In this document: positions 1 through 64,000 of the stretch, piece after piece | How positions within the stretch are numbered: the first letter of the stretch is position 1 | Layout of the letters: every line of letters starts with the position of its first letter | Source of the DNA: Bacilli bacterium | Lineage (GTDB): Bacteria; Bacillota_I; Bacilli_A; RFN20; CAG-826 | Assembly (NCBI GenBank): GCA_035647455.1 | Contig: DASRNI010000028.1 | Span: 202,736 to 266,735, forward strand | Direction of reading: 5' to 3' | Length of the DNA stretch: 64,000 bases | Notes under the pieces: model-generated | Databases searched by the model: none | What the model was told of the DNA's origin: nothing | The model's input: the letters and a program-made list of their open reading frames with translations, nothing else | Made by a program: the position numbers and the translations under genes

Positions 1-244
1 AATGATCCTCTAGTAGTAACGAGTAATCGTTCTTGTAAAGGGGGTCTTTTTTTATTCAAGTGACGGTAAAAAGCGCTTAGAAATAACAAAACCGATAAAA
101 TCAAAATAAACGAAATTAAAGTGAATTTATCAGAAAAATCATCTTTTTAAATCTAAAAATTACCTTTTTTAATAAAAACAACTAAAAATCGCCATTTTAT
201 GTGATTAATGCATTGTTTTCATGCTAAAATAAAAATGAATTTTT

Positions 245-1063
245 ATGAGAGGCGGTTTCAACATGGTTTCATTACTTAATAACATTTATCGCAACTTAGC
301 ATTGATTAGTTTTTTCAGTCAAAAGGGCGATTTAGCGGAGTTTATTATCGTTACATTAATTATTGTAGTAACGAGTACTTTGCTTTTTATTATTTTGAAA
401 AGATTGTGGCCGCGTATTATTTTAGTTGTCACTAGTTTACTCATTATTGTCGCAATTCTTTTTAAGTTAACAAATTTAGTAATTGTTACAAGTGTTATTT
501 ATATTTTGCTTGCTAACGTCTTTCTCTTTGGTAACATTACTGAAGTTCGCTGGATTATTTCAAATACTGCTTCAAAAAAAGATCGTCGTCGTGGTCAACG
601 TAAATTCCGAAAAATTTATGATCAAGATTCAATGCTACTTCAAGTCCAAAATGCTGTACGCAGTTTAGCGAAAACAAGAACAGGGGCACTCATTACATTT
701 GAACTCGGTACACCGCTTACAGAAGCGCTTAAAAACGGCACACCGATTAATGCACCGGTAACCGGTCCACTACTTACAACAATCTTTTATAAAGGTACAG
801 CGCTTCATGATGGTGCTGTAGTTATTCGTGATGACGAAATTATTGCGGCAAGTGTTTACTTTACCCCATCGACGAAGCCACTACCGGGTAAAGTTGGTTC
901 AAGGCACCGTGCTGCGCTCGGAATTAGCGAAGTGACCGATTCAGTTACTTTAGTTGTTAGTGAAGAAACTGGTCGTGTTTCGATCGCTTACAAAGGCGAA
1001 TTAAGACGGATTGCAATTGAAGATGTACAAAAAGTAATTGCAGAGCATTTAGTGAAGGCTTAA
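245..1063 (+). CDS. cdaA: Diadenylate cyclase CdaA (membrane-anchored c-di-AMP synthase)
   Basis: 272-aa ORF. The hydrophobic N-terminal third (about 3 TM helices) is followed by a DAC domain with conserved stretches GALITFE, TALHDGAVVI, GSRHRAALGISE and SEETGRVS. glmM follows directly, as in Bacillota. Alternative in-frame ATG at 263. Confidence 0.9.
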   Translation: MRGGFNMVSLLNNIYRNLALISFFSQKGDLAEFIIVTLIIVVTSTLLFIILKRLWPRIILVVTSLLIIVAILFKLTNLVIVTSVIYILLANVFLFGNITEVRWIISNTASKKDRRRGQRKFRKIYDQDSMLLQVQNAVRSLAKTRTGALITFELGTPLTEALKNGTPINAPVTGPLLTTIFYKGTALHDGAVVIRDDEIIAASVYFTPSTKPLPGKVGSRHRAALGISEVTDSVTLVVSEETGRVSIAYKGELRRIAIEDVQKVIAEHLVKA

Positions 1064-1064
1064 A

Positions 1065-2384
1065 ATGAAATACTTTGGCACAGACGGAATTCGTGGTAAC
1101 GCTAAAGAGTTATTTACCTATGAATTAAGCTATCGGATTGGTTTTTTTCTTGGTCGTTACCAGAAGAGTAATAAACTTGTTGTCGGTTACGATACGCGCG
1201 AAAGTGGTCCGACAATTGCTAAGGCGATTATTGAAGGTGTAAAAGCTAGTGGTGGGGCGATTATTGACATTGCCGTTATTCCAACGCCAGCGATTGCCTA
1301 TATCGTTCAAAAGCATGATTTTGATTATGGCATTATGATTAGTGCTTCACATAATCCATATGTTGATAACGGAATTAAAATCTTTGATCGGCAAGGTTAT
1401 AAAATTAGTCCAATGGTTGAAAAAGAAATCGAACGTTTTATTGATGGCGAAATTAAACTTTATCCGCGTAAAGAAAAAGTAGCAGCGATACAATTATCGG
1501 CAACTAAATTACGTCAAGATTATATTAATTATTTACGTGAAAGTTTTATTAGTAAGCAAAAGTTTAATTTACTGATTGATGCTGCTAATGGCAGCGCAAG
1601 CGCAATCATTGATGAAGTACTCAGTGGATTCCCTGTCGAAGTCACATACATTAATAAAGAGCCAAACGGTGTTAACATTAATTTAAATGGCGGTTCAACG
1701 GATTTAACTGTCTTGCAAGATTTAATTAAAGCTGAACCCGGAAAATATGATTATGGAGTTGCTTTTGATGGCGACGCCGACCGTGTTTTATTTGTCGACG
1801 CTCAAGGTGAAGTGCTTGATGGTGATCACATTATGTTTTTACTAGGGAAGTATTATAAAGATAAAGGATTACTCCATCAAAACACTGTTGTTTTAACCTT
1901 AATGGCGAATTATGGTTTGTTTAAAGCACTCAAGCAACATGATATTAAAGCCGTTGTTACTGATGTTGGTGATAAATACATTCAACGAGAAATTATCAAA
2001 AATGATTATACAGTTGGCGGCGAACAGTCAGGCCATATCATTTTTAATAAAATCGTTAAGTCAGGTGACGGTATTTTCACAATGCTTGAGATTTTGAATA
2101 TTTTAAGTGATGTCGGTGTCACGTTTAATGAATACACTCGAGATTTTAAGAAATATCCACAAATATTATTAAATATTGCGGTAAGTGATAAACAAAAAGT
2201 TTTAGGAAATGCCGAACTAGAAAAGGCAATGGCCGTTGTTCATGAAAAGCTCGATGATTCTGGTCGTCTCCTAGTTCGCGCGAGTGGAACAGAAAACTTG
2301 ATCCGCGTTATGGTTGAAGCCCAAGATCAAGAAGTTGCGCATCGCTTAGCAACGGGAATTATTGAAGTAATTAAAAAGATTTAA
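1065..2384 (+). CDS. glmM: Phosphoglucosamine mutase
   Basis: 439-aa ORF starting MKYFGTDGIRG, with phosphoserine loop SASHNPYVDNGIKIF, metal loop FDGDADR and sugar-binding GGEQSGH. The ATG lies 1 nt after the cdaA stop. Confidence 0.93.
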   Translation: MKYFGTDGIRGNAKELFTYELSYRIGFFLGRYQKSNKLVVGYDTRESGPTIAKAIIEGVKASGGAIIDIAVIPTPAIAYIVQKHDFDYGIMISASHNPYVDNGIKIFDRQGYKISPMVEKEIERFIDGEIKLYPRKEKVAAIQLSATKLRQDYINYLRESFISKQKFNLLIDAANGSASAIIDEVLSGFPVEVTYINKEPNGVNINLNGGSTDLTVLQDLIKAEPGKYDYGVAFDGDADRVLFVDAQGEVLDGDHIMFLLGKYYKDKGLLHQNTVVLTLMANYGLFKALKQHDIKAVVTDVGDKYIQREIIKNDYTVGGEQSGHIIFNKIVKSGDGIFTMLEILNILSDVGVTFNEYTRDFKKYPQILLNIAVSDKQKVLGNAELEKAMAVVHEKLDDSGRLLVRASGTENLIRVMVEAQDQEVAHRLATGIIEVIKKI

Positions 2385-2411
2385 TTAAGCATCAGTTAAG
2401 TTAATAAAAAA

Positions 2412-2437
2412 CCCGAGTTTTAACACTCGGGATTTTT
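2412..2437. terminator. Rho-independent terminator between convergent glmM and the 2462..3412 gene
   Basis: Hairpin CCCGAGT-TTTAAC-ACTCGGG followed by ATTTTT. An A-run precedes it, so it can act in both directions. Confidence 0.65.
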
Positions 2438-2461
2438 AAATATTAATCCAACTAAAATCGT

Positions 2462-3412
2462 TTAGAGTGGCTTAAAGTCGTTTTTATAATTCCAAGCGTC
2501 AGCAATATAGTCGGCTTGGCCAATTTTTCCGTCGCCTTCAATGCCGAAGAAAACAGTAATTGGGTTACTACCTTCAATATATGTATCACTGTCAGCACTT
2601 GTAAAGTCAACTTGAATAAGTGTTGGAGTTTTAAATTTGTTTGGAACCGTTAAAAATTCAAGGAAGTCATCTTGGAAATCAAAGTTACCACTGTTGTAGT
2701 AGCCAGATTTTGAAGCGCTATCGGCGATTTCACTAAAGTAATCATAAACAGCGTTACGGGTTAAGAATGCTTCAAAAGCACTTTTTGCTTCGTTATCTTC
2801 AACGACCGTATCTTCTTTTTTCCAATCTTCGTCATCTCTTCGTTTGAGTTCTTCATCGGTGAAAATTGTTTTAAGTTTGAACGGCGCACCGTCCGGATTT
2901 AAGACATTTTCATTTTCCATTAAGTATTCAAAACCATCGCGAGCTGTGTCACAAGCACCACATTTATTATCGCTTTGGACAAAAGCAATTAAGAACTTGT
3001 CATCCGCTAAGGTTGTTGAACCTGGATTGTTAAGTTCATCATAAATATCTTTTACTAATTTTTGTGCATCACTTTCTTCCGCACCTTTAAGTGAAACTTG
3101 GTATTTTTTGTAAAAAGTATCAGGGCTATTGTGGCGATCACTAATGCCACGAATTCCATCAACGATTGAAGGGATTGAAAAGATAACCCCAAAAATCACA
3201 CCAACGATAAGTAATGGTTGAACCCATGCCGTTTCACGAATCCAGCGCCAAACGGCGACAAAAAAGCGGCCAATCGGGCCAAATATTTTTCCCCAGATGC
3301 TTGGGCCACCACTTAAGCCCGCACTATTTCTATTTTTTCTCATATAAACGTAATCCCCCTCTATATTGTTAAGAGCAAGTTTAATAATATCATTGTCCCC
3401 TTTTCTTTTCAA
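2462..3412 (-). CDS. Hypothetical membrane-anchored protein with a single CxxC (CGAC) motif, possibly thioredoxin-like
   Basis: 316-aa ORF with a basic N-terminus and one strong hydrophobic segment (PLLIVGVIFGVIFSIPSIV). This is followed by an acidic soluble domain of about 220 aa containing FVQSDNKCGACD. No family recognised by eye. M24 is an alternative start. Confidence 0.5.
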   Translation of the reverse strand: MKRKGDNDIIKLALNNIEGDYVYMRKNRNSAGLSGGPSIWGKIFGPIGRFFVAVWRWIRETAWVQPLLIVGVIFGVIFSIPSIVDGIRGISDRHNSPDTFYKKYQVSLKGAEESDAQKLVKDIYDELNNPGSTTLADDKFLIAFVQSDNKCGACDTARDGFEYLMENENVLNPDGAPFKLKTIFTDEELKRRDDEDWKKEDTVVEDNEAKSAFEAFLTRNAVYDYFSEIADSASKSGYYNSGNFDFQDDFLEFLTVPNKFKTPTLIQVDFTSADSDTYIEGSNPITVFFGIEGDGKIGQADYIADAWNYKNDFKPL

Positions 3413-3514
3413 GAAAAAGGTTAAAAAAAACGTTTATCAGCTAGCCATGTTATTATTTCCGTGCTACTTGTTGTTTGTATTTACAATTAAACTAACTTAT
3501 AATCAAATAGCGAG

Positions 3515-4531
3515 GTGAATATGAAGAAGAAAAAGAGCATTTCCATAAAACAAATAAAAGAGATTTTTAAAAGGACAAAAGCCCGAACATTTTGGGAGCT
3601 GACATTTGTCACTTTAATGGTTATTTTAAGTGCTTTTACATTCGCCCTTTCTTTTCGTTTATTTATTGCCCCAACAGTATTGCAAGAAAATCAAATCGGT
3701 TTTGTTAGTGGCGGCGTAAGTGGGCTTAGTCAAAACGTTGTCAAGTTAATTTATGATATTTTTGGCGTTAAAAGTCTTAACCCTTCAACGCTGCAATCAA
3801 TTTTATATTTTATTCTTAATATTCCGGTCTTTTTCCTTGGGTGGCGAAAAATCGGTAAACGCTTTACGATTTTCTCGATTTTAAATGTTTTTCTTGCCTC
3901 ATTCTTTATTTTTATTATCCCGGAATCATGGGAAAACGCCGTTATTTATGATTCGCAATTAACGCGAACACTTTATGCGGGTATTTTATCGGGCTTTAGT
4001 GGTGCGATTGCTTTCAAAGCAAACGTCAGTAGTGGTGGTATGGATGTTGTTGCGTATTACTTTGCGAACCGACGGAGTGAAGGTGTTGGTAAGTACACTG
4101 TTACTTTCAACGTATTCGTCGTTGCGCTTTATTTTATTTTAACGCTTATTGAACCAACTGCGGAAGTTGGTGGTGTTGCTAACCTTAATATTGCAATTAC
4201 GAGCTTTATTTCTAGTGTTACTTATTTAGTGATGGCTGGGTTCGTGATTGACTTGATGCATGTTCGTAATAAAAAGTCGCAAGTTCAAGTAATTACGAAC
4301 AAACCAGAACTTGCTAAAATATTAATTACAAACTTCCCCCATGGTGCGACAACAATTAAAGGTGTTGGTGTTTATTCAAACAATGAAAAAACGATTATTT
4401 ACATGACTGTTTCAGTGACAGAAGTAAATGACGTTGTTAATTTAATTATGGAAGTTGATGAAGGCGCCTTTATTAATGTTACTGATGTGCGCCAAGTATT
4501 TGGTAAATTTTACATTCGACCAATTAAATAA
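3515..4531 (+). CDS. YitT-family membrane protein (DUF2179 C-terminal domain)
   Basis: 338-aa ORF with 5-6 hydrophobic segments carrying YitT-type repeats (GGVSGLSQ, SSGGMDVVAYY). The C-terminal soluble domain reads HGATTIKGVGVYS...FINVTDV. Start codon uncertain (GTG 3515 or ATG 3521). Confidence 0.75.
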   Translation: MNMKKKKSISIKQIKEIFKRTKARTFWELTFVTLMVILSAFTFALSFRLFIAPTVLQENQIGFVSGGVSGLSQNVVKLIYDIFGVKSLNPSTLQSILYFILNIPVFFLGWRKIGKRFTIFSILNVFLASFFIFIIPESWENAVIYDSQLTRTLYAGILSGFSGAIAFKANVSSGGMDVVAYYFANRRSEGVGKYTVTFNVFVVALYFILTLIEPTAEVGGVANLNIAITSFISSVTYLVMAGFVIDLMHVRNKKSQVQVITNKPELAKILITNFPHGATTIKGVGVYSNNEKTIIYMTVSVTEVNDVVNLIMEVDEGAFINVTDVRQVFGKFYIRPIK

Positions 4532-4541
4532 TTTATGATCT

Positions 4542-7463
4542 TTACGTATTTCTAATCGCGTCAATTGGCCGCTTTTTACTAATACGTAAAACGGGGATTA
4601 CACTCGATAAATACGCGATAACAAGTGCAACAACAAGTAATAAAGCAATTTGGCGAATACCAAAATGAAGCAATGTAATAACTAGACCAATATCGTTGCG
4701 AATAATGTTGTTAATCCCCACGACAGCAAGGGAAACAAGGACAACGCTAATGATAAAGTCAACAAGCGCAATTACTGTAGCTTCCATCACAAAGATTGTA
4801 GCGACATCATTCCCCCGTGCACCAATCGCCCGTAAAATCCCAATTTCTTGTTTTTTATGAATTACACTTAGAGTGATGAAGTTCATAAGTAGTAATGCTG
4901 CAAAAACGGCAAAACCAATCGCTAGACCAATTAACACTTTATTAATAATTCCAAATATTTCAACTACAGTATCAATTGTTTGGGCAACTTCATTAACAAG
5001 GCGGTAATTAAAATCATCTTTTAATAATTTAAAATGAAGATTAACTAGTTTTTTAATTGCACCTCGCTCTGTCGTCATTTTCGAAATAGCAAAATCATAG
5101 CCACTATTTAAGTAAATTGGGAATTCATCTAGTGTATCACTATGGAAGAAAGATAGCCCATAATTGTTGTAAGAACTTAGTAAATCAAGGCTAATCCCGA
5201 CAATGTTATATTGTTCTAAACTTATTACTTCCTCTTTGGACATCGGGCCTTTTGTCGTTTTAATAAGTGCTTTTTCACCACCATAGGTTTCAATGAGAAT
5301 TGGTTTAAAGATTTCTTCTACGTAATATTTTCCGGGACGCTCTGGTTCGTATTTATTTGTTAAGTAGAGCGGTGGAATATCGAAATTACCTAAAAGATCG
5401 TAAACGTAATAACCGGCAAAATATTCGATTTGATTTTCAATATCAATAATTAATTCACCATATTTGTCAGCCATATAATTTAAAATAATTGGATGTTTAG
5501 TTGCGTCATTAATATATATATTCGTAACTTCATCAAGAAAATCACTGTAAACGTAATAAAAATCATTTTCCGAGCGGTTATAGAAGTAACTGTAATGGGC
5601 GATGACATCGCGAGTTCCTAACTCATTAATTTGTTTGTTTTCAAGAAAAACAATATCTTCACGCTCACTAAATGCACTAAAGCGATTTATTTCGAGGATA
5701 TATTCGTACGTATTATCGCCCTCAACTTCAGTTTCACTATAATAAATAGCGTGGTCTGGTAAAACTTGATATCGCGTGTTTTCGGCAATTAAAGCATCTT
5801 TTTTTGTTTCATTAATGAAAATTACGTTATGTGGGGAATACTTCAAATCATCTTGGAAGTTTAAATACATTTTATAATCTTCAAAATCATGAAACTGCGT
5901 GATTTCTAAAAATTCAGCATAATCTTCCTTATCAAAACCCGTATCGACAACACCGACGACTGTATAACTTTCATCTTCAGAAACATAGATTTTTTTACCA
6001 AGCATGTCATTTGGTTTTGTTATGAGAAATGTAGCGTTAGTTACGTAATCCTTATAGCCTAATTTTTCAAACTGCCCAAACGTATAGTTTGTAATCATAA
6101 TTTCGTCAACAGTAGCGGGAAAACGCGAGTTTTCAAGCAGTCTAAAGCCGAATCGGTTAAAATCTCCTAGGTTTAGTTGTAAAGCTGCTTCGGGAACTAA
6201 ATGATAGAAAGCATGTTCGTCGCGGACGTTTTCCACAAAATTGCTTGATAAATGGAAATCAAAATCGAGAAGGGGGACGAAGTTAAAAGCCGAGTCAACA
6301 TTATTTAATAAACTAATATCTTCATCGTTGAGACTCACATCATTGTAACTATTTAGCCCGGCTTGCTTAACAATAGCGGCATACTCTACATCAGTATCAA
6401 TTAATGAATCAATCATTGCCGTCCTTTTATCAAAGGCCGCCATCGTGTCGGAAATACCAAACATTGAAAATGAAAGTGAAGCTAAAACAATTGAAAAAGC
6501 AAGACGAACCTTTTTATGCTTAAGTGCGCTTGTCCCCATTTTCAAAGATGAAAGAAAAGGAAGTCGTGACTTAATAAAAGTAACTTCTTTGCGCGGTTTT
6601 GTTTCTTTTGGGGCAACTGTTTCGATAAACGCATGGTCACTCCCAGTCGTAATTAAAAGTTCATTATTTTCTTTTTGGCGTAAATATTCATTAATTGCGT
6701 CTAAGTCTTTAGCAGTTAAAGTGTATTTGGGGCGTACTTTAATACCTTCAGTAGTGAAAGTTAAGTTTTCTTCCCCTTTTTCTTGAACAGCAACCTTTGT
6801 TACATCACGAATTATTTTTCCATCTTGAAATTCAATAATCCGGTCACCATAAGTTTCTGCAAAGTCCCTATCGTGGCTTACGACAATGACGAGTCGCTCT
6901 TGTGCGAGTTTTGCTAATGTTTTAAATAACTGTTTGCCGGTTTCACTATCAAGCGCACCAGTTGGTTCGTCGGCCATAATAATGTCCGGATTTTTCACTA
7001 ATGCGCGTGCAATCGCAACACGTTGCTTTTGCCCACCAGATAATGTGTTTGGTTTGCGGCTACCTAAACCAGATAATTCAAAAAGATCAAGCATTTCATT
7101 AATTGCTTGTTCCGTCACCTTTTTGCCTTGTAATTCAAGTGCAATACCAATGTTTTGACTAACAGTAAAGTCATCAAGAACGTTATACTCTTGAAAAATA
7201 AACCCGACCATTGTGTTGCGGTAACTATCAAATTCACTTTGCTTAAAGTCGAGCGTGCTTTTACCACTAATTAGTAGTTCACCCGCGGTATACTTGTCGA
7301 GACCACCAATAACATTAAGTAAAGTTGATTTCCCTGAACCACTTTTTCCAAGGACAAAAACCATCCCTTTGTCCGCAAACTTCAAGGAGACGTTATCAAG
7401 TGCTTTGACCGTTGGTCCATTCTTTTGTTCGTAGTAACGGCTAATCTTTTTTAGTTCTAACAT
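4542..7463 (-). CDS. Fused ABC transporter ATP-binding protein / MacB-FtsX-type permease
   Basis: 973-aa ORF. The N-terminal ABC ATPase has Walker A GKSGSGKST, signature LSGGQKQRVAIARAL and Walker B IIMADEPTGALD. It is followed by one TM, a predicted extracytoplasmic region of roughly 500 aa, and a C-terminal FtsX-like bundle (ILRAIGARGNDV). Confidence 0.85.
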   Translation of the reverse strand: MLELKKISRYYEQKNGPTVKALDNVSLKFADKGMVFVLGKSGSGKSTLLNVIGGLDKYTAGELLISGKSTLDFKQSEFDSYRNTMVGFIFQEYNVLDDFTVSQNIGIALELQGKKVTEQAINEMLDLFELSGLGSRKPNTLSGGQKQRVAIARALVKNPDIIMADEPTGALDSETGKQLFKTLAKLAQERLVIVVSHDRDFAETYGDRIIEFQDGKIIRDVTKVAVQEKGEENLTFTTEGIKVRPKYTLTAKDLDAINEYLRQKENNELLITTGSDHAFIETVAPKETKPRKEVTFIKSRLPFLSSLKMGTSALKHKKVRLAFSIVLASLSFSMFGISDTMAAFDKRTAMIDSLIDTDVEYAAIVKQAGLNSYNDVSLNDEDISLLNNVDSAFNFVPLLDFDFHLSSNFVENVRDEHAFYHLVPEAALQLNLGDFNRFGFRLLENSRFPATVDEIMITNYTFGQFEKLGYKDYVTNATFLITKPNDMLGKKIYVSEDESYTVVGVVDTGFDKEDYAEFLEITQFHDFEDYKMYLNFQDDLKYSPHNVIFINETKKDALIAENTRYQVLPDHAIYYSETEVEGDNTYEYILEINRFSAFSEREDIVFLENKQINELGTRDVIAHYSYFYNRSENDFYYVYSDFLDEVTNIYINDATKHPIILNYMADKYGELIIDIENQIEYFAGYYVYDLLGNFDIPPLYLTNKYEPERPGKYYVEEIFKPILIETYGGEKALIKTTKGPMSKEEVISLEQYNIVGISLDLLSSYNNYGLSFFHSDTLDEFPIYLNSGYDFAISKMTTERGAIKKLVNLHFKLLKDDFNYRLVNEVAQTIDTVVEIFGIINKVLIGLAIGFAVFAALLLMNFITLSVIHKKQEIGILRAIGARGNDVATIFVMEATVIALVDFIISVVLVSLAVVGINNIIRNDIGLVITLLHFGIRQIALLLVVALVIAYLSSVIPVLRISKKRPIDAIRNT

Positions 7464-7468
7464 ATTTT

Positions 7469-8488
7469 TTACTCCTTAAGCGACACTTCCATGTCGACTC
7501 CGTATTCTTTTGTTCGTAAAGCGGCTAAACTTTGTTCGACGCTTGCTTTGATGGCAAGGTTAATATCATCTTCAGGTATATTTAACAGTTTTGCCCCAAG
7601 GTCAGGACTTATAAATTGTTTACTACATTGCATTGGGCCGAATTTCCGTAAATTTAACCCACCTTCGAAACCTGCGCGCTTTTCTTTCCGCGCCATCGCT
7701 TTTAGAACAAGCTTAAAAATAAAGTTCGGCAATGTTATTATTTTTTTATTTGGCGTTCCCATATACTTATGGAAAATTTTGAAAAGCTCCCGCCACGTTA
7801 AGTTAGCAGTCGCAAGTGGATAAACATTACTTTGTTCTTGCCGTGTTGCATTAAAAATAGCATGGCCAACTTGTTTTGACGTAATAAGTGCTGTGCCCCC
7901 TTTACTAAAGAAAGTTGCCGGTTTCATTTTCTTAATCATCTCAAGTAGAAAAACCCAAACTGGCTTTCTTCCTGGCTGCGTCCCGAAAATATAAGGTAAT
8001 TCTAAAACAGACACATGAAAAGTATCAGTTTGGTGACTTAAGGCCATTTCAAGCTGGTTTTGCCGGCTTTTAATGTAAGGATGGTTTTCAGTTAAGTTTA
8101 ATTCGGGCCGTGTTTTAACGAAGTAAGTGAAGTAAGAACCTAAAATAACCGCATGCTTTACTTGATTTTTTTTGGCAAATTTAAGTAAGCGTTCAAGTGG
8201 TGTAACATTAAATTTTTCGAAAAAGTCATATGCTGGCGGAGCGACTTTAACGCGCTCATCAACACCAGCGGCAAAAACAAAGTAATCAATATCACGAAAA
8301 ACTTGATCAAGCTTTTCATCACTTATCGTTAAGTAATTTTCAAAAATGAGTTCGACACGCGGGTCTTTTTTATAACCTTTAGGTAATGCGGGCAAGCTTA
8401 AACCGCGAACTGTATCGCCATTTTCAAGAAAGACTTTACACGCTTCGCTGCCGAGCAGACCGGTCACGCCAATAATTAAAACGTTCAT
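7469..8488 (-). CDS. NAD-dependent epimerase/dehydratase family protein (extended SDR)
   Basis: 339-aa ORF with an N-terminal Rossmann motif IIGVTGLLGSE. Substrate unknown. Lies 5 nt downstream of the ABC fusion gene on the same strand. Confidence 0.65.
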   Translation of the reverse strand: MNVLIIGVTGLLGSEACKVFLENGDTVRGLSLPALPKGYKKDPRVELIFENYLTISDEKLDQVFRDIDYFVFAAGVDERVKVAPPAYDFFEKFNVTPLERLLKFAKKNQVKHAVILGSYFTYFVKTRPELNLTENHPYIKSRQNQLEMALSHQTDTFHVSVLELPYIFGTQPGRKPVWVFLLEMIKKMKPATFFSKGGTALITSKQVGHAIFNATRQEQSNVYPLATANLTWRELFKIFHKYMGTPNKKIITLPNFIFKLVLKAMARKEKRAGFEGGLNLRKFGPMQCSKQFISPDLGAKLLNIPEDDINLAIKASVEQSLAALRTKEYGVDMEVSLKE

Positions 8489-8571
8489 ATGCCTCTTAAT
8501 TTTACACTATCTGTTTGAAGTGTAATACATTATATTTAAATTTGCTGTTTGCAACATACTTTATTTAAAAA

Positions 8572-8662
8572 TGGCGGAGAAAGAGGGATTCGAACCCTCG
8601 CACCTTTTGACAGGTCTACTAGCTTTCCAAGCCAGCCCCTTCAGCCACTTGGGTATTTCTCC
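8572..8662 (-). tRNA. tRNA-Ser (anticodon GGA)
   Basis: The reverse complement folds as a class II tRNA. Acceptor GGAGAAA/TTTCTCC; anticodon stem CTGGC/GCTAG with loop TTGGAAA; long variable arm; T-arm GAGGGTTCGAATCCCTC; encoded CCA. Confidence 0.9.
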
Positions 8663-8686
8663 AATGCCTTAACTATTATAACAACA

Positions 8687-9451
8687 CTAGCGCAGTTTGT
8701 CATTATTATTTCTTTTCACAAGTAGCGGTTTTAATTGAACAACAGCTAAAGTTACAAAGTACGGTACGAAGAGTTGGAAGACAAAAAAGAAAATTTGAAA
8801 TAATGGCACACTTAACTCATAAATTTTATTTAAAATATTGATTGCAATCGGAAACTCAAGAAACATCATATTAATGTTCAGTAGTTTGTTAAGAATAAGT
8901 GCCGGAATCATAAAGACAAGACTAAAAGCTAAGTAATAAATAAAATCATCTTTTTTAAATGAATATATTTTATGATAAACAATTAAAATCACCGTTAATA
9001 CTAAAAACGTATGGAACATAATTGAATAAATTGATAAAAAGTGAAAGGCAGGGTAATAAATTAATGAACTCGAAGGGTAACTTAAAAACGCAAGTCCGGC
9101 AATCCCCCCACCCCAAAGAAGCCAAGCGAAACTCGCCCGCTGTACTTTGTTTTTACCGAAACTTATGCCCCATAAGGCATAAATATAAAGGGAACAATAG
9201 TATAAAGGTAAATAATGATTTAAACCTGCGGTCGTAAAACCATACATCGCAATATTCCAAATAATCTTAAACAGTTCTAACGCGGTAATAACGATTGTAA
9301 TAACTTTTAATGTAGTAATAACTTTTTCTTTTTTTACGTTTTTAAGCAAGAAAAAAATTGCGATAGCAATTGCCAGAAAAATGAAGAGTAAGATGAAGTG
9401 GCCGACTGAATACATCCCCGCGGGACTATATTCGCCTTGTTTAGTAAACAT
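8687..9451 (-). CDS. Polytopic membrane protein, possibly YwaF/TMEM164-like (TIGR02206)
   Basis: 254-aa ORF, almost entirely hydrophobic (7-8 segments), containing a YLPLYYCSLY stretch reminiscent of the LPLHLC motif of that family. Weak assignment. Confidence 0.4.
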   Translation of the reverse strand: MFTKQGEYSPAGMYSVGHFILLFIFLAIAIAIFFLLKNVKKEKVITTLKVITIVITALELFKIIWNIAMYGFTTAGLNHYLPLYYCSLYIYALWGISFGKNKVQRASFAWLLWGGGIAGLAFLSYPSSSLIYYPAFHFLSIYSIMFHTFLVLTVILIVYHKIYSFKKDDFIYYLAFSLVFMIPALILNKLLNINMMFLEFPIAINILNKIYELSVPLFQIFFFVFQLFVPYFVTLAVVQLKPLLVKRNNNDKLR

Positions 9452-9509
9452 TGTGTTTTCTCCTCTTTTAATCTTAACATAATAATGTTAAGAAAGTGGT
9501 AAAATAAGA

Positions 9510-10436
9510 GTGGTTATGATTAAGAAAGAATTCATTATTACAGCGCAAGATGCTAATCAGCGGTTAGACAAATATTTAGCAAAAATTCTCAACGCCGCTC
9601 CGCGGAGTTTCATCTATAAACTAATTCGTAAAAATGATATTAAAGTTAATCATAAAAAAACGGCCGTAAATTACATTGTTCGTAACGGTGATATTGTTAC
9701 TGTTTTTTTAACTGAAGAACAAGAAGAAACATTTATTTCGGCGTATCACTTTGTATATATTCATGAAAAGCCCCTAATTATTTATGAAGATGAAAATATT
9801 ATCGTTCTTAATAAAGCACAGGGAATCCCTGTTCACCAAACAAATAAAATTAAAGAGCGAACATTAACAAATATTGTCTTATCCTATCTTTTTGATCAAG
9901 GTGATTTTGATCCGGAAAAACGCGGTTATATTCCAAGTCCAGTTGCCCGGATTGACCAAGAAACAACTGGTGTTGTTATTTTTGCGAAAAAACAAAGTGT
10001 ACACCAGCAGTTAGCAGCAGCCTTTCGGAGTGAAAAAGAAGTCATTCGCGAGTATCACTTACTAGTTTATGGTATATTAGTTAAGGATGAAGATGTAATC
10101 AACCTTTCTTTAAGAAAGAAAGTGAGCGTTGTTTATCCTGATAAGACCGGTTTACGGTCGCTAACAAAATACAAAGTACTACAAAGGTACAATAAAAAAA
10201 CACTAGTTGAAGCAACACTTATCACTGGACGTTCAAACCAAATCCGTGTACATTTTGCCGCGCTTGGTTATCCGCTTGTTGGTGATACAAAGTATGGTGT
10301 GGAAAACGACACAAACAGGTTAGCACTTAATGCATACAAATTAGTATTTACTAATTTAAAACCACCGCTTGCTTATTTAAACGGGAAAGAGTTCATTGCC
10401 AATAATGAATTTATAAATATAAACCTTGAGGAGTAG
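9510..10436 (+). CDS. rluD: RluA-family 23S rRNA pseudouridine synthase (RluD-type, with S4 domain)
   Basis: 308-aa ORF with an N-terminal S4-like region (RLDKYLAKIL), catalytic motif ARIDQETTGVVIFAKK and C-terminal GRSNQIRVHFAALGYPLVGDTKYG. Listed start is GTG; ATG at 9516 is also possible. Confidence 0.85.
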   Translation: MVMIKKEFIITAQDANQRLDKYLAKILNAAPRSFIYKLIRKNDIKVNHKKTAVNYIVRNGDIVTVFLTEEQEETFISAYHFVYIHEKPLIIYEDENIIVLNKAQGIPVHQTNKIKERTLTNIVLSYLFDQGDFDPEKRGYIPSPVARIDQETTGVVIFAKKQSVHQQLAAAFRSEKEVIREYHLLVYGILVKDEDVINLSLRKKVSVVYPDKTGLRSLTKYKVLQRYNKKTLVEATLITGRSNQIRVHFAALGYPLVGDTKYGVENDTNRLALNAYKLVFTNLKPPLAYLNGKEFIANNEFININLEE

Positions 10437-10439
10437 AAG

Positions 10440-12131
10440 ATGAGAGATATACAAAAACTATATGAAGCATGGCTTAGTCATGAAGAAATGCCAAAAGACT
10501 TAAAAAAAGAACTGAAGGCGATGAAAGGTAAAGCAATTGAAGACGCTTTTTTCCAAGATTTACAATTTGGTACCGCTGGAATGCGGGGCATTCTTGGTCC
10601 AGGCACGAACCGTATTAATATATTTACAATTCGCCGCGCTGCCCTTGCCTTTGGTAAATACTTAATCAAAGCATATCCTGATGCCCAAAAACGTGGCGTC
10701 GTAATTGCTTATGATAATCGTCATAAAAATACAGAGTTAATGATTGAAACTTCACGAACATTGCGTAGTATCGGTATTCGTACGTGTATTTTCGATGAAC
10801 TTAAGCCAACACCACTTTTAAGTTTTGCTGTTCGTCATCTTAATTGTATAGGTGGCGTGATGATTACTGCGTCGCACAATCCGAAAAATTATAACGGCTT
10901 CAAAGTTTACGATGATACTGGTTCACAATTAACACCAGAAAAAGTTGATTTAATTTTAAAAGAATTTAAAGAATTACCTGAACTTTTAGATATTAAAGTT
11001 ACGGCACCGACAAACGGTTATGCACTACTTAGTGATGACACTGAAGAAACTTACTTCAAAAATGTGCTTGATATTCAGATTAATCCAAATTTAGACCGTA
11101 AAGGTTATCGGATTGTATTCTCCCCGCAGCACGGTGCTGGTGCAAAGCTTGGTATGCGTGCACTTAATGTCATTGGTTACGATGTCATTAAAGTACTCGA
11201 CCAAATGGAGCCTAATCCAAACTTCCCAAACACGAAAAGTCCGAATCCTGAAGATAAAGCTGCCTACATTGAAGCAATTAAAAATGCCCGTGCTCATGGT
11301 GCCCACCTTATTATTACGACTGACCCGGATGCTGATCGTCTTGGTTTAGCGTATCGCAATAAAAAAGGTAGCTTTTCTTATTTAACTGGTAATGAAGGCG
11401 GGGCCCTTCTAATTGATTATATTTTGAAACATAAAAAAGAACGCGGTGAACTACATCAAGATAGTTATTTATATACAACAATTGTTACAAGTACACTTGG
11501 TTCAAAAATCGCCGAAAGCTACGGTGTAAATGTTAAAGAGTTTTTAACCGGTTTTAAATTTATCGGAACACAAATCGCACTTGATGATTTAAATAAAGTA
11601 GACCGTTTTGTTTTTGGTTATGAAGAAAGTTATGGCTGTTTAGTCGCGCCATTTGTTCGTGATAAAGATGCTATCCAAGCGCTTGTCCTTTATAGTGAGA
11701 TGGCGTTATATCATCATTTAGCCGGTAAAACACTTGATGTTGTGCTTGAAGAACTTGCCGTAAAACACGGCTACCATCATGATGTTACAAAGTCTTACGA
11801 ATTTATTGGGGCCGCTGGGCAAGCAAAGTTACAAGCGATATTATCAAACTTGCGGAATAATGCCCCAACATCACTCGGCGGCTTGAAAGTCGTGCAGTAT
11901 GATGACTATTTAGTTAGTAAACGTTATATTAATGGTAAGGAAGAAGAGTTAACACTACCTGAAAGCGATGTATTGCGCTTTTATTTAGAAGGTGGCTCAA
12001 CAGTTTCAATTCGCCCAAGTGGTACTGAACCAAAATGTAAAATTTATTACGGTATCATCAGCGAAAACAAAAAAAGTGCCGAAGCACTCCTTAAACCAAT
12101 CGATGAACAATTAGCGAAACTATTTACGTAA
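10440..12131 (+). CDS. pgcA: Phosphoglucomutase/phosphomannomutase family protein (PgcA-like)
   Basis: 563-aa ORF with FGTAGMRG, active-site loop TASHNPKNYNGFKVY, metal loop TDPDADR and C-terminal RPSGTEPK. Confidence 0.85.
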   Translation: MRDIQKLYEAWLSHEEMPKDLKKELKAMKGKAIEDAFFQDLQFGTAGMRGILGPGTNRINIFTIRRAALAFGKYLIKAYPDAQKRGVVIAYDNRHKNTELMIETSRTLRSIGIRTCIFDELKPTPLLSFAVRHLNCIGGVMITASHNPKNYNGFKVYDDTGSQLTPEKVDLILKEFKELPELLDIKVTAPTNGYALLSDDTEETYFKNVLDIQINPNLDRKGYRIVFSPQHGAGAKLGMRALNVIGYDVIKVLDQMEPNPNFPNTKSPNPEDKAAYIEAIKNARAHGAHLIITTDPDADRLGLAYRNKKGSFSYLTGNEGGALLIDYILKHKKERGELHQDSYLYTTIVTSTLGSKIAESYGVNVKEFLTGFKFIGTQIALDDLNKVDRFVFGYEESYGCLVAPFVRDKDAIQALVLYSEMALYHHLAGKTLDVVLEELAVKHGYHHDVTKSYEFIGAAGQAKLQAILSNLRNNAPTSLGGLKVVQYDDYLVSKRYINGKEEELTLPESDVLRFYLEGGSTVSIRPSGTEPKCKIYYGIISENKKSAEALLKPIDEQLAKLFT

Positions 12132-12932
12132 TATTTTCTTAATTGGAGCGATTAACCCATCATTATTGTTGTCTTTTCGCGTAATAACACTTGCAATGGA
12201 GCGTAATTCACGCGCTCCATTTTTCATTAAGATGCTGTGTCCGGCCCATTTTAACATTTCCGTATCATTAAAATAATCACCACAAGCAATAACGTTTTCG
12301 CGCTTAATCCCAAGCAAATTAGCCGCATGCTCAACACCATCTTTTTTTGTACCATGGTCTTGATAAAGTTCAGCGTATGGTAAAGTACCCCAAAAGCGAA
12401 TTTTGTAGTCAGAGTTTTTCTTCACTACTTCCTGAACAAGTTTCCGTGTTTTCGCGTCAATCCGTTTAAAGAGAAAAATCAAAGTGAGTGGATCTTCATT
12501 AATATTTAAAAATGGGTCGCCATAAACGATGTTCCCGCGATCATTCCAAAAGAAAGTATTTAGTTCATCATCTTCATAAAGTAAATAAACCGTATTTTCT
12601 GTTTCAATCATTAAATTTTCAAAGATTTCATAACCAAGTTCAGCAACAATTGCTTGTAAAACGTTTCGATCAAATGTAATCGCATGTGTCAGAAAGTCTT
12701 CTTCATGGGGATTGCTAATTAAAACACCGTTATGTGTAACGAGTGGCGCTTTTACATCAAGTTGCTTTTGAAATTCAAAAGCTGCACGTAAAGGCCGGCC
12801 TGTTGCAATGACAATATGGTGACCTTCTTTATCGAGTTTATTAAAAAAAGCGCGCGTTTTCGGGGTGATTGTTTTTTCATCCGTTAAAAGCGTGCCATCT
12901 AAGTCAAGGGCAATTAAATATTTTTGTTTCAT
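12120..12932 (-). CDS. Cof-type HAD-IIB family hydrolase
   Basis: 270-aa ORF with motif I LDLDGTLL, ATGRP and motif IV GDYFNDTEML. Its 3' end overlaps convergent pgcA by 12 nt. Confidence 0.8.
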   Translation of the reverse strand: MKQKYLIALDLDGTLLTDEKTITPKTRAFFNKLDKEGHHIVIATGRPLRAAFEFQKQLDVKAPLVTHNGVLISNPHEEDFLTHAITFDRNVLQAIVAELGYEIFENLMIETENTVYLLYEDDELNTFFWNDRGNIVYGDPFLNINEDPLTLIFLFKRIDAKTRKLVQEVVKKNSDYKIRFWGTLPYAELYQDHGTKKDGVEHAANLLGIKRENVIACGDYFNDTEMLKWAGHSILMKNGARELRSIASVITRKDNNNDGLIAPIKKILRK

Positions 12933-13906
12933 TTTAAGCCAACCGCCTTTTTAACTCTCTCTAAAGTAATGGCGGCGACTTGTGTAGCCTTTTTAGCTCC
13001 TTCTTGCAGTACTTTATCAACAAGATCAGAATTTAATAATTCATTAACACGAGCTTGGAATGGTTCAAGTTCGGCAATAACGACATCAGCGACCGCCTTT
13101 TTAAAGTCACCGTACCGTGAAGATTTAAAAGTTTCTTCAGCAGCGGCAATTGTAATGTTACTAAGCGCGGCATAAATCGTTAATAAGTTAGTAATGCCAG
13201 GTTTATTATCTTTATCAGCATAAACTTTATCCCCGGAATCAGTAACTGCACTCATAATTTTCTTCCGCATTGCAGCGGGTGAATCAGTTAAATAAATTTC
13301 GCCTTTACCGCTTTCGCTTTTGCTCATTTTTTTAGTTGGTTCACTAAGGGACATAATTCGCTGGCCAACTTTCGCAATAACAGGGGTAGGAACCGTTAAA
13401 ACATCACCATAACGATTATTAAAACGAATCGCTAAGTCGCGCGTTATTTCAATATGTTGCTTTTGGTCGTCACCAACCGGAATTTTCTTCGCGTCATAAA
13501 GTAAAATATCGCTCGCCATTAAAACGGGATACGTAAAAAGGCCCAGCCCAATTGCGTTATGATCTTGATTTGCCGCCTGGTCTTTAAACTGGGTCATTCG
13601 GTTTAGTTCACCAAGGTATAAATAGTTTTGTAAAATTGCATTAAGTTCGGCATGCGCACTAACATCACTTTGTTTAAAAATCGTTACTTTGTCCGGGTTT
13701 AAGCCGGCTGCTAAGTAAAACGCAGTGATAAGTTTTGTGTTGTTACGTAATTCTTCAGGATCAATTGGCAACGTTAAAGCATGTAAATCAGCAATAAAAA
13801 TAAACATTTCATTTTCGGCTTGAAAAGACTCGAAATTACGGAGCGCGCCGATATAATTACCGAGTGTTAACGTGCCTGTTGGTTTGATTCCACTTACTAT
13901 TCGCAT
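12929..13906 (-). CDS. trpS: Tryptophan--tRNA ligase
   Basis: 325-aa ORF with class I motifs (SGIKPTGTLTLGNYIGAL as the HIGH-equivalent, and KMSKS). Overlaps the downstream HAD gene by 4 nt. Confidence 0.93.
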   Translation of the reverse strand: MRIVSGIKPTGTLTLGNYIGALRNFESFQAENEMFIFIADLHALTLPIDPEELRNNTKLITAFYLAAGLNPDKVTIFKQSDVSAHAELNAILQNYLYLGELNRMTQFKDQAANQDHNAIGLGLFTYPVLMASDILLYDAKKIPVGDDQKQHIEITRDLAIRFNNRYGDVLTVPTPVIAKVGQRIMSLSEPTKKMSKSESGKGEIYLTDSPAAMRKKIMSAVTDSGDKVYADKDNKPGITNLLTIYAALSNITIAAAEETFKSSRYGDFKKAVADVVIAELEPFQARVNELLNSDLVDKVLQEGAKKATQVAAITLERVKKAVGLK

Positions 13907-14066
13907 TTTGATTACCTTTGTAGATTATAAATAAAAAGCGGCGTTTAGTCAATGTAACTGAAGGTAATCGTTAATATTCGCACTTTTAATCGGCAAAAAA
14001 CGAAATTTTGGTATTGATATCTTGTTTTAGATGCGATAAGATAGTTAACGGAACAAGGAGGTTAAG

Positions 14067-14504
14067 ATGATTAAGATATACACATCACCAAGTTGTTCAT
14101 CTTGTCGAAAAGTAAAACAATGGTTTGATGAACAACAAATACCATATGAAGAACATAATATATTCGCTTCAACGTTAGGTGAAGACGAATTGAAAGAAAT
14201 ATTATTCAAATCAGAAAACGGCACGGAAGATATTATTTCAACGCGGAGTAAAGTTATAAAGGAAAAGAATATCGATATTAATAGCTTAACGATGAATGAA
14301 GTAGTCGCGTTTATTCGGGAAAATCCATCCGTACTTAAGCGGCCAATTATGGTTGATACAAATCGGATTCAAGTTGGTTACAACTCTGAAGAAATAATGA
14401 CGTTTATTCCTCGTGAACGCCGTAATCTAATGGATGATATGTTTATGGAAAAGCCGCGTCGTGCTAAACGTGAAGTTTGTGAAGGCGACGATTGCGATAT
14501 TTAA
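14067..14504 (+). CDS. spx: Spx/ArsC-family redox-sensing transcriptional regulator
   Basis: 145-aa ORF beginning MIKIYTSPSCSSCRKVKQWF (CxxC at positions 10-13), with typical RPIMVD and a charged C-terminal tail. Strong RBS AAGGAGG upstream. Confidence 0.88.
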   Translation: MIKIYTSPSCSSCRKVKQWFDEQQIPYEEHNIFASTLGEDELKEILFKSENGTEDIISTRSKVIKEKNIDINSLTMNEVVAFIRENPSVLKRPIMVDTNRIQVGYNSEEIMTFIPRERRNLMDDMFMEKPRRAKREVCEGDDCDI

Positions 14505-14519
14505 CGTAAAGTTAATTAA

Positions 14520-15095
14520 TTAAGACTTAAGAGCCTTAAAGGCTCTTTTTTGTTTGCTTTCAAAGTTCTCAACAAAGGGAAAACCGATTTCTTCGCAGAT
14601 TTTTGCAAGTGTTTCCCGGGCTTGGCGTAATGAAGTTGCTTCCATTTCAAGTTCAAAATCTTGTTTGTCACTATAACGGTTTTCGTCAATTGCGAGTTTA
14701 TGTTCACCGTAATTAACTTCAATCCGGAGCGTTGATAAACTAGCAAGAATCTCGAGTTTTTCAATTTTGACGTATAAGCTATCAAGAAAATCGTAAATAG
14801 AGCCAGTTGGGAAGACATTTTCTTTTCTCAGCGCTAAAAATTGTTCTTTCGTTAGTATTTGCGTTTTCTCAAGTAAACCTTCAGCCATTGGCAGCTTAAG
14901 CGTCATTAAGTAACCGTTAAGTTTGCGGATTCTTAAACTTAAGCCAAGGTTGCGTAGTGCTAAATCATTTGTATCGATATAGTAGTTTTTTTGAATAAAT
15001 CCGTCAGAGACGTCAAGATCAAAATGTCGTAATGTTTGTTGGTATTGGGGGTATGATAATAAAGTTTTTACTTCAATCTCTAAATTTGTGGCCAT
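14520..15095 (-). CDS. CYTH-domain protein (YjbK-like triphosphate tunnel metalloenzyme)
   Basis: 191-aa ORF starting MATNLEIEVKTLL (ExExK signature). Divergent from nadK, as yjbK is near ppnK in Bacillus. Confidence 0.75.
   Translation of the reverse strand: MATNLEIEVKTLLSYPQYQQTLRHFDLDVSDGFIQKNYYIDTNDLALRNLGLSLRIRKLNGYLMTLKLPMAEGLLEKTQILTKEQFLALRKENVFPTGSIYDFLDSLYVKIEKLEILASLSTLRIEVNYGEHKLAIDENRYSDKQDFELEMEATSLRQARETLAKICEEIGFPFVENFESKQKRAFKALKS
14529..14551 (+). terminator. spx terminator embedded in the 3' end of the convergent CYTH gene
   Basis: Hairpin AAGAGCC-TTAA-AGGCTCTT followed by TTTT, 25 nt after the spx stop. Confidence 0.6.
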
Positions 15096-15149
15096 AAAGC
15101 TATCTCCTTATACGAATATGATACAATAATATTAGTCTTTTATAAAGTT

Positions 15150-15941
15150 ATGAGTATGAAATTTAACATTGTAATTCGGAATGACAAACAAAGTGAAAAC
15201 GTAAGCAAAGAGCTTAACGACTTACTTTTACATAACAGTTTTACACGTGATGAAGTTAACCCGGACTTTGTCTTTTGTGTTGGTGGTGACGGAACTTTTT
15301 TAAAAGCCGTTCATCTTTATAAAACGAAACTTAAGCGGATTAGTTTTATCGGCATTCATACCGGATCACTTGGTTACTTTGCTGATTTTGGTCGTGAGCA
15401 TTTAAACGAATTAATTAGTGATATCATCGAACAAAACATTATCACTCGGAAGTACCGGCTCGTTGAAGCGCACGTAACCCAAGCAGAAAGAACGCGTAAA
15501 TTTTACGCAGTTAACGAAGTTAAAGTTGAAAATGTTCATCACACACTAGTGCTAGATGTTTATTTAAATGGCCGTCTTTTAGAAAATTATCGTGGTAACG
15601 GTGTACTTGTTTGTAGCCAACTCGGCAGTACTGGTTACAATAAAAGCATTGGCGGCAGTTTAATTAGACGCAATTTAGAACTATTACAATACACAAAAAT
15701 TGCCCCAATTAGCAATAGTGTTTACCGCCCCTTAATTAATTCGCTGATTTTAAGCGATAAGGATGAACTTGTTTTTAAAGGTCATAACGCGTTTACTTAT
15801 TTTGGTTACGATAGTCTTACAAAAAAGCTAAAAGATGTCCCTTTCGCAATTAGTGTAAAACTAAGTAAGAAAAAAGTAACAATTGTCCATAGTAAAAAAC
15901 GCCATTACACAAATATAATTCGCGAGGCATTTTTAAAGTAA
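15150..15941 (+). CDS. nadK: NAD kinase
   Basis: 263-aa ORF with GGDGTFL, NEV and the C-terminal glycine-rich STGYNKSIGGS motif. Confidence 0.9.
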   Translation: MSMKFNIVIRNDKQSENVSKELNDLLLHNSFTRDEVNPDFVFCVGGDGTFLKAVHLYKTKLKRISFIGIHTGSLGYFADFGREHLNELISDIIEQNIITRKYRLVEAHVTQAERTRKFYAVNEVKVENVHHTLVLDVYLNGRLLENYRGNGVLVCSQLGSTGYNKSIGGSLIRRNLELLQYTKIAPISNSVYRPLINSLILSDKDELVFKGHNAFTYFGYDSLTKKLKDVPFAISVKLSKKKVTIVHSKKRHYTNIIREAFLK

Positions 15942-15944
15942 ATT

Positions 15945-16304
15945 ATGACATTTAGTGAATTTTTAGAACAATACGCATTATTAATTTCCGCGCTCGTTGC
16001 AGCGGTAATTTTAGTTCTTATTATTTTATTCTTAGTTTTACCGAAACTCAGTAAAAAAACTCGAGAAGTAGAAGTGCTCACGGAAGACGAAAATGCGGTA
16101 ATTATCAACGCTCTTGGTGGCAGTGAAAACATTATTGAAATATCAAGTCAAGGTTCACGCGTAACGGTGACGCTTAAAGATCAAACAAAGTTTGATGAAG
16201 AAACTTTAAAAAAGCACGGCGTTAGCCGTACTATTATTATGGAAGAAAAAATTATTTTACTCGTTTCCGAAACACTAGCGACTAATTTAAATAAACTTCG
16301 CTAA
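15945..16304 (+). CDS. Membrane-anchored PTS EIIB-like domain protein lacking the active-site Cys
   Basis: 119-aa ORF with an N-terminal TM helix. An EIIB(Glc)-like fold follows (INALGGSENIIEISSQGSRVTVTLKD), where canonical EIIB has ...C(I/A)TRLR.... Confidence 0.55.
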   Translation: MTFSEFLEQYALLISALVAAVILVLIILFLVLPKLSKKTREVEVLTEDENAVIINALGGSENIIEISSQGSRVTVTLKDQTKFDEETLKKHGVSRTIIMEEKIILLVSETLATNLNKLR

Positions 16305-16823
16305 GTCTTCAACGGGTAATCCCATCACATTAAAATAGCTACCATTAATTTTCTTGACAAGATTAAACTCTTCGTCTTGGATACCGTAAGCTCCCGCTTT
16401 ATCAAAAGGGGAGCCGCTCTTTATATATGCATCAATCACTGCATCAGTTAACTCATTAAAATAAACTTCAGTGACGACATTACGATTAACTTCGCGGCGT
16501 GGGCCAATTAATGTATAACCACTAATAACATGGTGCTTTTTACCACTTAATTGACGGAGCATTTTTTTTGCATCTGCTGCATCCTTTGGTTTGCCGAGTA
16601 GTTCACCATCAACAACAACGATTGTATCGCATGCTAAAACGGTTGCGTCCGGATAGTTTTGAAAGATGGCATACGCTTTAAATTTGCTCGTGATCTTTGC
16701 CGTATCACTTGGAATACTTGTTGAAATTTCTTCATCAATATCAGGAACAATAATTGTAAATTCCGGGACGAGTTTTTTAAGTAACTCATGACGACGGGGT
16801 GATTTTGACGCTAAAATAAACAT
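16287..16823 (-). CDS. maf: Maf-family nucleoside triphosphate pyrophosphatase
   Basis: 178-aa ORF starting MFILASKSPRRHELL, with later DKAGAYGIQ. Confidence 0.9.
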   Translation of the reverse strand: MFILASKSPRRHELLKKLVPEFTIIVPDIDEEISTSIPSDTAKITSKFKAYAIFQNYPDATVLACDTIVVVDGELLGKPKDAADAKKMLRQLSGKKHHVISGYTLIGPRREVNRNVVTEVYFNELTDAVIDAYIKSGSPFDKAGAYGIQDEEFNLVKKINGSYFNVMGLPVEDLAKFI

Positions 16824-18514
16824 TATTCGTTCCGATCCATAATTACGGGAATAACCATCGGTTTACGGCCGGTTTTGCTTAAAAAGAGTGGTTCCAACTC
16901 ATCTTTAACAACTCGTTTGATTTCTCCAAATGTTGTTGTTTTACTCGCAAATAGCGTGTTTAATACGGTGTTTATATGTTTTTCTGCACTTGGTAGTAAG
17001 TTTGAAACGTTATAACTAATAAAGCCACGCGAATAAAGTTCAATTGGTCCGAGTAAGCGATTGTTTTTCGCATCAACACTAATTAAAACACTAACCATTC
17101 CATCGTTATTTAATTGACGACGGTCATCGAGTACTGACTTCGACATCCCCGCGCTGCTGTTACCATCTAAATAAACATCTTCAACAGGAATTCTTTTTCC
17201 GCGTGTTACTTTACCATTGCGGAGTTCTAAAACATCACCATTTTGAAGTACGAATGAATTTTCTAATGGGACACCGACCTTTTCGGCAAGGTCAGCATGT
17301 AATTTAAGCATTCTAAATTCGCCATGCATCGGCATGAAATATTTTGGACGAACAAGCCGGAGCATAAGCTTTAATTCTTCTTGCGAAGGGTGGCCGGAGC
17401 TATGAATATTGCGTAAAATTGAGTTCGTTAACACTGTCGCACCTAAGCGAGTTAGCTGGTTCACGATTTTATCAATGCCGACACTATTACCAGGAATTGG
17501 TGAACTAGAGAACACAACTGTATCGCCAGGAATAATACTAATATCTTTATGTGAACCATCGGCGATCCGTGATAACGCAGCGAGTGGTTCGCCTTGTGAA
17601 CCAGTACAAATAATCACTAATTCACTCGGTTTATAAAGACCAACTTTATTTGTTTCAACGATTGAAGCGTCGGCAATTTTAATATGGCCGAGTTCACGAG
17701 AAGCGCGAATTGCGCGCTCCATTGAACTACCAACAATTACTACTTTACGTTTAAAGTTTACTGTTGCCTCAACAACTTGTTGAATGCGGCTAATGTTACT
17801 CGAAAATGTAGACACGATTAAGCGGCCGCTTGCATTAGCGAAAATTTCATTAATTGCGGTAATAACTGTTCTTTCACTAGGTGTATAGCCAGGTTGTTCA
17901 GCATTTGTCGAGTCACTTAAAAATAAATCAACACCTTTGTTGCCAAGTTCGGCAATTTTGCCTAGCTCCATATGGCGACCAATCGGCGTGAAGTCAACTT
18001 TAAAGTCTCCTGTACTAACGATGCGGCCATGCGGTGTTTCAACTGCGTAACCATAACAATCAGGAATACTATGGGTGACTGCAAAAAATGTAATTTGCAT
18101 TTTATCAATATTAATCACCGTGTCGCTGTCGTATTCAACGATATTAACCGGTGTTTTAATCCGCATTAATTGAAGTTTATAACGAATGAGTTGCGCGGCA
18201 AGTGGCGGCGCGTAAATAATCGGAATGTGCACACTTTGAATTAAGAAAGGGATCGCTCCGATATGGTCTTCGTGACCATGGGTAATGACTAGGGCTTTAA
18301 TTTTTCGTGAATTCGTCACAAGATGACTAAAATCCGGGATTACATAATCGATTCCGGGTAATCCTTGTTCAGGAAAAAGAACACCAGCATCGAAGATGAC
18401 TAAGCTCTTTTCATCTTCAATAACATACATATTTTTACCGACTTCACCGAGCCCACCTAAAGCATAAACGGAAACCGGCATTGAAAACTTCGAAGTTTCA
18501 TTCATAATGTTCAC
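16823..18514 (-). CDS. rnj: Ribonuclease J
   Basis: 563-aa ORF with a metallo-beta-lactamase / beta-CASP layout. Motifs: ITHGHEDHIGAIPF, SDSTNAE, HSSGH and MPMHGE. Confidence 0.93.
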   Translation of the reverse strand: MNIMNETSKFSMPVSVYALGGLGEVGKNMYVIEDEKSLVIFDAGVLFPEQGLPGIDYVIPDFSHLVTNSRKIKALVITHGHEDHIGAIPFLIQSVHIPIIYAPPLAAQLIRYKLQLMRIKTPVNIVEYDSDTVINIDKMQITFFAVTHSIPDCYGYAVETPHGRIVSTGDFKVDFTPIGRHMELGKIAELGNKGVDLFLSDSTNAEQPGYTPSERTVITAINEIFANASGRLIVSTFSSNISRIQQVVEATVNFKRKVVIVGSSMERAIRASRELGHIKIADASIVETNKVGLYKPSELVIICTGSQGEPLAALSRIADGSHKDISIIPGDTVVFSSSPIPGNSVGIDKIVNQLTRLGATVLTNSILRNIHSSGHPSQEELKLMLRLVRPKYFMPMHGEFRMLKLHADLAEKVGVPLENSFVLQNGDVLELRNGKVTRGKRIPVEDVYLDGNSSAGMSKSVLDDRRQLNNDGMVSVLISVDAKNNRLLGPIELYSRGFISYNVSNLLPSAEKHINTVLNTLFASKTTTFGEIKRVVKDELEPLFLSKTGRKPMVIPVIMDRNE

Positions 18515-18593
18515 CTCAATTATAAATTATTTTGACAACGTTATTTATATTTTAAAGGAAAATATACTCTTTGTAAACGCAAAACGTTAATAG

Positions 18594-19133
18594 TTACAAA
18601 ATATCCGCTTCCGGATACTTAATTTCATTATTGTCATCAATTCGATCATAAAACATAATTCCGTTTAAATGATCGATTTCATGTTGTAAAACAATTGCTT
18701 CAAGCCCATCGGCAATAATTTCCACGTTCTTTTTTTGCAGCACATCATACCCGCTAACAGTAACTTCAGCGTGACGGTACACATGACCTTCAATATATTC
18801 ATCGACGGAAAGACAGCCTTCGCCTGCTTTTAAATACGCCCGCTTCACTGAAGCGCGCTTAATTTGCGGATTAATTAAGACATGTGTCTTCGTTTCTTCA
18901 TCAGTAAGTGGAAGATGAATGACGACAATCCGTTTACTTTCGCCAACTTGCGGTGCTGCAAGACCAACACCAGAACGGATATTATGCTCTTCAGCGTATT
19001 CAGCATCTTGACTCTTAACGATGTATTCAAGCATTTTTAAAGCAAGCTTTTCATCTTGTTCAGCAAGCGGAAAACTAACGGCTTCCGCCCGTGCTCGTAA
19101 AATTGGATGTGGATCTTTAACTATTTCTAACAT
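18594..19133 (-). CDS. def: Peptide deformylase
   Basis: 179-aa ORF with GVGLAAPQVG, EGCLS and HEIDHLNG. Confidence 0.93.
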   Translation of the reverse strand: MLEIVKDPHPILRARAEAVSFPLAEQDEKLALKMLEYIVKSQDAEYAEEHNIRSGVGLAAPQVGESKRIVVIHLPLTDEETKTHVLINPQIKRASVKRAYLKAGEGCLSVDEYIEGHVYRHAEVTVSGYDVLQKKNVEIIADGLEAIVLQHEIDHLNGIMFYDRIDDNNEIKYPEADIL

Positions 19134-19212
19134 ATTTGCTTTGTTATTCTACCATAACTAAGAAAAAAGTGCCGTATTTAAATATAAAATTTATATTTAG
19201 TATAATAAAGCT

Positions 19213-19578
19213 ATGGATGAAAAAATAATTAAGTATGCGTATCGTTTAAAAAAAGTGCTCGATGAGCATGAAGAAGTTATTAAACTTAATGAAATTGAAG
19301 TTTTACTTAATGAAAACGCCGAAGTAAAAGCACTGCAAAGTGCAGTTTTAGATGCACTTGAAAAGTTAAGCGAAGCAAACGAATATAGTTACCTTGTCGC
19401 GGAACAAAAAGCAGCAAGAAAAGTATTACATTTAGCAAAGCTAAAGCGTGATGAAAACCCGTTAATTCAAAAGTATTTAAAGCAGTACCAAAAAGTTAAA
19501 AAACTTTACGATCAAATTAATCAAGAAATCTTTGATCCGTTTTGTGAAAGTGACGGTGTAACGTGTCGCGTCAAATAA
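19213..19578 (+). CDS. YlbF/YmcA-family protein
   Basis: 121-aa helical ORF with C-terminal Cys residues (DPFCESDGVTC). Lies directly upstream of rsmD-coaD, matching the Bacillus ylbF-ylbH-coaD neighbourhood. Confidence 0.5.
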   Translation: MDEKIIKYAYRLKKVLDEHEEVIKLNEIEVLLNENAEVKALQSAVLDALEKLSEANEYSYLVAEQKAARKVLHLAKLKRDENPLIQKYLKQYQKVKKLYDQINQEIFDPFCESDGVTCRVK

Positions 19579-20105
19579 GAGTAATTGCTGGAAAGTATCG
19601 TGGCCAACAATTAATTGCCCCACAAGCAAAGGCAGTACGAATTACAAAGGAACGGGCTAAAGAAGCGGTTTTTTCTGCGCTTTCTCGTTACATTAATGGC
19701 CGTAATGTTTTAGATTTGTTTGCCGGAAGTGGCAGTTTAGGGATTGAAAGTTTATCGCGTGGCGCGCACAGTTGTATTTTTAATGAAATTGATTTCAAAA
19801 CATTTCAAAATTTAAAAACAAACACAAATTTCATCACCGAAGAAATTTCTTTACATTGTAAAGATTATCGCGAAACTTTAGAGTTAATCCCGAAAAACAG
19901 CATTAGTTTAGTATTTTTAGATCCGCCTTATAGTTACGAAATGGCCGAGATATTAACTGAAGTAATGGCGGCGAACATTTTAACAAATGACGCAATTATA
20001 GTTTGTGAAACAAACGAAAAATTTAATTTTGTTACAATAAATGAAGAAGTAAAGCATTACCGCTATGGTAATACACATATAACAATTATTTGGAGGGAAA
20101 AATGA
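19563..20105 (+). CDS. rsmD: 16S rRNA (guanine966-N2)-methyltransferase RsmD
   Basis: 180-aa ORF with SAM motif DLFAGSGSLGIESLSRGA and catalytic DPPY. Confidence 0.88.
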   Translation: MSRQIRVIAGKYRGQQLIAPQAKAVRITKERAKEAVFSALSRYINGRNVLDLFAGSGSLGIESLSRGAHSCIFNEIDFKTFQNLKTNTNFITEEISLHCKDYRETLELIPKNSISLVFLDPPYSYEMAEILTEVMAANILTNDAIIVCETNEKFNFVTINEEVKHYRYGNTHITIIWREK

Positions 20106-20581
20106 GAAAAGTCGCAGTATATCCAGGAAGTTTTGATCCGATTACAAAAGGACACATTAATATTATTGAACGAGTATGCAAACTTTTTGATCAAGTGATT
20201 GTTTTAATCGCCGAAAACCCCCAGAAAAAAACGACATTTACTGTTAGTGAACGTGAAACAATGATTGCGACGATTTTTCAAAGTTTCCCGAATGTTAAAG
20301 TCGACCACACGAGTGGGTTAACGCTTGATTATGTCCGCGAAAATAACGCTGATGTTTTAGTTCGTGGCTTAAGAGCGGCAACAGACTTTGAATATGAATT
20401 TCAAATTATGAGTGCTAATCGCATTATTGCTCCCGAAATTGAAACAATCTTTTTAATGACGAGCAATGAGTATACATTTGTATCAAGTAGTATCGTCAAG
20501 GAAATATTTTTCGGCGGTGCTGATGTCAGCACTTTAGTGCCAAAAGTAGTGATTGACGCATTAGCGAAAAAGAAACGTTAA
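20102..20581 (+). CDS. coaD: Phosphopantetheine adenylyltransferase
   Basis: Starts MRKVAVYPGSFDPITKGHINII. ATG at 20102 is preceded by GGAGGG. The listed TTG at 20090 is less likely. Confidence 0.92.
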   Translation: MRKVAVYPGSFDPITKGHINIIERVCKLFDQVIVLIAENPQKKTTFTVSERETMIATIFQSFPNVKVDHTSGLTLDYVRENNADVLVRGLRAATDFEYEFQIMSANRIIAPEIETIFLMTSNEYTFVSSSIVKEIFFGGADVSTLVPKVVIDALAKKKR

Positions 20582-21345
20582 CTTAATTTAATTAATGATA
20601 AATTACGCCCTGTTGTTTTAGCTTTTGCGTACGAAAAATAAATATCATCTTGCATATAAGTACATTCGTCACTTAAATCAATGTTTTGAACGGGCACACC
20701 TAAACGCCGTAATTGTAAAAAGTTTAAAAGTGGTAAATCGATGAAATACTTACCGCTTGTTGCTTTTATTGCTCTAGCAATATCACCACCGAGATTAGCG
20801 TATTCGATTGCTTGTTCTTCAGTAATTATGCGGTATGAAAATGATAAACTTGGTCCAATTAAAGCGTAAACCTTTTGCGGATCAACTTTTTCTTTTTTAA
20901 TGAGTGTTTCGAGAAACTTACCGGTAATATTTTTAATACTGCCTTCTTCGCCAGCATGAATAACACCAACGATTTTGCTTTCTGGTGCATAAACAAAAAC
21001 CGGGACACAGTCTGCATGATAAACACCGAGAAAAAGATTTTTTTCTTTTGTATAAAGAGCATCGGCAACAATCCCGTCTTCAAAAGCGTGGAAACCACGA
21101 CCACCGTCTTTAAGTTTTACTTCGAGCGTTACATCGCTATGACTTTGATATGTTAAAGCAATCTTGTTTGCTTTTATTTTTAGTGCTTTGAATGTTTTTT
21201 CGCGATTAGCTCGGACGTGCTCTTCATCGTCACCAACGTGAAAAGCTAAATTATTTGTTGCGTAAGGAAATGATGAACTACCATCTGTTCGTAAAGTTGT
21301 GACGGCAACAATATCTTTAAAACGTTCCCATTTATAAAATTTCAT
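20578..21345 (-). CDS. pgeF: PgeF/YfiH (DUF152) purine nucleoside phosphorylase / laccase-domain protein
   Basis: 255-aa ORF with YQSHSD, HADCVPV and IHAG motifs. Confidence 0.8.
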   Translation of the reverse strand: MKFYKWERFKDIVAVTTLRTDGSSSFPYATNNLAFHVGDDEEHVRANREKTFKALKIKANKIALTYQSHSDVTLEVKLKDGGRGFHAFEDGIVADALYTKEKNLFLGVYHADCVPVFVYAPESKIVGVIHAGEEGSIKNITGKFLETLIKKEKVDPQKVYALIGPSLSFSYRIITEEQAIEYANLGGDIARAIKATSGKYFIDLPLLNFLQLRRLGVPVQNIDLSDECTYMQDDIYFSYAKAKTTGRNLSLIKLS

Positions 21346-21424
21346 CTGTTTACCTCCCCTTTAATTATAAAACAAAAAGTGATGCTTTCGCTACCTAATG
21401 GCGAAACTATAGTAAGATTAAGTT

Positions 21425-22033
21425 ATGAATCAAAAAGAACTATACAATTATTTAATCAAAATTCAAGCAATTACGAAAATCGGATTGCTTTATTCAACCG
21501 ATCCGTATGCCGTTAGTAATTACAAAGAAATTGAAGCGTTAACGAAAGCAATGCTTGAAGATATTAACAAAGTTAAAATTACGGAAAACAACTATTTTAA
21601 ACGTGATATTTACCCAACGCCAAATATCAGTGTTCGCACGATAATTTGGAATGAAAAAGATGAATTTCTGATGGTGCAAGAGAAAGCAGATAACGGTTTT
21701 TCTTTTCCTGGTGGCTGGTGTGATTTATATGATTCACCCGAAGAAGCGGGAATTCGCGAAGCGCGTGAAGAAGGTGGTGTCGATATTCAAATCACGGAGT
21801 TAGTCGGTGTTTTTAACCGGACACCGTTTAAACATCCCGTTTCTGTTCCGGAGTACGTTATTATTTATAACGCTCGACTCATTAAGGAAGTTAGTAAACC
21901 AGACCATGAAATTATTAGTGTTAAGTGGGTAAAAAATGGAAAATTACCGCCGTTATCATCGAAAGTTACTGCGCAAGAAATTGTTAACTTTATCAAACTC
22001 GCGGTAGAAAGTAAAAAAACAGCAAAACGTTAA
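21425..22033 (+). CDS. NUDIX hydrolase with N-terminal helical domain
   Basis: 202-aa ORF with Nudix box GGWCDLYDSPEEAGIREAREEGG. Confidence 0.85.
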   Translation: MNQKELYNYLIKIQAITKIGLLYSTDPYAVSNYKEIEALTKAMLEDINKVKITENNYFKRDIYPTPNISVRTIIWNEKDEFLMVQEKADNGFSFPGGWCDLYDSPEEAGIREAREEGGVDIQITELVGVFNRTPFKHPVSVPEYVIIYNARLIKEVSKPDHEIISVKWVKNGKLPPLSSKVTAQEIVNFIKLAVESKKTAKR

Positions 22034-22044
22034 TGGCCATTATT

Positions 22045-22060
22045 TCACATTATAATGTGA
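22045..22060. promoter_or_regulatory. Perfect 16-bp palindrome overlapping a TATAAT box upstream of deoD (candidate operator)
   Basis: TCACATTATAATGTGA is its own reverse complement. It contains TATAAT at 22051..22056, about 55 nt upstream of the deoD ATG. Confidence 0.45.
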
Positions 22061-22111
22061 CATTATGTTAAGATAATATGAGTGATTTAAAAAAACAAAG
22101 GAGAATTTTTT

Positions 22112-22822
22112 ATGGGAACACCACATATTAATGCAAAAAAAGGTGATTTTGCAAAAACAGTTTTAATGCCGGGCGATCCAAAACGTGCAGAGTGGATTGC
22201 CAAAACATTTTTAACTGATGTTAAATTAGTTACTGATGTCCGCAATATCTTAGGTTTTACCGGTTATTATAACGGTAAACGTGTTTCAGTCATGGCAAGT
22301 GGAATGGGTCATCCCTCAATTGGGATTTATTCGCACGAACTTTACACGTATTACGACGTTGAAACAATTATTCGTGTTGGTACGAGTGGAACTTATCAAC
22401 CACATATTGGCTTATTTGATATTATCGTTGCCATTGGCAGTAGCACTGATTCAAATTGGTCAGCACAGTTCGATTTAAAAGGTGGTACATATAGCGCACT
22501 TGGTACATTCGACCTTGCCGTAGCCGCCAAAGAACGGGCTAATGAAAAAGGGATTGACGTCCATGTTGGTAATATTTTAAGCGCTGATGTTTTTTATGAT
22601 CATGATCCGGATAGCTGGAAAAAGTGGGCTAATTTAGGTGTTCTAGGGGTGGAAATGGAAAGTTATGCGCTTTATACAACAGCGGCAAAACTTAAAAAAC
22701 AAGCAATCTGTTTGCTTACAGTGACAGATAGTTTTATCGACAAATCAAAAATAGCAACAGTAGAGGAGCGGCAACTAGGGCTCGAAAAAATGGTTCGAGT
22801 TGCACTTGATATCGCACCTTAA
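22112..22822 (+). CDS. deoD: Purine nucleoside phosphorylase, DeoD type
   Basis: 236-aa ORF starting MGTPHINAKKGDFAKTVLMPGDPKRA, with later GMGHPS and VEMES. Confidence 0.92.
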   Translation: MGTPHINAKKGDFAKTVLMPGDPKRAEWIAKTFLTDVKLVTDVRNILGFTGYYNGKRVSVMASGMGHPSIGIYSHELYTYYDVETIIRVGTSGTYQPHIGLFDIIVAIGSSTDSNWSAQFDLKGGTYSALGTFDLAVAAKERANEKGIDVHVGNILSADVFYDHDPDSWKKWANLGVLGVEMESYALYTTAAKLKKQAICLLTVTDSFIDKSKIATVEERQLGLEKMVRVALDIAP

Positions 22823-23469
22823 TGTTCGAATTTGGTCTTTTAGAATATGGCTTAATCGTCGCCGGCATTGTTGTTTTAGTGACGATTTTAGTTGTTGTTA
22901 TTCTCGTCATTAGAAAACGACATTTAAAGAAACGATTTCAAGTTAAGTATTTTTATCCGCACGTTTATAAAACGGCACTTTATTATGACTATTACTTAAT
23001 TAATACGTTTAATATTGCCTTAACCTCGCAACTTGATTTAAAGATTGATCATTTACTGTTTGGGAATAAATACATCTACATTATTAATGATTATATTTAT
23101 GAAGGTATACTGACGGGCAACAAGCAAGATCGTAGTTGGATTCTTAAAGATTTAAAAGGTGAAGAATCTTATATTACTAACCCCTTAAAAGTTAACGATG
23201 AAATTCGTAAAAAGTTAAGTTTGAAAACAGCGATTGATGATGCAACATTTATTTGTATTACGCTTGTAAATAACAAGACCGATATTAACAATTTGCATGT
23301 TAATACAAAAGACAACTATATTATTGATATCAAAGACTTTATGAAACTTATCGAAGCAATCGAGTCGCGGAAAGTTAGTGCTTTAAACGCTGAACAATTA
23401 CAAAAACGCGTCATTGAATTTGATAAACTCAACATGTTTAAGAAACGAAAAAGATTATGGAGAAAATAA
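22822..23469 (+). CDS. Membrane-anchored protein with NERD-like (nuclease-related) domain
   Basis: 215-aa ORF whose ATG overlaps the deoD stop (TAATG). An N-terminal TM helix is followed by IDHLLFGNKYIYIINDY, which resembles NERD domains. Confidence 0.4.
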   Translation: MFEFGLLEYGLIVAGIVVLVTILVVVILVIRKRHLKKRFQVKYFYPHVYKTALYYDYYLINTFNIALTSQLDLKIDHLLFGNKYIYIINDYIYEGILTGNKQDRSWILKDLKGEESYITNPLKVNDEIRKKLSLKTAIDDATFICITLVNNKTDINNLHVNTKDNYIIDIKDFMKLIEAIESRKVSALNAEQLQKRVIEFDKLNMFKKRKRLWRK

Positions 23470-24530
23470 CGACTAAAGCGGTATTTCGCGACTTACGAAA
23501 AAATAAAATTAAATTCCGCGAACATATTTTAGGAATATTGCTCTATTTAGCAATTATTTACGCGATCGTCTTTTTAGCTACAACTTCGGTTGATTTTCTT
23601 GGCGTAATTGTCTTTTTCTTTTTACTATTACCGGCGACGGTAATTTACATTGAATATACAAGTTTAGTGGAAGCGGGGGCGAAACCGGAAAACTTTAGCA
23701 AACTATTACGGCAATTGTTCCGTAATGCTTTTCGGAGTGGCCGTACATTTTTGCTCTTTTCTTTTAAGACTTTGCTTTTAATTTTTCTCGCCTTAATCGT
23801 TTCAAATGTAGTAACAGGAAGTGCAATTGCAATTTACGACGCAAGTACATCCGGGAAATTAATTTTATTTTTTGAAGAAGCAACAGAGATATTACTCACA
23901 GGTGGGAATGAAGCATATTTAGACTTTTTAATTGAAGGTTTAGATGACTTTGAAAGCTACTTAACATTTTTTACTGTTATGAGTGAGTTCTTTATTTTCC
24001 TTTTTGTTATTTATGCGTTTAATCGTAACAGTTTTTTAATTTTTGCCGATATGTTTATCGAACGGAGCCCGGCAGTAAAAATGAAAACAGTAATGGCTGA
24101 ATTTTTTAGTGATGCAGAAACAAAAAGAAAACGCCGCAGAATTCAGTTTGTTAGTTTTATCATTGTAAGTTTTGCTTTCGGACTTGTGTACTTTACAAGT
24201 TTTACAATCATTAACGCATTAGCCGAAGGTGGCGCTGGTTTAAATATTGTCCTCTTACGGACGAATTTAATTAGTTTTGCCCTTTTTGTTTTCCTTGTCC
24301 CGTTCATGATTCGTTTTAATTATTATTTATATCAACAAATCGCCCGCACAAAGCGACCAGACATATTACGGTTTTCAATTTATGAAATAGGCCGATTAAT
24401 TGAGACTCCAAACATTCCTGATGAGATGAAACAGTATTTGGACGTCGTGAAAAAACTCCGTGAAGAAGAATTAAGAAAACTTGAAGAACCTGATTTTTCT
24501 GAAAAAGAAGATAAAAACAAAAACGAATAA
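23457..24530 (+). CDS. Hypothetical polytopic membrane protein
   Basis: 357-aa ORF with multiple hydrophobic segments and a charged C-terminal tail. Overlaps the preceding ORF by 13 nt. No family recognised. Confidence 0.6.
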   Translation: MEKITTKAVFRDLRKNKIKFREHILGILLYLAIIYAIVFLATTSVDFLGVIVFFFLLLPATVIYIEYTSLVEAGAKPENFSKLLRQLFRNAFRSGRTFLLFSFKTLLLIFLALIVSNVVTGSAIAIYDASTSGKLILFFEEATEILLTGGNEAYLDFLIEGLDDFESYLTFFTVMSEFFIFLFVIYAFNRNSFLIFADMFIERSPAVKMKTVMAEFFSDAETKRKRRRIQFVSFIIVSFAFGLVYFTSFTIINALAEGGAGLNIVLLRTNLISFALFVFLVPFMIRFNYYLYQQIARTKRPDILRFSIYEIGRLIETPNIPDEMKQYLDVVKKLREEELRKLEEPDFSEKEDKNKNE

Positions 24531-24601
24531 AGTGTGACTTTATGTAACTTTTTCATATATTTTCATATATTTTCATGATGTTTTTTTTATATATCGCAAA
24601 A

Positions 24602-24615
24602 TGTAAGCGTTATCA
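24602..24615. promoter_or_regulatory. cre-like (CcpA-type catabolite responsive element) site upstream of the opp operon
   Basis: TGTAAGCGTTATCA fits the Bacillota cre consensus TGWAANCGNTNWCA at every constrained position. It lies 22 nt upstream of the putative -35. Confidence 0.45.
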
Positions 24616-24637
24616 CACGAATAATCACCTATATTTA

Positions 24638-24665
24638 TTTACACACACGCATATGTGTATATAAT
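24638..24665 (+). promoter_or_regulatory. Putative sigma-A promoter of the opp operon
   Basis: TTTACA (24638..24643), 16-nt spacer, TATAAT (24660..24665). RBS AGGAG lies upstream of the ATG at 24699. Confidence 0.5.
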
Positions 24666-24698
24666 GTCATTATAAAACTACAGAAAGGAGAAAGTTTT

Positions 24699-27128
24699 AT
24701 GAAACTAAAAAAACTAGCGTTAATCTCATTACTTGGCGTCGTTGCATTAGCAGGCTGTCGCAAAGACGATTCAAGTCGTGATGATACATCTTCCGATGTC
24801 GACGTAATTGAAAATCTTGCTGATGGTGTTCGTAACTTTGTTAACAACCCAATTGAAGATCGTTCAGAAATCTTACGTTTACTCGAAAAGTATACGCTCG
24901 AAAACTTTTTAGGAGGAATTCCATACCGTGATAACAGTGGATTCGTTTTATACCACGACCGCTTAGAAATTCCAGCTGACGATTACGTCGTCGGATACGG
25001 ATTTGGTGTTGGTGAAGCACTGATCACCGAAGGACTCGAACACGTGGAAATTACTCCTGCACACAAAATGTACTACCATTCCTGGCAAAGTGAAGACCCA
25101 GGTACAATCAACTACATGAACGCTCAAGACAGCGTTACAAGTGATTTATATAGTATGGTCACTGGCTCATATTGGAGTACAAAATTTAACGATGACAAGA
25201 CTGGTTACGAATGGTATCCATTACTTGCGAAAGATGCCGAACGTCCAGTTCCGCTCAACTTAGACCCAGACACAGGCATGGGAACAAAATGGAAAGTACC
25301 AGTCCACGTTGGTGGCGACCTCAAGTACAGCACATTAAGTGATGTACCAGCGATTAAAGCTTTTGATGGCCGTGCCGTTGCCCTCGAAGACTACTTAACA
25401 CCATTCAAACTCATGTTAGACAACAAATGGTTCCGTGCAACTGACCTTGGCTCATACAGCAGTGGATTTGCTGGAGTTACGGCCTATATGAACGCAGCCG
25501 AAGGTGTTAAAAACTGGGAAGGTGTTGGTATTCAAGTTGATGAATCCGATAATTCACTCGTTTTCACATTCAATTCAGCCAAAACACCATTTAAAGCGAT
25601 GTATAGCTTATCCTCAAGTTTATTCTCACCAATTCCAATGGATTTCATTACGGCAATTGGTGGCGCAGCTGAATACGGAAAACCAAATGTTGATAGTGTT
25701 TTATCAATTGGTGCATACACGCTTGAACTTTGGGAAAACGATAAAGAAGTCGTCTTCAAGAAAAACCCACGTTACATCGAAGCGGACAAATACACGCACG
25801 AAGGTTACGTCTACACAATCTTAGAAGATAACAACGTTGCTTTCCAAGAGTTCTTAGATGGTAAACTTGACAGTGCTGGTGTTCCACCCGCACAACTTGA
25901 TTCTTACAAAACAGACCCACGTGCGCGCCAAACTGTTGGTGACACTGTCTGGAAACTTCAAGTTAACGGTGCAGACGAAGCATTATGGGATCAATTATTC
26001 GGTGAAGAAGGTTCAGTCTCACCTGGTTCCGAATGGGATCTCAAACCAGTCATGTCAAACCGTGACTTCTTATATGGTTTATACTTCTCGCTTGACCGTG
26101 AAGAGTTAGCCTTATCAACCGGAAGCCGCCCAGCACAAGCATTCTTAAGCGAAAACTACATGATTGACGCAGAAGCTGGTGTATCATGGCGCTTATCTGA
26201 TGAAGGTAAAGCAGTTACAGAAGACTTATTACCAGAACGTTTCGGTTATTCAACCGCATTAGCCGGTGAATTCTTCCGTGACGCAATGGAAGATTTAATT
26301 GCTGCGGGTAAATATGTCCGCGGAACAAATACTGATCCAACGAAAATCGAACTTGGACTTCACTTCCAAACAGAATCACAAATTGATGCTGAAGGTGCAG
26401 TCCTCGCACGCATGATTGAAGGAACGTTTAACGCCGCAGTTCCTGGCTTTGAACTTAAACTTGACATGTATGCAACTGCCCACTGGCAGGACCCATACTA
26501 TGCCGCAATGGATGGTGAATTCGACATGGCATTTGGTTCAATTAGTGGAAACCCACTTGACCCAATTGACTTCTTAGACACAGTCCGTAGTGACAATAGC
26601 AGTGGCTTCACCCTCTCATGGGGTACAGACACAAGCAAACCAAGCCGCGACCTTGAATTCAAAGGTGAAGTATACGCGTTTGACGCATTACAACGTGCTG
26701 GCTTAGGCTTAACTGTTGTTGAAGACGGCGAAGAAGCAATGCTTTTAGACCTTAACAAATTTAGCTGGAGCCGCAACCCAGATGGCAGCCTCGCGCTCGA
26801 CGCAAGTGGTGTCTTCTACAATGGCGATCCAGATTACGTTATTGAACCTGACGAAGACGGTTTAAACGTTAACGGATTCCCATTCATGGGCTTAGCACTC
26901 TTCGATGGCGCTGGTGACTTCATCGGTGCAATCGGACTCGAAGCAACGAAGTTTGAAAATGGTGTCTGGGAAGTTAAAGACTTTGAAATGCCAGACTTAG
27001 ACGATTATGGCGTTATCTATGTTGATGCTTACATTAACACTATTCACACATACGGAAAAACTGTTGAACTCAAGACTGATGTCTTTGAATTCATCTGGCC
27101 GTATATCAAACCAGCCGCTGCTGCTTAA
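24699..27128 (+). CDS. oppA: ABC transporter substrate-binding lipoprotein (OppA-like, family 5)
   Basis: 809-aa ORF with a lipoprotein signal peptide MKLKKLALISLLGVVALAGC. It is the first gene of a permease/ATPase operon. Family assigned mainly from context and size. Confidence 0.7.
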   Translation: MKLKKLALISLLGVVALAGCRKDDSSRDDTSSDVDVIENLADGVRNFVNNPIEDRSEILRLLEKYTLENFLGGIPYRDNSGFVLYHDRLEIPADDYVVGYGFGVGEALITEGLEHVEITPAHKMYYHSWQSEDPGTINYMNAQDSVTSDLYSMVTGSYWSTKFNDDKTGYEWYPLLAKDAERPVPLNLDPDTGMGTKWKVPVHVGGDLKYSTLSDVPAIKAFDGRAVALEDYLTPFKLMLDNKWFRATDLGSYSSGFAGVTAYMNAAEGVKNWEGVGIQVDESDNSLVFTFNSAKTPFKAMYSLSSSLFSPIPMDFITAIGGAAEYGKPNVDSVLSIGAYTLELWENDKEVVFKKNPRYIEADKYTHEGYVYTILEDNNVAFQEFLDGKLDSAGVPPAQLDSYKTDPRARQTVGDTVWKLQVNGADEALWDQLFGEEGSVSPGSEWDLKPVMSNRDFLYGLYFSLDREELALSTGSRPAQAFLSENYMIDAEAGVSWRLSDEGKAVTEDLLPERFGYSTALAGEFFRDAMEDLIAAGKYVRGTNTDPTKIELGLHFQTESQIDAEGAVLARMIEGTFNAAVPGFELKLDMYATAHWQDPYYAAMDGEFDMAFGSISGNPLDPIDFLDTVRSDNSSGFTLSWGTDTSKPSRDLEFKGEVYAFDALQRAGLGLTVVEDGEEAMLLDLNKFSWSRNPDGSLALDASGVFYNGDPDYVIEPDEDGLNVNGFPFMGLALFDGAGDFIGAIGLEATKFENGVWEVKDFEMPDLDDYGVIYVDAYINTIHTYGKTVELKTDVFEFIWPYIKPAAAA

Positions 27129-27179
27129 TAAACATAATTAATTATTTAATTTAACTTTATTGAAATAAGAAACTATTGA

Positions 27180-27206
27180 CATTGCCAGCCACCGCTGGCA
27201 ATGTTT
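27180..27206 (+). terminator. Intra-operon hairpin after oppA (partial terminator / mRNA stabiliser)
   Basis: Perfect 10-bp stem CATTGCCAGC-CACC-GCTGGCAATG followed by only TTT. Lies 52 nt after the oppA stop and 37 nt before oppB. Confidence 0.5.
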
Positions 27207-27242
27207 CAATGTAATAAGACGAATTAGAACGGAGGTGTAAGC

Positions 27243-28265
27243 ATGACAAGATACATAATCCAGCGGATTGCCCTTGTGTTTTTAACCGCTTTTATAATTT
27301 TATCGCTTACATTCATCTTAATGAAAATGTTACCGCTTGATAAACCAGCGGGACAAATTAACCAACAACTCGCATATTATCGTAACCAAGTTGTGTTAGG
27401 GTATATGGAAGAGGTTCCAACTAGTGCGCTTGCCGATGCCACGGTGGTTGACCGCAATACGCGCTACCACTTTGCCGCGGTTCCTGTTATGGTCCAATAT
27501 TTCAACTGGTTGAAAAATATTGTAACACAATGGAACTGGGGTCTATCGACACGCATTCAAATTAACGTTTCGGCAATGGAAATCATCGGACAGAAATTAC
27601 CGGTATCACTTAAATTAAACGTAATTGCTTTATTTACAAGCGTGCCATTTGGCTTTTTATTCGGCGTCATTGCGGCGCTTAGGAAAAATAGAATGACCGA
27701 CCACGTTATTTCGACCGGGGTCATGATTTTTATTTCGATCCCATCTTTCGTTTTTATTACATTCCTAATGCTTTTATTCGCGTACCGTCTCGGGTGGCTG
27801 CCAACACAGTGGCCGAAGTCCGGGGTCGGGAACGATATTAAAATTAAAGGCTATATTATTCCGGTTGCTGCACTCTCCTTTGGGACAATTGCAAGTTTCA
27901 CTCGGTACACACGTGCGGAATTAACCGAAATTATGGCGAGCGAGTTTTTATTACTTGCGCGCACAAAAGGACTTACGAAACGGCAGACAGTTGTCCGTCA
28001 CGCCCTTCGTAACTCAATGGTTCCGATTATGCCAATGATTATTGGGCAATTCATTGGTATATTATCCGGTTCAATGATTTTAGAAAACTTATACGGGATT
28101 CCCGGTATTGGGAGCTTATTCATTCAAGCAATCAACGCGAAAGATTATAACGTTGTGATGGTTGATATGGCTGTCTTTACGATTATAGGCTTACTTGCAA
28201 CGCTTTTAGTTGACTTGTCATACGGTCTCGTTGATCCACGAATTAGAATGGGGGCACGAAAATAA
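27243..28265 (+). CDS. oppB: Oligopeptide ABC transporter permease
   Basis: 340-aa ORF with 6 TM segments and the OppB/DppB-type EAA region FLLLARTKGLTKRQTVVRHALRNSMVPI. Confidence 0.88.
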   Translation: MTRYIIQRIALVFLTAFIILSLTFILMKMLPLDKPAGQINQQLAYYRNQVVLGYMEEVPTSALADATVVDRNTRYHFAAVPVMVQYFNWLKNIVTQWNWGLSTRIQINVSAMEIIGQKLPVSLKLNVIALFTSVPFGFLFGVIAALRKNRMTDHVISTGVMIFISIPSFVFITFLMLLFAYRLGWLPTQWPKSGVGNDIKIKGYIIPVAALSFGTIASFTRYTRAELTEIMASEFLLLARTKGLTKRQTVVRHALRNSMVPIMPMIIGQFIGILSGSMILENLYGIPGIGSLFIQAINAKDYNVVMVDMAVFTIIGLLATLLVDLSYGLVDPRIRMGARK

Positions 28266-30265
28266 TGAGTCAAGAAAAACAAAAAGTTACAAAAAAAGAC
28301 TTTGTTCTTGTCCAGCAAGATAAAGCAATTTACGATTTAAAGTTTGAAACAAAACCAACGACATATTTAAAAGATGCAATGCGTCGTTTCGTGAAAAACA
28401 AATCAAGCGTTAGTGCAAGTGTAATTATTGGAATCTTAATTTTACTAGCAATTTTTGTGCCGATATTTAATAAAAGTAATATTGATATGGCGCAAACTGA
28501 ATTCCGTTTTCTCCCGCCACGTTGGCCGGGTTTTACAAATTCAAATGTTTTAAACGGTACGCGAGAATATAAAGATATCGTTACTGATGTTAGTGATCCC
28601 GAAAACCCACTACCAGTTGGTTTTAAACCAAATGCAATCGTTAGTGAAATTAAAACAACAGAAACAAAAACAAGTAGCTCAAGTGAGTACGCTTATGGTG
28701 GGCTTGTAAAAGTTGCAAGTGACCGTGCTGATCGCGACTTATATTGGCATTATGCGAACTTTGTCGAAGTTGCTTCGTTTGATCCGCAGGATGATGCTGA
28801 TTATGTAATCACGATTAATTTGCCAGAAGCAAATAATGTCGATGGTTATTATGAAGTTTATGCGTCATTTATTTTTAAAGATGACGATATCCCCTTAACG
28901 CAAGAAGAACATAACAATAACCCGGATGAAACAGTGTATTTACCAATTATTGAAAAAACAAACAATTACGGTATTACGACGGTTTCGCTTTCCGATGTCG
29001 TTATGGCCGAGATTGACGCTAATGATCTCGCAAAAACAGTTTATGCAAAAATTGGTGTTAAAGTTTTTAAAGATGTACGCGAAGAAAAGCGTCAAGACGT
29101 TTATATTAAAGAACTTTCCGTGACGAATAAAGCGGCAAATGGCGCTGAAGATACGACATTTAGCGAACATAACTTCGATGAAGGTAACGAACTATTATTA
29201 CGTCGAATCGATGATGAAAAAAACTTACGCAAAAAGTATGAATATAAAATTGCGCGCGGTAGTGTTGGTCGTTATTCGTTATTTGAAGCAACAATTGTTC
29301 GTTCAAGTTTTACATATGACCCGTACGAAGCAGTGTACGGACCGGTTCATAAAGTTGTACCAAAAGACGAACTTGATCTTTGGGTTGAGTTAGGCTACAT
29401 CGAATATACGACGACTGAATATATTGAGAATGGTCGGCGGATGTTAGATGTTCAATTCAATAACTTAAGTGATAAGTCGCCAGTTATTGAAATTATTAAT
29501 GGTGAAGTAATTGGTGCTTTAGGTAAAACCGCAACCGAGTTCGTGATGATTGTTTCTGGTTACCGTTATCAAGGTCTTGATGCGGTGCCTTACTATATTT
29601 TTGGCACAAACCAAAAAGGTCATGATTACTTTAAAGTTATATTCTCCGGCTTACGCACTTCACTAATTTTAGGGATCAGTGCTGCAGCGATTAATATTTT
29701 AATCGGTTTAGTCTGGGGTGCTGTAAGTGGTTATTACGGTGGTACCGTTGACTTAGTCATGGAACGCTTCACCGAGATTTTAGGGGGAATTCCGTGGATC
29801 ATTATTATGACACTCGCAATTCTTCATTTAGGAAACTCGTTTGAAGTCTTCTTATTAGCATTAATCTTAACGGGTTGGATCGGTATTGCGGCGACAACAC
29901 GAAGTCAGTTTTATCGTTACAAGCGGCGCGAATACGTTTTAGCAAGTCGCACTCTCGGTGCAAGTGACCGTCGCTTAATTTTCAAACATATTTTACCGAA
30001 CTCGATTGGACCAATCGTCACCGGAGCGGTCTTAATGATTCCGGGCATTATTTTTAGTGAAGCAACAATTTCATATTTAGGGCTTGGTTTACAAGGCTTA
30101 CATAGTATGGGGGTTGCGCTTAGTGAAGTCCAAGAATACATTTATACGAGCCCGTTCTTAATTGTTTCCGGTTCAATTGTCATTGCATTGCTCTTAATTT
30201 CCTTTAACTTATTTGGTAATGGACTCCGCGATGCATTCAATCCTTCATTGAAAGGAAGTGAATAA
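28265..30265 (+). CDS. oppC: Oligopeptide ABC transporter permease with very large extracytoplasmic insertion
   Basis: 666-aa ORF. The C-terminal ~220 aa are a normal OppC core (ASRTLGASDRRLIFKHILPNSIGPIV). Between TM1 and the core lie about 390 aa of hydrophilic sequence. The ATG overlaps the oppB stop (TAATG). Confidence 0.85.
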   Translation: MSQEKQKVTKKDFVLVQQDKAIYDLKFETKPTTYLKDAMRRFVKNKSSVSASVIIGILILLAIFVPIFNKSNIDMAQTEFRFLPPRWPGFTNSNVLNGTREYKDIVTDVSDPENPLPVGFKPNAIVSEIKTTETKTSSSSEYAYGGLVKVASDRADRDLYWHYANFVEVASFDPQDDADYVITINLPEANNVDGYYEVYASFIFKDDDIPLTQEEHNNNPDETVYLPIIEKTNNYGITTVSLSDVVMAEIDANDLAKTVYAKIGVKVFKDVREEKRQDVYIKELSVTNKAANGAEDTTFSEHNFDEGNELLLRRIDDEKNLRKKYEYKIARGSVGRYSLFEATIVRSSFTYDPYEAVYGPVHKVVPKDELDLWVELGYIEYTTTEYIENGRRMLDVQFNNLSDKSPVIEIINGEVIGALGKTATEFVMIVSGYRYQGLDAVPYYIFGTNQKGHDYFKVIFSGLRTSLILGISAAAINILIGLVWGAVSGYYGGTVDLVMERFTEILGGIPWIIIMTLAILHLGNSFEVFLLALILTGWIGIAATTRSQFYRYKRREYVLASRTLGASDRRLIFKHILPNSIGPIVTGAVLMIPGIIFSEATISYLGLGLQGLHSMGVALSEVQEYIYTSPFLIVSGSIVIALLLISFNLFGNGLRDAFNPSLKGSE

Positions 30266-30266
30266 A

Positions 30267-31868
30267 ATGAAAAAAGATAACGTCGTCCTAAGTGTTCGTG
30301 ACTTAGCGATTTCCTTTTCAACGGATCATGGTCGCTTACAAGCCGTCCTAGGTGTTGATTTTGATTTATATAAAGGTGAAGTGCTCGCAATCGTTGGTGA
30401 AAGTGGCTCGGGTAAAAGCGTGTCTGCGAAAACGATTATGGGTATTCTCCCGAATAACGGCCGAATTGATGCCGGTGAGATAATTTACGAAGGTGAAGAT
30501 TTAGTTACCGTCAGTGAAGAAGAGTTCCACCGCATTCGTGGGAAGAAAATCGGGATGATTTTCCAAGACCCACTTTCAAGTTTAAACCCAATTATGCGCA
30601 TTGGTAAGCAAATTACCGAAGCAATCATTATTAATGGCGATAAACTTAAATTACTTTATGAAGACTTAATTGCGCCGGCAAATATTGCATATCGCAACGA
30701 ACAAACACGTTTCCGTCGCATTATTAACGATCATAAGTTTGTAATTCAAACACAAAAAACTGCGGCAAAACTCGAACTTGAAAAGCTTTTTGAAGCGTAT
30801 GAATTTGCCGTCCATCAAATTCGTGAAGCTGCCGCTAAAGAAGGCATGGCAAAAGAAGATATTGCCAAAAAAATAAGTGCTGAAAAAGCTAAGTATCGAG
30901 AGCAAAAGCAAGCACTTAAAGCTAAACACCGTGAAGCAGCAAAGAAATTGCATGCCGAACATCGCGAACTTGTCCGCAATGTGAATGCTGAAAAGGCGCC
31001 AATTTTAAAAGAATTACGGGCCAAATTAGCTGTTGCGAAAAAAGAAGCGAAAATTGAAGTAAAAGCTCATCGCGCAAAACTTAAAGAAAATTATAACGCT
31101 GAAGTTGCAGAAATTTTAGCTAATACGCCGGAAGAAGAACAAAAAGCCGCTGTTAAAGATGCTAAATCACGTTATCAAGAGCAAATAAGAATTACACGTG
31201 CGCGCGCGCGCGAAATGGCGCTTGAAGTGATGTATGAAGTTGGGATTCCGCAACCAGAACGACGCTACCGTCAGTACCCGTTTGAGTTTTCTGGGGGAAT
31301 GCGCCAACGAATTGTTATTGCAATTGCGCTTATTCAAAACCCTGACGTCTTAATTTGTGACGAGCCGACAACGGCACTTGACGTTACTATTCAAGCACAG
31401 ATTCTTGAATTAATCTTACGACTTAAACGTGAACGTCAACTTTCCGTTATCTTTATTACGCACGACTTAGGTGTTGTTGCGAATATGGCTGACCGTGTCG
31501 CAGTAATGTATGCTGGGAAAATTGTTGAATTTGGCAACGTTGAAGAAATATTTTATAACCCGCAACATCCATACACATGGGCGCTCTTATCAAGTATACC
31601 TGACGTTGATAGTAAAGAACGACTTGAAGCGATTCCAGGAACACCACCAAACATGGTTTACCCACCGATTGGCGACGCTTTTGCTTTACGTAGTAAATAC
31701 GCAATGGCGGTTGATTTCAAAGAAGAACCACCATTATTTAAAGTTTCCGAGACGCATTACGCGCGGACGTGGTTACTTGATCCCCGTGCCCCAAAAGTTG
31801 AAATGCCCAAAATCGTTACCGAACGAATTCGTATTTCACTAGAAAGAGCAGGTAAGGAAAATGAGTGA
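30267..31868 (+). CDS. oppD: Oligopeptide ABC transporter ATP-binding protein with ~180-aa Lys/Ala/Glu-rich helical insertion
   Basis: Walker A GESGSGKSV, Q-loop IFQDP, signature FSGGMRQRIVIAIAL and Walker B LICDEPTTALD. ATG at 30267 follows RBS AAAGGAAG; the listed GTG at 30258 is less likely. Confidence 0.9.
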   Translation: MKKDNVVLSVRDLAISFSTDHGRLQAVLGVDFDLYKGEVLAIVGESGSGKSVSAKTIMGILPNNGRIDAGEIIYEGEDLVTVSEEEFHRIRGKKIGMIFQDPLSSLNPIMRIGKQITEAIIINGDKLKLLYEDLIAPANIAYRNEQTRFRRIINDHKFVIQTQKTAAKLELEKLFEAYEFAVHQIREAAAKEGMAKEDIAKKISAEKAKYREQKQALKAKHREAAKKLHAEHRELVRNVNAEKAPILKELRAKLAVAKKEAKIEVKAHRAKLKENYNAEVAEILANTPEEEQKAAVKDAKSRYQEQIRITRARAREMALEVMYEVGIPQPERRYRQYPFEFSGGMRQRIVIAIALIQNPDVLICDEPTTALDVTIQAQILELILRLKRERQLSVIFITHDLGVVANMADRVAVMYAGKIVEFGNVEEIFYNPQHPYTWALLSSIPDVDSKERLEAIPGTPPNMVYPPIGDAFALRSKYAMAVDFKEEPPLFKVSETHYARTWLLDPRAPKVEMPKIVTERIRISLERAGKENE

Positions 31869-33156
31869 TAAGAAAATTGATAATAATATTGAATTAGTTG
31901 AAGAAAAACCTGTACGTGAGCGTCGTCAAACAAAATTCAAACAAGAATTAGTTGACGAAGATATTATTTTAAGTGTTCGTCACTTAAAGCAATATTTCAC
32001 AAGTGGCTACGGCGCGAATAAGTTCCGTAATAAGGCAGTTCACGGCATCTCTTTTGATATCAAAAAAGGCGAAGTGTTTGGTCTTGTTGGTGAATCAGGT
32101 TGTGGTAAAACAACGACAGGACGCAGCATTATCCGGCTTTATGACATTACTAGTGGTAGTGTTTACTTTAAAGGTCACCGCATTAACGCTGGGTCACGCT
32201 GGAACGAAAAAGAAATTAAATGGAAACGCATTCGTGCGCGGAAGAAAATTAAAGAGCTACGTGAACAAATGCGGATTGAAATTAGTGAAATATATAATGA
32301 AGACCAAGAAAATATGCACGAAATTGTCGCAAATATTGAACAACGTTTTGAAAGTGAAATTAAAGCGATTCAAGAAGAAGTTGATGAAATTGTTGCAGTT
32401 CAAAAAGAAAAAATTAAACAAATTAAGTTTGATAACGCGAACGTTGATCCGGATATTATGAGCAAAATGCAAATGATTTTCCAAGATCCGGTTGATAGCT
32501 TAAATCCACGGATGACGGTTGAAGATATTATTCAAGAAGGTCTCCAAATTCAAGGATTTAAAAATCGTGAAGAAAATTCCAAAAAAGTCGTTGAAGCTTT
32601 AGAAAGAGTGGGCCTTATTGCCGACTATGCTTCGCGTTATCCGCATGAGTTTAGTGGTGGTCAGCGTCAACGTATTGGCATTGCCCGTGCGTTAATTATG
32701 AATCCAGAACTAATCATTGCTGACGAACCAATTAGTGCGCTTGACGTCTCAATTCGTGCGCAAATTATTAACTTACTTAATGATTTACGGAACGAATACG
32801 GTCTAACAATCTTATTTATCGCCCACGATTTAAGTGTTGTTAAATATTTCTGTGATCGGATTGCTGTGATGTATTACGGCGTTATTGTTGAATTAACAAC
32901 GAGCGACGAATTATTTAAGCATCCGCTCCATCCATATACGAAAGCGCTCCTTAGCGCAATTCCTAAGCCTGATCCACTTTCCGAAAAAGTCCGGCAACGT
33001 GTTACATATAACCCTGTAACCGCGCATGATTATAGTAAAGAGAAACCAACTCTCCAAGAAATCTTACCTGGACACTTCATTCTCGCAAATAGTGCGGAAA
33101 TGGAGCAGTATCGTGAAGAAATAGCGGAAATAGATCGCGCTGCCGCTGAAAAATAA
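31861..33156 (+). CDS. oppF: Oligopeptide ABC transporter ATP-binding protein with ~70-aa charged insertion
   Basis: 431-aa ORF with Walker A GESGCGKTT, Q-loop IFQDP, signature FSGGQRQRIGIARAL and Walker B IIADEPISALD. Overlaps oppD by 8 nt. Confidence 0.9.
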   Translation: MSDKKIDNNIELVEEKPVRERRQTKFKQELVDEDIILSVRHLKQYFTSGYGANKFRNKAVHGISFDIKKGEVFGLVGESGCGKTTTGRSIIRLYDITSGSVYFKGHRINAGSRWNEKEIKWKRIRARKKIKELREQMRIEISEIYNEDQENMHEIVANIEQRFESEIKAIQEEVDEIVAVQKEKIKQIKFDNANVDPDIMSKMQMIFQDPVDSLNPRMTVEDIIQEGLQIQGFKNREENSKKVVEALERVGLIADYASRYPHEFSGGQRQRIGIARALIMNPELIIADEPISALDVSIRAQIINLLNDLRNEYGLTILFIAHDLSVVKYFCDRIAVMYYGVIVELTTSDELFKHPLHPYTKALLSAIPKPDPLSEKVRQRVTYNPVTAHDYSKEKPTLQEILPGHFILANSAEMEQYREEIAEIDRAAAEK

Positions 33157-33157
33157 A

Positions 33158-33544
33158 ATGTTACCTAACCAAAAAAGGCAACTTTTAAAAACAATCACAC
33201 TCTTTTTTGTAAATGCCTTTTTGTTAAGTGTTGTCTTGCTCATTAAGAAGGACTTTACTCTTCGTGGTTTTAGTGATGCCGCTTTTATTAGTGGTGCAGT
33301 TTTATTTCTTTTTGGTTTATTAAAACTACTTGCGACTAAAGGCGCTTACGATTATATTGGCTATACGTTTATTCGTTTCCGCGATATGTTTCGAAAAGAT
33401 GCGACTAAGTCGTATCCCGACGCTTATAGTTATGTCGAACACCGCAAAGAAGAGCGGCTCAAAAATAAAGAGAAGTTTTATCTCGAATTAATTATTCCAG
33501 GACTCTTTTTAATCGCCGCACTTATTCTCGCCTTATTAGCGTAA
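33158..33544 (+). CDS. Small membrane protein (DUF3899-like)
   Basis: 128-aa ORF with 3 hydrophobic segments and a central charged loop (FIRFRDMFRKD...HRKEERLKNKEKF). Starts 1 nt after the oppF stop. Confidence 0.45.
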   Translation: MLPNQKRQLLKTITLFFVNAFLLSVVLLIKKDFTLRGFSDAAFISGAVLFLFGLLKLLATKGAYDYIGYTFIRFRDMFRKDATKSYPDAYSYVEHRKEERLKNKEKFYLELIIPGLFLIAALILALLA

Positions 33545-33552
33545 TAAAAAAG

Positions 33553-33589
33553 CCCGTCGTCTTACTTTACGTAAAAATGACGGGTTTTT
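33553..33589. terminator. Bidirectional terminator between the opp operon and the convergent pgpA-like gene
   Basis: Stem CCCGTC / GACGGG with a long loop, flanked by an A-run upstream and a T-run downstream. Confidence 0.55.
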
Positions 33590-33608
33590 ATTTTGGTTTA
33601 ATTGTTAA

Positions 33609-34142
33609 TTAAAAGTTTTCTGCATCTTCATCAGCGTCAGCATATTTATGAGCGATTGAACTAGCAGCAGCAGCGGCAATTGCTCCAACGATATCATCTA
33701 AAAATGTGTTACAAACGTTATCGCCAACTTCAACATCAAGTTTACCGATAATTCCAGGTTTTGTTTTGTCAACAAAGCCAAAGTTTGTGAGTCCGATTGA
33801 ACCATAGACGTTAACGATTGACAACGCTAAAATTTCATCAACGCCAAAGAGACCGTAGTCGCGTAAAACGATGCTTGATAGTGGCTCACTTAGTTTTCCT
33901 TGTTCAGCAAGAATATCAAGCTCTAAACCGGTTAAAACAGCGTGTTGCACTTCGCGTTTCATAATAACACGACGAACATGGTCACGAACAATTTCCATTG
34001 TTAGCTGTGGCAAATATTTAATTTGCAAATTAAAAGTAATTTCCGCGATTGCTTCAAGTTCAACACCGCGTGATTTGAGTCGGTCAACAACGAGATCATA
34101 TTTTTTCTCATCGTTAAGCCGGTTTTTTTCTGGATGATACAT
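33609..34142 (-). CDS. Phosphatidylglycerophosphatase A family protein (YutG-like)
   Basis: 177-aa ORF. KREVQHAVLTGLELDILAEQGKLSEPL and GVDEILALSIVNVYGSIGLTNFGFVDKTKPGIIGKL closely resemble Bacillus YutG as I recall it. Confidence 0.7.
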   Translation of the reverse strand: MYHPEKNRLNDEKKYDLVVDRLKSRGVELEAIAEITFNLQIKYLPQLTMEIVRDHVRRVIMKREVQHAVLTGLELDILAEQGKLSEPLSSIVLRDYGLFGVDEILALSIVNVYGSIGLTNFGFVDKTKPGIIGKLDVEVGDNVCNTFLDDIVGAIAAAAASSIAHKYADADEDAENF

Positions 34143-34186
34143 ATTTAATTCTCCTTTTTATTTAGTTTACTATATTTATCATGAAC

Positions 34187-34217
34187 TTTTAAAAATAAAA
34201 TCCGCCGTGTGGGCGGA
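34187..34217 (-). terminator. Terminator downstream of tRNA-Gly
   Basis: Hairpin TCCGCC-GTGTG-GGCGGA. On the minus strand it is followed by TTTTATTTTT. Confidence 0.6.
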
Positions 34218-34231
34218 ATATTTCTAATTGC

Positions 34232-34305
34232 TGGAGCAGGTGACGGGAATCGAACCCGCGTATCTACCTTGGCAAGGTAGTGTTCTACCATTGAACTACA
34301 CCTGC
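34232..34305 (-). tRNA. tRNA-Gly (anticodon GCC)
   Basis: The reverse complement has acceptor GCAGGTG/CACCTGC, anticodon stem CTACC/GGTAG with loop TTGCCAA, T-arm CGGGTTCGATTCCCG and an encoded CCA. Confidence 0.92.
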
Positions 34306-34448
34306 AGTTGCGATTCTTAATATACCATTTGAATAATATTAAAGCAACACATTTTATTTAGAAAAACTGTTTTCACGTAGTGAACATTATGATTCACGCC
34401 TAAAATAAAGCTATATATGGTATATTAATAAAGAAGAAGGTGAACAAT

Positions 34449-36122
34449 ATGAAACGAAGAGAATTAGCCCATAAAATGTTTCCGGACATTAGTGATACGC
34501 TTAGTGACTTAGAACAAACTTATCCTAAGCGTTATTTGGAAAGGGGAGCGTACGTTACGCGCTTTGCGCCGTCGCCTACGGGTTTTCTTCACACCGGTAG
34601 TCTTTTTACTGCTTTAATTAGTAAAAGCGTAGCAATGCGTAAAAACGGCGTGTTTTTCGTACGGCTTGAAGACACGGATACGAAACGCGAAGTAGAAGGT
34701 GCGGCTGATTCACTTTTAAGCGATTTAGCGCTCTTTGGCCTTAATCCCGATGAAGGGTTTTTAGGTACAGAAGAAAAAGGGCTATACGGACCATATCGCC
34801 AAAGTGATCGTGCGGCAATTTATCGGACAGTTATTAAACAAATGATTGTTGATAATAAAGCTTACCCTTGTTTTTGCTCAAATAGTGATTTAGATAACTT
34901 ACGGAAGCGTCAAGAAAAAGAAAAAGTCGTTCCTGGTTATTATGGCCGCTATGCTAAATGTTCGACGTTAACAGTTGATCAAGCGTTGAAAAAAGTAAAT
35001 GCTGGTGAAGATTACGTTGTGCGTTTCCGTAGTAAAGGTAACCATCAAAACAAAATTGTTGTAAGTGATTTACTCCGCGGCGATATTGAGATTGCCGAAA
35101 ATGATCACCATATCGTAATTTTAAAAGGTGACGGTCTACCAACTTACCATTTTGCTCATCTTTGTGATGACCATTTCATGCGAACAACATTAGTAACACG
35201 TGGTGAAGAGTGGTTGAGCAGTTTACCATTACATGTTGAACTATTTAAAAGTATGAATTTTGATTTACCAAAATATGCACATTTGCCACTAATTAATAAA
35301 CTTGATGACGGAAAGAAACGTAAACTCAGCAAACGTTACGACGAAGAAGCGGCAGTTAGTTATTTCATTAATTTAGGTTATCCGCTAGAAGCAATTTTGA
35401 CGTACTTGATGAGCATTGCTAACTATAACTTTGAAGACTGGTGGCGAGTTAATAAACGCACTGACATTTTAAAGTTCCCATTTCAATTTGAAAACATGAG
35501 TTTAGATGGTGCTCTTTTCGATGTTGAAAAATTAAATTTCTTTGCCCGTGAATTTATCGCGGTGCTAACGGCCGAAGAAGTACTTGAACGGTTACGCGAT
35601 TTTAGTGAAGCACAAAACGATGAAAAACTTACTAAACTTATTACCGATAATGAAGCGTATTTTATTAAAATACTTAATATCGAACGTGGTGGTTTAAAGC
35701 CGCGTAAAGACTTTACATATTTCGCAGATATTTATGAACAAATCAAGTTTTTCTTTGATGAAGAATATTATCCGCTTTTTGATAACGTCGGTATTAACTT
35801 GTTTAATCCTAAATTTTCCAAAGAATTAATCATTAACTTACTAACTTCACTCAAAACGAATTTAGTGTACCGTCGTGGTAATGAAGTGTGGTTTGATTCA
35901 CTTAAAAAAGTTGCGAGTGCCTTCAACTTTGCCCTAACTGGTCGTGAATATAGAGCAAATCCAGCGTTATATCTTGGAATGACCGGAGACGTTGCCGAAA
36001 TGCTCCGAATTGCGATTGTAAGTTCGAAACAAAGCCCAAATATGTACGAAGTGCTAACTATACTTGGGAAAAAGCGTGTTAATGAGCGAATTGACTACGC
36101 AATCGAAAAATTATCAAAATAA
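34449..36122 (+). CDS. gltX: Glutamate--tRNA ligase (long form)
   Basis: Class I motifs FAPSPTGFLHTGSLFTAL (HIGH-like) and KLSKR. ATG at 34449 lies 8 nt after AAGAAGG; the listed GTG at 34440 is less likely. Confidence 0.85.
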   Translation: MKRRELAHKMFPDISDTLSDLEQTYPKRYLERGAYVTRFAPSPTGFLHTGSLFTALISKSVAMRKNGVFFVRLEDTDTKREVEGAADSLLSDLALFGLNPDEGFLGTEEKGLYGPYRQSDRAAIYRTVIKQMIVDNKAYPCFCSNSDLDNLRKRQEKEKVVPGYYGRYAKCSTLTVDQALKKVNAGEDYVVRFRSKGNHQNKIVVSDLLRGDIEIAENDHHIVILKGDGLPTYHFAHLCDDHFMRTTLVTRGEEWLSSLPLHVELFKSMNFDLPKYAHLPLINKLDDGKKRKLSKRYDEEAAVSYFINLGYPLEAILTYLMSIANYNFEDWWRVNKRTDILKFPFQFENMSLDGALFDVEKLNFFAREFIAVLTAEEVLERLRDFSEAQNDEKLTKLITDNEAYFIKILNIERGGLKPRKDFTYFADIYEQIKFFFDEEYYPLFDNVGINLFNPKFSKELIINLLTSLKTNLVYRRGNEVWFDSLKKVASAFNFALTGREYRANPALYLGMTGDVAEMLRIAIVSSKQSPNMYEVLTILGKKRVNERIDYAIEKLSK

Positions 36123-36234
36123 CCCGTTTTTCATGTTTTTTCCGACTAATTCCGCAAATTGAACGTAAATTGTGGACTTATTACTAATATTTAGATAAGA
36201 TTATAATATATTATAAAAAAAGGAAGGTGTTTTT

Positions 36235-37620
36235 ATGAAAACAAAACGCACAAGTGCAGTGTTAACTCTTGTTGTTGCACTATTTATCGGTGCTTTTCTT
36301 GCATTCGCCCACATTTTGCTTGGGAGTGACTTCTTACAGCTCGGTGCATTGAAATTCGCAACTTACTTTGCAGCACTAATTCAATTTGATCCGCTCGTTT
36401 GGGCAATCGTGAACATTAGTGTACTTGCTGTTGCTTTAGTACTTGCATTAATTTGGATTATCCGCCTATTAGTTTATCGTCGTAACGTCTTTAATTTGTT
36501 ATCACCAATTGTTTTTCTAGTCGCCGTTTTTATCGGGATTTTTGTTGTTGATAGCAGTGATACGATTGAAAGCTTTTTCGGTAATGCGAATACAATTGTA
36601 GTCACCGGTTACTTATTAGTGACTGCGGCAATTATTGTTGCACTCGCAATTCATTTAGTAATCGTTGGTTTAATTACTTCAGGACCACGCAAAAAAGAAC
36701 AACTAATTGATGAAGAAGTTTTAGCAGTCGACGAAGAAGTAGATTCAACATTATCTTTTGATGAAGAAGAAGACGAAGAAGAAGAACTTGTCGAAGTTGA
36801 AGAAGTAGTTGTTTACGAAGAAGAGGAAGAAGAATTCGACGGTGAAGTTGAAGAAGACGAAGAAGAAGTTGAATTTGACGGTGAAGTCGAAGACGAAGAA
36901 ATTGAAGAAGTCGTTGAAGAACCTATCGAGGAAGAAGTTGTTGAAGAAGCGGCTGCTGAAGTTGTTGAACGGGTTATTCACCAAGAAATTGTTCAAACAA
37001 TCGTTCAAGAACCGGATTATGAAAGTGAAAAACTCGAAGAAATCATTCGGAAGATTATTCGTGAAGAACTAAAAGATGTTGAAGTTCGTCCGGAACCAGT
37101 CAAAGAAGAACCGAAAGTCGCGCCAAAGCCAGTTGCAAAACCTGCACCTAAGCCAGTAGCGAAACCAGCGCCAAAACCGGTTGCAAAGCCAAAGGTGGCA
37201 ACACCTCCAGCACCGCGACCACAAACTGTTGAGCGCATTCCTTTTGCCGTACGTCTCGAATCGATGGAAACTGATATCCAAGAAAAATACGAAGAACTCC
37301 GCGATTACTTATTGAGTTATGATATTAAATCAAGAGTTTCAAATTCAGGTGATTCATTCCGTCTCTCGCGTAAACTTTACGCCAAGATTACGACATCAGG
37401 AAATACTGGACTAAAAATTTACTTACCAGTAGATATTACTGATTATGCTGACACAAAGCTTCCACTTAAAAATGCAAGCCATATTAAAGCATACGCAGAT
37501 GTCCCTACATTCCTCTACATTAAGAGTGATTTATCAGTTCGTCGCGCCAAACAATTAATTGATGACGTGATGCTTGCTGATGGTATCGTTCGTAAGTTCC
37601 AACGTGAAGATTTAGAATAA
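36235..37620 (+). CDS. Membrane protein with poly-acidic linker, PKPVAKPA repeats and a conserved-looking C-terminal domain
   Basis: 461-aa ORF. About 4 N-terminal TM helices are followed by a roughly 90-aa D/E/V-rich tract and three APKPVAKP repeats. A roughly 120-aa globular C-terminus follows (RIPFAVRLE...RRAKQLIDDV). Family not recognised. Confidence 0.7.
   Translation: MKTKRTSAVLTLVVALFIGAFLAFAHILLGSDFLQLGALKFATYFAALIQFDPLVWAIVNISVLAVALVLALIWIIRLLVYRRNVFNLLSPIVFLVAVFIGIFVVDSSDTIESFFGNANTIVVTGYLLVTAAIIVALAIHLVIVGLITSGPRKKEQLIDEEVLAVDEEVDSTLSFDEEEDEEEELVEVEEVVVYEEEEEEFDGEVEEDEEEVEFDGEVEDEEIEEVVEEPIEEEVVEEAAAEVVERVIHQEIVQTIVQEPDYESEKLEEIIRKIIREELKDVEVRPEPVKEEPKVAPKPVAKPAPKPVAKPAPKPVAKPKVATPPAPRPQTVERIPFAVRLESMETDIQEKYEELRDYLLSYDIKSRVSNSGDSFRLSRKLYAKITTSGNTGLKIYLPVDITDYADTKLPLKNASHIKAYADVPTFLYIKSDLSVRRAKQLIDDVMLADGIVRKFQREDLE
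36709..36969 (+). repeat. Low-complexity GAA/GAAGAAG-rich coding tract (poly-Glu/Asp/Val)
   Basis: Encodes DEEVLAVDEEVD...EEFDGEVEEDEEEVEFDGEVEDEE...EEVVEEAAAEVVE, including a duplicated (E)EFDGEVE(E)DEE unit. Confidence 0.8.
37120..37191 (+). repeat. Three tandem 24-nt repeats encoding APKPVAKP
   Basis: Units at 37120..37143, 37144..37167 and 37168..37191 encode the same octapeptide with synonymous differences. Confidence 0.85.
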
Positions 37621-37650
37621 TTACGAGCAACACTTTATAGAGTAACAATC

Positions 37651-37674
37651 ACCCTGGCTTCGGTCAGGGTTTTT
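37651..37674 (+). terminator. Rho-independent terminator after the repeat-rich membrane protein gene
   Basis: ACCCTG-GCTTCGGT-CAGGGT followed by TTTT. Confidence 0.75.
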
Positions 37675-37690
37675 GTTAATATAAATAAAG

Positions 37691-37706
37691 TTGTATTTAT
37701 ATACAA
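37691..37706. promoter_or_regulatory. Candidate TetR operator
   Basis: TTGTAT-TTAT-ATACAA (6-bp perfect arms), 36 nt upstream of the TetR-family start codon. Confidence 0.45.
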
Positions 37707-37741
37707 TATGCGGTAAACTAATAATGAACAGGAGTTTACTG

Positions 37742-38305
37742 ATGCAACTATTAAAGCCACATATTCGTGAAAAAATTGTGAATAATGCTCGTGATGTTTT
37801 TTTTGAAAAAGGCTATTCGAAAACCTCAATGCGTTTAATTGCGCGGAAGTCGAAAATTACAGTTGGTAATATTTACCGCTATTTTAAAAACAAAGAAGCA
37901 TTGTTTGATTTTATTGTTCTTGAGACGTATAGCGAATTAATCGATTATATAAATCGACATAAAGCAGCACCGATTGAAGAACAACTTACGGATCAATATT
38001 TAACAACTGTCCTTCGCGAATTTAGTGAAATTTGTATAGACAAACCGAAAGAAATTGTCATTATACTCGAACGCTATTTTGCTGGCGGATCATATGAATC
38101 ACTTGCAAAGCTCGAAAAAATTATTCATCGTCGGTTACTTGACGTTATTCCAACGCTTGATGACAGTTTCGTTAAGCTAATCGTCTTCATTATGTATAAA
38201 GGCGTTTTATACACACTACAAAATGAACCGCTTGCTGAACTAGAGCAAGCATTAAATAAATTATTTAAATTTATCTTCCAAGATATTGTTGAAAGGGTTA
38301 ATTAA
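37742..38305 (+). CDS. TetR/AcrR-family transcriptional regulator
   Basis: N-terminal HTH: ARDVFFEKGYSKTSMRLIARKSKITVGNIYRYFKNKEALF. ATG at 37742 lies 7 nt after AGGAG. The listed TTG at 37691 lies inside the palindrome and is unlikely. Confidence 0.88.
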   Translation: MQLLKPHIREKIVNNARDVFFEKGYSKTSMRLIARKSKITVGNIYRYFKNKEALFDFIVLETYSELIDYINRHKAAPIEEQLTDQYLTTVLREFSEICIDKPKEIVIILERYFAGGSYESLAKLEKIIHRRLLDVIPTLDDSFVKLIVFIMYKGVLYTLQNEPLAELEQALNKLFKFIFQDIVERVN

Positions 38306-38306
38306 T

Positions 38307-40526
38307 ATGAAAAAAGTTATGGATAAGATTTTCGGCTTTATTGTACGGTTTCGCTATTTTTTCCTTGCAGGATGGGGTGCTTTATTTGTTGTTTCTTTGC
38401 TCTTAATTCCTAGTGTAACAATTAATTATGATTCAACGACATATTTACCAAAAGATAGCGAAACTAAAGAAGCATTGCGCATCATGGAAGAAGAGTTTGG
38501 CCTTAAAGGCCAAGCAATATTACTTCTTGAAAACGTAACAATTGAAGAAGCAATTAATCAAAAAGAAAACTTAAGTGATATTAAGTATGTTTCGACGATT
38601 TTCTGGTTGGATGACTTTATTGAAAAAGATATGCTCGATACAATTCAAAACCTTATTCCCGGTGATTTCCCGTTACAACTTGATGATGCGCTTGGATTAA
38701 TTCCTGGTTTAGAAACGTTTTATCAAAAAAAGAGTGCATTAATGCAAATAATGTTTACGGAAGATGACCATAGTTTAAAAACTGGGGATGCAATTAAAGA
38801 AATAAAGAAACGTCTTGAACGTGCCCCTTATAATTTTGCGCTTGGTGGACCCGCTGTTTCGGCCTTTTATATGCGGGAAATTACGACAAGTGAAGTACTA
38901 AAGATTACGCTTTACGTTATTCCAATTGTTTTATTAATTTTATTTATTTTCACAAACTCGTGGATTGAGCCGTTAGTTTTCCTGCTTGTCGTCGGTATCT
39001 CTGTTTTAATAAATATGGGGACAAACGTCGTTTTCTCGTCAATATCATTTATTACGAATTCGACGGCCGCATTGCTCCAACTTGCTATTTCGATGGATTA
39101 CGCGATTTTCTTGCTTCACCAGTATACGAAGGAGCGTGAAGATGGGACTGAAAAACTTGAAGCGATGAAAAAGGCAATGAGTAAGTCGTTTCTCTCGATT
39201 TCTTCGAGTATGCTCACAACCGCAGCTGGTTTTGCGGCCCTGATGTTTATGCGCTATAAAATCGGTCTTGATTTAAGCGCGGTCATGATTAAAGGGATTG
39301 TAATTAGTTTAGTTGCTACATTTACACTGTTGCCGGTCTTAATTTTAATCTTTGACAAATTACTCATTAAAACAAAGCACCGCCCGTTCTTTCCTAAATT
39401 AGGGATTCTGAATAAAATCATCTTAAAAATGCGCTACGTTGTTCCAGCAATCGCCCTAGTTGTGATCGGACCGGCATTTATTGCGCAAAGTAATAATCAC
39501 TTCGTTTATGGTGAACAAGCGATGAGTACAGGTGAAGGTAGTGAAGGGGCGCAATATTTAGATTTAATTGAAAAGAAGTTTGGTAAACAAAACATGAGTG
39601 CGATTCTTGTCCCGAACAAGACGGAAGATGATCTTAAACGACAAATGGAACTAATCGATATACTTGAAGATAAACTAACGCCTTATTCACCGGTTATCCA
39701 AAGTTACTTATCAATTAAAGCAACATTTGATCAATATGACTTTTTGCCTGATGACATTGTCGAAAACTTTATTCCTGATGAATTTATCACGATGTTAGAA
39801 AGTGAAAATTACTCAAGAATTATCGTTATTTTAGCGCTTGATTCCGAGTCGCCTGAAGCATTTGCAGCGATGGAGATAATGGAAACACAAACAATCGGTA
39901 AGTTTGGGAATCGGGCATATGTCGTCGGGACAACATCGGCGGTTAAAGAGATTAAAGATTATGTTACAAGTGACTATATTATCGTTGAAATACTTTCGAT
40001 CGTGCTTGTACTCGTAATTTTGATTGTGAGTTTCCGCAGTCTTTCATTACCGGTTATGCTCGTCTTTACAATTCAACTTTCGGTGTGGATCAATATGAGT
40101 GTTCCATTTTTACTTAATGATCCGCTGATATTTATCGGCTTTATTATTGTAAGTGCAATCCAGCTTGGTGCGACGATTGATTACGGAATTCTTTTAACGC
40201 AGCATTACATCGATGGTCGCGCAGCACTTAATAAACGCGCAGCACTTAAATATGCGCTTGATAATTCGGGGCATAGTATTTTAACCTCGGGCTTGATTTT
40301 AACTGCTGCAGGTTACACATTATCTTTTTTCTCCGGAATTGAAGGAATTGCAAGTATGGGCCACTTAATTGGACGTGGGGCTGCACTTTCAATCGTACTC
40401 GTTCTTGTATTGATGCCGCAGTTATTGTATCGCCTTGATACTGTAGTTCTAAAAACAACGAGGAAACTCGATTTTATTGATAGTGCTGAAGAAGAAAGAC
40501 CACCCTCTCTCTTCGATGGAAAGTAA
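38307..40526 (+). CDS. MMPL/RND-superfamily membrane transporter
   Basis: About 740 aa with two repeats of (TM, large loop, 5-TM bundle). Typical MMPL stretches: LQLAISMDYAIFLLHQY and IQLGATIDYGILLTQHY. The ATG is 1 nt after the TetR stop. Confidence 0.8.
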   Translation: MKKVMDKIFGFIVRFRYFFLAGWGALFVVSLLLIPSVTINYDSTTYLPKDSETKEALRIMEEEFGLKGQAILLLENVTIEEAINQKENLSDIKYVSTIFWLDDFIEKDMLDTIQNLIPGDFPLQLDDALGLIPGLETFYQKKSALMQIMFTEDDHSLKTGDAIKEIKKRLERAPYNFALGGPAVSAFYMREITTSEVLKITLYVIPIVLLILFIFTNSWIEPLVFLLVVGISVLINMGTNVVFSSISFITNSTAALLQLAISMDYAIFLLHQYTKEREDGTEKLEAMKKAMSKSFLSISSSMLTTAAGFAALMFMRYKIGLDLSAVMIKGIVISLVATFTLLPVLILIFDKLLIKTKHRPFFPKLGILNKIILKMRYVVPAIALVVIGPAFIAQSNNHFVYGEQAMSTGEGSEGAQYLDLIEKKFGKQNMSAILVPNKTEDDLKRQMELIDILEDKLTPYSPVIQSYLSIKATFDQYDFLPDDIVENFIPDEFITMLESENYSRIIVILALDSESPEAFAAMEIMETQTIGKFGNRAYVVGTTSAVKEIKDYVTSDYIIVEILSIVLVLVILIVSFRSLSLPVMLVFTIQLSVWINMSVPFLLNDPLIFIGFIIVSAIQLGATIDYGILLTQHYIDGRAALNKRAALKYALDNSGHSILTSGLILTAAGYTLSFFSGIEGIASMGHLIGRGAALSIVLVLVLMPQLLYRLDTVVLKTTRKLDFIDSAEEERPPSLFDGK

Positions 40527-40557
40527 TTTAAAATAGAAATCTTTTTAATTTGAAAAG

Positions 40558-40606
40558 TTGCGAATAATTAATTGCTATGTTAATATACTTTTGCATATTG
40601 CAAAAG
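40558..40606 (+). promoter_or_regulatory. Putative promoter plus leader hairpin/palindrome upstream of the CNNM gene pair
   Basis: TTGCGA, 17 nt, TGtTAATAT (extended -10, 40578..40586). This is followed by an 8-bp perfect inverted repeat CTTTTGCA-TAT-TGCAAAAG (40588..40606) abutting the RBS. Confidence 0.45.
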
Positions 40607-40616
40607 AAGGGAGTGG

Positions 40617-41645
40617 TTGATAGTGCCTGACGAGCCTCTGTTGTGGGTTCTTATTATTAGTTTATTTATCGCCTCAATATTTTTCAGCGGTAGTGAAACA
40701 GCATTTATCACCGCCAATCGTTTTAAACTCAAGGCTCGTGCGGAAAATGGCGAAAAACGCGCCAAACTAACCGCATGGGTATTAGATAATTTAGAAAATT
40801 CATTAGTGAGTATTGTTATTTTTAATAATATTGTTAATTTACTGTTCACGACACTTTTAACGATTGTTTTTATTAATAAGTTTGGCGAAGATAGTGGCGC
40901 ACTAATTACTTCGCTTGTTAGTGTACCGCTTGTTTTTCTCTTTGCCGAAGCGCTTCCGAAAGCAATTGCGCGGCGAAATGCCGAAAGCTGGGCAGTTTAT
41001 AGCAGTTTCATTTTAGCGCCATTAATTATTATTTTCTGGCCGGTTTCATATTTATTTAAACTCTTTATTGCCCTGATTAAATTAATCTTTAAGTTCGAAG
41101 AAGATAATATTTTTAGTCCGCGTGACTTTGAAAATGTCATTGAAGCAATTGAAGAACAAGGTGCATTAAGTGAAGATAGTAGTGACTTAATTATTTCGAC
41201 GCTTGATTTTAGTGAAACTGTTGTTCATGATGTTTTAACACCGCTTAATAAAATCGTGGCGTATGATCTTGCTAAATACAGTAAAAAATCACTCCACAAA
41301 TTGCTTTTAGAAACACCGTTTTCGCGTGTTCCTGTTTACGATAAAAAAATCGATAACATCGTCGGTGTAATTATTGTTCGTGAATATATCCGTGCTTATG
41401 TTAATGATGAAAATGTTGATATTAGAAACGTGATGCGTAAACCGTACTTCGTTTTTGCTAAAGTTTCTTTAACAACAATGATTGAAGGTTTTAAAAAGCA
41501 AATCACGCATATTGCTTTTGTTCGTAACACAAATAAACAAGTAATCGGCATGGTGACGATGGAAGACGTCCTTGAAGAACTTGTCGGGCAAATTGCTGAA
41601 CCAAGTGCAGCGCTGAAAAAAGGAGTGGTCGAAGTCAATGACTAA
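40617..41645 (+). CDS. CNNM/DUF21 + CBS-pair protein (no CorC_HlyC domain)
   Basis: 342-aa ORF with the DUF21 N-terminus (FFSGSETAFIT) and a CBS pair. It ends right after the second CBS motif. Listed start is TTG; GTG at 40623 is also possible. Confidence 0.8.
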   Translation: MIVPDEPLLWVLIISLFIASIFFSGSETAFITANRFKLKARAENGEKRAKLTAWVLDNLENSLVSIVIFNNIVNLLFTTLLTIVFINKFGEDSGALITSLVSVPLVFLFAEALPKAIARRNAESWAVYSSFILAPLIIIFWPVSYLFKLFIALIKLIFKFEEDNIFSPRDFENVIEAIEEQGALSEDSSDLIISTLDFSETVVHDVLTPLNKIVAYDLAKYSKKSLHKLLLETPFSRVPVYDKKIDNIVGVIIVREYIRAYVNDENVDIRNVMRKPYFVFAKVSLTTMIEGFKKQITHIAFVRNTNKQVIGMVTMEDVLEELVGQIAEPSAALKKGVVEVND

Positions 41646-42915
41646 TATTACACTTTTTATTGCTGCCTTAATTTTACTCGCGCTTTCTTTTTTCTTTAGT
41701 TTAGCGGAAAGTGTTTATTCAAGTGTTGATAAGTTACGGCTTGAACGTGATGTGAAGGAAAATGTGAAACAAAGTAAAAATGCTCTCTTAATTGCCACAA
41801 CGTACGACCGGACGATCTTTACTGTCTTATTTGGTAATAACTTAGTTAATATCGTTTTAACAGCGCTTTGGACAATGCTTGCGTTTCGGTTAGATACACA
41901 AGCGAATGCTCCGGGTCTTTATCTTACGCTTTTCCCGCTTATTTTGTTTTTTGTTATTCTTTCAGTTGGCGAAATTATTCCGAAAACGATTGGTTTAAAG
42001 TTTAATTACCGTTTAAGTTACGGCTTAATTTATCCGTTCTTAATTTTCCGGTTTATCTTTTATCCGGTTGTTTTTCTTGTCATGAAAATCGCTGCCCTTT
42101 TGCCGAATATGCGGAAACAAGATGAAAGTGAAAGTAACGGTGTTGACGAACTTTATACGGAAGACGAGCTCCAAGTTATTGTTGATGAAATTGAAGAGTC
42201 GGGGTTACTTACGGAAGAAACGAGTGAACTAGTTCGTTCCGCGCTTGAATTTACAGAAACAGAAGCGTATGAAATAATGACACCACGCGTTGATTTAGTG
42301 ATGTATGACATTGAAGATGATATTTATGAAGTAATTAGAGAAGGGGCAATCTTTGGCTTTAGCCGGGTGCCGGTTTATGAAGATACTGTTGATAATATTA
42401 TCGGTATATTGCCAACAAAACTTTTACTTCGTCTTTTACTCAGCAAACAAAAAATTAATGTTCGCTCTTTAATTGTCCCCGCCCTTTTCGTCCCGCATGG
42501 CAAACGCATTAGTGCAATACTGACCGAATTTAAAACGACAAAGACACATATTGCGGTTGTTATTGATGAATATGGTGGGATGGAAGGCGTTTTAACGATG
42601 GAAGATATTGTTGAAGAAATTATCGGTGAAATTTGGGATGAAAGCGACGTAATTGATGAACCAATTATTAAAAAAGGTGAAGGCCATTATATTTTTGATG
42701 GTAACGTTAATTTAGAAGACTTTTTCGAAGATTTTAATATCCGTGTCGATGAAGATACGGACTATGATACATTAGGTGGGTGGTGTTTAGATCAACTTGA
42801 CCGCTTTGCGAATGTTGGTGACGAATTCACTTACGACAACCACAAATTTAAAATCTTAAAAGTTGATCGCTTCGCTGTGGATAAGGTTGAAGTTAAAAAG
42901 ATTGAAGAAGAGTAA
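41638..42915 (+). CDS. CNNM/DUF21 + CBS-pair + CorC_HlyC domain protein (hemolysin-family / Mg-Co efflux-like)
   Basis: 425-aa ORF with DUF21 (LAESVYSS), a CBS pair (AVVIDEYGGMEGVLTMEDIVEEIIGEI) and a C-terminal transporter-associated domain. Overlaps its paralog by 8 nt. Confidence 0.85.
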   Translation: MTNITLFIAALILLALSFFFSLAESVYSSVDKLRLERDVKENVKQSKNALLIATTYDRTIFTVLFGNNLVNIVLTALWTMLAFRLDTQANAPGLYLTLFPLILFFVILSVGEIIPKTIGLKFNYRLSYGLIYPFLIFRFIFYPVVFLVMKIAALLPNMRKQDESESNGVDELYTEDELQVIVDEIEESGLLTEETSELVRSALEFTETEAYEIMTPRVDLVMYDIEDDIYEVIREGAIFGFSRVPVYEDTVDNIIGILPTKLLLRLLLSKQKINVRSLIVPALFVPHGKRISAILTEFKTTKTHIAVVIDEYGGMEGVLTMEDIVEEIIGEIWDESDVIDEPIIKKGEGHYIFDGNVNLEDFFEDFNIRVDEDTDYDTLGGWCLDQLDRFANVGDEFTYDNHKFKILKVDRFAVDKVEVKKIEEE

Positions 42916-43802
42916 TGAACTTTAAAAAATACGTCAATAGTTTACCGTCATTAAAAGGACAAAAAATTGTGATAACGGGCACCACAAGTGGGCTCGGATT
43001 TGCCCTTAGCGAACTTGTACTCATCAAAGGTGGCGATTTAATTATGGCTAATCGCACAAGTAGTCGCGCCACAAAAGCGCAAGCGTATTTAAGTGAAAAA
43101 TACGGCGCTCAAAAAGTACAAACAATCACATACGATCAAAGTGATACAACAACATTTGCCGCGTTTATTAATGAACTCAAAAACTTAAAGGGAGAAATCA
43201 ATGCTTTTGTTTTTAATGCTGGTGTTTATTTGCCTGATGAAGCATTACGCACGGATAAAGATTTAATGTTAACGTTTGGCGTTAATTACTTTGGTAATTA
43301 TGCTTTGACTGAAAAACTTTATGAAAGCGGACTCGTCAAAAAGTCAACAAGATTAATATACACGACATCGATTGCTGCGAATAAAAAACTTTCAACAAAA
43401 TGTGTTAATCATCTCTTTAATAACACAGTACCTAAACGTCATCGCGAATATAAATACTCCAAAACAGCTTTAAATATTTACGCAAGTAATTTAATGAATA
43501 CAAAAGAAAACAATGTCTATTTATATCATCCCGGAGTTACGGGAACGAATATTGTCCGTTTCCGCGGTAAACTCATTCGTAGACTTGCGCGCTTTTTCAT
43601 GAAACTTATCTTCCCACCCACGAATAAAGCCGCGCTTGGTGCGATGCTCGCATTAACGACAGAAGACGGTGGTAAAAATCACATAATTGTTCCGCGTGGC
43701 GCTTTTAACATTGTTGGTTATCCGAAGTTCAAAGAGTTAAAAATAAAAAATAGTGCCGCAAGTGCAACACTACTTGAATTAAGTAAAGAAAAAGCCCGTT
43801 AG
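42915..43802 (+). CDS. Short-chain dehydrogenase/reductase family protein
   Basis: 295-aa ORF with ITGTTSGLGFA (TGxxxGxG) and a YKYSK (YxxxK) motif. Confidence 0.75.
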   Translation: MNFKKYVNSLPSLKGQKIVITGTTSGLGFALSELVLIKGGDLIMANRTSSRATKAQAYLSEKYGAQKVQTITYDQSDTTTFAAFINELKNLKGEINAFVFNAGVYLPDEALRTDKDLMLTFGVNYFGNYALTEKLYESGLVKKSTRLIYTTSIAANKKLSTKCVNHLFNNTVPKRHREYKYSKTALNIYASNLMNTKENNVYLYHPGVTGTNIVRFRGKLIRRLARFFMKLIFPPTNKAALGAMLALTTEDGGKNHIIVPRGAFNIVGYPKFKELKIKNSAASATLLELSKEKAR

Positions 43803-44344
43803 AAATCGAGTTCTAACATTTTTTTGGCATACGTTTCATAAACTTCAATTGTTACCGTACGAATTGACTGAGTTTCGCTATTAATATTAAAATCAATCCC
43901 CTTAATAATATCGGGATCAAACTTTGCGTCATCAAGCGCAATCCGCTCTTTGGCGGCCTTTTCTTTGTCGCCCCGTTCAAGCATTCGCGCGTAACGAACA
44001 TCACGGCTTGCGTGCATAAAAAAAGAAAAGATACAAGGATCATTAAGTTTTTTAAATGCTTTTAACCCGGAAGGGTCAACAATTAAAACTTTGTCATTCG
44101 CGATTTCTACTTTGGAAGTCCCATAATAATTGTCATTGTATTTTGTTGTTTCGACGAAAAAATCTTTATTTTTGAGTTCGATAAATTGTTCGTAACTGAC
44201 GAAATGGTAATCAATCCCGTTTATTTCACCAGGACGCATCGCCCGTGTTGTGTGGGTAACGGCTTTTTTGACACCGAAAAGTTTTCCAAGTTTTTTCGCA
44301 ACTTCGGTTTTACCGCTTGCACTCGCGCCGACTAAAATAATCAT
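43799..44344 (-). CDS. gmk: Guanylate kinase family protein
   Basis: 181-aa ORF with P-loop GASASGKTE, then THTTRAMRPGEINGIDYHFVS and YYGTS. Whether it is the housekeeping gmk or a paralog cannot be told from this window. Confidence 0.7.
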   Translation of the reverse strand: MIILVGASASGKTEVAKKLGKLFGVKKAVTHTTRAMRPGEINGIDYHFVSYEQFIELKNKDFFVETTKYNDNYYGTSKVEIANDKVLIVDPSGLKAFKKLNDPCIFSFFMHASRDVRYARMLERGDKEKAAKERIALDDAKFDPDIIKGIDFNINSETQSIRTVTIEVYETYAKKMLELDF

Positions 44345-44432
44345 AGTAATATATTACGTCAAATTTACGTAAAAAGCACGAAAAAAAGGTCCTGAAAATA
44401 AAATCTTTTGTATTTTTAATTAAGGAGGCGAG

Positions 44433-45398
44433 ATGAAAAAGATTATTCCGCTTATTTTTTTACTTTTAATTCCGTTGCAAAGTGATAGTATGCCGACAAA
44501 TTACCGCGGGATTATTGATCACGAAATTTACCCTTTTCAAATTAATGAGCCGTTCCATATTTCGGTTCCGTTTTATTTTAGTACGGCAACAGCTTTAAGT
44601 TACCGCTATGAAATTGTTAATAGTAACGGTAGAAGTACTTTTTTCGCTGATGATAAAACCGTGAATATTCGCGCGGGCTTTAATTACTTTATTAGTCATA
44701 CGGGCAAAGCTAGTGAATTTAGTCTAGGGCGCAATTATATGCGTCTATATTATCGCTTAGATAGTGAACCTTGGCGAACGTACTATGGTTATTTTTATGG
44801 CTATAATGCGTATAGTAATATTGTAATTAATGATGACGGGGCGGGGAGTTCACTTTTAGCAAACGAAGCGCGATATACGTATTATCAACAATCAAACTCG
44901 GGAATTATCGAACAAATGTTTTTTGATACGTCAGCGTTCAAATTTACTTATACACTACATAATGACTTATATTTTGATTTAGGTAAGTTAACTGCGCGAT
45001 TTATTAATTTTGAACGTTCATTAAGTTACGACGGTGTTCGTGTGAGTTTTAGTGATTATAGTCTTTTCCCAAAACTACCAACATTAGCCGGTAAGAAAGC
45101 GCTCCACTTAAAAATTATTTACACGAATAATGAGTTAAGGTTCCGGCCATACTATCAACTTTATGTTGATCCTAAAACGCATATTATAAGTTATGAAAAA
45201 GAGCCTGGTTTTATTCTCGCTGATAAAATATATTTTCCGCGGGACAAGTTTGATACAGTCAACAATGCTGAAGTAACGATGACGATTACAAATTTTAGTT
45301 ATGGCGGCTTTACGTTAACGTACCATTTTCAACTTAACGTTTTACAAAAGTACTTTGGCGATGGCGGTCTTTATGAAATAGAAGTTGAGCGTTATTAA
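44433..45398 (+). CDS. Secreted hypothetical protein, first gene of the Tad-like cluster
   Basis: 321-aa ORF with strong RBS TAAGGAGG and an N-terminal signal-like segment MKKIIPLIFLLLIPLQS (no lipobox Cys). The remainder is Tyr/Phe/Asn-rich and looks beta-rich. No family recognised. Confidence 0.65.
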   Translation: MKKIIPLIFLLLIPLQSDSMPTNYRGIIDHEIYPFQINEPFHISVPFYFSTATALSYRYEIVNSNGRSTFFADDKTVNIRAGFNYFISHTGKASEFSLGRNYMRLYYRLDSEPWRTYYGYFYGYNAYSNIVINDDGAGSSLLANEARYTYYQQSNSGIIEQMFFDTSAFKFTYTLHNDLYFDLGKLTARFINFERSLSYDGVRVSFSDYSLFPKLPTLAGKKALHLKIIYTNNELRFRPYYQLYVDPKTHIISYEKEPGFILADKIYFPRDKFDTVNNAEVTMTITNFSYGGFTLTYHFQLNVLQKYFGDGGLYEIEVERY

Positions 45399-45399
45399 A

Positions 45400-45777
45400 A
45401 TGTGGGGATATTTAAGTTTTATTTTTTTGTATATGTTTATGGGCACATTTACTGTCAGTGTTAATTTAGTGCATATGAATGAAGTTTTTAATAGTTTTTC
45501 GCATTCCTACGTTGCTACATTTGTGATTTACAACCAAAATTATGATGAGTTACTTTTTGATACGTATAGTTTAAATAGTGAAGTTGCCGCGTACTTTGCC
45601 GAAAATATTAACACGGCAATTAATTATCAATATCAGCTTAATTATTTTTATGACGAAGAAGAAGTGACACACGAAAACACAGTTAATAATTTTACAATTA
45701 CATTAAAAGGTGATGTTGGTTTTTTTGTTGAGTACGAAAAAACATTTCGTTACTATATTGTCCGATGGAGAAGTTAG
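45400..45777 (+). CDS. Small N-terminally anchored protein (possible minor pilin/pseudopilin)
   Basis: ATG at 45400 is 1 nt after the preceding stop (the listed TTG at 45385 is an alternative). It starts MWGYLSFIFLYMFMGTFTVSVNLV and continues with a roughly 100-aa hydrophilic domain. Confidence 0.55.
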   Translation: MWGYLSFIFLYMFMGTFTVSVNLVHMNEVFNSFSHSYVATFVIYNQNYDELLFDTYSLNSEVAAYFAENINTAINYQYQLNYFYDEEEVTHENTVNNFTITLKGDVGFFVEYEKTFRYYIVRWRS

Positions 45778-46682
45778 TTAACGTTATTAACGCAAGTTTC
45801 CTAAAAGACTACGTTAATGATAAGAATATTACGGATATTAGTTATAACGGCCATGAATTGTTTATTTTTGATACAGTTAAAGGACGACGGTTTGCGCGGA
45901 CTGTTACGACGGAAGAAGTAATGGTATTACTACGTAACGTTGCGAACTTAGCAAATGCCCAGTTTTCTTATCGCGACACTTTTTTAGACTTAAGTATTGG
46001 TAAATATCGTCTAAGTGCAATGCATCCAGCGAAAAGTCGTTATAACGAAAAGAAAGCACCTAGTTTTGCTTTGCGCATTAATCATGATTTCTTGAGCACT
46101 AATCCGCATTATATTGACCGTGAAATCACCGAAATTTTAGAAGAACTGCTTATGACGAATAAAACGATCATCATTAGCGGGAAAACAGGAGTTGGGAAAA
46201 CGACGTTACAGAAGTACCTTTTAACGAAACTAAAAAGTGCGACAAGATTAGTCGTAATTGATAACGTCCTTGAGTTAGGTGAAGTAAAAAAACTTAACAA
46301 AGCACTTGATGTGACGCTTTGGCAAACAAGTGAAACGGATGAAGAAGAAATTGGGCAGTACGTTAAAAATGCATTACGGTTTCATCCGGATTACATTATT
46401 ATTGCCGAAAGCCGTGGTACGGAGATGAATGAAGTTTACCAAAGTGTAATCACGGGACATCCGAATATTATTACTTTCCATGCGCGTTCAATCGCGGCTT
46501 GTTATGCCCGTTTAGAGCGGTTAATTAAAAATGCAACGCTTGAAGAAATTTACGAGGCGTTTCCAATTATTATTCACTTAGATAAAACGGAGACAAATAA
46601 ACGCATTGTTCGCTTTATTCAAGAAATCACACTATACAATGAGACAACTAAAAAATTCGAGACACTTTTTGTGGAGCGCTAA
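45765..46682 (+). CDS. T2SS/T4P/T4SS-family secretion ATPase (CpaF/TadA/VirB11-like, minimal length)
   Basis: 305-aa ORF with ITDISYNG, LSAMHP, FALRI, Walker A ISGKTGVGKTT, VVIDNVLEL, Walker B region ALRFHPDYIIIAESRG and His box ITGHPNIITFHARS. Confidence 0.85.
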   Translation: MEKLVNVINASFLKDYVNDKNITDISYNGHELFIFDTVKGRRFARTVTTEEVMVLLRNVANLANAQFSYRDTFLDLSIGKYRLSAMHPAKSRYNEKKAPSFALRINHDFLSTNPHYIDREITEILEELLMTNKTIIISGKTGVGKTTLQKYLLTKLKSATRLVVIDNVLELGEVKKLNKALDVTLWQTSETDEEEIGQYVKNALRFHPDYIIIAESRGTEMNEVYQSVITGHPNIITFHARSIAACYARLERLIKNATLEEIYEAFPIIIHLDKTETNKRIVRFIQEITLYNETTKKFETLFVER

Positions 46683-47372
46683 ATGTTAAATATTATTAGT
46701 TTAGGAATTTTAGTCGCGCTTGTTAGTCTCTATAGTTTGATTATTTATAGTTCACTAACGCTCGTTTTAATTAATGCGCTCGTTACTTTGATGGCCGCAC
46801 TTTTTATTTACGTGCGCAGCACACTTTATCGTGAACGGATAAAGTTATTTATGGATATGGCGAGTTTTATTGAGTTGATGCTTTTAAATATTAATGTGCA
46901 AAAGACGATAGATGGGGCGTTTAACGCTGTAAAAGCGTTGTTAAGTGAAACACTTACGAAAAAATTAAGTACGCTTAATATAGCCGATAGTCGAACAGTG
47001 ATTAATGAATTGACGAATTATTTCGCCCACCATTATTATGATATTTTTACGGGTTTATTGTTTACTTATGAAGAAAGAGGGGGCGATATTATTAAAATGA
47101 GTGAAGTATTATTATTGCGGCTTGATAGCACACGGGGTTTAATTAATGCACTTCAAAAAATCGATTTGCGCTATTTAATTAAGTTTATGAGTAACTGGCT
47201 TTTCATCTTTGCGATTGGTGTTGTTTTTCGTTATGCCTTAAGTAACGTATTTACGACGTTAAATAACAGCATTATTTTTATTATAGGCAACGAAGTTTTA
47301 ATTGTGATTATGCTCTTAAGTTTAATCTTTGTCTTAGAAAACAAAAGGAGACGAATGTTTAATGTTCATTAA
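46683..47372 (+). CDS. T2SSF-like platform protein (TadB-like)
   Basis: 229-aa ORF with N-terminal TM pair, a helical cytoplasmic domain (FIELMLLNINVQKTIDGAFNAV...YEERGGDIIKMSEVLLLRL) and C-terminal TMs. The ATG directly follows the ATPase stop. Confidence 0.6.
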   Translation: MLNIISLGILVALVSLYSLIIYSSLTLVLINALVTLMAALFIYVRSTLYRERIKLFMDMASFIELMLLNINVQKTIDGAFNAVKALLSETLTKKLSTLNIADSRTVINELTNYFAHHYYDIFTGLLFTYEERGGDIIKMSEVLLLRLDSTRGLINALQKIDLRYLIKFMSNWLFIFAIGVVFRYALSNVFTTLNNSIIFIIGNEVLIVIMLLSLIFVLENKRRRMFNVH

Positions 47373-47970
47373 GAAACTTATAAAGTACGGTGCAAGTAGT
47401 GTCTTTATAATTGGTGCTGCGGTTTTATATTTGCTAAAATTCCCGCCGTTATATGCCGCGGCACTAATAATCTTAAGTTTGTTTACATTTATTTTTGTGA
47501 AAACAACCCCAGCAAAAAAGCACTTTACAATTCACGAGTTTATTATCACATTTACCCATTTTCGTGTTGCCCTTGATAGCGATGCAAATGTTTTTTATGC
47601 GCTAGTAACAGCGATTGAACGCGCTGCACCCACGTTAGCGGAAGAATTGCAATTACTCCATAATGAAATGATGACTGATCATAGTGTTACACCGTATATT
47701 AACTTTGCCCAAAACTTTAAGGAACCAATTATCACGCATATTATGATTAATATTTATTTATTAATTAATCATGGAGTCGATGCGAAAAGGTTATGGCAAT
47801 TTAATTATATTTTCGAGACATTAATTAAGGCGAATTATGATGAAGTTTTAGCCGATCATAAAAGTAGTTATGAAAAGTATGATACGGTGCTCTATTTTGG
47901 CACGGCCGTTTTGATGATGACGATTTTGCTTAACGTAATGAATCTGATTGGAGCAGTTATCGGTGGGTAA
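47362..47970 (+). CDS. T2SSF-like platform protein (TadC-like)
   Basis: 202-aa ORF with the same topology (N-terminal TMs, helical middle, C-terminal TM). Overlaps the previous ORF by 11 nt. Confidence 0.5.
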   Translation: MFIKKLIKYGASSVFIIGAAVLYLLKFPPLYAAALIILSLFTFIFVKTTPAKKHFTIHEFIITFTHFRVALDSDANVFYALVTAIERAAPTLAEELQLLHNEMMTDHSVTPYINFAQNFKEPIITHIMINIYLLINHGVDAKRLWQFNYIFETLIKANYDEVLADHKSSYEKYDTVLYFGTAVLMMTILLNVMNLIGAVIGG

Positions 47971-48301
47971 CTTACTTAATACGCTATTCGGTGTTTTACT
48001 GATTCTGCCGATTATTTTGTTTGGGGTGGATCTTTATAGTATTAATGCGACAAAGTCATACTTAGAAGCACGGGCAACGACACTAAGTTACCGCATTAGT
48101 AAAGAAGGTGGTGTCCGGCAAACTTTAGTTAATGAACTTGCCAGTGAAAATATTATTATTAATTGTTTTGGCGAATGTCAAACTGTCAGCGCGGGCCAAA
48201 TTATTAAGTTCCAAATTGCGACGTATTATACGCCAATTGTCATTAATGCTGAAAACTTTGTTATCACCGTAACAAGAACAGTAATGATTGGCTATTTATA
48301 A
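47948..48301 (+). CDS. TadE-like pseudopilin / pilus assembly protein
   Basis: 117-aa ORF (TTG 47948 or GTG 47963). Its N-terminus LLNTLFGVLLILPIILFGVDLYS resembles the TadE N-terminal motif. Overlaps the previous ORF. Confidence 0.55.
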   Translation: MEQLSVGNLLNTLFGVLLILPIILFGVDLYSINATKSYLEARATTLSYRISKEGGVRQTLVNELASENIIINCFGECQTVSAGQIIKFQIATYYTPIVINAENFVITVTRTVMIGYL

Positions 48302-48318
48302 AGTAAGGAGGTGAGAAA

Positions 48319-48477
48319 ATGAGTGAACTAAAAGGACAAATATTAGGTGTATTACTAGTTATTCTCATGTTTGGGATAATTTCTGGAACAATGAAAATGA
48401 TTTTCAATTCAACGACATCACGGATTAGTTCAGAATATGACCAAGCGATATCAAACTTTACTGCTACAACTCCATAA
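48319..48477 (+). CDS. 52-aa Flp/type-IV-pilin-like prepilin candidate (not in the supplied ORF track)
   Basis: ATG 48319 follows a near-perfect RBS AAGGAGGTGA with a 6-nt spacer. Translation: MSELKGQILGVLLVILMFGIISGTMKMIFNSTTSRISSEYDQAISNFTATTP. A short charged leader ending KG is followed by a hydrophobic helix of about 17 aa. It is the last gene of the cluster. Confidence 0.6.
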   Translation: MSELKGQILGVLLVILMFGIISGTMKMIFNSTTSRISSEYDQAISNFTATTP

Positions 48478-48512
48478 TCAAAAAAGGAGTGGTTTGTAGC
48501 AATGTTTTATGT

Positions 48513-48541
48513 TTGCCAATAGTGAATATATTTGCTAATAT
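48513..48541 (+). promoter_or_regulatory. Putative promoter of acpP
   Basis: TTGCCA, 17 nt, TAATAT. Lies 17 nt upstream of the ACP start. Confidence 0.45.
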
Positions 48542-48557
48542 TTTCGTGAGGTGGATT

Positions 48558-48785
48558 ATGAATAAAAATCTAGCGAAAATAGAACAAGTGTTCAAGGAGA
48601 TGTTAAACTTAACATCGCTCGAACCCGAAATGGAACTCAAAACTCTTGGTTTAGATAGTCTCGACTTAGTCGAACTAATGATGAAACTCGAAGAAGAGTT
48701 TGGGATTGAATTCACAGATGACGAAATGCTTGGCTTCGAAACAATTGCTGATGTTACTGCCGATATTACAAAAAAATTAAACTAA
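48558..48785 (+). CDS. acpP: Acyl carrier protein
   Basis: 75-aa ORF from the ATG at 48558 (RBS GTGAGGTGG), with phosphopantetheine site LGLDSLDLVELMMKLEEEFGIEF. The listed longer ORF from 48489 is unlikely. Confidence 0.85.
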   Translation: MNKNLAKIEQVFKEMLNLTSLEPEMELKTLGLDSLDLVELMMKLEEEFGIEFTDDEMLGFETIADVTADITKKLN

Positions 48786-48800
48786 GTTTAATGATTGTAA

Positions 48801-48829
48801 TTGTCAAGCCGTAAAAAGTATGGTAATAT
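48801..48829 (+). promoter_or_regulatory. Putative promoter of the tRNA-Asn/tRNA-Glu pair
   Basis: TTGTCA, 17 nt, TGgTAATAT (extended -10). Lies about 24 nt upstream of tRNA-Asn. Confidence 0.55.
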
Positions 48830-48852
48830 AGCATTTGCTTGTAGTTAAGCAG

Positions 48853-48927
48853 GCCTAGTTAGCTCAGCGGTAGAGCAATCGGCTGTTAACCGATCGGTCG
48901 CAGGTTCAAATCCTGCACTAGGCGCCA
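48853..48927 (+). tRNA. tRNA-Asn (anticodon GTT)
   Basis: Acceptor GCCTAGT/ACTAGGC, D-arm AGCTCAGCGGTAGAGC, anticodon loop CTGTTAA, T-arm GCAGGTTCAAATCCTGC and an encoded CCA. Confidence 0.92.
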
Positions 48928-48933
48928 CGATGT

Positions 48934-49010
48934 GGCCCGTTGGAGAAGTGGTTTAACTCACCAGCCTTTCACGCTGGCATACATGGGTTCGAATCCCGTA
49001 CGGGTCGCCA
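48934..49010 (+). tRNA. tRNA-Glu (anticodon TTC)
   Basis: Acceptor GGCCCGT/ACGGGTC, anticodon stem CCAGC/GCTGG with loop CTTTCAC, T-loop GGGTTCGAATCCC and an encoded CCA. Confidence 0.9.
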
Positions 49011-49023
49011 ATCGAACATTAAA

Positions 49024-49053
49024 GCTTGTCTCAATACGAGATAGGCTTTTTTT
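49024..49053 (+). terminator. Terminator of the tRNA operon (founding copy of the repeated hairpin family)
   Basis: GCTTGTCTC-AATAC-GAGATAGGC (with G-U pairs) followed by T7. Confidence 0.75.
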
Positions 49054-49063
49054 GTTCATAAGT

Positions 49064-49156
49064 AATGTGGAACAATTTAGTGAGTAATGTTCCACATTTG
49101 ATAAGTGTTGTGTTATAATAAATATGTGGAACAAAAAACCGTAAACGTTCCACATA
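49064..49156 (+). promoter_or_regulatory. Promoter flanked by two palindromic operators sharing the half-site ATGTGGAAC
   Basis: IR1 is AATGTGGAACA (49064..49074) / TGTTCCACATT (49088..49098). The extended -10 TGtTATAAT ends at 49119. IR2 is TATGTGGAAC (49123..49132) / GTTCCACATA (49147..49156). Both IRs are perfect, with 13-14 nt spacers. Confidence 0.55.
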
Positions 49157-49170
49157 AAAAGAGGTAAAAT

Positions 49171-50082
49171 ATGATTGATTTAATTCAAGAAAAAGAACTA
49201 ATTGAAAATCGCCTAGATAATTTGATGCATGGTTCTATTGAAATTAGAGAACGAAATGAGCATAAGTATATTTATGTTAACTATCGTGACGTCGGGATTA
49301 AAAGAAGTAAGTACGCTGGTGTTTATTCACCAGAGTTACAAAACACTATTATTGAAAACAATAAACTTGCTAAACAATATAAAAGACGTCTTCGTGAAAT
49401 TAACAAAATTTTGGATGAACTAGGTTATAGCGAGAGCAGTTTAAACGAGAAAATTAAATTAAACATTGATGTCGCCCGGAAAAACTTAGCGGATTCAATC
49501 TACAAGCAAGCAAGACTTGAAGGTATTTTAACAACGTATGCTGATACGGAAACAATCATTGCTGGCGGAAAAGTTAAAAACATGCATATTGATGATGTCA
49601 TGAAGATTGTTAATTTAAAAAGAGCATGGAACTTTATTCTTAACGAATATGTCATTACTCATCCAACAGATTACAACATTTTACGACAAATCAACGGAAT
49701 TGTTGATGACGGTTTTTCATATACAGCCGGGCAAATTAGACCAGTTCCGGTAAAAATCGGTGGATCAACATATTTACCCCCAATACCAATTGAAACGAAA
49801 GTAATTGAAGATATTAATAATATAGTAAATAGTTCCATCAGTGTTGCGGACAAAACAATTGAACTTTTACTTTATGTAACAAAGAGCCAAATATTTATTG
49901 ATGGGAATAAACGTACAGCAGTAATCTTTGCGAACCATTATCTTATAAGTCAGGGTGGAGGACTTATTATTATCCCTGAAGAAGTAGTAACTGAATATGT
50001 TAAACACCTTCTTAATTATTATGAAAACAAAAATGACAAAATCAAAAACTTCTTAAAAGAAAAATGTTTAATGCTTTTCTAA
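49171..50082 (+). CDS. Fic/Doc-family protein with degenerate Doc-type motif (Gln in place of catalytic His)
   Basis: 303-aa ORF. The C-terminal region contains SQIFIDGNKRTAVIFANHYL, which matches the Doc signature HxFx(D/N)(A/G)NKR except H to Q. Upstream, ARLEGILTTYADTETII resembles Fic N-terminal helices. Confidence 0.6.
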   Translation: MIDLIQEKELIENRLDNLMHGSIEIRERNEHKYIYVNYRDVGIKRSKYAGVYSPELQNTIIENNKLAKQYKRRLREINKILDELGYSESSLNEKIKLNIDVARKNLADSIYKQARLEGILTTYADTETIIAGGKVKNMHIDDVMKIVNLKRAWNFILNEYVITHPTDYNILRQINGIVDDGFSYTAGQIRPVPVKIGGSTYLPPIPIETKVIEDINNIVNSSISVADKTIELLLYVTKSQIFIDGNKRTAVIFANHYLISQGGGLIIIPEEVVTEYVKHLLNYYENKNDKIKNFLKEKCLMLF

Positions 50083-50134
50083 ATGCTTTTAAAGACCGCA
50101 TAAGTTGCTATACGTGTAACTTTAAAAACGAAAT

Positions 50135-50209
50135 AAAGTTCGTATGCTGAATAAAATGGGTCGCCAATCAAACATTAAAGCTTGTCTCAACACGAGGTAG
50201 GCTTTTTTT
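50135..50209 (+). repeat. Duplicate of the tRNA-Glu 3' end plus terminator (copy B)
   Basis: AAAGTTCGTATGCTGAATAAAAT + GGGTCGCCAATCAAACATTAAAGCTTGTCTCAACACGAGGTAGGC + T7. From GGGTCGCCA onward it matches 49002..49053 with a few substitutions. Confidence 0.85.
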
Positions 50210-50340
50210 GTACAATTTTAATGGCACAGAATTATAGTGCAACGATAGGAAATTTATCGTTGCAGTTTTGCGAAGATACAAAAATTATCGCCGCACTAAT
50301 TTAAATGCAAACTCATTTTATAATTCACTCGGCACACTTT

Positions 50341-50401
50341 CAACAAAACACTCAATTAAAATCCAACAAAACACTCAATTATTTTGCAACAAAACACTCA
50401 A
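50341..50401 (+). repeat. Three 15-bp direct repeats CAACAAAACACTCAA at 23-bp spacing, upstream of the AAA ATPase gene
   Basis: Perfect copies at 50341, 50364 and 50387. The last abuts an extended -10-like TGgTATTAT (50404..50412). Confidence 0.85.
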
Positions 50402-50434
50402 CATGGTATTATTTAGATGAAAGAGGGGTCTACT

Positions 50435-51691
50435 ATGGAATATATTAAACGTTTAAGTGAAAAGAAATTAGAGTTTTATTTAAGTACTTTTAAAAGTGTA
50501 GCCATTGTCGGTCCTAAGTTTAGTGGTAAAACAACATTGGCAAAACGGTTTGCAAAAAGCGATATTTATTTAACATCACTTAATATTGATGAAAACAAAA
50601 CTATCTTACAGTTAAACCCTGGCCTGTTTTTTACGGGTGATAAACCGAAACTTATTGACGAATGGCAACTTATTCCAGAAGTGTGGGATTTGGTAAGACA
50701 TCAAGTTGATAAAGAAAAAGGACGTGGTTTATATATTTTAACATGCTCGTCTGCGGCGAATCTTGATAAAACAAGACATTCAGGCGCCGGAAGAATCGGG
50801 CGGATGATTGTGCGGCCGATGAGCCTCTTTGAGACAAGTGTTTCCTCTGGTGAAGCTTCACTTAGTGACTTACTTGATGGAAAAAAGTTCGATTCATTTA
50901 AAAGTAATGTTAGTGTTGAAGAATATGCGAAGTGGATTATTAAAGGTGGGTGGCCTGAAGGTATCTACGACACAGAAAAACAAGCAATTAGTAAAAATAG
51001 AGCATACTTAGATGCGCTCGTAAAGGAAGACGTTAATAAAGTGACCGATAAAACTTACAACGAACTCAGAATGCGGAAGATCATTGAATCTCTTGCGCGT
51101 AATACCGCTAGTGAAGCAACAAACGTTAGCATCGAAAGCGATGTTAAAGCGATGGACGAAAGCATTTCCCAAAATACATTAGTCGATTATTTAGATGTTT
51201 TAAATAAACTTTATATAATTGAAGACCTTAAAGCGTGGAATCCTAATTTGCGGTCAAAAGCAGTAATACGCACATCACCAGCAAGATTCTTTGTTGATCC
51301 GTCAATCGGTGCGGCTTCTTTAGGACTAACATCGACAAGACTTTTAAGTGACTTCAAAACGTTTGGACTCTTTTTTGAAGCACTAGTACTAAGAGATATT
51401 AGAGTTTACGCTGATGTTAATCAAGGAGAAGTATATCGTTATAAAGACAGTTCTGGCTTAGAAATTGACATGATTGTTGAACTAGATGACGGGCGATGGG
51501 GAGCGTTTGAAATTAAAATGGGCAGCCATCAATTAGATCAAGCGGCAATGAATTTACATAAACTTGCCGATAACATCGACGAAACCAAAATGATGAAACC
51601 TTCATTTCTTGCGATTATAACCGCAACCGAATATGCATATAGGCGCGAAGATGGAGTGCTTGTTATACCTTTAGCATTGTTGCGTGACTAA
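50435..51691 (+). CDS. AAA+ ATPase (AAA_14-like) with DUF4143 / PD-(D/E)xK-like C-terminal domain
   Basis: Walker A GPKFSGKTT, Walker B LIDEWQ and C-terminal GLEIDMIVE...GAFEIKMG (D...ExK). ATG at 50435 follows AAGAGGGG; the listed ATG at 50417 is an alternative. Confidence 0.75.
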   Translation: MEYIKRLSEKKLEFYLSTFKSVAIVGPKFSGKTTLAKRFAKSDIYLTSLNIDENKTILQLNPGLFFTGDKPKLIDEWQLIPEVWDLVRHQVDKEKGRGLYILTCSSAANLDKTRHSGAGRIGRMIVRPMSLFETSVSSGEASLSDLLDGKKFDSFKSNVSVEEYAKWIIKGGWPEGIYDTEKQAISKNRAYLDALVKEDVNKVTDKTYNELRMRKIIESLARNTASEATNVSIESDVKAMDESISQNTLVDYLDVLNKLYIIEDLKAWNPNLRSKAVIRTSPARFFVDPSIGAASLGLTSTRLLSDFKTFGLFFEALVLRDIRVYADVNQGEVYRYKDSSGLEIDMIVELDDGRWGAFEIKMGSHQLDQAAMNLHKLADNIDETKMMKPSFLAIITATEYAYRREDGVLVIPLALLRD

Positions 51692-51740
51692 GAAGTAAAC
51701 AACAAAACAATTCCCATTCTTGTTTTGTTAAATACATAAA

Positions 51741-51813
51741 AAAGTTCGTATGCTGAATAGAATGGGTCGCCAATCGAACATTAAAGCTTATCTCAACACG
51801 AGATAGGTTTTTT
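51741..51813 (+). repeat. Duplicate of the tRNA-Glu 3' end plus terminator (copy C)
   Basis: AAAGTTCGTATGCTGAATAGAAT + GGGTCGCCAATCGAACATTAAAGCTTATCTCAACACGAGATAGG + T-run. Confidence 0.85.
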
Positions 51814-51898
51814 GTAGCGATTTTGTGAACCTATTTAGAAGAACTTATTGCGGCCCTTTTTCGTATATGCTAAAGTGATAATATGTAAAGGAGAAAAA

Positions 51899-52186
51899 AT
51901 GAAATATTGCAGTAATTGTGGGAATGAATTAGTTGAAAATAGTGATGTTTGTTTATCTTGTGGTAAATTGGTCGAAAAGCAAACTGCCGGAAGGTCAAAT
52001 TCCAATCCAGGAAGAACATTAGGAATTATTTCTTTATTTGTTTGGGTAATCCCATTAGCGAGTTGGATCGTCGGTGGCATTGGATTAAGCAAGTCAAAAA
52101 CAGTTGGGCAAAGAGTGATGAATATTATCGGAATCATTCTCGGTATCGTGATGTTTATTATTAACATCAAAATTTTGATTGGATAA
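51899..52186 (+). CDS. Zinc-ribbon / DUF4190-like small membrane protein
   Basis: 95-aa ORF from the ATG at 51899 (RBS AAAGGAG) starting MKYCSNCGNELVENSDVCLSCG (CxxC...CxxC), followed by two TM helices. The listed start at 51848 is unlikely. Confidence 0.7.
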   Translation: MKYCSNCGNELVENSDVCLSCGKLVEKQTAGRSNSNPGRTLGIISLFVWVIPLASWIVGGIGLSKSKTVGQRVMNIIGIILGIVMFIINIKILIG

Positions 52187-52280
52187 TATAATTAAAAAAA
52201 CGAAGTCATTATTCATATTATTTGAACGTTTAGCACGCGCATCTTTCGCGCATGTCTTCATAGCCGCATAATGTGCAACT

Positions 52281-52325
52281 GGCGAATGAACACTAAAGCT
52301 TACTTCAGCATAAGTAGGCTTTTTT
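52281..52325 (+). repeat. Diverged copy D of the tRNA-Glu-tail/terminator module
   Basis: GGCGAATGAACACTAAAGCTTACTT-CAGCAT-AAGTAGGC + T6. The flanks are conserved and the stem is changed by compensatory substitutions. Confidence 0.7.
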
Positions 52326-52372
52326 ATTTAATCTTTAGTTGCTATAATATACATAATAAGGGGGAATTATCA

Positions 52373-52705
52373 ATGAAAAAATTATGGATTTTAAGTCTTT
52401 TTTTAATCAGTTTAACATCGTGTGGGAATAATTTATCGAGCAAGGCAAAATACGGTAAATACGTTCTTTCAGAACCAATTGTTGTACTAAATGATGCTGG
52501 GCATGAAAAGACGCTTATCAGTAAAATAGAAGTAATGACCACCTTTACACTTGCCGGAACTTATACTTATGCAAATTATGGCGGTGACATTATCGAATAC
52601 AGAGTTACGGAAGATGGAATTGATATTTGGCAAGTTTATGATGATTATTATGTCGAGATTAACTATCGAAACGTTGAATTAAGGGTCATGAATTACCGTA
52701 ACTAG
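52373..52705 (+). CDS. Small lipoprotein, function unknown
   Basis: 110-aa ORF from the ATG at 52373 (RBS AAGGGGG; extended -10 TGcTATAAT at 52340..52348). Signal peptide MKKLWILSLFLISLTSC carries a lipobox. Confidence 0.7.
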   Translation: MKKLWILSLFLISLTSCGNNLSSKAKYGKYVLSEPIVVLNDAGHEKTLISKIEVMTTFTLAGTYTYANYGGDIIEYRVTEDGIDIWQVYDDYYVEINYRNVELRVMNYRN

Positions 52706-52808
52706 GCAAAAAATACATCAAGAATAAAGTTAACAATAATATTATTAATATAAACAAATCATCCGGTAACAATTAAATTTGTGGATAAAGGAAACGGAGA
52801 TGAGTTAT

Positions 52809-52840
52809 GAAAGCTTACTTGAGTTGAAGTAGGCTTTTTT
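52809..52840 (+). repeat. Copy E of the terminator hairpin module
   Basis: GAAAGCTTACTT-GAGTTG-AAGTAGGC + T6. Confidence 0.7.
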
Positions 52841-52960
52841 AATTTAGTATCTTCGGCGATTATGTGAGCATTGCTTAAAATTACCGTGGTGATGCTATCA
52901 GTGCGCGTCTCTTAATCATTTTTAGTGTATAATTATTATATTACAACTATGAGGTAACTT

Positions 52961-54493
52961 ATGAATTTATTCAAAACTTACAAAGGGGATAATGTCCCCC
53001 GTTTAACAAAATATGTTTTTTCGTTTACTGGTATTGGCCGCGATGCCGCTTACACACTCATTAATTTATTTTTAATGATTTATTTACAGCTCACGATGCC
53101 TGTGGGAAACGCTGACTATAAAGCGATGATTACCGTCATTATGGTTTTTATGCTTATCTTTCACTTGTGGGATGGGTTTAATGATCCGCTGATTGGGACG
53201 ATTATCGAAAATGCGCGGTTGAAGCTCGGTAAGTTTAAGCCATGGATTTTATATGGTGGGATTATCAATGGTCTCCTTTTAATGGTCCTTTTTAGTTGGC
53301 GGCCGTTTACCGGGTGGGCTTATGTTGTGTTTTTCCTTGTTGTTTACTTATTATGGGAGATTTCCTTTACATTTAACGATATTGGTTATTGGGGAATGGT
53401 CCCAAGTTTAACGCGTGATCCAAAACAACGCAACCAAATTACGATGCTGATGGCAATTGCTGTTAATATTGGTGCTTTTGCCGTTGGTGGTCTCGTACCG
53501 AGTTTATATCCCGGTCGCGCGGTCTCGATGTTTCGTTTACTAAGTATTATTATCGGTTCAATTTATATTCTTTCGCAAGTTTTACTCGTCTTTTTATGTC
53601 AAGAACGTGACCGGAGTGAAATTGACCAAGAAGAAATTATTAAAGTGCGTGATATTTTTAAAATTATTAAAGATAATAAACCACTCTTAATTATGATGGT
53701 CGCGATTATATTCCATTATCTTGCTGGAGCGATGTTTAATAACGTCGGACAAAACTATATGCACTACGTGTTTGGCTATAGTGAAGCAGGTTCGGCCTTT
53801 TTCTATTTTCTCATCGCATATGCGGCGGGTTCGATTATTGCTAACTTTATTTTTGGCGGAGTGAGTAAAAAGTATTCACGGGCGCAAATATTGCGCACGT
53901 CGTATATTATTAACGTCATCGGTAATGGCCTGTTAGTCGTGATTGGTTCACTCCATGCACTTGGTATTTTAGCGATACCAAATCATATTTACCAATGGAT
54001 TTTACCTGTCATTGCGCTAATTATCTTTACCCCAAGCGGCGTATTTTATCTTGTCTTACTCGTGCAAATTACGAATACGGTCGAATATAACGAATGGACA
54101 ACAGGCGACCGGAAAGAAGGTGTTGTTTTTGCTGCGCGACCTTTTGCGGCAAAGATTAGTAACGCGATGACGGTTGTGATTGTGTTCTTAACGTTAACCG
54201 TTGGTGGCATTTACGATATCTCGAACCAAATTAGTGAATTTGAAGTGTTAGGTGCTCTTTCTGAAACAGAAGCCGGCTATTTAACCGCAGCGGAAGTTTT
54301 AACAAATGCACAAGCGGCAATTGATGGGGCAAACTTAATGCAAGCCCGCCTTGTTTTAGTGCTCGCAATGGGCTTATTACCAGCGCTTTGTAGTACAGCA
54401 GCGTATTTATTTGTCAAACGTAAGTACCCAATCGATGAAGCAATGTATGATCAAATGATTGTTGAAATTGATGAACGCAAAGTCGAAGCATAG
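52961..54493 (+). CDS. MFS glycoside-pentoside-hexuronide (GPH):cation symporter (MelB-like)
   Basis: 510-aa ORF with 12 hydrophobic segments and a GPH-type N-terminal motif: GRDAAYTLINLFLMIYL...DGFNDPLIGTIIEN...GKFKPW. Confidence 0.8.
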   Translation: MNLFKTYKGDNVPRLTKYVFSFTGIGRDAAYTLINLFLMIYLQLTMPVGNADYKAMITVIMVFMLIFHLWDGFNDPLIGTIIENARLKLGKFKPWILYGGIINGLLLMVLFSWRPFTGWAYVVFFLVVYLLWEISFTFNDIGYWGMVPSLTRDPKQRNQITMLMAIAVNIGAFAVGGLVPSLYPGRAVSMFRLLSIIIGSIYILSQVLLVFLCQERDRSEIDQEEIIKVRDIFKIIKDNKPLLIMMVAIIFHYLAGAMFNNVGQNYMHYVFGYSEAGSAFFYFLIAYAAGSIIANFIFGGVSKKYSRAQILRTSYIINVIGNGLLVVIGSLHALGILAIPNHIYQWILPVIALIIFTPSGVFYLVLLVQITNTVEYNEWTTGDRKEGVVFAARPFAAKISNAMTVVIVFLTLTVGGIYDISNQISEFEVLGALSETEAGYLTAAEVLTNAQAAIDGANLMQARLVLVLAMGLLPALCSTAAYLFVKRKYPIDEAMYDQMIVEIDERKVEA

Positions 54494-54508
54494 GTGATAG
54501 GAGTCGCG

Positions 54509-56839
54509 ATGAAAAAAACATTTATCCACCTTACAACAGATAATACATCCTACGTTCTTTATATTAATGATTTTTTACATTTAGAAAATCTTTATTATGG
54601 AGCAAGGTTAAGTGACGAAGAAGATTTAACCACATTAATTAACGAACAAAAAAACTTGATGGGAACAGCAACTAATTATGATCCTGCAACAACGAGTACG
54701 TATAGTTTAAATTATATCAATCTCGAAGTTGGGACGATTGGTAAAGGTGATTACCGTAGACCAAGCATTATTTTACGTCACGATAAAGGTTATGTGAGTG
54801 ACTTTATTGTGAAAGAACACGGTGAAGGTGAACTAAGGGACTTAGTGACGAACGAGCTTCCGATTCCGCACGGCGCTAGTAAATATTACTTCGTTATTTT
54901 AGAAGATAAAGTTAGTGGTGCCCAAATTAAACTTGATTACTTACTTTTTAACAAGGCGAATGTTATTGCCCGTCGCACTCTTGTCCTTAGTGGCAGCGTG
55001 ACGATTGAAAAGATTGCAAGTATGAACTTGGACTTAAATAATAATCATTATGAAATTTATTCAACGTATGGTACATGGGGCAACGAAGGTCACAATGCTC
55101 GCCATAAAATAGTTCCGGGCATTTTTGAACTTTCGACAAACGCCGGACCTAGTAGTAACCGCCATAATCCGTTTTTTCTCATTTTAGGTAAAAACACAAC
55201 ATTAGATTACGGTGAAGGGTATGGAGTTAATTTAATTTATAGTGGTCCCTTTAAAGCAACAGTTGAACGCACATTTGATGACCGGCTGCGGATTCAGCAC
55301 GGCATTAATGACGAAACGTTCCGGAAACCACTCGAAGATAATGAACAATTTATTACACCGTTTGCCGTTTTAACGTATAGTAACATGGGCGAAAACGGAA
55401 TAAGTCAGAACTTTCATACATTTGTCAATGATCACGTGGTGCGCACAGCTTATAGCAAAAAAGTGCGCCCCATTTTATTAAATAACTGGGAAGGAACATA
55501 CTTTGATTTTACGGAAAGCAAACTCAAAAGTCTTATGGATAGTGCAGCGAAACTCGGTATCGAACTTTTCGTGCTTGATGACGGATGGTTTATTAAGCGT
55601 AATGACGACTTTGGGGGGCTTGGTAACTATGAAGTTAATCGTAAGAAGTTACCAGGCGGTCTTAAAGGTTTAAGTAATTACGCGAAAAAGCGTGGGATGC
55701 AATTTGGCTTATGGTTTGAACCAGAGATGGTTTCAGCCGATCACGAGATATTTAGCGAGCATCCTGACTGGGTCATTCAAATCCCTGGTGTTGAGCCAAG
55801 TGTCGGTCGCTTTCAGTACGCCCTTAATCTTACCGTACCCGCAGTCCAAGATTACATTATTACAAATGTTGCAAAAACGCTTGAGTCGGCAGATATAACG
55901 TATGTTAAATGGGACTATAACCGTAATTTAAGCGACTTTTACACAGTTGATGGGGCAATTGATACATTTTTCTACGATTATACCCGTGGACTTTATAAAA
56001 TTTTAAAAACATTAACCGACAAGTTTCCAAGTATATTATGGGAAGGCTGTGCAAGTGGCGGCAATCGCTTTGATTTAGGGACATTAAGTTTCTTTGACCA
56101 AATGTGGATGAGTGACACGAGTGACGCGTTTGAACGTATTCGTATGCACACGACGTTTGCGAAAGCGTATCCGTTTAGTGTGATGTCGGGCCACGTTAGT
56201 GCGAGCCCGAATCATCAACTTTTACGTGAACTTCCCTTGCAGACGCGCTTTAATAATGCGTTTATGAGTGGTGGCTTTGGTTATGAACTTGATGTCACCA
56301 ACTTAACGCCAAAAGCGAAGAAAGAAATCATTGCGTATAACAAAGCTGCAAAAGTATATCAGCATATTGTGACAAGCGGTACGTACTATGAACTAGAAAA
56401 CGCTTCGCAAAAAGATAAGCAAGGCTATGCGCTTATTAGTGAAACTAATGACGCTGCTGTTGTTCTTATTAGTGCGGGCGTTAACTCAATTCTTCCCGAA
56501 GTTAGTAAACTACCGGCGTTACCAATGTTAGTCGATGGCACTTATAATGTTGTCACATTAAATCAGTCAACTGATATTTACTTATTTGGATCACTCTTGA
56601 ACCGTGTAATCCCGAAGTTTATAAAGTATGACGGACCAATTATTAATTATTTAAATAAGCGTAAATCGGCGGAAGAATTAATTAACATTGAAATTCGCGA
56701 AGATTATACGGTGAGTGCGAACTTGCTTCGCGCTGGTGCTTTAACGCTTTATCCTGATTGGACAGGGACCGGAGTTGAAGATACAACCCGAGCAACACGC
56801 GACTTCACAAGTGTTTTATATTTTATTACGAAGAAGTGA
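54509..56839 (+). CDS. Alpha-galactosidase, GH36 family
   Basis: LNNWEGTYFDF, FVLDDGWF..RNDD..GLG, KWDYNR and CASGGNRFD motifs. ATG at 54509 follows AGGAG; the listed GTG at 54494 is less likely. Confidence 0.88.
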   Translation: MKKTFIHLTTDNTSYVLYINDFLHLENLYYGARLSDEEDLTTLINEQKNLMGTATNYDPATTSTYSLNYINLEVGTIGKGDYRRPSIILRHDKGYVSDFIVKEHGEGELRDLVTNELPIPHGASKYYFVILEDKVSGAQIKLDYLLFNKANVIARRTLVLSGSVTIEKIASMNLDLNNNHYEIYSTYGTWGNEGHNARHKIVPGIFELSTNAGPSSNRHNPFFLILGKNTTLDYGEGYGVNLIYSGPFKATVERTFDDRLRIQHGINDETFRKPLEDNEQFITPFAVLTYSNMGENGISQNFHTFVNDHVVRTAYSKKVRPILLNNWEGTYFDFTESKLKSLMDSAAKLGIELFVLDDGWFIKRNDDFGGLGNYEVNRKKLPGGLKGLSNYAKKRGMQFGLWFEPEMVSADHEIFSEHPDWVIQIPGVEPSVGRFQYALNLTVPAVQDYIITNVAKTLESADITYVKWDYNRNLSDFYTVDGAIDTFFYDYTRGLYKILKTLTDKFPSILWEGCASGGNRFDLGTLSFFDQMWMSDTSDAFERIRMHTTFAKAYPFSVMSGHVSASPNHQLLRELPLQTRFNNAFMSGGFGYELDVTNLTPKAKKEIIAYNKAAKVYQHIVTSGTYYELENASQKDKQGYALISETNDAAVVLISAGVNSILPEVSKLPALPMLVDGTYNVVTLNQSTDIYLFGSLLNRVIPKFIKYDGPIINYLNKRKSAEELINIEIREDYTVSANLLRAGALTLYPDWTGTGVEDTTRATRDFTSVLYFITKK

Positions 56840-56970
56840 AGTGCTGCACTCGTAACGATGAATTAACAAATAAACATTAGTAATAAGTAGTTTGCCTTTA
56901 CTTTGCGACAAAATTCACCATTGTTACATCGGACCTTTTACTATATATTTTAGATATAAGGAGGTTAACT

Positions 56971-58347
56971 ATGAAACCAAAAAACATGGTCGCTGGCTTT
57001 TTGCTATCGCTCGCGGCACTTACATTAATTGTTAGTAATCAGACATTAAGTAAAGAACCTTTTTTCCAAAACTTAATGGCCGAAAACAACTATTATGAAG
57101 TTACATTACCTTCAAGTGACTTTATGCCGTTAATTGAAGACGAGTATTCAGGCGTTTTTTCTAACGGATATATTGAATTCTTTTATTTAAGCCATGACAC
57201 CGCAATTATGGATGAAGCTTTATCCTTAAAAGCTAAAGATCATAAAACTCCTGGTGTATTCGTTAATAAAACTGTCATTAATGGACTAATCTCTGTTAAA
57301 GTCGAATTTAGTGGCGGACCATTATACGCTATAGCAACATCAAGTTTCTATGAAAGATATGAATATGACGCAGGCGACGCATTAACGAGTGGCGAAGTAA
57401 AAACATTTAGTGGTGACGACTTAGGGTACTTGCTAATTTTAAGTCCAACAACTGCAGGTGCAGAAGTTACTGAAGTCAAAGTTAAATATAGTTGTGCCCA
57501 TGAAACGGACCAAAACTTCTTTTATGACCCGTACGTGAATCGTTATACTGGGGCGCGCAGTTGGGGTGTTAACCGCGAGATGAATCATGACTATATTGAA
57601 TTCACAACTAACCCACAACCAACGAATAATAACTATTCGATTGGCAAAACTGATGAAGAGCAACCATATAATGACGATTGGTATCGTTGGAATGGTGTAA
57701 GCCTGCGTAATCACCGAATTGTTGATGATATATGGGTGTATGACGGAGTTCCATTCGGCAATTTTGCGAGCAATAGTTTTGAAGTTATAATTTCTGCAAT
57801 CATTGAACCAAGTGTTTTTTATGATTTAGATGCGTGGTTCCAAGTTGCTCCTTGGGTTGCTTTAGATGAAGAAAACCCTGAACAAAGAAGCCCACTCCAT
57901 CTCCAAACGTATATTGGTAACGATAACTACGATCCGCTTGGCGGGATAAAGAGTCGCACGGATACTTATCGTGGGCGTTTTTATACAACCTTCAGTAGTA
58001 GTGGTGGCGGCTACGACTGGGGCTTTGTGGATCCTGACGTCGCAACTCTTGTTGATAGCGAAGTGACACTTCGTGAAGCTTATGAAGCAACTAACTTACC
58101 GTTTTTCAATGTTCGTTTTGAAATAATTGAAAATAGTTACGCCATTTACATTAATGGTTTTAAAGTTCACTATGTTGAAGACTTTATGTTCAACACATAC
58201 GAAGGGCAAAAATACATAATTGACTCGATTGAGCTTCAAGGTGTTAATTATGGTCTTAAAGATGGTTCTGGCGGCACGAGTGAAAGTGAATATGAACCGT
58301 ATCGCTTAACGTACTTTAATCCAATTGTGCGGGAAATTATTTACTAA
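56971..58347 (+). CDS. Hypothetical signal-anchored extracytoplasmic protein
   Basis: 458-aa ORF with RBS AAGGAGG and N-terminal hydrophobic segment MKPKNMVAGFLLSLAALTLIV (no lipobox Cys). No family recognised. Confidence 0.65.
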   Translation: MKPKNMVAGFLLSLAALTLIVSNQTLSKEPFFQNLMAENNYYEVTLPSSDFMPLIEDEYSGVFSNGYIEFFYLSHDTAIMDEALSLKAKDHKTPGVFVNKTVINGLISVKVEFSGGPLYAIATSSFYERYEYDAGDALTSGEVKTFSGDDLGYLLILSPTTAGAEVTEVKVKYSCAHETDQNFFYDPYVNRYTGARSWGVNREMNHDYIEFTTNPQPTNNNYSIGKTDEEQPYNDDWYRWNGVSLRNHRIVDDIWVYDGVPFGNFASNSFEVIISAIIEPSVFYDLDAWFQVAPWVALDEENPEQRSPLHLQTYIGNDNYDPLGGIKSRTDTYRGRFYTTFSSSGGGYDWGFVDPDVATLVDSEVTLREAYEATNLPFFNVRFEIIENSYAIYINGFKVHYVEDFMFNTYEGQKYIIDSIELQGVNYGLKDGSGGTSESEYEPYRLTYFNPIVREIIY

Positions 58348-58392
58348 TAAAGTAGCTAGACAAAAGGCACAGACACTTTTGCTTGCATATTA

Positions 58393-58428
58393 AACATTAA
58401 AGCTTATCTCATTTGAGATAGGCTTTTT
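58393..58428 (+). repeat. Copy F of the terminator hairpin module
   Basis: AACATTAAAGCTTATCTC-ATTT-GAGATAGGC + T5. Shares the AACATTAAAGCTT flank with the tRNA-Glu downstream sequence. Confidence 0.75.
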
Positions 58429-58435
58429 ATGGATT

Positions 58436-58459
58436 GAAAAAGGCTCTATAACAGAGCCT
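58436..58459 (-). terminator. Terminator of the Big_2 lipoprotein gene
   Basis: AGGCTCT-ATAAC-AGAGCCT. On the minus strand it is followed by a T-run (plus-strand AAAAA at 58436..58440). Confidence 0.65.
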
Positions 58460-58484
58460 AAAAAATCGTGTTTTTTTATTAAGG

Positions 58485-59975
58485 TTAAAACGTGTAAACG
58501 TAGAGATGGTAGCCGTTATTTTCTGTAATTGGTGCCGTGTCATTTAATGTTACTTCAATGTAATACGTACCGCCATCTGGCACGGCATAATGGATTAATC
58601 TTCGTGAAGTTGGGGAGCCTTCTTCGATGAGAGGAAGAGCTGCTTCAAGGTCACCTTCAGAGTTTAAGATTTTAACGCTGAAGTGTTCGCTATAATAATC
58701 ACGGTCAGCGCGGAAATCAATAAATATCTGCTCACCAGCAACAGTAATGATTCGATAGTAATCTTTGTCGGCTAAGTTAGCATTCTTACCAACAATAGTC
58801 GAACCAAGATTCGTAATTAATTGTGCAGTTTGTAGCGTATCATTTGGCTCACTTTCTGGCTGTTTGTAATCATTTTTTCCCGCGTAAACATTGACGGTAA
58901 CTTCTTGGGTAACATCGTTCACGGCGGTGGCGCGTACTGTCGTAATTCCAACTTCATTTCCAGTAATTCGTCCATCTTCCGAAACTGTTGCAACACTTGG
59001 GTCATCGCTTGACCACGTTAATGATTTTTCGGTTGTGTCTTCTGGAAGTATTGTGTAATCTATCGTGTAATTTCGCCCTTTTAGAATTGAAACACGGCCG
59101 ACATCAAACGTTATGCTTTCCGGTAAAACGTGGCTTACTGTTACGGTGAAAGAAGCATTTACACCATTAGCTAAACTAAGTGTAATTGTTGCGTCTCCAG
59201 GCGCAATCCCTTTAATATCAACTTCGCCTCTGCCGCTAGTAAAAATAATCCGACTTTCAACTTTTGCGACGTTTGAATTACTTGAAGTAGCCGTAAACTC
59301 GAACGAATGGTCAAAGTGTAGCGGAACGACCCAGAAGTTAACGGTGATTTTTTGTTCAACATTTAAATCAATGTGTCCTTTTTCAAGCGTAATCGCTAAC
59401 GGTGTGCGGTCGGCTACAGTAACTACACATTCATCGGTTAAGTTATTTGCGGTCGTTGCTGTTATTGTTGCGGTTCCAGCACTTAGCCCCATAACAAGCC
59501 CATCAGCACTTACAGTCGCAATACTACTATCACTTGTTGTCCATGTTAAATCTTGGACAGCGTAATCCGGATAAATTTGCCAAATCATTTGTAACTCTTC
59601 ATTAAGGCCAAGTGTTTTTTCATGTGGATGAATATAAAAGCTCTCTGGAAATGCAGCGGTAACTGTGCAAAGTGCAGTAGCGGTGTACTTATTATCAATC
59701 GTCGCCTTGATTGTTGATGTGCCAACACCAACGGCATAAAGTATTTCATTTTCAATAACTGCTACACTAGTGTTTGAAGAAGTCCACACCGGATCAGGTG
59801 TTTGACCAGGGTAATGAAGTTCATAATTTCCTTCATCAATATAAAGCCGCTTGCTTTCTCCATTAACTAAGGTAATATCGCCACCATGAATCGAAAATTC
59901 AAGTGCTGGCGGCGGTACTTGTCGACAACTAATTAATACTGCCAATATTGGTAGTAAAAATAGGCGTTTCAGCAT
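58485..59975 (-). CDS. Surface lipoprotein with four Big_2 (Ig-like) domains and a C-terminal PPC-like domain
   Basis: 496-aa ORF with signal peptide MLKRLFLLPILAVLISC (lipobox). It has four repeats of the T(S/W)SS(D/N)xSVAxV...G.(A/T)TI(T/K)AT type. The C-terminus reads EPNDTLQTAQ...DKDYYRI, typical of pre-peptidase C-terminal domains. Confidence 0.75.
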   Translation of the reverse strand: MLKRLFLLPILAVLISCRQVPPPALEFSIHGGDITLVNGESKRLYIDEGNYELHYPGQTPDPVWTSSNTSVAVIENEILYAVGVGTSTIKATIDNKYTATALCTVTAAFPESFYIHPHEKTLGLNEELQMIWQIYPDYAVQDLTWTTSDSSIATVSADGLVMGLSAGTATITATTANNLTDECVVTVADRTPLAITLEKGHIDLNVEQKITVNFWVVPLHFDHSFEFTATSSNSNVAKVESRIIFTSGRGEVDIKGIAPGDATITLSLANGVNASFTVTVSHVLPESITFDVGRVSILKGRNYTIDYTILPEDTTEKSLTWSSDDPSVATVSEDGRITGNEVGITTVRATAVNDVTQEVTVNVYAGKNDYKQPESEPNDTLQTAQLITNLGSTIVGKNANLADKDYYRIITVAGEQIFIDFRADRDYYSEHFSVKILNSEGDLEAALPLIEEGSPTSRRLIHYAVPDGGTYYIEVTLNDTAPITENNGYHLYVYTF

Positions 59976-60209
59976 TTTGTTCTCCTTTTTTATTTAAATA
60001 AGACTAATTCTATTATAACGCTATCGATTTTTGTGGTCAAGATAGTATTATGTTTAATTTACCGCATCTTTCACACAAAATAACAAATATTATATCGATT
60101 GTTTTAGTGCTAACAATGTTAAAATTAAGACTTTTAAAAGTGAATGAAAGTTCGTTTGCTATAGTAAAAGTAATAAATAGTTTATTTTAAAAAGAAGATT
60201 TAAGATATT

Positions 60210-60605
60210 ATGAGAGCAAAAGGAGCAAAATACATCGTTGCAATATATTCAATATTATTAGGATTTTATGGGTTTTGTTCGCAATAAAATGCTTACGCCA
60301 TTACTCCAGATCCGGATATATTATTAATTTTTGGCGCAGTTGCGGGAATTACGATGGGACTAGGTATATTGTTACTCATCATTAAAAAGCGAATTGTTGA
60401 AATAATATTTATGATTATTATGCTTGCGCTCTATAGTTTCTATGTTTTTAACGGAATTTTATTTTTTGGTCTCCGCCCAGGCGGCGTTCGTCTCGGAAGC
60501 ATGAAGCTTGCCCTTTTTGCAATACCGTTTATTTTTTCAATTGTTTACTTATTCAAAAACCGCAACGAACGAAAAATAGCGCGCAGGCAAATGTTAAACG
60601 AATGA
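60210..60605 (+). pseudogene. Small membrane protein reading frame interrupted by one in-frame TAA (60285..60287)
   Basis: ATG 60210 opens MRAKGAKYIVAIYSILLGFYGFCSQ*. The same frame continues NAYAITPDPDILLIFGAVAGIT and runs into the listed 60354..60605 ORF. Together they would give a 4-TM protein of about 131 aa. Confidence 0.35.
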
Positions 60606-60753
60606 AGTAGCGGTACGCGATTCAATTAAACAAAAAAAATAAAAAATCTCAAAACGTAGATTTTTTTAAAAATTTTATGAGTAGTGTATACTTTGTATTT
60701 ACTCCTTAAAGTATTAGAAAATTCACGATATTTGCCAAACGCTTTATTTTTAA

Positions 60754-60803
60754 TTGACTTTTTTCTGCATCTTGTTATACTAAAGATGGTAAAGCGCTTT
60801 ACC
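60754..60803 (+). promoter_or_regulatory. Putative promoter plus perfect 16-bp palindrome upstream of the PHP lipoprotein gene
   Basis: TTGACT (60754..60759), 16 nt, TGtTATACT (-10 at 60776..60781). It is followed by GGTAAAGCGCTTTACC (60788..60803), which is its own reverse complement. Confidence 0.5.
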
Positions 60804-60843
60804 AGGTTGCAAGATACTAAGCGCAGTATAAGGAGGAAAGATA

Positions 60844-62382
60844 ATGCCTCGAAGGAAAAAAACATTATTAAGTTTAGTGTTCCTTTTTTCGCTTTTAGTC
60901 GTGACGAGTTGTGTGAGTGAAAACGGCACAAGCGATCAAGCGAGTTCAGATCCAGTTGTTAGTGAAAAAGAAGGCTCGACAATTGGCATGGCCACAGTAC
61001 GGGGAAAAGTACTGACCGATGCTGGTGAATTAGTCACAGCGGGAATTATTGTTGAAGACGAAGAGGGTAATACGCACCGCGTTAACACTAGTTTATATTC
61101 AGGTTACAATTTACGCTTGGATCCTGGTACTTATAAACTACATTATGTTCGTGGCTACGAATATTCAATCGTGACAAAAACAATTACGGTGGAGGCGTAC
61201 AAAACGTATTATTTACAAGATGTGCGTCTTATTCAACTTGAAGATAGTTACGCTAAAGGATGGGTTCGTGGTGATTTACATCAACATAGTTACCATTCTG
61301 ATGGTTTAAATTCTGTTCATGATGTTTTAATTAGTAACATTAGTAACGATTTGTATTTTAGTTTCTTAACTGACCATAATACTGGTCACGGTTTACCGGA
61401 ATGGGTTCAAGGTAATCGTGTTGTTGCTAATATTGATGCGCACGGTCAGGAGCGATTATTTAACGCATACGAAGGTGTTGAAGTAACAACAGAATTTGGC
61501 CATTATAATGCGCTCGGGTTAGGGTTAATTTTTGATTTATATGAAGTGACATTACGCGATGTAGAACGAAATAAACCCCAAGCCGAAAAAGATGATATTA
61601 TTCGGGAACGCATCCGCTATATTGGCGATACAATTCGCTGGATGGGTGCCGTCGCCCAAATTAATCATCCGTATTCAATCTCACATATGGGTTTCCCGTA
61701 TTGGGACGTAATTGATTCCTTTGATGTGGTGGAAATTTGGAACGGATATTTTCTCCCTTCCGATGGTCGTTATGAACCAGAACAAACATCTTATCAAGGT
61801 CAAAATTACCGCAGTAAACTTCACTGGTTTGAAACATTAAATGAAATTAAAAATGGTGGACATTATTTAGCAGCTACCGCTGGTACTGATAATCATGATA
61901 TTTCCGGGCCATATCGTCATGACCCTGATTTTGATGAAACAAATATTCAAGATTTAGCAGATTATGACAAGTTGTTCTTAAAATATGGTAAATATACTGG
62001 TTCACCATCAACTGTTGTTAAAATTGATGGAGAAATCACTGAAGAAAAAGTGCTTGAATCAATTCGCAAAGGTCATAGTTTTTTAACAAATGGGCCAATG
62101 ATTTATGCCGATATCGCTGGTAAAACTTACGGTGAAACGCTTGTTACTGCTGCGGATAATGCAACGGCTAATATTGAATTGTTCGCTCGTGACGGCTTTG
62201 AAGAATTACGAATTATTAAGAATGGTGAAGTTATTAAAACAATTGAAACAAATGATGAAAGTCGCTTAAAAACAGCAGTAGAACTAACTGATATAGAAGC
62301 TGATGATTGGTTTATTTTCGAAGTATTTGGACAAGGTGTCCAATACGCAATCAGTAATCCAATCTTTATTGCTGCACCATAA
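60844..62382 (+). CDS. Lipoprotein with carboxypeptidase-regulatory-like domain and PHP (CehA/McbA-type) metallo-phosphoesterase domain
   Basis: 512-aa ORF with lipobox LLVVTSC and an N-terminal beta-sandwich-like VRGKVLTDAGELVTAGIIVEDEEGN. PHP motifs: GDLHQHSYHSDG, NHPY and GTDNHD. Confidence 0.75.
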   Translation: MPRRKKTLLSLVFLFSLLVVTSCVSENGTSDQASSDPVVSEKEGSTIGMATVRGKVLTDAGELVTAGIIVEDEEGNTHRVNTSLYSGYNLRLDPGTYKLHYVRGYEYSIVTKTITVEAYKTYYLQDVRLIQLEDSYAKGWVRGDLHQHSYHSDGLNSVHDVLISNISNDLYFSFLTDHNTGHGLPEWVQGNRVVANIDAHGQERLFNAYEGVEVTTEFGHYNALGLGLIFDLYEVTLRDVERNKPQAEKDDIIRERIRYIGDTIRWMGAVAQINHPYSISHMGFPYWDVIDSFDVVEIWNGYFLPSDGRYEPEQTSYQGQNYRSKLHWFETLNEIKNGGHYLAATAGTDNHDISGPYRHDPDFDETNIQDLADYDKLFLKYGKYTGSPSTVVKIDGEITEEKVLESIRKGHSFLTNGPMIYADIAGKTYGETLVTAADNATANIELFARDGFEELRIIKNGEVIKTIETNDESRLKTAVELTDIEADDWFIFEVFGQGVQYAISNPIFIAAP

Positions 62383-62439
62383 ATTTGGTTATCTTAGGTA
62401 AATACCTAATTATAAATAAAGGTAACAGGAGGTTAAGAG

Positions 62440-63315
62440 ATGAAAAGAAAATTTAGTTGGCTTTTTGTAGGGTTAGCACTTGCTTCCCTCTCCGGTTGTA
62501 AACCAACACCGGAACCAAGTGAACTACCATGGAAATTTGAAGTTGGTAGCGATCAAGTTACTGAAGAGGCGCCAGATGCTGGACAATTCACTCCAACATT
62601 TACAATTAATCTTAAAATTGTTGGTGGAGCCGAGACAATTCTTTATAACGGCACTGTCACTTTAAAATCAGACACAATGTGGGGCAGTGAGTTCTTAAAG
62701 GCTGCCGTTACTGATAAAGCACTTGCCCAAGAAGGGATTGACATTGGTTTTGTCACAACGCTTGGTGATTACGTTAACAATGCCGAAGAAAACATTTATT
62801 GGCTTTACACAGTGAATGGCCGTCAACCAGATTGGGGTGTCAATGGTTACCAAATGCGCGATGGTGACTATATGCTTTGGACATATGAAGCCGTTGATTG
62901 GGAAGCACTAGTAGTTGATCCTGAACGTGAAAGTGGCGACTGGGCATTTGAAGTTGGTGCCGATCGCGTTAGTGAAGAAGCACCTGATGCTGGTCAATAT
63001 TCACCAACGTATTCAATAAACCTTAAAATCGTTGGTGGTGGTGACGATGTAATGTTTAATGGCAAAGTTACTCTAAAATCCGACACAATGTGGGGTAGTG
63101 AGTTCTTAAAAGCTGCCGTTACTGATAAAGCACTTGCCCAAGATGGCATCGATGTTGGTTTTGTCACAACGCTTGGTGACTATGTTAACAATGCTGAAGA
63201 AAATATTTATTGGCTTTACACTGTTGATGGTCGCGAACCAAGTTGGGGTGTCAATGGTTACCAAATGCGTGATGGTGACTATATGCTTTGGACGTATGCA
63301 CCTGTTGTGTGGTAA
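62440..63315 (+). CDS. Lipoprotein with two tandem DUF4430 (transcobalamin-like) domains
   Basis: 291-aa ORF with lipobox LASLSGC. It carries two ~119-aa repeats, each ending YWLYTV(N/D)G...GVNGYQMRDGDYMLWTY, the typical DUF4430 signature. Confidence 0.75.
   Translation: MKRKFSWLFVGLALASLSGCKPTPEPSELPWKFEVGSDQVTEEAPDAGQFTPTFTINLKIVGGAETILYNGTVTLKSDTMWGSEFLKAAVTDKALAQEGIDIGFVTTLGDYVNNAEENIYWLYTVNGRQPDWGVNGYQMRDGDYMLWTYEAVDWEALVVDPERESGDWAFEVGADRVSEEAPDAGQYSPTYSINLKIVGGGDDVMFNGKVTLKSDTMWGSEFLKAAVTDKALAQDGIDVGFVTTLGDYVNNAEENIYWLYTVDGREPSWGVNGYQMRDGDYMLWTYAPVVW
62530..63297 (+). repeat. Internal tandem duplication (period 411 nt) within the DUF4430 lipoprotein gene
   Basis: Unit 1 is 62530..62886 and unit 2 is 62941..63297. 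About 100 of 119 residues are identical by hand count. There are many synonymous nucleotide differences, including in the fully conserved VTLKSDTMWGSEFLKAAVTDKALAQ stretch. Confidence 0.9.
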
Positions 63316-63326
63316 TTAATTAATAA

Positions 63327-63361
63327 GGTACTTGGTGGAAAACCGCCAAGTACCATTCTTT
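63327..63361 (+). terminator. Rho-independent terminator after the DUF4430 gene
   Basis: 12-bp stem GGTACTTGGTGG-AAAA-CCGCCAAGTACC (one G-U pair) followed by ATTCTTT. Confidence 0.7.
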
Positions 63362-63381
63362 AACAAAAAGGAGATTTGAGA

Positions 63382-64000
63382 ATGAAAAAGAATAATTTTT
63401 TAGTGAAATTTATCTTGCCGTTTATTGCTGTTATTGTTGCCGCTTGTACGCCAAGTGGAAGTAGCGATAGTTCGAACGGATCAACCCCAGTTGGCGACGG
63501 AAAAACAAAGATTGCGCTGCTAATTAACGGTAATTTAGGCGACATGTCTTTTTTCGACTCGGCTGCAGCAGGAATGGAGAAGTTTAAAAAAGATTATCCA
63601 GAAGTTGTTGTTGATATTGTTGAAATGGGTACAGATAACACTAGGTGGGAGCCGACATTAAGGTTAACGGCAAATGATGATTATGATTTAATTATTGTTG
63701 GAACTAACGATATGCGCGAACCATTGCAACGTGTTACAAAAAACAAGCGCTATGACGACAAACGATTTATTCTTTTTGATGCTGAAATCGAAGATGATAA
63801 AGCCGCGGACTATCCAACAGTACATTCCGTGCTCTTCAAACAAAATGAAGGTGGATATTTAGCGGGTGCACTTGCAGCGTTAATGACGCTTGATGCTAAT
63901 AAAACAAAAACCGGTTTTATCGGTGGGATGAAAATTGATATTATTAATGACTTTGGCTACGGTTTTATGCAAGGCGTGAATAAAGTCAACGATGCACTCG
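63382..64000 (+). CDS. BMP-family (PnrA/Med/TmpC-like) ABC transporter substrate-binding lipoprotein, 3'-truncated by the window end
   Basis: ATG 63382 follows AAAGGAG. Signal peptide is MKKNNFLVKFILPFIAVIVAAC (lipobox), followed by KIALLINGNLGDMSFFDSA...LIIVG...QNEGGYLAGALAA, typical of BMP nucleoside-binding proteins. The frame is open to the end of the window. Confidence 0.8.
   Translation, partial: MKKNNFLVKFILPFIAVIVAACTPSGSSDSSNGSTPVGDGKTKIALLINGNLGDMSFFDSAAAGMEKFKKDYPEVVVDIVEMGTDNTRWEPTLRLTANDDYDLIIVGTNDMREPLQRVTKNKRYDDKRFILFDAEIEDDKAADYPTVHSVLFKQNEGGYLAGALAALMTLDANKTKTGFIGGMKIDIINDFGYGFMQGVNKVNDAL

Follow-up and report, generated by a model that had tools for sequence, protein, structure and literature searches.

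What does a compact cassette of seven chromosomal genes assemble, when only one of its products, an ATPase of the T2SSE family, passes a curated profile? The cassette spans positions 44433-48477 (+ strand) of a 64,000-nucleotide stretch of DNA from a Bacilli bacterium, called here the window, and its genes are designated O1 to O7. The original prediction, made from the sequence, regarded it as the stripped-down core of a Tad/Flp pilus machine carried by an Acholeplasma-like, possibly wall-less host.

Organization and conservation of the locus

The seven ORFs run in one direction and overlap or abut, as had been described and as their coordinates confirm. Four junctions are overlaps of 14, 13, 11 and 23 (or 8) nt, one is an exact abutment, and the largest gap, 17 nt, precedes O7; all seven genes stop at TAA or TAG. 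The intergenic leader (44345..44432, +), located between a divergent guanylate-kinase-like gene and O1, probably holds the operon promoter region. The promoter-like hexamers at 44309-44338 do no more than match the consensus, and a strong ribosome-binding site (RBS), AAGGAGG, is placed in the leader 5 nt ahead of the O1 ATG. Strong sites of this type are found in the cassette upstream of O1 and of O7, the latter, AAGGAGGTGA, being the strongest in the operon. In a pattern scan three weak terminator-like hairpins appeared within the cassette (two on the + strand, one on the - strand), not above shuffled sequences, and the first strong one downstream lies at 49021-49049, past two tRNA genes. A single operon is the best explanation for the seven genes.

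The cassette is beyond chance, because all seven genes recur in the same order in 37 of the 38 related loci with full flanks, among which ATPase identity falls to about 35%. Conservation is highest in the cytoplasmic and membrane parts (mean column identity of 43% for the ATPase) and lowest in the exposed O1 (15%). The neighbours are conserved too, a guanylate-kinase-like gene upstream and an acyl carrier protein gene downstream; the divergent guanylate-kinase-like gene and the same housekeeping flanks are kept in 34 of the 38 loci. Near the cassette, neither the window nor the inspected related loci hold a VirB4, VirD4 or relaxase gene. The cassette is chromosomal and vertically inherited, not a mobile element.

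All the carriers found are uncultured, and they belong to a Mollicutes-related group of gut and digester bacteria. By RNase J, the nearest genomes are uncultured 'Tenericutes/Bacilli bacterium' MAGs (77-87%), followed by rumen MAGs labelled Erysipelotrichaceae (55-58%), Erysipelothrix (51%) and Spiroplasma (49%). The predicted Acholeplasma-like, possibly wall-less host does not emerge from these comparisons: Acholeplasma is absent among the best 80 RNase J relatives, and the genetic code of the window is standard.

The putative assembly ATPase

O3 (45765..46682, +; 305 aa) is a secretion ATPase of the T2SSE superfamily, the putative assembly motor. It scores 68.6 bits against Pfam T2SSE (5e-19; cutoff 24.9), in agreement with the T2SS/T4P-family ATPase originally proposed. 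The motifs GKTGVGKTT, PDYIIIAESRG and GHPNIITFHA are all present in its translation and coincide with columns that never vary in an alignment of 34 family sequences (G139, G144, K145, T146, D209, E215, R217, G218 and H239). Its architecture is a minimal NTD+CTD, with no Zn-finger. As had been noted, the N-terminal extension of CpaF is lacking, since the match is limited to CpaF residues 65-359 of 423, or 144-438 of 501.

The position of O3 within the superfamily is less conventional. The O3 profile matches in the PDB the archaeal 'GspE' afGspE (2OAP, 6e-33), HP0525 (8e-32), CpaF (3e-30) and FlaI (8e-25). The best NCBIfam models are TadA-conj (100 bits), VirB11 (97), TrbB (91), FlaI (65) and ComGA (58), all far under their cutoffs (curated at 250 bits for VirB11, 305 for TrbB and 300 for ComGA). 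In a neighbour-joining (NJ) tree O3 falls in a Bacillota clade of its own, outside the clade of CpaF and the archaeal ATPases, with ComGA-type loci as outgroup; the true VirB11, HP0525, stands apart from the O3 family and is no nearer to it than are CpaF or the archaeal ATPases.

The platform-like membrane proteins

O4 (46683..47372, +; 229 aa) and O5 (47362..47970, +; 202 aa) are polytopic membrane proteins, paralogous to each other (hhalign 95%, E 4e-8), and natural O4-O5 fusions of 387-404 aa mimic the two-domain PilC/FlaJ. Their designation as T2SSF-like proteins is borne out by family profiles, which place them as remote T2SSF platform homologues forming a putative TadB/TadC-like pair. 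Pfam T2SSF matches 6 of 55 members of the O4 family (best 6.7e-5), where it is the third most frequent Pfam match, and 15 of 55 in the O5 family (best 3.6e-4), where it is the top one. A jackhmmer search from an archaeal, Pfam-verified T2SSF seed reached core O4 members at iteration 2 (7e-10), a copy identical to the O4 of the window at 1.4e-20 and one identical to its O5 at 1.5e-23; its final 156 matches are nearly all ORFs adjoining an ATPase gene. In this search a profile of only archaeal platform proteins and one Acidobacteriota protein retrieved O4/O5 members directly (7e-10 to 2e-4). Direct hhalign comparison of the O4/O5 profiles with thin archaeal alignments was weak (E ~1e-3). The AF2 model of O4 is all-helical (pLDDT 82); Foldseek gave no significant match to it, the only compact one being the PilC N-domain 2whn (prob 0.54, TM 0.55). 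For O5, 151 representatives were retrieved at E ≤ 1e-3 among 1.84 billion proteins.

The pilin-like proteins

O7 (48319..48477, +; 52 aa) is a prepilin-like protein and the candidate major subunit. It consists of a six-residue leader, MSELKG, a Gln at +1, a hydrophobic helix of ~20 residues and a short variable tail. The family leader is almost invariant and of class III type, MSE(I/L)KG↓QLLG: among 54 orthologues M1, E3 and K5 are invariant, S2, G6, Q7, L9, G10, L13 and F18 are conserved in at least 90%, with a hypervariable tail at the C-terminus. Some genomes carry the gene in duplicate (loci L051 and L027). A short, invariant leader with Gly at its end, a hydrophobic helix, a hypervariable tail, the strongest RBS and occasional duplication are typical of major pilins, so that the pilin-like ORF of the prediction is retained. 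It is not Flp-like: O7 has no Flp_Fap or other Pfam match, no Glu+5/Tyr+6 and no Flp G/XXXXEY motif, and the KG↓Q leader resembles class III signals of archaeal or Com type. Glu+5, which O7 lacks, is used by the majority of bacterial type IV pilins; a K-G↓Q leader combined with the lack of Glu+5 is the arrangement of EppA-type archaeal pilins. Neither the Class III signal model of Pfam nor its archaeal Pilin_N model recognises the O7 family (one of 43 members at E 0.04). Comparison with the KG↓A-type small pilins of sister-clade loci gave an hhalign probability of 65% (E 6e-5).

O6 (47963..48301, +; 112 aa, or 117 aa from a TTG at 47948) is a pilin-like or pseudopilin protein whose N-terminal hydrophobic helix bears a conserved Asp and whose C-terminus has R(S/T)xV(I/V)GY. 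Most family members start MSYK(L/I)G↓LxLS, and D23 is nearly invariant. It had been taken for TadE-like and is weakly TadF-like instead, Pfam TadF (PF16964) being the top family, with 6 of 55 members matched and a best E of 6.4e-4. Cleavage of the O6 of the window is doubtful, because the Gly that most orthologues have at -1 is replaced by Asn.

The accessory proteins O1 and O2

O1 (44433..45398, +; 321 aa) is secreted or lipid-anchored, as was anticipated, since Sec-type signal peptides or lipoboxes occur throughout its family of 57 orthologues, many of which end in GxCxxSxYC. It is an exposed, very fast-evolving protein and the least conserved component. No Pfam or PDB sequence match was obtained; the AF2 model is all-beta and of low confidence (pLDDT 49.8), and Foldseek returned only generic Ig-like sandwiches (E ≥ 7e-3), with no fold assignable. 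O1 is a candidate adhesin or envelope accessory. O2 (45400..45777, +; 125 aa, or 130 aa from a TTG at 45385) has an N-terminal transmembrane helix from residue ~3, followed by an external domain of ~100 aa, and its gene is directly upstream of the ATPase gene in all core loci. It gave no significant profile match and no assignable fold or family; its hhalign comparison with plasmid gene-36-like proteins reached only E 1e-3 and a probability of 21%. O2 is the positional equivalent of gene 36 of plasmid pLS20, and a candidate assembly accessory or minor pilin-like protein.

Missing components and related systems

The absence of a prepilin peptidase, a secretin, TadZ/CpaE and CpaB from the window, already pointed out in the original prediction, is real. 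No A24 prepilin peptidase, secretin or TadZ/CpaE-like gene adjoins the cassette, no GxGD-type peptidase motif occurs across the 64-kb window, and Pfam searches of its other multi-TM ORFs gave no peptidase. The surroundings (within ~7 kb) of 94 related loci likewise held no prepilin peptidase, nor did the flanks of related loci hold TadZ or a secretin. The Pfam models proposed for checking the cassette succeeded with T2SSE only; the O4, O5, O6 and O7 of the window have no Pfam or NCBIfam match. Homology beyond T2SSE is visible only at the level of family profiles.

The reading as a stripped-down Tad/Flp core holds in part: the cassette has the logic of a type IV filament machine of Tad/archaeal type, highly diverged, yet several Tad hallmarks are missing. 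It shares with Tad/Flp (type IVc) pili two separate single-domain platform genes behind that of the ATPase, a tiny pilin devoid of a globular domain and a TadF-like minor pilin, and monoderm Tad loci likewise have no secretin; its peptidase may be unlinked, which generic TFF models allow (PMC6668835). It differs in an ATPase outside the CpaF and archaeal clade and devoid of the CpaF extension, in the lack of TadZ and in a pilin without Flp traits. Tad platform proteins have ~300 aa, and O4/O5 only ~200-230. A classical 13-gene tad locus with TadV and the standard components is known from Bulleidia extructa, of the related order Erysipelotrichales (PMC12786226); that locus is detectable by HMM-based searches or AF3 modelling, whereas the cassette is not.

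Archaeal type IV pili (Epd-like or afGspE-type) offer the best PDB match to O3, and their T2SSF proteins retrieve O4/O5 by profile search; Epd-like systems carry two platform genes, as the cassette does (PMC6668835). However, the host is bacterial, no FlaH/KaiC-like second ATPase is present, O3 has half the length of the archaeal ATPases found (305 versus 520-610 aa) and the archaeal pilin models fail on O7. An uncharacterised predicted 'secretion-related' operon of 8-9 genes in Roseburia, Ruminococcus and Eubacterium encodes a CpaF-like ATPase, a PilC/GspF-like protein, a DUF5411 protein and others with no recognisable homology (Miller et al. 2022, PMC9523054). Likened by description only, it is also from Gram-positive gut bacteria, but belongs to a Clostridia lineage, includes an internalin-like protein and has components found by standard annotation. 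DUF5411 weakly matches (3.6e-4) the gene-36 equivalent of a sister-clade locus of Bacillus massiliglaciei (L075).

Kinship with conjugative plasmids

Sequence comparisons place as sister group of the cassette a module of 'putative VirB11' and unknown genes, genes 36-41, of pLS20/pHTβ-type conjugative plasmids. The nearest outgroup of O3 is a 'CpaF/VirB11 family' protein encoded on 243 plasmids, 197 of them predicted conjugative, and the core and plasmid ATPases are sister clades with 77% NJ bootstrap. Core-family HMMs match the plasmid ATPase (3e-73) and the products of genes 38 (1e-5), 39 (6e-9) and 40 (2e-3), the O6 profile reaching the 120-aa gene-40 equivalents at 2e-6 to 2e-3; for O1, O2 and O7 no significant sequence similarity to the corresponding plasmid proteins was obtained. 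Gene order and sizes in pLS20 (Bacillus; genes 34/36-41) and pHTβ/pMG1-type plasmids (Enterococcus) are like those of the cassette: a surface protein, a ~126-140 aa protein with an N-terminal TM, a T2SSE ATPase, two membrane proteins of ~245-270 aa, a ~120 aa N-TM protein and hydrophobic peptide(s) of ~47 aa. The plasmid modules stand within conjugation operons that also carry VirD4, VirB4, VirB2/PrgI-like genes and adhesins of thioester or isopeptide type, whereas the window locus is devoid of T4SS genes. Their ATPases are only ~30% identical to O3 and ~100 residues longer at the N-terminus, and the pLS20-type small peptides begin MLDQN(T/A)DR, without the KG↓Q leader.

A probable minimal type IV filament machine and its alternatives

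We consider it probable (about 0.6) that the products of the operon assemble a type IV filament (T4F), as a minimal machine of the Tad/archaeal-pilus kind in a monoderm cell; the filament would most likely be a pilus for adhesion or cell contact. An O3 hexamer at the cytoplasmic face of the membrane would dock on a platform that pairs O4 with O5, the counterparts of TadB/TadC or of the two PilC/FlaJ halves; the O7 prepilin would insert in the membrane. No prepilin peptidase is encoded in the window or near the related loci, and removal of MSELKG after the Gly would fall to a class III signal (prepilin) peptidase whose gene would lie elsewhere in the genome. The remaining helical subunit of ~46 residues would be lifted from the bilayer by ATP-driven movements of the platform and polymerise into a thin, Flp-sized filament. 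O6, and possibly O2, may act as minor, priming or anchoring pilin-like subunits. O1, predicted to be beta-rich, may serve outside the cell as an accessory, its likeliest roles being those of an adhesin or of a partner that spans the wall.

The same machine might rather be a competence-type pseudopilus for DNA uptake, bringing extracellular DNA to the membrane for transformation or for its nucleotides; these reduced-genome bacteria would use it instead of ComG or in addition to it. This is conceivable and rather unlikely. The short MSE(I/L)KG leader resembles those of ComGC type, inheritance is vertical and housekeeping-like, the divergent partner of the cassette is a guanylate-kinase-like (nucleotide-salvage) gene, and monoderm Micrococcus luteus needs Flp/Tad-type pili for natural transformation (PMC4322843). 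That partner may be a coincidence, however; neither the window nor any of the related loci inspected has ComEA, ComEC or ComFA next to the cassette, O3 is far from ComGA (57.6 bits, with ComGA-type loci as outgroup), O7 has neither the Glu+5 nor the size of Com pilins, and a fast-evolving secreted O1 better suits an adhesin. Hardly probable is a T2SS-like 'piston', a pseudopilus serving to export or display O1 or other proteins with class III signals in the style of the archaeal bindosome, with no long surface pilus. O1 is always the first gene and has a signal peptide, the NCBIfam bindosome ATPase BasE matches O3 weakly (6e-13), and the minimal system lacks retraction or alignment components; but the signal of O1 is an ordinary Sec/lipoprotein one, for which a monoderm needs no dedicated exporter, the locus holds no other class-III-signal substrates, and the tiny O7, with its hypervariable tail and very strong RBS, suggests an abundant exposed subunit.

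The kinship with plasmids bears on a further reading, raised with the original prediction, in which a VirB11-like traffic ATPase and channel proteins would form part of a conjugative type IV secretion system of the Gram-positive type, or be its remnant, and build no filament. The nearest outgroup of O3 is indeed plasmid-borne, its pLS20 member, gene 37, is termed 'putative VirB11' (PMC8557374), the collinear module adjoins VirD4, VirB2-like and PrgI genes in pLS20-type and pHTβ loci, and VirB11 and TrbB models do register O3. Those scores remain far below the cutoffs, though, and HP0525 is no closer; VirB4, VirD4, relaxase, VirB6 and VirB8 are absent from the window and all core loci, amid the same housekeeping flanks; and VirB11 systems have no T2SSF platform proteins or class-III-leader peptides, both of which the module possesses, plasmids included. 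This reading is very improbable.

In the preferred reading, that of a filament machine, the filament would most likely help cells in gut, rumen and digester communities to adhere or to make contact with other cells. The closest kin of the machine are modules that had gone unrecognised on conjugative plasmids of Gram-positive bacteria.

Gene organization and genomic context

The seven genes of the cassette were recovered by ORF calling in the window exactly as originally predicted, all on the + strand. They encode the secreted protein O1 (44433-45398, 321 aa), the N-anchored protein O2 (45385/45400-45777, 130/125 aa), the ATPase O3 (45765-46682, 305 aa), the candidate membrane platform proteins O4 (46683-47372, 229 aa) and O5 (47362-47970, 202 aa), the candidate pseudopilin O6 (47948/47963-48301, 117/112 aa) and the 52-aa candidate pilin O7 (48319-48477). 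Their junctions comprise four overlaps, one abutment and a single gap of 17 nt, and strong AAGGAGG ribosome-binding sites precede O1 and O7. In a pattern scan, the terminator-like hairpins within the cassette are weak and not more numerous than in shuffled sequences, and the first strong one downstream lies at 49021-49049, beyond two tRNA genes. GC content and skew of the cassette match those of the surrounding DNA.

The order and content of the cassette are kept in 37 of the 38 related loci with complete flanks. A short, divergent guanylate-kinase-like gene (43799-44344, - strand, in the window) is located upstream in 34 of these 38 loci, and a stand-alone acyl carrier protein gene (48563-48785, + strand, 74 aa, with its own promoter-like site at 48513-48541) is located downstream in 34. 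Since the cassette and its housekeeping neighbours are conserved across related loci, the locus is judged by synteny to be chromosomal and vertically inherited, and the same conserved synteny rules out a mobile-element or prophage origin. The flanking by these two genes can be read either as functional coupling or as frozen synteny.

Several further features of the related loci and of the window deserve mention in their own right. In more distant family members an extra gene of ~105-120 aa, absent from the window, is found upstream of O1 (for instance at 6293-6625, 6281-6598 and 5185-5508 of loci L011, L013 and L034, and in many other core loci). It has no Pfam match, and its conserved C-terminal motif, NNxFF..WW..YS.STYYR.K..A..F, recalls a sigma-70 region-4/ArpU-like HTH regulator; the product may be a regulator. 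On the other side, the segment 48853-51691 carries tRNA-Asn and tRNA-Glu and, behind them, genes for a Fic/DOC protein (49171-50082) and for an AAA_14/DUF4143 ATPase (50417-51691). The Fic/DOC and AAA_14 genes have no syntenic counterparts in the closest relative, locus L008, where other genes follow the acyl carrier protein, which suggests a small insertion adjoining the tRNA genes. A locally GC-rich stretch (24699-27128, 0.44-0.45 versus ~0.36) falls on the gene for an 809-aa family-5 solute-binding protein, which probably heads an oligopeptide ABC transporter operon, of which the binding protein alone is annotated.

Every carrier found is a metagenome-assembled genome. The labels read Bacilli, Mollicutes, Tenericutes, Erysipelotrichaceae or Candidatus (Allo)enteromonas, and in several cases the isolate name indicates rumen, faeces or chicken gut. 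The nearest relatives of the RNase J encoded in the window are those of 'Tenericutes bacterium ADurb.Bin087/Bin239' and similar genomes (77-87%), with Erysipelothrix at ~51% and Spiroplasma at ~49%. The window uses the standard genetic code; a Mycoplasma-type code is ruled out, as TGA is a stop and Trp is encoded by TGG. An Acholeplasma-like, possibly wall-less host, as had been proposed, is not established by these data. At 245-2384 a DAC-domain (DisA_N) gene, probably the c-di-AMP cyclase CdaA, directly adjoins a gene resembling phosphoglucosamine mutase (GlmM), an arrangement typical of Bacillota. The GlmM-like gene hints at amino-sugar envelope precursors, which speaks against taking a wall-less state for granted. 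The literature search for such a system in Tenericutes, RF39 or Acholeplasma returned nothing.

The ATPase

A type IV filament system is generically defined by an ATPase, an IM platform and a pilin, while the peptidase may be shared. O3 supplies the first component and belongs with the hexameric secretion ATPases of PilB/GspE/TadA type (T2SSE): it matches Pfam T2SSE (PF00437) with 68.6 bits (cutoff 24.9, E 5e-19), and its Walker A/B, Asp box and His box motifs are invariant in 34 homologues. Its place among the subfamilies is less sharply defined. The NCBIfam models give 100 bits for TadA-conjugal, 97 for VirB11, 91 for TrbB, 65 for FlaI and 58 for ComGA, all far under their cutoffs, and the O3 family profile matches several PDB sequences almost equally (archaeal afGspE 6e-33, Helicobacter pylori VirB11 8e-32, CpaF 3e-30, FlaI 8e-25). 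CpaF is covered from residue 65 (or 144) onward only, and hence O3 is a minimal NTD+CTD enzyme that lacks the N-terminal extension of CpaF, in agreement with the original prediction.

A rough neighbour-joining (NJ) tree was built from 41 sequences over 297 columns of the ATPase core, with 300 bootstraps. The cassette ATPases form a clade (82%) whose sister is a Bacillaceae/Clostridia group of plasmid type (77-80%). CpaF, an Acidobacteriota homologue and archaeal ATPases constitute a separate clade (88%), the ComGA-type loci L001-L003 form the outgroup, and H. pylori VirB11 (HP0525) is left unplaced, with no grouping with the cassette ATPases. An iterated ATPase HMM drifted to the P-loop of the adjacent guanylate kinase, and those matches were left out.

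The candidate platform proteins

When the seven proteins of the cassette were scanned directly with Pfam and NCBIfam, O3 alone was matched; of the Pfam families proposed for the cassette, T2SSE was thus confirmed and the others gave no direct match. The remaining proteins were studied at the level of families. Orthologue sets were drawn from 115 ATPase homologues, their loci and 80 loci from species-representative genomes, the orthologues of each cassette gene being gathered with HMMs run iteratively against every ORF in the fetched loci. O4 and O5 are paralogous (hhalign, 95%). Of the Pfam families, T2SSF comes up most often for O5 orthologues (15/55) and matches 6/55 O4 orthologues, all below the gathering score.

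The strongest test of a T2SSF kinship was a jackhmmer search seeded with an archaeal protein bearing a clean, Pfam-verified T2SSF domain (4e-15). At iteration 2, with a profile made of archaeal sequences and one from Acidobacteriota, O4 and O5 of the core loci were matched at 7e-10 to 2e-4. The converged search collected 156 ORFs, almost all adjoining an ATPase gene, and reached copies identical to those of the window (O5 1.5e-23, O4 1.4e-20). Alignment of the O4 and O5 profiles by hhalign with a four-sequence archaeal alignment was weak, and comparison of these profiles with PDB sequences retrieved nothing meaningful. From a shallow alignment of 9 sequences, AF2 gave a confident, all-helical model of O4 (pLDDT 82), for which Foldseek returned no significant match, the sole compact one being the PilC N-terminal domain. 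A T2SSF protein beside the ATPase is accordingly found at family-profile level only.

As in Tad systems, where two separate platform genes (TadB, TadC) follow that of the ATPase, O4 and O5 are adjacent paralogues behind O3. Natural O4-O5 fusions of 387-404 aa occur in locus L023 (7899-9113) and in three representative clusters (P0136, P0137, P0139); O5 forms their C-terminal half, and the arrangement mirrors the two-domain PilC/FlaJ. The O5 family is small: a search of 1.84 billion proteins yielded 151 representatives at E <= 1e-3.

Pilin-like and accessory proteins

O7 begins with an almost invariant leader and helix, MSE(I/L)KG|QLLG(I/M)xLV, in which G6 and Q7 are conserved in at least 90% of 43-54 orthologues. 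A short charged leader ending in Gly/Ala and followed by a hydrophobic helix of ~20 residues is what characterizes class III signal pilins. The invariant leader and helix, the hypervariable tail, the strongest ribosome-binding site and the duplication of the gene in some genomes together give O7 the sequence signature of a major pilin, with a putative leader cleavage. O7 is not of the Flp type that had been considered: positions +5 and +6 are hydrophobic and not Glu-Tyr, so that Glu+5 and the G/XXXXEY motif are missing, and Flp_Fap (PF04964) is absent, even at E <= 5, among the 25 Pfam families listed for 43 orthologues, each of which matches at most four of them. None of the Pfam pilin models recognises O7. 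Tandem O7 duplicates with diverged C-terminal tails are seen in loci L051 (9766-10142) and L027 (9771-10141).

At its N-terminus O6 has a hydrophobic helix in which one Asp is near-invariant. TadE, to which it had been likened, is not among the Pfam families found for the O6 family; the most frequent of these is TadF (PF16964, 6/55 members, best E 6.4e-4), a weak likeness. O2 is N-terminally anchored, of ~125 aa, and profile searches detected no relatives. O1 bears ordinary Sec or lipoprotein signals across the family and is the fastest-evolving protein of the cassette (15% mean column identity). The family profiles of O6 and O1 retrieved nothing meaningful from PDB sequences. The AF2 model of O1 (7 sequences) is beta-rich and poor (pLDDT 49.8), and its Foldseek matches to transglutaminase/GH2 beta-sandwiches were set aside as non-informative.

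Relationship to known systems

As anticipated, no prepilin peptidase, secretin, TadZ/CpaE or CpaB accompanies the cassette. Neither a GxGD motif scan nor Pfam on multi-TM ORFs revealed an A24 prepilin peptidase in the 64-kb window, and a motif scan reaching +/-7 kb around 94 related loci found none either. TadZ/CpaE, a ParA/MinD-like ATPase, is lacking from the cassette and its conserved flanks, and secretin and CpaB were not found at the locus. Type IV filament systems commonly use an unlinked, shared peptidase (PMC6668835); a putative peptidase elsewhere in the genome constitutes the main gap in the filament model.

The cassette follows the logic of Tad without being a Tad locus. Its ATPases group with plasmid-type Bacillota enzymes and not within the TadA/CpaF clade of the rough NJ tree, the NCBIfam TadA-family model gives O3 100 bits where 373 are required, and neither a Flp-family pilin nor TadZ is encoded at the locus; for these reasons it should not be filed as Tad. 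It is also a different system from the classical, fully recognisable 13-gene tad locus of Bulleidia (PMC12786226), and by description it is comparable to a predicted, uncharacterised Clostridia operon (PMC9523054). A ComG pilus, defined by a ComGA-type ATPase, a fused two-domain ComGB and ComGC-type pilins with Glu+5, is rejected, given 57.6 bits for ComGA against 300, the split platform, the 46-aa pilin without Glu+5 and the outgroup position of L001-L003. A component of a VirB11/TrbB T4SS is likewise rejected: TIGR02788 gives 96.6 bits against 250 and TIGR02782 90.5 against 305, T4SS genes are absent from the window and from the core loci, housekeeping genes make up the flanks, and HP0525 does not group with the family. 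The concern that the ATPase might cluster with conjugative VirB11/TrbB proteins inside a conjugative element proved justified to the extent that the sister ATPases are plasmid-borne, and unjustified for the window, which is devoid of T4SS genes.

That plasmid link is extensive. By tblastn, ~30%-identical 'CpaF/VirB11 family' genes are found on 243 plasmids, 197 of them predicted conjugative, in hosts such as Bacillus (155), Listeria (45) and Enterococcus (28). In a pLS20-family plasmid (NZ_OX419552.1, 5515-12440) and in pHTβ (NC_007594.1, 925-9461), a module collinear with O1-O7 encodes a surface adhesin, an N-TM protein of ~126-140 aa, the ATPase, two T2SSF-like membrane proteins of ~245-270 aa, a 120-aa protein and ~47-aa hydrophobic peptide(s). 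T4SS genes lie further downstream, with VirD4 in both plasmids and a TrbC/VirB2-family gene in pHTβ. A collinear module is also present in locus L075 (4060-12789). The profiles of the core loci match the plasmid ATPase (3e-73), the two membrane proteins (1e-5 and 6e-9) and the 120-aa protein (2e-3). Homology thus extends to four of the six genes of the collinear pLS20/pHTβ set, the window having no conjugation-operon context, and KG|A-type leader peptides in some sister-clade loci align to the O7 profile (probability 65%). The rough NJ tree (77%) points to the window cassette as a sister group of the plasmid module, not a member of it. In pLS20, gene 37 is described as a 'putative VirB11', genes 36 and 38-41 as unknown, and plasmids of this type are said to encode no pilus components (PMC8557374). 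The collinearity suggests that such modules may build a Tad-like filament.

At somewhat less than even odds, we would place both sets in an unnamed, Bacillota-specific branch of type IV filaments that would be distinct from Tad proper, Com and T4aP. Its two forms would be a pilus operon on the chromosome, passed on vertically among uncultured Bacilli related to Mollicutes, and a 'VirB11 + unknowns' module on conjugative plasmids of the pLS20/pHTβ type. The branch may use a non-canonical pilin processing, in view of the missing Glu+5 and linked peptidase. In the current view, Gram-positive conjugation systems have no pili, and hence the plasmid version, if this tentative grouping is true, would be the first type-IV-filament mating appendage there.

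A probable minimal filament machine and its implications

The best-supported reading is that of a minimal monoderm type IV filament machine working like Tad and archaeal pili. The core of the original prediction, a stripped-down machine of Tad-like logic, stands with its T2SSE ATPase, its T2SSF-like pair and the pilin-type O7. A hexamer of O3 would be seated on the two-protein platform of O4 and O5 and would polymerise the ~46-residue helical pilin O7, with O6 and perhaps O2 as minor subunits and O1 as an exposed accessory or adhesin. We infer adhesion or cell contact as the most likely function. The main functional rival is DNA uptake by the filament, and a lesser one is the export of O1 by the machine.

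If the filament reading is true, a large uncultured group of reduced-genome Bacilli from gut, rumen and digesters would possess a surface filament that goes unnoticed in standard annotation, since only one of the seven proteins has a profile match. Such a hidden filament would bear on models of their adhesion, their dependence on a host or partner and their gene exchange. With its short ATPase, two platform halves of ~200 aa and 46-residue pilin, the cassette ranks among the smallest gene sets that are candidates for a type IV filament, and this small parts list would help to define what filament assembly minimally requires. Moreover, the kinship with pLS20 genes 36-41 and pHTβ raises the hypothesis of a Tad-like filament in Gram-positive conjugation, testable in the tractable Bacillus subtilis. 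The interest of the cassette therefore lies in a system overlooked by annotation, in its wide vertical conservation within an uncultured lineage, and in what may be an unrecognised filament module on well-studied conjugative plasmids.

Follow-up and report, generated by a model that had tools for sequence, protein, structure and literature searches.

A 52-residue protein of uncultured Bacilli as the probable major pilin of a new Tad/Epd-like variant

A 52-aa open reading frame in a 64-kb window from a Bacilli bacterium (the window being the whole stretch of DNA analysed, 64,000 nucleotides) is a real gene under strong purifying selection, and it probably encodes the major pilin of a new Tad/Epd-like variant. 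With moderate confidence, and as one joint reading, we take the 52-aa protein to be the 'mini-pilin', or major subunit, of a Tad/Epd-like type IV filament machine encoded on the chromosome, and this machine to have been conserved by vertical descent in a large clade of uncultured Bacilli with reduced genomes. In such a machine, the protein would insert N-in with its helix in the membrane, an A24-type prepilin peptidase encoded elsewhere would cut it after Gly6, and the Gln exposed as residue 1 by this cut may cyclise to pyroglutamate. The ATPase would act via two platform proteins, lifting the mature subunits (46 aa for the window protein) out of the membrane, and the lifted subunits would form a thin helical filament, which the 112-aa protein may prime or cap and the upstream secreted protein may decorate. 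The filament would most likely allow the cells to attach to a surface, a host or a partner cell; the second choice is a role in DNA uptake or transfer.

Table 1. Positions of the operon genes and of the signals around the 52-aa gene in the window.
Feature	Position	Strand	Remark
321-aa protein, N-terminal signal-like sequence	44433..45398	+	first gene of the operon in the window
130-aa protein, one N-terminal membrane helix	45385..45777	+	in nearly all loci
305-aa T2SSE (PilB/TadA/VirB11) superfamily ATPase, short VirB11/CpaF/archaeal-GspE type	45765..46682	+	
229-aa polytopic membrane protein, first platform-like paralogue (TadB/TadC-like, divergent T2SSF)	46683..47372	+	
202-aa polytopic membrane protein, second platform-like paralogue	47362..47970	+	
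~112-aa protein, N-terminal membrane helix and small beta-rich domain, TadF/DUF4320-like	47963..48301	+	
Shine-Dalgarno sequence AAGGAGGTGA of the 52-aa gene	48305-48314	+	4 nt 5' of ATG
52-aa gene, probable prepilin/mini-pilin	48319-48477	+	ATG start
Leader MSELKG of the 52-aa protein	48319-48336	+	putative cleavage after G6
Hydrophobic helix of the 52-aa protein	begins at Q7 = 48337	+	

The original prediction, made from the letters alone, had described this ORF as a prepilin gene that closes the cluster and has its best Shine-Dalgarno sequence. Its coordinates, 52-aa translation and ribosome-binding site were recovered exactly as given, and it closes the same-strand cluster 44433-48477. The match to the anti-Shine-Dalgarno sequence covers 10 nt, the longest among the 10 start sites in or adjoining the cluster (7 nt for the first gene of the cluster, 0-6 nt for the remaining sites). 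The gene is followed by acpP (48558-48785, PF00550 E 5e-14) and then by tRNA-Asn/Glu. Barring internal and antisense fragments, no other ORF of the window combines a short leader and [KR]G with 15 or more uncharged residues. The polar C-terminal tail of the protein contains two N-x-S/T sequons (N30 and N46), and AlphaFold models a single helix over residues 2-50 (pLDDT 91.9).

Used as a single query, the 52-aa sequence retrieved itself and one 88% relative and nothing else, and conservation of the gene became visible only after the loci had been fetched via the operon ATPase. In 71 related genome loci, the sequence continues for more than 2.1 kb past the ATPase; a pattern search found the small gene in the same position in 70 of them, and it is also present in the remaining one (L058), where KA replaces KG, giving 71 of 71. 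E3, K5 and G6 are invariant in 73 distinct genes, one further locus having Ala at position 6, and the third-position entropy at degenerate codons of these genes is 1.8-2.0 bits, i.e. saturated. Conservation of the reading frame in related genomes with dN/dS below 1 had been proposed as a check of the prediction; it was found in all these loci, with dN/dS of 0.08 against the closest relative. A purine-rich AGGAG/GGAGG-type sequence lies 5' of each gene from the pattern search (upstream 20-mers inspected by eye, unscored). No RNA run was found that covers the region.

The family comprises at least 645 clusters at 90% identity (E <= 10) and at least 357 at 50% identity (E <= 0.001), coming from gut, rumen, manure, digester and groundwater metagenomes; all of them are 'hypothetical' and without a Pfam model. 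The profile match starts at residue 1 in nearly all listed family proteins, and 231 of 262 begin with MSEIKGQ. The operon is carried by metagenome-assembled genomes (MAGs) labelled Bacilli, Tenericutes, Mollicutes or Erysipelotrichaceae. The expectation that automated annotation could miss the system does not hold for the gene itself: gene callers had called it, and the protein was already in the protein collection, unnamed, but neither a family model nor a name exists for it. Pfam and NCBIfam gave nothing meaningful for the window protein (the hits to GspH, E 0.13, and PsiE, E 0.02, being noise), the pilin profile produced chance matches only against PDB sequences (E >= 0.65), and Foldseek of the one-helix model against the PDB gave no match; a lone helix holds too little fold information.

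The small gene is the genuine terminal member of a pilus-type operon, in which a T2SSE ATPase is accompanied by two platform-like proteins. The operon order is constant: a secreted protein, an N-anchored protein, the ATPase, two polytopic proteins, a TadF/DUF4320-like protein and the small gene. Family models match neither the small protein nor most of these partners. The 321-aa protein, unmatched in Pfam and NCBIfam, has a signal-like sequence and is a candidate secreted protein, adhesin or tip component. In related loci, the same slot is occupied by a protein of ~310-430 aa with a mean column identity of only 20%, and in the plasmid homologues described below by adhesins (Tie/thioester, MucBP or SpaA). 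The 130-aa protein probably starts at the ATG at 45400 (MWGYL...), as in locus L003; its family has no detectable similarity to pLS20 gene 36-type proteins (hhalign 3.8%).

The 305-aa ATPase matches PF00437 (E 5.1e-19; 68.6 bits, cut-off 24.9) and belongs to the T2SSE class. Its NCBIfam matches are all sub-threshold, the best being 100 bits for the TadA-family model TIGR03819, 97 for VirB11, 91 for TrbB and 65 for FlaI; the ComGA model gives only 58 bits versus 100 for the TadA type. Against the PDB, the ATPase profile scored best with archaeal GspE (2oap, 1.8e-30), HP0525 (3.8e-27) and CpaF (1.9e-26), and more weakly with FlaI (2.7e-22) and PilB/GspE (~1e-8). A distant ATPase homologue, P0112 in locus L085, lies in a different context and is uninformative.

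The 229-aa and 202-aa proteins are paralogous (hhalign 92%, E 6e-7), and their topology and sub-threshold T2SSF matches weakly suggest that they form the platform. PF00482 matches below threshold in one of 33 members of the 229-aa family and weakly in 6 of 33 members of the 202-aa family (best E 0.0076), and the 246-aa homologue of the latter in locus L083 reaches 24.0 bits against a cut-off of 25.2 (positions 7-122 of 125). Nothing was found with the two membrane-protein profiles in the PDB, nor by hhalign against single Rhizobium TadB and TadC sequences; the single-sequence AlphaFold model of the 202-aa protein (pLDDT 44.5) is unusable.

The ~112-aa protein is a candidate minor pilin. A GTG at 47963, which overlaps the preceding stop codon, is the likely start of its gene; the longest form of the ORF begins with a TTG at 47948. 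PF16964 (TadF) matches 9 of 33 family members (best E 2.5e-4). As in the pilin, most members have Gly at position 6 (alignment inspected by eye); the window's own copy and its lineage have Asn there.

Across the 52-aa family, the leader reads MSE[ILV]K; the next residue is G in 73 genes and A in 1, and at least 19 uncharged residues come after it. This is the layout of a class III signal peptide (per PMC4371748). Such a layout had been predicted for the window protein and is indeed present, with a 5-residue polar leader and an invariant K-G before the hydrophobic helix. Only Ser, Gly and Ala occur as residue 2 in the family genes; at +1, 62 genes have Q and 8 have T, and N, S and A occur in one gene each. 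All 73 genes have I, V, M or L at +5, and positions 7-26 contain no acidic residue in any of them. Recognition by archaeal-type peptidases requires G or A at −1 and K at −2 (review, PMC4371748); in the family, the −1 residue is only G or A, in the proportion given above, and the −2 residue is invariantly K. The FlaFind-predicted site of Methanococcus maripaludis EpdE is KGQI, that of EpdD is KGQL, and KGQV also occurs among Epd sites (PMC4371748 Table 1). The window junction KG↓QI (the arrow marks the cleavage position) is identical to that of EpdE, and the family consensus KG↓QL to that of EpdD. Cleavage after G6 is predicted from such motif comparisons. In locus L083, a distant cousin, both a pilin-like ORF and a 113-aa protein have the same leader MGEK[S/T]G.

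The suggested archaeal likeness of the KG-Q junction stands as far as the junction is concerned, but the conserved +5 Glu of EppA substrates (PMC3875500) is missing here, and the context is firmly bacterial. Nearly all bacterial pilins have a +5 Glu as well (PMC3244431). The PilFind rule, which was to be applied to the protein ([GAS]-[uncharged]4-[DE] plus 14 uncharged residues, PMC3244431), fails on the D/E at +5, missing in 73 of 73 genes, whereas the size and the single N-terminal TM segment agree with it. The original prediction was right that the canonical Flp G-xxxx-EY motif is absent, an acidic +5 residue occurring in 0 of 73 genes. PF04964 did not match the window protein at E <= 1, and for 47 relatives it was not among the 25 most often matched of 38 families at E <= 10; the Pfam scan of these relatives returned no pilin family. 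TrbC/VirB2 (PF04956) was matched by one of the 47 at E 0.11, which does not amount to membership. Weak DUF6112 matches were seen in 5 of the 47 (best E 3.5e-4; 20.8 bits, cut-off 25).

No sequence or fold match links the family to any known pilin. Flp pilins of Tad (type IVc) pili (PF04964; Aggregatibacter Flp1, Caulobacter PilA, Flp-like proteins of Gram-positives) likewise are very small all-helical precursors without a globular head, have Gly at −1 before a hydrophobic helix, and may have an acidic residue close to this Gly in the leader (Rhizobium Flp, ...AREEDG↓VALTEY, the single leader examined); subunits of the 52-aa family are small (45-74 aa), all-helical in the AlphaFold model and devoid of a globular domain. 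A +1 Gln has been reported as common in Gram-positive Flp (PMC3875500), and in Tad operons, too, genes for a CpaF/TadA-like ATPase of the short type and for a TadF-like protein lie beside the pilin gene, along with two separate platform genes, to which the two platform-like genes here would correspond. In contrast to Flp, the family has no +5 Glu, +6 Tyr or Flp motif (0/73; motif per PMC3244431), its leader has only 5 residues, and PF04964 is unmatched. Unlike in Tad systems, TadV, TadZ/CpaE and RcpC are missing from the locus, and the platform proteins are below the T2SSF threshold.

Epd pilins (M. maripaludis EpdE/MMP1685 and EpdB-D; DUF361 group) share the processing-site tetrapeptide (PMC4371748): the K-G↓Q-[I/L/V] junction, with the +1 Gln required by EppA, is present in the window as KG↓QI. 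They also have leaders of only 5-13 residues that end in Gly (PMC3875500), a major pilin of ~60 aa in which the globular domain is missing, and N-x-S/T sequons in the tail. The Epd machine combines one ATPase with two platform genes, to which the platform-like pair here would correspond, and both Flp and Epd pilins are without a globular domain (bioRxiv 10.64898/2026.04.22.720090). On the other hand, Epd pilins keep the +5 Glu (0/73 here; PMC3875500), and the Epd locus of the archaeal hosts encodes a dedicated large peptidase, EppA. The 52-aa family, by contrast, is found in Bacilli, Tenericutes or Mollicutes MAGs with bacterial synteny. ComGC and the competence pseudopilins of Bacilli are similar in having monoderm Bacilli hosts, K-G before the hydrophobic helix and an operon with an ATPase; however, ComG pilins have a G↓FT(L/I)xE motif with a +5 Glu and a globular domain, and the Com system uses a single two-domain platform protein, ComGB, and a longer ATPase.

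Blocks collinear with the chromosomal operon are present on conjugative plasmids: pLS20 of Bacillus (genes 34-41), pXO2/pAW63, pJHP9_2 of Enterococcus faecium and pFV5 of Listeria. Their order is an adhesin, a ~125-aa N-anchored protein, a 'VirB11' ATPase, two membrane proteins of ~245-270 aa, a ~120-aa N-anchored (DUF4320) protein and a 47-50-aa one-helix protein (pLS20 gene order from PMC8557374). Within this block, the pLS20 gene 36-41-type module contains, in the same order, a homologous ATPase, two homologous membrane proteins and a DUF4320-like protein. The plasmid ATPases are 27-32% identical to the window ATPase over ~90% of its length (tblastn, E down to 4e-25). By hhalign, the 229-aa family aligns with the pLS20 gene 38 type (96.3%, E 1.7e-9), the 202-aa family with the gene 39 type (96.1%, E 3e-9) and the 112-aa family with the plasmid DUF4320 type (93.7%, E 1.9e-7), the enterococcal counterpart of the last bearing the NCBI name 'DUF4320 family protein'. 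The pilin and the pLS20 gene 41-type mini-protein have no detectable similarity (hhalign probability 0.2%); plasmid and chromosomal mini-proteins have size, position and one-helix topology alone in common. The plasmid mini-proteins (MLDQNTDRSWWMIGAV..., MQENNVSRIIYLIGG...) differ in having no K-G junction: an 8-residue polar N-terminus is followed by Arg directly before the helix, with no Gly or Ala. The blocks also differ in being plasmid-borne, inside a T4SS with VirD4, VirB4, VirB6 and VirB8, and their ATPases have an N-terminal extension (388-471 aa).

An A24 prepilin peptidase was not found in the window, either by the GxGD motif and TM count over all ORFs or by Pfam on ten multi-pass or unknown ORFs. 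Seeded with Rhizobium CpaA, a phmmer search through every ORF of 92 loci (~1 Mb) gave none either, being a single-seed search of low power; the called genes of L001 and L083-L085 carry no Peptidase_A24 Pfam tag, the homologous plasmid modules yielded no A24 peptidase, and in none of the 71 loci does the operon include a peptidase gene. All these searches reach no more than a few per cent of each genome. The possibility that one of the polytopic proteins is itself the peptidase was rejected, as their invariant residues (F, G-G, W / P, G) include no membrane Asp pair.

The lack of a peptidase in the sequence searched (the window and the ~1 Mb of loci) is one reason to consider that the same machine uses the small protein without proteolysis, with at most Met1 removed, in which case it would not be a prepilin. 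The protein would then be either an uncut filament subunit or a small membrane subunit fixed in the ATPase-platform complex, and the invariant E3-x-K5-G6 would be an assembly or docking interface instead of a cleavage signal. We regard this as somewhat unlikely. The invariance of E3 within a supposedly discarded leader and the missing +5 Glu favour it, and so does position 2, always S, G or A, as these residues are compatible with Met excision. Yet an acidic residue just before the cleaved Gly is also found in the Rhizobium Flp leader, and the exclusive G or A at position 6 together with the invariant K5 is what peptidase recognition predicts and matches EppA sites. Moreover, the presence of MGEK[S/T]G on two different L083 proteins points to a common processing signal. 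The one-helix plasmid proteins, with neither Gly nor Ala before the helix, also speak for an unprocessed subunit, but they may be uninformative because they have no detectable sequence homology to the 52-aa family.

We find it improbable that the operon is a DNA-transfer device (conjugation, DNA exchange or uptake), with the small protein forming a mating or DNA-capture filament and functionally resembling a conjugative pilin more than Flp. The ATPase, the membrane proteins and the 112-aa protein do have their closest recognisable relatives in plasmid conjugation operons, beside VirD4-like coupling proteins, and the cousin cluster of L083 adjoins a TraG/VirD4-type protein, ERF, SSB and a PDDEXK nuclease. 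By contrast, no T4SS genes surround the chromosomal operon, and no coupling protein, VirB4, relaxase or recombination genes were found within 6 kb on either side of it. The operon lies in housekeeping synteny (gmk ... acpP, tRNAs) in genomes whose ATPases are only 34-67% identical, and hence it looks like a vertically inherited organelle rather than a mobile element. The best NCBIfam match of the ATPase is named 'TadA family conjugal transfer-associated ATPase', and the weak DUF6112 and TrbC/VirB2 matches of the small protein would also suit DNA transfer; however, a distinct TrbC/VirB2-family protein accompanies the mini-proteins of the enterococcal and pXO2 plasmids. Finally, the mere 52 codons of the ORF and the lack of any family match might suggest that the stretch between the cluster and acpP is open only by chance or is a non-coding spacer, but the conservation data already refute this: presence in all 71 loci, invariant residues beside saturated synonymous sites, the low dN/dS, the conserved Shine-Dalgarno sequence and hundreds of database clusters.

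The genes of the pLS20-type block have been published as being of unknown function, and Gram-positive conjugative elements are said to make no pili (PMC8557374; PMC11730352). We tentatively raise the possibility that the chromosomal operon and the plasmid gene 36-41 blocks together represent an unrecognised branch of type IV filaments that polymerises one-helix subunits of ~45-50 aa. If this is true, Gram-positive conjugative plasmids, said to be pilus-free, would build a Tad-like mating filament, and Mollicutes-like Bacilli, once a negative control free of type IV pili, would have a version that was domesticated on the chromosome. The pilin encoded there would then have kept the EppA-type KG↓Q and lost the +5 Glu, being either cut by a peptidase or assembled unprocessed.

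In the literature on Acholeplasma, RF39, Tenericutes and Gram-positive conjugation, we found no description of this system. With the 52-aa protein read as a major pilin, a widespread pilin family without a database name emerges together with its whole machine, of which the ATPase alone is currently recognisable. Type IV filament machinery would be placed in Mollicutes/Tenericutes-like Bacilli; classical Mollicutes have been reported to be without such genes and were taken as negative examples in training a pilin predictor (PMC3244431). The combination of an archaeal EppA-type junction with a lost +5 Glu bears on the descent of Tad pili from archaeal Epd-like pili (PMC6668835), as well as on whether Glu5 and peptidase processing are indispensable for assembly. 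The homology to the gene 37-40 blocks of pLS20/pXO2-type plasmids provides a testable hypothesis for Gram-positive mating-pair formation. For the uncultured auxotrophic gut Bacilli themselves, a surface filament would be a plausible key to attachment or DNA acquisition.

The 52-codon small gene starts with ATG, and its re-translation gave a product identical to the one read earlier, MSELKGQILGVLLVILMFGIISGTMKMIFNSTTSRISSEYDQAISNFTATTP. Its Shine-Dalgarno sequence, AAGGAGGTGA, ends 4 nt 5' of the ATG and makes the longest anti-Shine-Dalgarno match among the 10 start sites checked in the cluster and adjoining it, in agreement with the original prediction, which had named it the best of the cluster. 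The gene also closes the cluster, as had been proposed, being the final member of a same-strand run of tightly packed or overlapping genes. Further downstream are acpP and two tRNAs; the first terminator-like hairpin is found only 3' of the tRNAs. No terminator separates the small gene from acpP, which has a promoter-like site of its own. All six frames of the 64 kb were scanned for other ORFs in which a short leader and [KR]G precede 15 or more uncharged residues, and no credible candidate emerged.

Apart from itself, a direct protein search with the small protein returned a single 88% relative, from a syntenic metagenome contig, and hence we used the neighbouring ATPase as a handle to fetch related loci. 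Relatives of the ATPase reach down to approximately 27% identity and come from MAGs labelled Bacilli, Tenericutes or Erysipelotrichaceae; an alignment-based scan with one genome per species produced 80 loci (ATPase identity 34-67%). Among the loci that extend over 2.1 kb beyond the ATPase on its 3' side (n = 71), 70 have an M-[S/G/A]-E-[I/L/V]-K-G ORF at the equivalent position, right after the ~113-codon gene and ahead of acpP. The remaining locus also has a small gene, with KA for KG (MSEIKA/QLLG..., the slash marking the putative cleavage point), and it is the sole family member seen with Ala at position 6; Ala is the other small residue reported to be tolerated by prepilin peptidases. Two loci carry tandem small genes with diverged copies, the first starting with GTG or TTG, which recalls the flp-1/flp-2 duplications. 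By eye, a purine-rich AGGAG/GGAGG-type sequence is seen in the listed 20-mers upstream of each of the M-[S/G/A]-E-[I/L/V]-K-G ORFs of these loci.

Across 73 distinct genes, E3, K5 and G6 never vary and L9, L13 and F18 hardly do, while third positions of degenerate codons have an entropy of 1.8-2.0 bits; dN/dS against the nearest relative is 0.08 (45 codons), below 1 as had been anticipated for a genuine gene. The family profile retrieved 645 clusters at 90% identity (E <= 10), none with a Pfam domain and all unnamed or 'hypothetical', bar three whose JGI names are evidently spurious or generic. When 1.84 billion representatives were scanned exhaustively with the HMM, 357 clusters passed E <= 0.001 and 229 the stricter E <= 1e-10; in nearly all relatives listed the match begins at residue 1, and 231 of 262 family proteins start with MSEIKGQ. 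A chance ORF is thus excluded by the locus conservation, codon entropy, dN/dS and database clusters. AlphaFold (60-sequence alignment) models the protein as a single unbroken helix, residues 2-50 (pLDDT 91.9). DNA near-identical to this region is present in metagenomes from manure and groundwater, and bioreactor and anaerobic-digester runs gave partial word matches; no RNA runs containing it were found.

The operon is strikingly constant across the related loci. Its order is a cytoplasmic protein of ~110 aa (~100-135) with a basic N-terminus and no predicted transmembrane segment, a signal-peptide protein (~330 aa), an N-anchored protein (~130 aa), the ATPase (~305-355 aa), two polytopic proteins (~235 and ~222 aa), a second N-anchored protein (~113 aa) and, last, the small gene. 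The first gene is present in most of L011-L080, ~1.3-1.8 kb 5' of the ATPase, and is absent from the sub-clade of the window itself (window, L003-L010). A guanylate-kinase-like gene on the opposite strand flanks the operon 5', and acpP with the tRNAs 3'. Since it is placed in this conserved housekeeping synteny, the operon looks vertically inherited. The order of two CorC/CNNM-type proteins, a short-chain dehydrogenase, gmk (opposite strand), the pilus operon, acpP and tRNAs is kept in the window and L003-L082, among genomes whose ATPases share only 34-67% identity.

Location of the features in the window and in related loci
Feature	Location	Strand	Remarks
Unassigned multi-pass protein	23457-24530	+	357 aa, ~6 predicted helices
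Acidic repeat protein	36235-37620	+	461 aa
Conserved gene order	43799-48785
Same-strand run	44433-48477
ATPase	45765-46682	+	305 aa
First polytopic protein	46683-47372
Second polytopic protein	47362-47970
~113-aa protein	47963-48301
Shine-Dalgarno sequence	48305-48314
Small gene	48319-48477	+	52 aa
Sequon N30-S-T	48406-48414
Sequon N46-F-T	48454-48462
Promoter-like site of acpP	48513-48541
~110-aa first gene (example)	L011:4328-4651
Small gene with KA	L058:8672-8854
Tandem small genes	L053:8780-9141
Tandem small genes	L068:8702-9075
Best DUF6112 match	L014:8661-8858
Rearranged cousin cluster	L083:380-15851
Collinear block, pBamB1895 (pLS20-like)	L086:7700-13300
Collinear block, Listeria pFV5	L087:3700-9200
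Collinear block, E. faecium pJHP9_2	L088:3600-8800
Collinear block, pXO2	L089:3600-8800

The ATPase belongs to the T2SSE family (PF00437, E 5e-19), its best NCBIfam matches, all sub-threshold, being TIGR03819 (TadA-family), VirB11 and TrbB. Its profile matches archaeal GspE (1.8e-30), HP0525 VirB11, CpaF and FlaI, all far ahead of PilB/GspE-type proteins (~1e-8). The two polytopic proteins are mutual paralogues (hhalign 92%, E 6e-7), a parallel to TadB and TadC, and they give recurrent sub-threshold matches to T2SSF; weak TadF matches were obtained for 9 of 33 members of the ~113-aa family. The best evidence that the polytopic pair are true platform proteins comes by transitivity from the distant cousin locus L083, whose second membrane protein scores 24.0 bits against T2SSF (model positions 7-122 of 125; cut-off 25.2). 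What the data show is a membrane protein of one helix, conserved and presumably translated at a high level, that is inherited together with a T2SSE ATPase and two platform-like proteins.

The L083 cluster, seen also in L084, is rearranged and probably part of a mobile element. It comprises a 53-aa pilin-like ORF (MGEKSG/G...), an 859-aa secreted protein, N-anchored proteins of 137 and 113 aa, a 374-aa ATPase and membrane proteins of 229 aa and 246/254 aa, the latter being the T2SSF scorer; after these come a TraG/VirD4-type coupling protein, ERF, SSB and a PDDEXK nuclease. The 113-aa protein (MGEKTG/F...) and the pilin-like ORF have a leader in common, which speaks for a prepilin.

The class III signal peptide layout proposed for the small protein holds across the family, with Gly at -1 in 73 genes, Ala in one, and Lys always at -2; a charged -2 residue is critical for archaeal peptidases only (PMC4371748). 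The predicted likeness to archaeal leaders stands in part. The processing sites of M. maripaludis Epd pilins are KGQV, KGQV, KGQL and KGQI, the last in the major pilin EpdE, and the +1 Gln is needed by EppA (PMC4371748); the window junction KG/QI is that of EpdE, and the family consensus is KG/QL, but the +5 Glu of EppA substrates is missing. The +5 residue is I, V, M or L, unlike the Glu or Asp of EppA substrates and nearly all bacterial pilins, and hence the family fails the PilFind motif (PMC3244431), although pilins without +5 Glu are known from Sulfolobus and Haloferax (PMC3875500). The Flp motif is indeed absent, as residues 7-26 contain no acidic residue in any member. In favour of a prepilin, most members of the ~113-aa family have, by eye, Gly at position 6 as well; against it, those of the window's lineage have Asn.

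No A24 peptidase was found in the window or among the called genes of related contigs, nor by a low-power phmmer search of ~1 Mb of loci, and no candidate lies in any of the 71 operons. As prepilin peptidases are often encoded elsewhere or common to several systems (PMC6668835), and the search covered the window and related loci, this is absence of evidence only. In the main alternative, which we consider rather unlikely, the same machine would work without cleavage, the invariant E3-x-K5-G6 being an assembly interface of an unprocessed subunit. Of the multi-pass ORFs checked in the window, only the one at 23457-24530 stayed without any assignment (Pfam gave nothing at E <= 0.01); as it lacks a GxGD motif, it does not stand out as a prepilin peptidase. 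Another window protein, at 36235-37620, combines several membrane helices near its N-terminus with a long acidic, poly-Glu/Asp-rich stretch and a KPAPKPVA tandem repeat, and gave no convincing family match (DUF6057, E 0.007 only).

We regard processing and assembly of the small protein as the major filament subunit as the somewhat favoured reading. It would be inserted N-in and probably trimmed after Gly6, by an A24 peptidase whose gene would lie elsewhere; the ATPase, acting via the platform pair, would pull it out of the membrane and add it to a thin helical filament, primed or capped by the 113-aa TadF/DUF4320-like protein and decorated by the upstream secreted protein. Such a system would work in the manner of Tad (type IVc) or archaeal Epd pili, and the small protein as modelled has the architecture of Flp and Epd pilins, without a globular head. 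By the tests applied, however, it falls outside the Flp family (no HMM match, no EY motif) and also outside the DUF361/Epd-type pilins (no +5 Glu, no EppA, bacterial host). Five pilins of our alignment match DUF6112 weakly and below threshold (best E 3.5e-4, 20.8 bits against a cut-off of 25; residues 2-62 on model 17-78 of 88). DUF6112 may be a related mini-pilin family.

Two N-x-S/T sequons are present in the small gene. In 26 of 73 family members a sequon starts at residue 30 or 31, where the helix exits the membrane (family-wide span 30-33), and a start anywhere within residues 27-38 is seen in 30 of 73, compared to 14.2 +/- 3.2 (maximum 25) in 1000 tail shuffles. The residue-30/31 sequon may serve for glycosylation, as in archaeal pilins, or may be only a helix-exit motif.

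Classical Mollicutes are reported to be entirely without type IV pilus genes (PMC3244431), and we found no published description of this system in the literature on Acholeplasma, RF39, Tenericutes or Gram-positive conjugation. A tblastn search with the ATPase matched 1,110 plasmid records, the best being full-length at ~27-32% identity, annotated 'CpaF/VirB11 family protein' and carried by conjugative plasmids from Bacillus (pLS20-like pBamB1895, pXO2), Listeria and Enterococcus. Four plasmids have collinear, partly homologous blocks with the same gene order as the window operon: an adhesin (MucBP, thioester or SpaA), an N-anchored protein (~125 aa), the 'VirB11/CpaF' ATPase, two membrane proteins (~245-270 aa), an N-anchored protein of ~120 aa (in Enterococcus named 'DUF4320 family' by NCBI) and one-helix proteins of 47-50 aa, in three tandem copies in pBamB1895. 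Profile comparison by hhalign supports homology of the first membrane protein to the pLS20 gene 38 type (96.3%, E 1.7e-9), of the second to the gene 39 type (96.1%, E 3e-9) and of the 113-aa protein to the gene 40/DUF4320 type (93.7%, E 1.9e-7); it gave no support for homology of the 130-aa protein or the small protein. The plasmid mini-proteins MLDQNTDRSWWMIGAV..., MQENNVSRIIYLIGG... and MLENNVFRLMILMGG... have the size and topology of the small protein, with Arg instead of Gly before the helix, a point against the prepilin reading.

In pLS20, gene 34 is the adhesin Tie, gene 37 a 'putative VirB11', and genes 36 and 38-41 are tabulated as unknown (PMC8557374); the published view is that conjugative elements of Gram-positive bacteria make no pili (PMC8557374, PMC11730352, PMC9673590). 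These uncharacterised plasmid genes are the closest demonstrable homologues of the window system. Adhesion would be the default function, as for Tad/Epd-type pili, the alternative being DNA transfer or uptake, which we entertain because relatives sit in conjugation operons. The tie to Gram-positive conjugation is the most valuable lead.
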